Positions 1 to 11,686 of a stretch of DNA of 11,686 nt are shown here, piece after piece (within the stretch, counting starts at the first letter, position 1; the number at the start of each line of letters is the position of its first letter). The translations under genes were made by a program, and so were the position numbers. The notes under the pieces were generated by a model. It saw only the letters and a list, made by a program, of their open reading frames with translations, ran no database searches and had not been told where the DNA came from. Source of the stretch: a bacterium (GTDB lineage Bacteria > Zhuqueibacterota > Zhuqueibacteria > Zhuqueibacterales > Zhuqueibacteraceae); NCBI GenBank assembly GCA_044869275.1, contig JBIOXB010000246.1, positions 1 to 11,686 on the forward strand, in the 5' to 3' direction.

Positions 1-50
1 AGTATGCGGCGTTTTTTTCTATATCGCTCAGTAGAAACATGAGGATTTGC

Positions 51-66
51 TGGCACGCCGTTTGAA
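51..66 (+). promoter_or_regulatory. Putative sigma54-type (-24/-12) promoter for the lipoprotein gene
   Basis: TGGCAC-GCCGT-TTGAA matches the TGGCAC-N5-TTGCW consensus with correct spacing, except for C>A in the -12 box; lies ~100 nt upstream of ATG 164. Confidence 0.45.
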
Positions 67-163
67 GACTTTGGGCACGGCCAAATCAGAAGGGAGAAGT
101 GATGCGTTGGGGCCGCGCGACTCTGCGTGGTCTCATTTTACCTAAAACTTTTTTGGAGGCCTT

Positions 164-976
164 ATGGCTCGAGTTCAGTTTTTGGGAAGAGGGCTGGCAT
201 TCATCACGTTTGCGCTTCTGTTCATCATCAACGGCTGCAACAATTCGCCCACAGGGTCGAATGGCGGCCGCGTCTCGCTCACCGTCAGAAATTTCTCGAC
301 GCCGACGGCGACGATGCTGTCCAAGGCAGCCGCGGTGATGGCTGTCGATTCGATCCAGATCACCAGAGCGCGTTTGGTGGTGAATAGTATCGATTTTGAA
401 GGAGGGGACGAGCAATCAGACAACGATGACATGGAGTTTATGACGGCACCGGTGGTGGTCCAGCTGAGCATGACCGACACCATCCAATCCATTGCGATCG
501 CCAACATTCCGAACGGCTCCTATTCTGAAATTGAAATCGAGATCAGCACCGTTTCAGATTCCGATCTTGCCGTTCTGTCTCCGGCGGATCGTGCCCCCTT
601 TGCTGATTTCATCGCCGGACCGCGCTACAGTGTGATTATTGAAGGCATGGTGTATCAGAACGGCATGGCGCCGCAGCCCTTCGTGTTCAATAGCGCCATT
701 TACGCCGAGCAGGAGTACGACCTGAATCCGCCGCTGGTCGTGTCCGCCGATAACCCCACGGCGAATGTCACCTTGGCCATTTATTCCTCCAACTGGTTCC
801 TCGGGCCGAACGGCATTTTGCTCGATCCCACCGTTCCCGCGAACAGAACCGCGATCGAAAGTAATCTCAAACGGTCCATCTCGATGTATGAAGATGATGA
901 TCGCGACGGGGATGATGACGACGGAGACATTGATGATGGTGACGATGGAGATGATGATGGAGATGGAGGCCGGTAA
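164..976 (+). CDS. Secreted lipoprotein of unknown function (possibly DUF4382-like), with Asp/Gly-rich C-terminal tail
   Basis: GGAGG at 155-159 before ATG 164. N-terminus MARVQFLGRGLAFITFALLFIING-C has basic residues, a hydrophobic stretch and a lipobox-like Cys, then a Ser/Gly/Asn linker. Tail is EDDDRDGDDDDGDIDDGDDGDDDGDGGR. The family assignment is a guess. Confidence 0.8.
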   Translation: MARVQFLGRGLAFITFALLFIINGCNNSPTGSNGGRVSLTVRNFSTPTATMLSKAAAVMAVDSIQITRARLVVNSIDFEGGDEQSDNDDMEFMTAPVVVQLSMTDTIQSIAIANIPNGSYSEIEIEISTVSDSDLAVLSPADRAPFADFIAGPRYSVIIEGMVYQNGMAPQPFVFNSAIYAEQEYDLNPPLVVSADNPTANVTLAIYSSNWFLGPNGILLDPTVPANRTAIESNLKRSISMYEDDDRDGDDDDGDIDDGDDGDDDGDGGR

Positions 977-1003
977 CGGCAGGCGATCGTTGTACCCTTA
1001 AGC

Positions 1004-1099
1004 AAAAACTCAAAATCCAAAGCTCAGAATTCAAAACCACTTTTGAATTTTGTGTTTTGGATTTTGAGTTTTGGATGTTGGGCTTCCGGCTTGGGTTAG
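1004..1099. repeat. Heptamer-based palindromic repeat, copy 1
   Basis: CAAARNN-type units (caaaatc, caaagct, cagaatt), loop ccac (1037-1040), then TTTTGNN units x6 (1041-1082). The 32-bp stem (1005-1036/1041-1072) has 2 G-U pairs and 1 mismatch on +. Tail gggcttccggcttg. Confidence 0.9.
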
Positions 1100-1128
1100 T
1101 CCATAACAGGTGAAATCCGTGCTTTTTT

Positions 1129-1227
1129 AGCACAAAAGTTCAAACCCCAAAACTCAAAATCACCTTTGGATTTTGTGCTTTGGATTTTGTGTTTTGCATT
1201 TTGGGTTTCCGGTTTGTACGGCTTATG
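1129..1227. repeat. Heptamer-based palindromic repeat, copy 2
   Basis: caaaccc caaaact caaaatc, then ctttgga ttttgtg ctttgga ttttgtg ttttgca ttttggg (1164-1205). Tail gggtttccggtttg at 1203-1216 lies 123 bp after the matching tail of copy 1. Confidence 0.85.
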
Positions 1228-1235
1228 CCATTCGT

Positions 1236-1272
1236 AAATAAAAAGGGCCTCGTCTCCAAGGAGACAAGGCCC
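1236..1272 (-). terminator. Rho-independent terminator of the minus-strand small transcript
   Basis: Minus strand reads GGGCCUUGUCUCC-UU-GGAGACGAGGCCC-UUUUUAUUU: GC-rich stem containing a U-G pair (a C-A mismatch on +), directly followed by a U tract. Confidence 0.85.
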
Positions 1273-1304
1273 AACTTGCTTCCGGGAGCCGCCGCAGCGA
1301 GCTG

Positions 1305-1364
1305 CTAGCAAACGCCACCGGAGGCTCCCATGGATTTATTTAGAATGGGATCACCTCCTTTCAT
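1305..1364 (-). CDS. Possible 19-aa mini-ORF MKGGDPILNKSMGASGGVC; alternative in-frame starts ATT at 1346 or ATG at 1331
   Basis: ATG AAA GGA GGT GAT CCC ATT CTA AAT AAA TCC ATG GGA GCC TCC GGT GGC GTT TGC TAG read from 1364 to 1305. Whether it is translated is unproven. Confidence 0.3.
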   Translation of the reverse strand: MKGGDPILNKSMGASGGVC

Positions 1365-1431
1365 CAGGGCCTCGCGTGACGCGCAGAAAATCTCCCTGAC
1401 AAATTTCCCGCGCAGCGTGAATTACCCGCCA

Positions 1432-1460
1432 AACCTACCACAAAATTTTGACAAAGTCAA
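1432..1460 (-). promoter_or_regulatory. sigma70-type promoter for the minus-strand small transcript
   Basis: TTGACT (1460-1455), 17-nt spacer, TAGGTT (1437-1432) preceded by an extended -10 TG-n; predicted start ~1425. Confidence 0.65.
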
Positions 1461-1549
1461 TAATAGGATTCTATTTTCTGCCGAAACTGTACGCGACCGG
1501 ATGATTTCAACTGTAATGATTCGGTTTTGTCGGGAGGAAAATTTTTTGA

Positions 1550-1578
1550 TTGTAATCTTGCCATTTTCAGATTAAAAT
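1550..1578 (+). promoter_or_regulatory. sigma70-type promoter for sucA/kgd
   Basis: TTGTAA (1550-1555), 17-nt spacer, TAAAAT (1573-1578), ~60 nt upstream of ATG 1638. Confidence 0.6.
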
Positions 1579-1637
1579 GACGTTGTTAGCTTCTGCAAGC
1601 AACCGTTTTCCTTAATAAACAACCTCAGAACGAAACC

Positions 1638-4600
1638 ATGTCCGAAATCGTCGAAACGCCAAAGGCCTTCGGGCCCAATGCTTGGTTGATAGAAGAAATG
1701 TTCCGCCAATATCGCGAGAATCCCGGTGCTTTGAGCGAAAGCTGGCGCGATTTTTTTGCCGATTATCGCCCGCTTGGCATGCCGGAAGAAACCGTGACCG
1801 TCCCGGCAGTGCCGGCGTCCCAGCCACGGCTGGAGCAAAAAGAAAATGGGCATGCCACGGCCATTCCACCGGGTGCGGTGGCGCTCAAGGGCGGCTTCGT
1901 GCGCATTGTGGAAAACATGGAACGCAGCTTGAGCATTCCAACGGCAACCTCCGTGCGCACGATGCCAGTTAAAATCCTGGAAGAGAACCGCCGCGTCATT
2001 AACCAATATCTTGCCGACACCACTGGCGCGAAAATGAGCTTCACCCACATCATCGCCTGGGCCGTCGTGAAAGCTTTGCAGGCCATGCCGGTGATGAAGA
2101 CTTCTTTTTTGCAAGTGAACGGCACACCTTACAAAGTCATGCCCGAGCACATCAACTTTGGCCTGGCGGTGGACGTCGAGCGCAAAGACGGAACGCGGAG
2201 CTTGATGGTGCCCAACATCAAAAAAGCGGACACCCTCGATTTCAGCGGTTTTTTTGCAGCCTATAATGACATCATTCGCAAAGTGTTTACGAATCAAGTC
2301 CAGCCTGGAGATTTTGCCGACACCACGGTGACGCTGACGAACCCCGGCACGATTGGCACGTTGCATTCCGTGCCGCGCTTGATGCCCTCGCAAGGCTTGA
2401 TCGTGGCGACCGGTGCGATCGATTACCCGCCGGAGTATCAATCCGCCGATCCGCACACCATTGCACGGCTGGGGATCAGCAAAGTGATGACCGTGACCAG
2501 CACCTACGACCATCGCGTGATTCAAGGCGCGGAAAGCGGCATGTTTCTGCGCGTCCTGCATCGGCTCCTGCAGGGCGAGGAGAATTTCTACGATGAGATC
2601 TTCGCCAGCATGAAGATTCCTTACGAGCCGGTGCGCCACACCCGCGACGTGAATCCGGTGTTCGATGGCGTCAGCTCGCAGGAAGCCTCGATTGAAAAGC
2701 AGGCGCACGTGTTGCAATTGATCAATATGTATCGCGTGCGCGGACATTTGATCGCCAACACCAATCCCTTGCGCCTGGAAGTGCCGACACACGCCGAGCT
2801 CGACCCGTCGCGTTATGGCTTGACGGTGTGGGATTACGACCGCGAATTCATCACCGACGGCCTGGCCGGCAAACGGCGCGCGACCCTGCGCGAGATTCTG
2901 GACATTCTGCGCGAAGCTTATTGCGGCACGATCGGCGTCGAGTATATGTTCATTCAAGAACCGGAACAAAAAGCCTGGATTCAACAGCGCGTCGAGGGCG
3001 TGCCGCGCGCCAAGTGGCTGAATGCGGATATGAAGCAACGCCTGCTGGCAAAACTGAACGCCGCAGAAGCCTTCGAAAAATTCCTGCAGACCAAATATGT
3101 CGGCCAAAAACGCTTCGGCCTGGAGGGCGCGGAATCGGCGATTCCCATGCTCGATATTTTGCTGCAGCGCGGCGCCGAGGCCGGCATGGAGGAAGTGGTG
3201 ATGGGCATGGCCCATCGCGGCCGCTTGAACGTGCTCGCCAATATTCTGAACAAAACTTACGAGCAAATTTTCCTGCGCTTCGAGGACAATCCCGACCCCA
3301 ACAGTCGCGAAGGCACGGGCGACGTGAAGTACCATCTCGGCGCGACCGGTGTCTTCGCTGCGCCGCATGGGCAAAAGCTGCAAGTTGCGCTTGCGCCGAA
3401 TCCCAGCCATCTCGAGGCGGTCGATCCCGTGGTCGAGGGCATGGTGCGCGCGAAGCAGGAGATGCGCGGCGATGCTTTGCGCGAGCGCATCATGGCCGTG
3501 CTCATACACGGGGACGCGGCCTTTGCCGGACAGGGAGTGGTGGCGGAAACGCTGAACCTCAGCGCTTTATCCGGCTATCGCACTGGGGGCACGGTGCATT
3601 TGGTGGTGAATAATGGCATCGGCTTCACCACCGCACCCGCAGATGCGCGTTCGAGCGTGTATGCCACCGACGTGGCTAAAATGGTGCAAGCGCCGATCTT
3701 TCACGTGAACGGGAATGATCCCGAAGCCTGCTTGCGCGTGATGGAGCTGGCGTTTGCGTTCCGGCAGCAATTCAAAAAAGACGTCGTGGTGGATTTGGTC
3801 TGTTACCGCCGCCACGGCCACAATGAAAGCGACGAACCCAGCTACACGCAGCCCATTATGTACGGGCGCATCCGTGACATGCGCTCGGTGCGCAAATTGT
3901 ATACGGAACTTCTCGTGCGTCGCGGTGAATTGACCAAGGAACAAGCCGAAGCAACGCTCGAGGAGTATCAAAAAATTCTCGAAACTGCTTTTGAGGCCAC
4001 GCAGGAAAACCTCACGATCACGGCCGCGTTGCCGAAAGAGCCGCCGCTGGACAAGGTGTGGCCGATGATTCCGACCGGCGTGCCGCGCGCGGTGCTCGAG
4101 GAGATTGCGCATGCCTTGACCAGTTTTCCCATGGAATTCAAGCCGCATCCCAAATTGGCGAAACAGCTCGCCAGCCGCGCTTCCATGCTCGACGAAGACG
4201 AAGTAGATTGGGGCATGGCCGAAGCGCTGGCGATCGGTTCTCTGCTGCTCGAAGGAAAGCCCGTGCGCATCTCGGGACAGGATTCGCAGCGCGGCACGTT
4301 CAGCCACCGGCACGCCGTGCTGGTGGATTATCATACCGAAAAGGAATACACGCCGCTCAATCACGTTCGCCCGGAACAAGCGCAGTTGATGATTTACGAC
4401 AGCCTACTCAGCGAATATGCCGTGCTCGGCTTTGATTACGGTTATTCCGTGGCAAACCAAGAGGCCTTGGTGATGTGGGAGGCGCAGTTCGGCGATTTTA
4501 TGAATGGCGCACAAATCATCATCGATCAATTCATATCTTCGGCGGAAGACAAATGGGGACAGGTGAGTGGCTTGACCATGCTGCTGCCGCACGGCTTCGA

Positions 4601-5228
4601 AGGCCAAGGCCCGGAGCACTCCAGCGCGCGCTTGGAAAGATTCCTCACTTTATGCGCAGAGGAAAACATGCGCGTCACAGTTCCCAGCACTGCGGCGCAA
4701 TATTTTCACCTGCTGCGCAGCCAGATGCATGCCGGCGTGCTGAAGCCATTAATCGTGATGACGCCCAAGAGCTTGCTGCGCGCACAACAAGCAAAAAGCC
4801 CGGCGCAGGATTTTATCGAAGGCGGATTTCACGTCTTGTTGGACGATCCCCTGCCCGCCGCCGGCGTGCGCCGCATCTTGATGTGCTCGGGTAAAATCGG
4901 CTTTGATCTGATGGAATATCGACAGCAAAACCATATCGAGGATACGGCGATCATTCGCCTCGAGCAGCTTTACCCGTTCCCGTTCGAAGGCCTGAGAGAA
5001 ATTTTCGCGCGCTATCCCCAAGCGCATGATTTGCGCTGGGTGCAGGAAGAGCCGCGCAACATGGGCGCCTGGAGCTTCGTGCGCGCGCGCTTGCGTTACG
5101 TCGCCGCGGAGCATTATCCCATTTCCTACGTCGGCCGCATGCCCAGCGGCAGCCCGGCCACCGGCAGCCAGCGCATTCACCAGCTGGAACAGGAACATAT
5201 CGTAAAGCAGGCCTTTGCAGCACTGTGA
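1638..5228 (+). CDS. sucA: Multifunctional 2-oxoglutarate dehydrogenase/decarboxylase with a fused succinyltransferase (E2) catalytic domain and E1 (Kgd/OdhA type)
   Basis: 1196 aa. N-terminal FGPNAWLIEEMFRQY..P..LSESWRDFF motif; acyltransferase domain with TSTYDHRVIQGAESG; E1o motifs GQKRFGLEG, GMAHRGRLNVL, GDVKYHLG, HGDAAFAGQG...NN (ThDP), RRHGHNESDEP, WEAQFGDF, LLPHGFEGQGPEHSSAR, WVQEEPRNMGAW. Confidence 0.97.
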   Translation: MSEIVETPKAFGPNAWLIEEMFRQYRENPGALSESWRDFFADYRPLGMPEETVTVPAVPASQPRLEQKENGHATAIPPGAVALKGGFVRIVENMERSLSIPTATSVRTMPVKILEENRRVINQYLADTTGAKMSFTHIIAWAVVKALQAMPVMKTSFLQVNGTPYKVMPEHINFGLAVDVERKDGTRSLMVPNIKKADTLDFSGFFAAYNDIIRKVFTNQVQPGDFADTTVTLTNPGTIGTLHSVPRLMPSQGLIVATGAIDYPPEYQSADPHTIARLGISKVMTVTSTYDHRVIQGAESGMFLRVLHRLLQGEENFYDEIFASMKIPYEPVRHTRDVNPVFDGVSSQEASIEKQAHVLQLINMYRVRGHLIANTNPLRLEVPTHAELDPSRYGLTVWDYDREFITDGLAGKRRATLREILDILREAYCGTIGVEYMFIQEPEQKAWIQQRVEGVPRAKWLNADMKQRLLAKLNAAEAFEKFLQTKYVGQKRFGLEGAESAIPMLDILLQRGAEAGMEEVVMGMAHRGRLNVLANILNKTYEQIFLRFEDNPDPNSREGTGDVKYHLGATGVFAAPHGQKLQVALAPNPSHLEAVDPVVEGMVRAKQEMRGDALRERIMAVLIHGDAAFAGQGVVAETLNLSALSGYRTGGTVHLVVNNGIGFTTAPADARSSVYATDVAKMVQAPIFHVNGNDPEACLRVMELAFAFRQQFKKDVVVDLVCYRRHGHNESDEPSYTQPIMYGRIRDMRSVRKLYTELLVRRGELTKEQAEATLEEYQKILETAFEATQENLTITAALPKEPPLDKVWPMIPTGVPRAVLEEIAHALTSFPMEFKPHPKLAKQLASRASMLDEDEVDWGMAEALAIGSLLLEGKPVRISGQDSQRGTFSHRHAVLVDYHTEKEYTPLNHVRPEQAQLMIYDSLLSEYAVLGFDYGYSVANQEALVMWEAQFGDFMNGAQIIIDQFISSAEDKWGQVSGLTMLLPHGFEGQGPEHSSARLERFLTLCAEENMRVTVPSTAAQYFHLLRSQMHAGVLKPLIVMTPKSLLRAQQAKSPAQDFIEGGFHVLLDDPLPAAGVRRILMCSGKIGFDLMEYRQQNHIEDTAIIRLEQLYPFPFEGLREIFARYPQAHDLRWVQEEPRNMGAWSFVRARLRYVAAEHYPISYVGRMPSGSPATGSQRIHQLEQEHIVKQAFAAL

Positions 5229-5270
5229 TTGTGGGATGATTCGCTCGCATAGCCTTCAAGTCATTCTGGA

Positions 5271-5398
5271 AGAATCAGACTGTGTGAAAATTTGAGAATG
5301 CCGCACCCTAAGCTTGTCGAAGGGTGCGAAGTTGCAAAATTCGGCTTCGACAAGCTCGGCTTGCGTTGAAGCCAAGCGTTTTCTCACAGCCTGAATCT
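5271..5398. mobile_element. MITE-like element with terminal inverted repeats and an internal REP-like palindrome
   Basis: agaatcagactgtgtgaaaa (5271-5290) matches the reverse complement of 5379-5398 (agattcaggctgtgagaaaa) at 17/20. Internal perfect 12-bp IR agcttgtcgaag (5311-5322)/cttcgacaagct (5345-5356). No transposase gene. Confidence 0.6.
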
Positions 5399-5498
5399 TT
5401 TTCAGCGACAAGCACTGATTTGAAAAAGATCTGTGAAGAGGAAGCTTGTCAAACGTTGACATTTCCCTCAGGCTTTCGCAAAAGAGGAGGTGAAACAA

Positions 5499-6350
5499 AT
5501 GCCGGACGATGACAACAAAGCAAGAATAAGCAAGTGGGAGTTGTTTAGGACCTTTACGACCTTTATCTCTTCGGTCATGATTGCGGGGGTCGGTCTTTAT
5601 GCAACCCGGCAATACAATTCCAGTCAATTGGAGATCTCGCGGAATAAAGAACTGACGGCTCTCATACCCAAGCTCGGAGAATCGGATGCCAAAGTCCGTC
5701 AGTTCAGCGCTATTGCGCTCGCGCTCTATGGGAACCATGCCATTCCCGCGTTACTACCCACGCTTTCGGATGTGGACCCGGAAGTACGAATGGCTGGAGT
5801 ACAATCCCTCAGTTTAATTGGCGGCGACGAGGTCATAGGCGCATTAACGCAAGCCTACAAGGATCGACGCAATAATATCAATTTGAGGTGTACGGCATTG
5901 TATACTTTGGGCTTCATGCGCGCCCCGAAAACTTACGATCTGGCCGTCTCGGCATTGGAGAATCCCCGGGAGAATCCGGATGTTCGTAAAGACGCCGTTA
6001 CAGCTTTGGGATTCTTGGGAGAAAGGCGGGCTACTGGAAAGCTCCTCTCCGCACTCAGAAAAAGCGTGGACCGGGACGTATATCTCACTTCCAATGTCTT
6101 TTTCGCTTTAGGGCAAATTGAAGACTCCGCCATAGCGGACAGCTTGATTCGACTGGGTTTGTTGGATCACCCCGAGGAAAACATACGTTATCAAACTGTG
6201 CTAGCCCTCATGAATGTCGGCAATGAAAGAATGACAATAGACAATGAAACCTTGGTCAATATTCTCGCCCGCGTCGAAACCCATGATGAGAGTGAAAAGG
6301 TTCGCCAAGCGGCGCGGGACGCCTCGGGCTGGATTAAGCGTAAAGGCTAA
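5499..6350 (+). CDS. HEAT-repeat (PBS-lyase HEAT-like) protein with an N-terminal transmembrane helix
   Basis: Strong SD GAGGAGGTGA (5484-5493) favours ATG 5499 over the track's GTG 5490, which lies inside the SD. Hydrophobic segment TFTTFISSVMIAGVGLYAT; repeats VRQFSAIALALYG..AIPALLPTLSDVDPEVRMAGVQSLSLIG, VRKDAVTALGFLG, IRYQTVLALMNVG, VRQAARDA. Confidence 0.85.
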   Translation: MPDDDNKARISKWELFRTFTTFISSVMIAGVGLYATRQYNSSQLEISRNKELTALIPKLGESDAKVRQFSAIALALYGNHAIPALLPTLSDVDPEVRMAGVQSLSLIGGDEVIGALTQAYKDRRNNINLRCTALYTLGFMRAPKTYDLAVSALENPRENPDVRKDAVTALGFLGERRATGKLLSALRKSVDRDVYLTSNVFFALGQIEDSAIADSLIRLGLLDHPEENIRYQTVLALMNVGNERMTIDNETLVNILARVETHDESEKVRQAARDASGWIKRKG

Positions 6351-6360
6351 AGAGATGAGA

Positions 6361-6795
6361 ATGGCAGAATCGAATGTCTGGACCTTCTTTTACGGCTCTT
6401 ACATGAATTTCGATGTTCTCAAAGCGGTCGATTTCGTGCCCGCGCAGTGGGAAGTGGTCAAAGTGAACGGCTTCGATATTCGCATCCAGCCGCGCGCGAA
6501 TCTGGTTCGATCTGATCAACATTGCGTCTATGGCATTGCCGCGACCGCCACCCATTCCGAGCTGGCACGGCTTTATGCACACGCCAAAGACGTTCTGGGA
6601 GAAATATATCTTCCTGAAGCTGTTTTGGTTGAATCTTTGGAAGGCAAGTGGCGGCCGGCATTGTGTTACATTTGTGCGGAAATGAATCCTCGCCCGGCTG
6701 CAGACGAATACCTCGACCGCATTCTCAAACCGGCCCGCGAGTTTGGTTTTCCAGATTGGTATATTGCCCGTCTGGAGAGTTTTCGGCCACATTAG
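6361..6795 (+). CDS. Gamma-glutamylcyclotransferase (GGCT/AIG2-like) family protein
   Basis: N-terminal TFFYGSYM motif, ANLV...VYG, and C-terminal P..EYLDRILKPAREFGFPDWYIARLE are typical of the fold. Real start is probably ATG 6355 or 6361, just after the HEAT stop at 6350, rather than 6244. Confidence 0.8.
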   Translation: MAESNVWTFFYGSYMNFDVLKAVDFVPAQWEVVKVNGFDIRIQPRANLVRSDQHCVYGIAATATHSELARLYAHAKDVLGEIYLPEAVLVESLEGKWRPALCYICAEMNPRPAADEYLDRILKPAREFGFPDWYIARLESFRPH

Positions 6796-6913
6796 AACTA
6801 TTGCTCTCCTGCAACATTTTTACCCAAACCCCGCCGTCTGTCCGTATTTTCCCCGCGTTGTGGACAAGCTTCTCTCGCGGCTCCCAACGCATTTCATGGA
6901 CACGATATTCTTC

Positions 6914-6990
6914 ACCGCGAAGACGCAAAGGACGCGAAAAGTACAATAGACATTACACTTCGCGATCTTGGCATCTTCGCGGTTTTTGTT
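6914..6990. repeat. 9-nt periodic palindrome (REP-like); may also act as a terminator
   Basis: accgcgaaga-cgcaaagga-cgcgaa (6914-6938) pairs imperfectly with ttcgcg-atcttggca-tcttcgcggt (6959-6983); followed by a T-rich run. Confidence 0.7.
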
Positions 6991-7034
6991 TCGGGTTTTT
7001 TGCGATTCAAATGGCAAGCTAAGGACGATTCATT

Positions 7035-8225
7035 ATGTTAGCACGAACGACCCTCACGGATTTCCCCCGCATGCAACAGCTGCCCCAATACATTTTCAAA
7101 CAAGTGATTGGTTGGATGGAAAAAGCGCGCGCGGCCGGGGAAGATATCATCGATTTCGGCATGGGCAATCCCGACGGCGCTACGCCGGCGCACATTCTGG
7201 CAAAAGTGCATGAAGAAATTGACAACGCGCGTAATCATCGCTACTCGGTCTCCCGCGGCATCCCTGACTTGCGCCGGGCAATTTGTGATTGGTATGGCCG
7301 GCGCCATAACGTCAATCTCGACCCGGAAAGTGAAGCGGTGGTGACCATCGGCGCGAAGGAGGGCATTTCACATTTGCTGCTCGCGGTTTTGGACCAAGGC
7401 CAGGGCGTGCTCGTGCCTTCGCCCTCCTATCCCATTCATTTGTTCGCGCCGGTTATTGCCGGCGGCCGTATTTGCCCGGTGAAACTTTTGCCCGGCGAAA
7501 ATTTTTTGGAAAACCTCGAGAACGCCATTCGCAGTGAACGGCCCGCACCACGTTTTCTGATGTTGAGCTTCCCGCACAATCCCACCACCGAAGTGGTGGA
7601 TTTGGCATTCTTTGAAAAAGTAATTGCGCTCGCGCGGGAATATCGCTTGCTCGTGATTCACGATCTCGCTTACGCCGATTTGGGTTTCGATGGCTATCAG
7701 CCGCCTTCGATTTTGCAGATCCCGGGGGCGAAAGAGATTGCCGTGGAGGTATTTTCGCTGTCGAAAAGTTACAACATGGCCGGCTGGCGTATCGGTTTTG
7801 TCGTGGGCAATTCCGCGATGGTTCAGGCGTTGGAAAGAATCAAGAGCTATCTCGATTACGGCATTTTTCAGCCGCTGCAACTTGCCGCCGTGGCTGCGCT
7901 CAACGGCCCACAAGAATGCTTGCACGAGATCGTCGACATCTATCGCACCCGCCGCGACGTTTTATGCGACGAATTGGCGAAGATCGGCTGGAAAATCCCC
8001 AAACCCAAAGCCACGATGTTCGTGTGGGCACGCCTGCCGGAGCCGCATCGCCACCTGGGCTCGCTCGCCTTTGCCAAACTCCTGCTCGAACGCGCGAAAG
8101 TCACGGTGTCGCCGGGCATCGGCTTCGGCGATTACGGTGAGGGCTTCGTGCGTTTTGCGTTGATTGAGAATGAAGAGCGCATCCGGCAGGCGGCGCGAGG
8201 TATACGTGAGGCATTGGCATCGTGA
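7035..8225 (+). CDS. alaC: Class I/II PLP-dependent aminotransferase, AlaC (YfdZ)-like glutamate-pyruvate transaminase
   Basis: AAGGA at 7021-7025; [72 protein letters not shown] (PLP lysine), [23 protein letters not shown]. Substrate specificity is inferred; the LL-DAP aminotransferase-like group is related. Confidence 0.85.
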
Positions 8226-8290
8226 ATGAGACACGACTTCACATTCATTGCCTAGCCCTGTCATTTGGCTGAATCCCTCAACATTATCTT

Positions 8291-8358
8291 GTCACACTGG
8301 AAGGGTCTCTTTCAGCATAAACACGTACTCGGTGCGGAAAAAGATCCCTCCGGGTGAC
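8291..8358. repeat. Imperfect REP-like inverted repeat (GTCA...TGAC)
   Basis: gtcacactggaagggtctctttc (8291-8313) aligns with the reverse complement of gaaaaagatccctccgggtgac (8337-8358), i.e. gtcacccggagggatctttttc. Confidence 0.6.
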
Positions 8359-8386
8359 GGCCATCGGCGGAGGCCGCCCAAGTTAA

Positions 8387-8557
8387 CCTGAAAAACTCAT
8401 AACCGCAGAGTCGCCGAGCACGCAGAGGTCGAAAGAGTATAGATTGGGCTGATCTCGCTAAGGAGCATGGAAGAGGCTTGTTGTCTAAGCTACTCGACAA
8501 TTTGATGCTCTCTGCGAACTCGGCGTCTCGGCGGTTTGATTTTGTGAATTAGCCAGG
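8387..8557. mobile_element. MITE-like element flanked by TTAA and containing a 9-nt periodic palindrome
   Basis: TTAA at 8383-8386 and 8558-8561. Ends cctgaaaaactcataa and (reverse complement) cctggctaattcacaa match at 11/16. Internal aaccgcagagtcgccgagcacgcagag (8401-8427) pairs with ctctgcgaactcggcgtctcggcggtt (8510-8536). Confidence 0.6.
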
Positions 8558-8641
8558 TTAACCTCATCGAAAGAATGTTTTCGACGGGCACATAAATCAA
8601 GAAATTCGACAGATTGGTTGTCTTCTCTCCCATCAAACCCC

Positions 8642-8670
8642 TTGCTTCCCACCTTCCTGCTGATTATAAT
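8642..8670 (+). promoter_or_regulatory. sigma70-type promoter for the PD40-TPR gene
   Basis: TTGCTT (8642-8647), 17-nt spacer, perfect TATAAT (8665-8670), ~60 nt upstream of ATG 8732. Confidence 0.7.
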
Positions 8671-8731
8671 TTTATCGCGGTCACGATCGTGTGTAAAGAC
8701 ATCTGGAGCGGTGCATTTTTGAAATTTGGAA

Positions 8732-11686
8732 ATGGCTGTGATTTCCTTTCATGTTTTCATCTTCGCAGTCGCATGCTCTACGCTCGAACCAACTCTTCAA
8801 GGCGCCGAGATTATCCCGGCCAGCGCCAACCGTACTCAAAAGGAAAGCTTTGCTGCTTTTCCCCTCACTTCCCACCCCGAAGCCGATCTCATGCCCGCGC
8901 TCTCGCCCGACGGCAAATGGCTGGCATACGTTTCCCGGCAAAACAAGAGTTACGATGTCTGGGTGAAGCCCGCGGCCGGCGGGCTGGCGACCGTGCTCAC
9001 GACGAATACCAGTGATGATTACAGCCCCTCATGGTCCCCGGACGGCAAGGCTCTCGTGTTTGTCTCGCGGCGCGACGATGCCGAAGGCGATTTGTTTCTG
9101 CTGCAGCTCAAACCGCGCGAAGACGGATTTGCGCCGGGGAAATTGCGGCGGCTCACCGCAAATTTTCTGCGCGAGACGCATCCGGCTTTTTCTCCTGATG
9201 GAAAGAAGATTGCGTACAGCGTTGGCGCCTCGGGCGCGGAGCAAATCTGGCTGTATGAAATCAAAAGCAAAAAGAGCTATCCGCTCACCACGCGCGGCGG
9301 CACGCAGCCGGCGTGGTCGCCCGACGGCAAAATGTTGGCGCTTTCCTATCCGGCTTCAGCGGGCGAAGGCCATCAAGTTTTTGTCATCAGCAGCGACACC
9401 ACGCAAGCCGATTACTTGCGCCGGCAAGTTACGTTTGAAGGAGACAATTTTTTCCCCTCTTTTTCAACAGACGGCCAAAAGCTTCTAGTCCAGCGCTTCG
9501 AGGCGCGATTCAACAAAAGCGCGGTACCCGACGCCGGCGTCCGGTCCGCGCATTTGCGCGTTATTGCCCTCACGCATGCTTCCCCCCGCCTCGATCAACC
9601 CAGCCACGAATTGCGCCTCACACCCGCGGGCGAAAATGCCTTATTTCCGTTTTGGGGAAGTGATGGCGCAATTTATTACGCCGCAGAGCATTACGGCAAT
9701 TTCGATTTGTGGCGCTTGCCGGAGTCCGGGCCGATGCCGCGCTTCCTTTCACCGCAGGAAACATTCAACCACGCGCAAAAAATTGCCGATCCAGAAATTG
9801 CGTTGCTGGCCTATTCCGCGCTGCATTTCTATTTTCCGGATTCGACGGTATGGCTGGCGGCCGCAGGATTGGCGACTGGTCGCTGCCATCTCGCCTTGCA
9901 GGATACCGCGCACGCGCGAGCAGCATTTGAAAAAGTCATGGCAGAGTACGGCGATCGTTTTGAAGCAGGATTGTTTGCCGCATACGAGCTGGCGAGACTT
10001 GCACCGGCGCTGCCGCATTTCGAAGAAATCTCAAAGCGCGCTTCCGCCTGGCCGGCGGTGCAGGCTTTTTGCCGGCTCGAGAGTGCCAGATTCTTGCAGC
10101 GCGCAGGCAAGCTCGAGGCGGCGCTGCGGACTTTTCAATCGCTCCCACAGCAATATGCGAATATTCATGAAGCCTGTTATGAGGCCTGGTTGGGTGCGGC
10201 AGAAATATTGCTCGTTCTCGGCCGCCCAGAAGAAGCAGAAGCGATCTTTGTGGCCATTGTTCAAAAATATCCCGGGCACTCGGATTGGCGCGCGATAGCC
10301 ATCAATCATTTATTGGAGGCCGCGCCGCGCAGCAGCTTGACGGCCGACACGCTGGCCTCGTATCAACGGCTCGTGCAGAGATATGCGGCGATACCGGCGA
10401 TCGCCCATGCCGCGCAATTTCGCTTAGCTTCACGCCTGGCGCGCGAGGGTGAAAACGCTCTTGCCGATAATGAATATCGCAGCCTGATCAATTCTTTGCA
10501 GGCGCAAAGCGACCCCTATTTGCAAGATCTAAAAGCCGAAGCCGTCTTGCGTTTGATTCGCGTGCAGATCGCGAACCATGAGCTTCCGGCAGCGGCGCAA
10601 CTTTACGCCAATTATTTGGAGCAGTCTTCCGGCACGTCGGAGAGCTTGGCCGCGCGCGCGGCGAGAACGGAATTGACCGAGGCCCTGGTGCGCCGCGGCC
10701 GCGTGCTCGTGCGCGCACAGGATGATGAGCTGGCGCTGTCGCTTTTTGCGCAGGCGCGCCAGCACGACCCGCGGCACGTCGAAGCGCACCGCGGCTACGT
10801 CGAGGCGATGCATACGCTCGGCCGCATCGACGAAGCCGTGGCGGAGTATCACAAGCTCACCGCACGAATTCCCGACAACGAGATTCTGCTTTATACTTTG
10901 GGACTGGCTTATTCCTATCAAGGCGAGAACGACATCGGCTTGCTGCGCCGCTCTTCTGAAATCATCGAGCGCGCCCTGGCCTTAAATTATCGCCTCGTGC
11001 CTGCATATCTTACGCTCAGCTTCAACTACGAAGCGCTCGAACAATTGCAGCAGAAAGAACGTGCGCGCAAGAAAGGATTGTTCGAAAAAATCGCGCTGGC
11101 CACGCCGCGCTTGCTTGACAATGTTCGCCGTACCGTCACCTTCCGTCCGCCCAAAGCGCAGGAACGCTGGTATGAGCGCGCGGTCGAAGCCCTCACCACC
11201 GCCATTGCCATGAACGATGAGCGCGCCGATCCGCAACGCGAGGCCCAGCTCGCGCTCAATCTCGCCAACAATTATTACAACTTTGGCGAGTTCGGTTTGG
11301 AGAACGCCTATCGCTATTATCGCCTCAAGCTGCAATACGACAGCACTTTCACTTCCCTCAAACAAAAAGAAGTGATCTGCGAACGCCTCGGCCATTCCGG
11401 CTGGGTGGCGGGCGAAGCACAAGAGGCGGCACCGTTCCTGCAGCAGGCCGTAACTCTCGCGCAAAGCCTGCGTGACGTGGACAGTGAATTGCGCAATCTC
11501 TTGCGCCTGGCGCTGCTGTATCAGGAGGCGCAAGATTATGAGAGCTCCATCACCTATTACCGGCAATTCATCAATGCCAGCCGCCGTGAAAATCGCACGG
11601 AGAATATCGCCGTGGCCTGGCGCAATCTCGCCTACAATCATCAAAAACTCGCTGAGACCGACGAGGCGGTGGACAACGGCGAGCGC
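8732..11686 (+). CDS. Large, probably exported PD40/TolB-like beta-propeller plus multi-TPR protein; 3' end lies outside the window
   Basis: Hand-translated frame is open from ATG 8732 (in-frame TGA at 8720) to the window end, 985 codons. MAVISFHVFIFAVAC is signal-like; six blades PALSPDGKWLAYVS, PSWSPDGKALVFVS, PAFSPDGKKIAYS, PAWSPDGKMLALS, PSFSTDGQKLLV, PFWGSDGAIYY; then TPR-like helices such as ALSLFAQARQHDPRHVEAHRGYVEAMHTLGRIDEAVAEY, LYTLGLAYSYQG, NLANNYYNFGE, AWRNLAYNHQKL. Confidence 0.9.
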   Translation, partial: MAVISFHVFIFAVACSTLEPTLQGAEIIPASANRTQKESFAAFPLTSHPEADLMPALSPDGKWLAYVSRQNKSYDVWVKPAAGGLATVLTTNTSDDYSPSWSPDGKALVFVSRRDDAEGDLFLLQLKPREDGFAPGKLRRLTANFLRETHPAFSPDGKKIAYSVGASGAEQIWLYEIKSKKSYPLTTRGGTQPAWSPDGKMLALSYPASAGEGHQVFVISSDTTQADYLRRQVTFEGDNFFPSFSTDGQKLLVQRFEARFNKSAVPDAGVRSAHLRVIALTHASPRLDQPSHELRLTPAGENALFPFWGSDGAIYYAAEHYGNFDLWRLPESGPMPRFLSPQETFNHAQKIADPEIALLAYSALHFYFPDSTVWLAAAGLATGRCHLALQDTAHARAAFEKVMAEYGDRFEAGLFAAYELARLAPALPHFEEISKRASAWPAVQAFCRLESARFLQRAGKLEAALRTFQSLPQQYANIHEACYEAWLGAAEILLVLGRPEEAEAIFVAIVQKYPGHSDWRAIAINHLLEAAPRSSLTADTLASYQRLVQRYAAIPAIAHAAQFRLASRLAREGENALADNEYRSLINSLQAQSDPYLQDLKAEAVLRLIRVQIANHELPAAAQLYANYLEQSSGTSESLAARAARTELTEALVRRGRVLVRAQDDELALSLFAQARQHDPRHVEAHRGYVEAMHTLGRIDEAVAEYHKLTARIPDNEILLYTLGLAYSYQGENDIGLLRRSSEIIERALALNYRLVPAYLTLSFNYEALEQLQQKERARKKGLFEKIALATPRLLDNVRRTVTFRPPKAQERWYERAVEALTTAIAMNDERADPQREAQLALNLANNYYNFGEFGLENAYRYYRLKLQYDSTFTSLKQKEVICERLGHSGWVAGEAQEAAPFLQQAVTLAQSLRDVDSELRNLLRLALLYQEAQDYESSITYYRQFINASRRENRTENIAVAWRNLAYNHQKLAETDEAVDNGER

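Follow-up and report, generated by a model that had tools for sequence, protein, structure and literature searches.

A conserved, unannotated small RNA gene with an extended Shine-Dalgarno sequence and a short open frame, resembling the rre mRNAs

The minus strand of positions 1236..1460 of the window (the whole stretch of DNA analysed, 11,686 nt) holds a free-standing gene for a small folded RNA of a predicted length of ~190 nt, and this RNA gene is real, conserved and unannotated. Judged from comparison of its homologues, the RNA is a mini-mRNA with a selected open frame and not a non-coding RNA; thus, of an earlier description made from the letters of the window alone (hereafter the sequence-only reading), which had proposed a stand-alone small RNA, the stand-alone nature was retained and the non-coding nature was given up. 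Genes of this class escape annotation twice, because the frame is too short and because a normal start codon is absent. The parts of the gene, its open frame, the P1 stem, hairpin A and the terminator are supported by comparison among homologous sequences. The features in the window, listed from the promoter to the terminator, are as follows.

1460-1455, minus strand: −35 hexamer TTGACT, read from the sequence
1432..1440, minus strand: extended −10, TGn followed by TAGGTT (TAGGTT at 1437-1432), read from the sequence
1381..1413, minus strand: P1, the 5′-domain stem, with three G-U pairs among its 13 bp (1413-1401 with 1393-1381), from the fold
1365..1398, minus strand: P2, stem of a probable pseudoknot, loop 1398-1394 with 1369-1365; 94.5-98% of cells paired
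1348..1362, minus strand: extended Shine-Dalgarno (SD) sequence, 15 nt, complement of the genome's own 16S 3′ tail
1320..1358, minus strand: hairpin A (closed), in which the in-frame anti-SD arm 1331-1320 pairs with the SD and the start codon; 99.4% of cells paired
1305..1346 (1346-1305), minus strand: mini-ORF of 13 codons, AUU start and UAG stop; open in 84/84 distinct homologues
1282..1333, minus strand: hairpin B (open), mutually exclusive with hairpin A, stop codon at its tip, from the fold
1236..1272, minus strand: intrinsic terminator, 12-bp stem 1272-1245 plus U tract 1244-1236; 8/8 stem pairs covary in homologues

Promoter, terminator and extended Shine-Dalgarno sequence

The sequence-only reading had placed a TTGACT-17-TAGGTT promoter on the minus strand, and both hexamers were confirmed in the sequence with a spacer of 17 nt; from the promoter spacing, transcription would start near 1425 of the same strand. 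The window promoter was missed by a consensus promoter scanner because its −10 matches at only 3 of 6 positions, and promoter-like sites lying 85-145 nt upstream of the SD were found in 57 of 84 homologues versus 3.0 expected from shuffles. The region folds with z = −4.0, none of 200 shuffles being equally stable, and the fold reproduced the three structural elements claimed earlier, namely the 13-bp hairpin with three G-U pairs (1413-1401/1393-1381), a second hairpin (1329-1323/1290-1284) and the intrinsic terminator with its U tract. A stand-alone minus-strand transcript of ~190 nt, with a predicted promoter, terminator and ends, is supported.

The claimed 15-nt complement of the 16S rRNA 3′ end was compared with the end of the genome's own 16S gene and all 15 of 15 bases paired; with the mature 16S end, the pairing in vivo would be 13-15 bp. 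Throughout the 6.67-Mb genome the 15-mer occurs twice, at this locus and as the complement of the end of the single assembled 16S gene. The computed duplex between the SD of this RNA and the 14-nt 16S tail reaches −25.1 kcal/mol, compared with a median of −5.5 and a strongest other value of −24.0 kcal/mol across the 3446 long ORFs of the genome. Among the 20 genomes in which both ends were read, 14/14 bases of the tail paired in 15 and 13/14 in 5. Covariation between the SD and the host 16S tail was not detected in these genomes, 19 of the 20 tails being identical, and genomes with a GAGAGG-variant SD carry a normal 16S tail. The three bases 5′ of GGAGG are purines in 78, 84 and 83 of the 84 homologues, are left unpaired by hairpin A, and in SD variants pairing with the 16S tail is kept.

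Other genes with notable SD or start regions were encountered. A large sensor-like ORF (G000:C104, minus strand) has an SD of −24.0 kcal/mol, almost as strong as that of this RNA, and an AUG at 6-nt spacing. At about 64190-64300 of G000:C241 (minus strand), a 12-nt extended SD precedes a UUG-started 31-codon ORF rich in Lys, Arg and His, which in our estimate resembles ribosomal protein bS22. The infC gene of the genome (L468 1700-1790, minus strand; G000:C109) has no in-frame AUG, GUG or UUG between the preceding stop and the conserved start region, the start candidates being CUG, GUC or ACG behind SD-like stretches. In one KSB1 genome negative by the covariance model introduced below (L225, G034:C1), an extended SD stands before a GUG-started small Cys-containing ORF.

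Distribution and genomic context

Homologues were collected at several depths. BLAST over 40 relatives gave 12 loci, all homologous on reading, and a sequence pattern run over 167 genomes of the phylum gave 40 matches, of which 30 loci were read and comprised 23 members and 7 chance or 16S matches. In a species-level genome collection, a pattern that fixed the SD and the anti-SD arm and left the start codon free retrieved 111 loci, 60 of them with both the upstream P2 pairing and the terminator, and 3 further loci were judged members by eye; depositor labels for 80 of the 111 name candidate division KSB1, Calditrichota, Ignavibacteriae, Bacteroidetes, Fibrobacterota, Nitrospina and one Pseudomonadales genome. 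Single-copy homologues thus appear, as far as sequence likeness identifies them, in KSB1, Calditrichota, Fibrobacterota, Ignavibacteria/Bacteroidota, Nitrospina and one gammaproteobacterial family. These counts include kin that are not independent, and most members were found by patterns fixing part of the SD and anti-SD. The unpublished genome G001 is within the BLAST, pattern and R1 tallies and the first alignment; G014, G507, G609 and G775 were counted in tallies only, and none of the conclusions rests on these five genomes.

With R1, a covariance model of the core built from 55 sequences, exactly one copy was found in 36/133 genomes of the KSB1 phylum and in 25/71 of the Calditrichota-centred phylum, and the distribution was patchy by family. 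The RNA was not found by R1 in 97/133 phylum genomes, near-complete close relatives included; because of this, it is taken to be dispensable in non-carriers or diverged past the model. No divergent substitute was found in five model-negative relatives, among all 5 SD-like matches of one genome (G002) and 25 of the 98 others in the remaining four. In the Pseudomonadales family, 12 of 60 other members carry the RNA; R1 matched 1 of 101 genomes from the order of the Pseudomonadales carrier, and across the class Gammaproteobacteria pattern matches occurred in 27/401 genomes (controls 2) with no further member confirmed among the matches listed. Around Nitrospina, a pattern matched in 8/120 genomes, 7 of them members. 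Metagenomes yielded at least 120 pattern loci, and 52 of the first 100 had R1 E values below 1e-6; the 27 pattern matches in viral contigs were mostly coding repeats and included no members. Some metagenome groups with CCCUG and an extended SD have frames of 6, 12, 18 or 20 codons and GUG or UUG starts; they match R1 marginally or not at all and gave no Rfam match, and they are probably sister families.

The divergent neighbour in the window is a fused SucB/SucA 2-oxoglutarate dehydrogenase gene (1638-5228, plus strand), whose 1196-aa product has a 2-oxoacid acyltransferase catalytic domain preceding the E1 domains, and it shares 190 bp of intergenic DNA with the RNA. The connection with sucA drawn by the sequence-only reading turned out to be incidental: sucA was found upstream at only 2 of the 13 loci examined, those of the window and of one relative, and neighbours differ in kind and orientation, with the downstream gene on the same strand in 32 loci and the opposite strand in 22, and the upstream gene on the same strand in 32 and the opposite in 23. 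The convergent neighbour in the window (164-976, plus strand) is a 270-aa ORF with a lipoprotein-like N-terminus, an Asp-rich tail and no Pfam match; between it and the terminator lie two long imperfect A/T-rich palindromes (995-1084 and 1135-1215) of a dispersed repeat family with about 93 occurrences spread over 68 of the genome's contigs. Within the gammaproteobacterial family, this RNA occupies a fixed place before a convergent gene that reads, from its translation, as LysR/MetR-like.

Searching RNA runs gave, in 4/4 runs from four studies, close-relative contigs over 1223/1279-1370/1408 and none over sucA, and two of these contigs end at 1407-1408 in adapter sequence. The run shares are small (0.04-0.14), the contigs give no strand, ends or level and cover what they were found with, and the relatives' sucA may be too diverged to match, so that they are read as only a faint indication that a small RNA is expressed.

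The mini-frame and the alternative folds

In the window RNA, the AUU start stands 7 nt after GGAGG, and what the sequence-only reading had called an AU-rich linker is indeed present but is actually codons 1-5 of the conserved 13-codon frame. For the frame count, 88 member loci were entered, 87 parsed and 84 were distinct, the single unparsed locus having a GUU at 6-nt spacing. Within nt 4-35 of the frame, early stops were found in 0/84 homologues versus 71 and 74 in the other two frames, and shuffling gave an expectation of 32.8 in codons 2-6. The frame length varies from 12 to 16 codons and is 13 or 14 in 79/84, length changes being whole codons, and the frame ends at UAG in 54, UAA in 23 and UGA in 7. 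An upstream in-frame AUG that overlaps the SD in the window was rejected as the start, as it is not conserved in the homologues.

Start codons of the 84 genome homologues are AUU (48), AUC (21), AUA (9), UUG (5) and GUG (1), with no AUG. A rule that this RNA never uses AUG, true of these 84, was overturned by 8 of 58 listed metagenome loci having P2 and a terminator, which start with AUC (31), UUG (8), AUG (8), AUU (6), GUG (3) and AUA (2) under a search pattern that fixed U as the second start base. A weak start codon is thus a usual feature of this RNA, not a required one. In 12 members a C faces the third base of the start codon; AUG would pair better there, yet all of them keep AUH.

To what extent the peptide is constrained was estimated from 65 close pairs (149 transitions, 95 transversions), which gave pN/pS values of 0.64 (kappa 1), 0.74 (0.58-0.91; kappa 2) and 0.83 (0.66-1.03; kappa 4). 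These values suggest a weak peptide constraint, far from ordinary coding constraint. The invariant G-A-S codons showed 4 silent changes in 194 sites, and their constancy is, by this count, a constraint at the level of bases. Ser recurs at codons 3 and 5 (81 and 65 of 98) and is written with both AGY and UCN codons, which hints at some selection on the peptide; no AGY/UCN exchange was seen across the 65 close pairs. Inside the gammaproteobacterial clade the peptide is well kept.

Conservation of the motif and hairpins in relatives was borne out, with covariation in P1 and in the terminator. Among 55 homologues, 12/12 modelled pairs of P1 change on both sides, while both-side changes in P2 were found at only 1/5 pairs, in 4 sequences; P2 crossing P1 would probably form a 5′ H-type pseudoknot, for which the covariation is thin. 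For all modelled pairs of the 55 sequences, 94.3% of cells pair versus 86.1% when shuffled and 40-52% in slid controls. In hairpin A, where CCUCC at 1324-1320 can hide the SD, 2/12 pairs change on both sides, a constancy partly set by the search pattern, in which an invariant GGAGG/CCUCC was demanded; the anti-SD arm is nearly invariant among homologues. Of four members found only by the model and having GAGAGG, 2 carry CCUCU opposite, and in two model-only members an SD-extension base changed together with its partner; as these members were not retrieved by the pattern, they support hairpin A independently.

When the ribosome footprint was forced open, the CCUCC arm re-paired downstream as hairpin B in 64/65 homologues. 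The closed fold was lower than the forced-open one in 62/65 by a median of 5.8 kcal/mol, an advantage far below the energy supplied by the 16S duplex. Hairpin A dominates in only 36/65 homologues, and for the window sequence without a ribosome hairpin B is slightly favoured (−56.8 vs −54.7 kcal/mol). The computed pairing between the 5′ end and the stop-codon loop (own −4.7, cross −3.7, shuffled −3.3 kcal/mol; 55/83 beat the cross median) makes a long-range contact of these two parts a matter of speculation. As to variants, one KSB1 subgroup has an additional hairpin between the promoter and P1, and another has a 35-45-base insert 3′ of the stop codon, the end of which is complementary to the 5′ end of the RNA; in one member (L173 341-574), the 5′ domain lies inside a near-perfect 230-base inverted repeat, either an inverted duplication or an assembly artefact.

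Likeness to the rre mRNAs and a candidate mechanism

The sequence-only reading had not recognised a named family, and an Rfam search gave no family at cut-off for the window, 18 homologue loci or 20 metagenome loci; the best match for the window is CC2171 (RF01867), with 23.3 bits versus a gathering cut-off of 75 and only the SD and terminator aligned. Novelty stands in this sense and is lessened in another, as the ribosome-binding site, the spacing, the tiny frame and the SD-hiding hairpin already define the rre small mRNAs. The identical 15-mer also begins the CC2171 consensus, where a single base separates it from a GUG, as in the window spacing, and two of three fetched members were parsed and have 20-codon frames. 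Unlike this RNA, CC2171 has a short, A/C-rich leader without P1 and P2, and R1 matched none of three CC2171/rre loci.

In tmRNA, a pseudoknot precedes a short frame whose stop codon lies in a hairpin loop, and this RNA likewise has a pseudoknot, on the probable assignment above, and then a short frame with the stop in a hairpin loop. It lacks a tRNA-like domain, which tmRNA has together with a resume codon, and possesses its own SD and start; ARAGORN found no tmRNA in the window and one separate tmRNA elsewhere in the genome.

The rreB (Bradyrhizobiaceae) and rreR (Rhodobacterales) small mRNAs were described by Hahn et al. (RNA Biol 2016; PMC5711450), where relatives are reported only from Alphaproteobacteria. 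In that account, rreB has a 17-nt 16S complement, a GUG start, 14 codons and an SD-hiding hairpin, binds to and co-sediments with 30S, is weakly translated and yields a soluble 60-nt ORF fragment; its lifetime without the start codon is 37 instead of 10 min, and its 20-fold overexpression left growth unchanged. The RreB and RreR peptides are conserved inside their clades, and the synthetic peptides are unstructured (PMC5711450). Because the analogous rreB co-sediments with 30S, tight 30S binding by this RNA is plausible; and because overexpressed rreB had no growth effect, the plain ribosome sponge put forward by the sequence-only reading is doubtful.

This RNA and the rre mRNAs have in common a small stand-alone transcript with a promoter and terminator (predicted here), an extended SD core, a suboptimal start codon spaced 7 nt from GGAGG, the masking of SD and start in a hairpin from which 5′ bases stay free, and a genomic context that is not conserved; the frame, 14-18 codons in the rre test and 13 in the window (12-16 in 84 homologues), was counted as agreeing. 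They differ in the 16S complement, which in rre is 16-17 nt and runs into the first base of the GUG start, whereas it is 13-15 nt here, and the 15 nt of the window end one base before the start, a near miss of the rre test of at least 16 nt reaching the start. In rreB the complement is preceded by just 8 nt, too few for a pseudoknot, whereas ~60 nt with P1 and the probable P2 are found here; further differences are the starts (GUG in rre, mostly AUU, AUC or AUA here), hairpin B as an alternative fold carrying the stop codon at its tip, the peptide (conserved per clade in rre, apparently weakly constrained here, with pN/pS of 0.74-0.83, yet well kept in the gammaproteobacterial clade), and the occurrence of this RNA in other phyla. 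By analogy, the RNA would act in the manner of an rre mRNA; by strict measures of complement length, leader and model match it falls outside that group, and it would be a variant form. On this comparison the closest known kind is rreB/rreR/CC2171, of which this RNA would be a pseudoknotted cousin. No description of this pseudoknotted family was found in the open-access literature as far as its texts were accessible, the supplements of PMC11109978 and bioRxiv 10.1101/2022.01.24.477521 lying outside that scope.

Genes pairing an extended SD with a non-canonical start (infC, S. aureus cvfC1 and ccpN) resemble this RNA in the long SD, the AUU or AUA start and low translation (PMC13009471), but their SDs head ordinary protein genes, whereas only 13 codons and a terminator follow here. 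In S. aureus, AUU/AUA starts behind an extended SD work at about 10% of the AUG level, and discrimination of IF3 against AUU-type near-cognate starts is established, as cited in that paper (PMC13009471).

Our preferred reading, held with somewhat better than even confidence, is that of a ribosome-gated mini-mRNA of the rre kind, which would act as an RNA through 30S binding and occasional translation, its peptide being of secondary importance. The ~190-nt RNA would arise from a sigma-70 promoter, and in it hairpin A would form first and cover GGAGG and the start codon, with the A-rich 5′ bases of the extended SD left as a toehold. The 16S tail would invade hairpin A through 13-15 bp (about −25 kcal/mol), and the freed anti-SD arm would form hairpin B just ahead of the ribosome and keep the open state, while the pseudoknot would lie next to the SD helix, where the mRNA leaves the ribosome. 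Slow initiation and escape would follow from the long duplex and from the near-cognate AUU, which IF3 disfavours, so that 30S or initiation complexes dwell, and a rare full translation would melt hairpin B, stop at its tip, free the ribosome and reset or destroy the RNA. In this scheme the A/B hairpin switch is computed only, the 30S binding, weak translation and start-dependent decay are borrowed from rreB, and the role of the pseudoknot and the gating by IF3 are what we infer. The purpose would most likely be to park free 30S reversibly or to gauge it together with the capacity for initiation.

A peptide of 12-16 residues could instead be the product, the long SD, hairpin A and weak start then serving only to shut off translation tightly except under a special condition. 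We hold this unlikely: the frame, its length and its stop are conserved, Ser at codons 3 and 5 comes from both codon families, pN/pS lies below 1, and RreB and RreR are conserved within clades (PMC5711450), but the pN/pS of 0.74-0.83 is far from ordinary coding constraint, the close pairs hold no AGY/UCN exchange, the fixed G-A-S is held at base level, the two Ser codons of the gammaproteobacterial members can pair mutually in hairpin A, and synthetic RreB and RreR are unstructured in the same account. A dual-function sRNA, in which docking affects only how stable the RNA is or what shape it takes, while the RNA or a fragment cut from it pairs with other mRNAs through the CCUCC arm or loops, would accord with the nearly invariant anti-SD arm and with the soluble 60-nt fragment of rreB (PMC5711450); as CCUCC is paired in both predicted states and the SD is the only long conserved single strand, we regard it as improbable.

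Very unlikely is a CreT-like RNA toxin or addiction element sequestering ribosomes or a tRNA, even though a strong SD, a mini-ORF, a hairpin and action as an RNA make up the anatomy of CreT (PMC8501985 and PMC10097628) and the distribution is patchy. CreT needs efficient initiation, with tandem rare codons in the archaeal cases (PMC8501985), and adjoins CRISPR-cas under CreA control, whereas this RNA has weak starts and variable codons, no cas gene was found among the six window proteins scanned, the RNA is single copy and none of the 27 viral-contig matches is a member. Least credible is regulation in cis, with the RNA serving sucA or the next gene as a leader, attenuator or antisense transcript, a reading suggested by the 190 bp common to the RNA and sucA and already largely refuted by the neighbourhood, in which sucA is upstream in 2/13 loci, both neighbours take either orientation (32 vs 22 and 32 vs 23), the next gene is convergent in the window, and the fixed co-oriented downstream gene sought in a test for a riboswitch or attenuator leader was not found.

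Extending the ribosome-gated reading, and more as a conjecture that we rate as rather doubtful, the rre RNAs may be only the alphaproteobacterial representatives of an old class of dedicated ribosome-holding RNAs that spans many phyla. In the pseudoknotted form, the pseudoknot on the mRNA exit side and hairpin B on the entry side would together clamp a 30S or initiation complex; the 5′ end might also pair with the stop-codon loop, so that a ring closes around the neck of the 30S. Release would come only when IF3 proofreading slackens enough for the AUU start, the RNA serving as storage or as a fidelity gauge for translation initiation.

Since 2016, rreB has been a one-paper curiosity of Alphaproteobacteria without a known job. 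A richer, single-copy form across at least six phyla would point to wide bacterial selection for a small, barely translated, 30S-docking RNA, and the alignment provides points of attack that were missing for rreB, namely the two alternative hairpins, the probable pseudoknot, the near-cognate starts and a frame whose conservation does not extend to its peptide.
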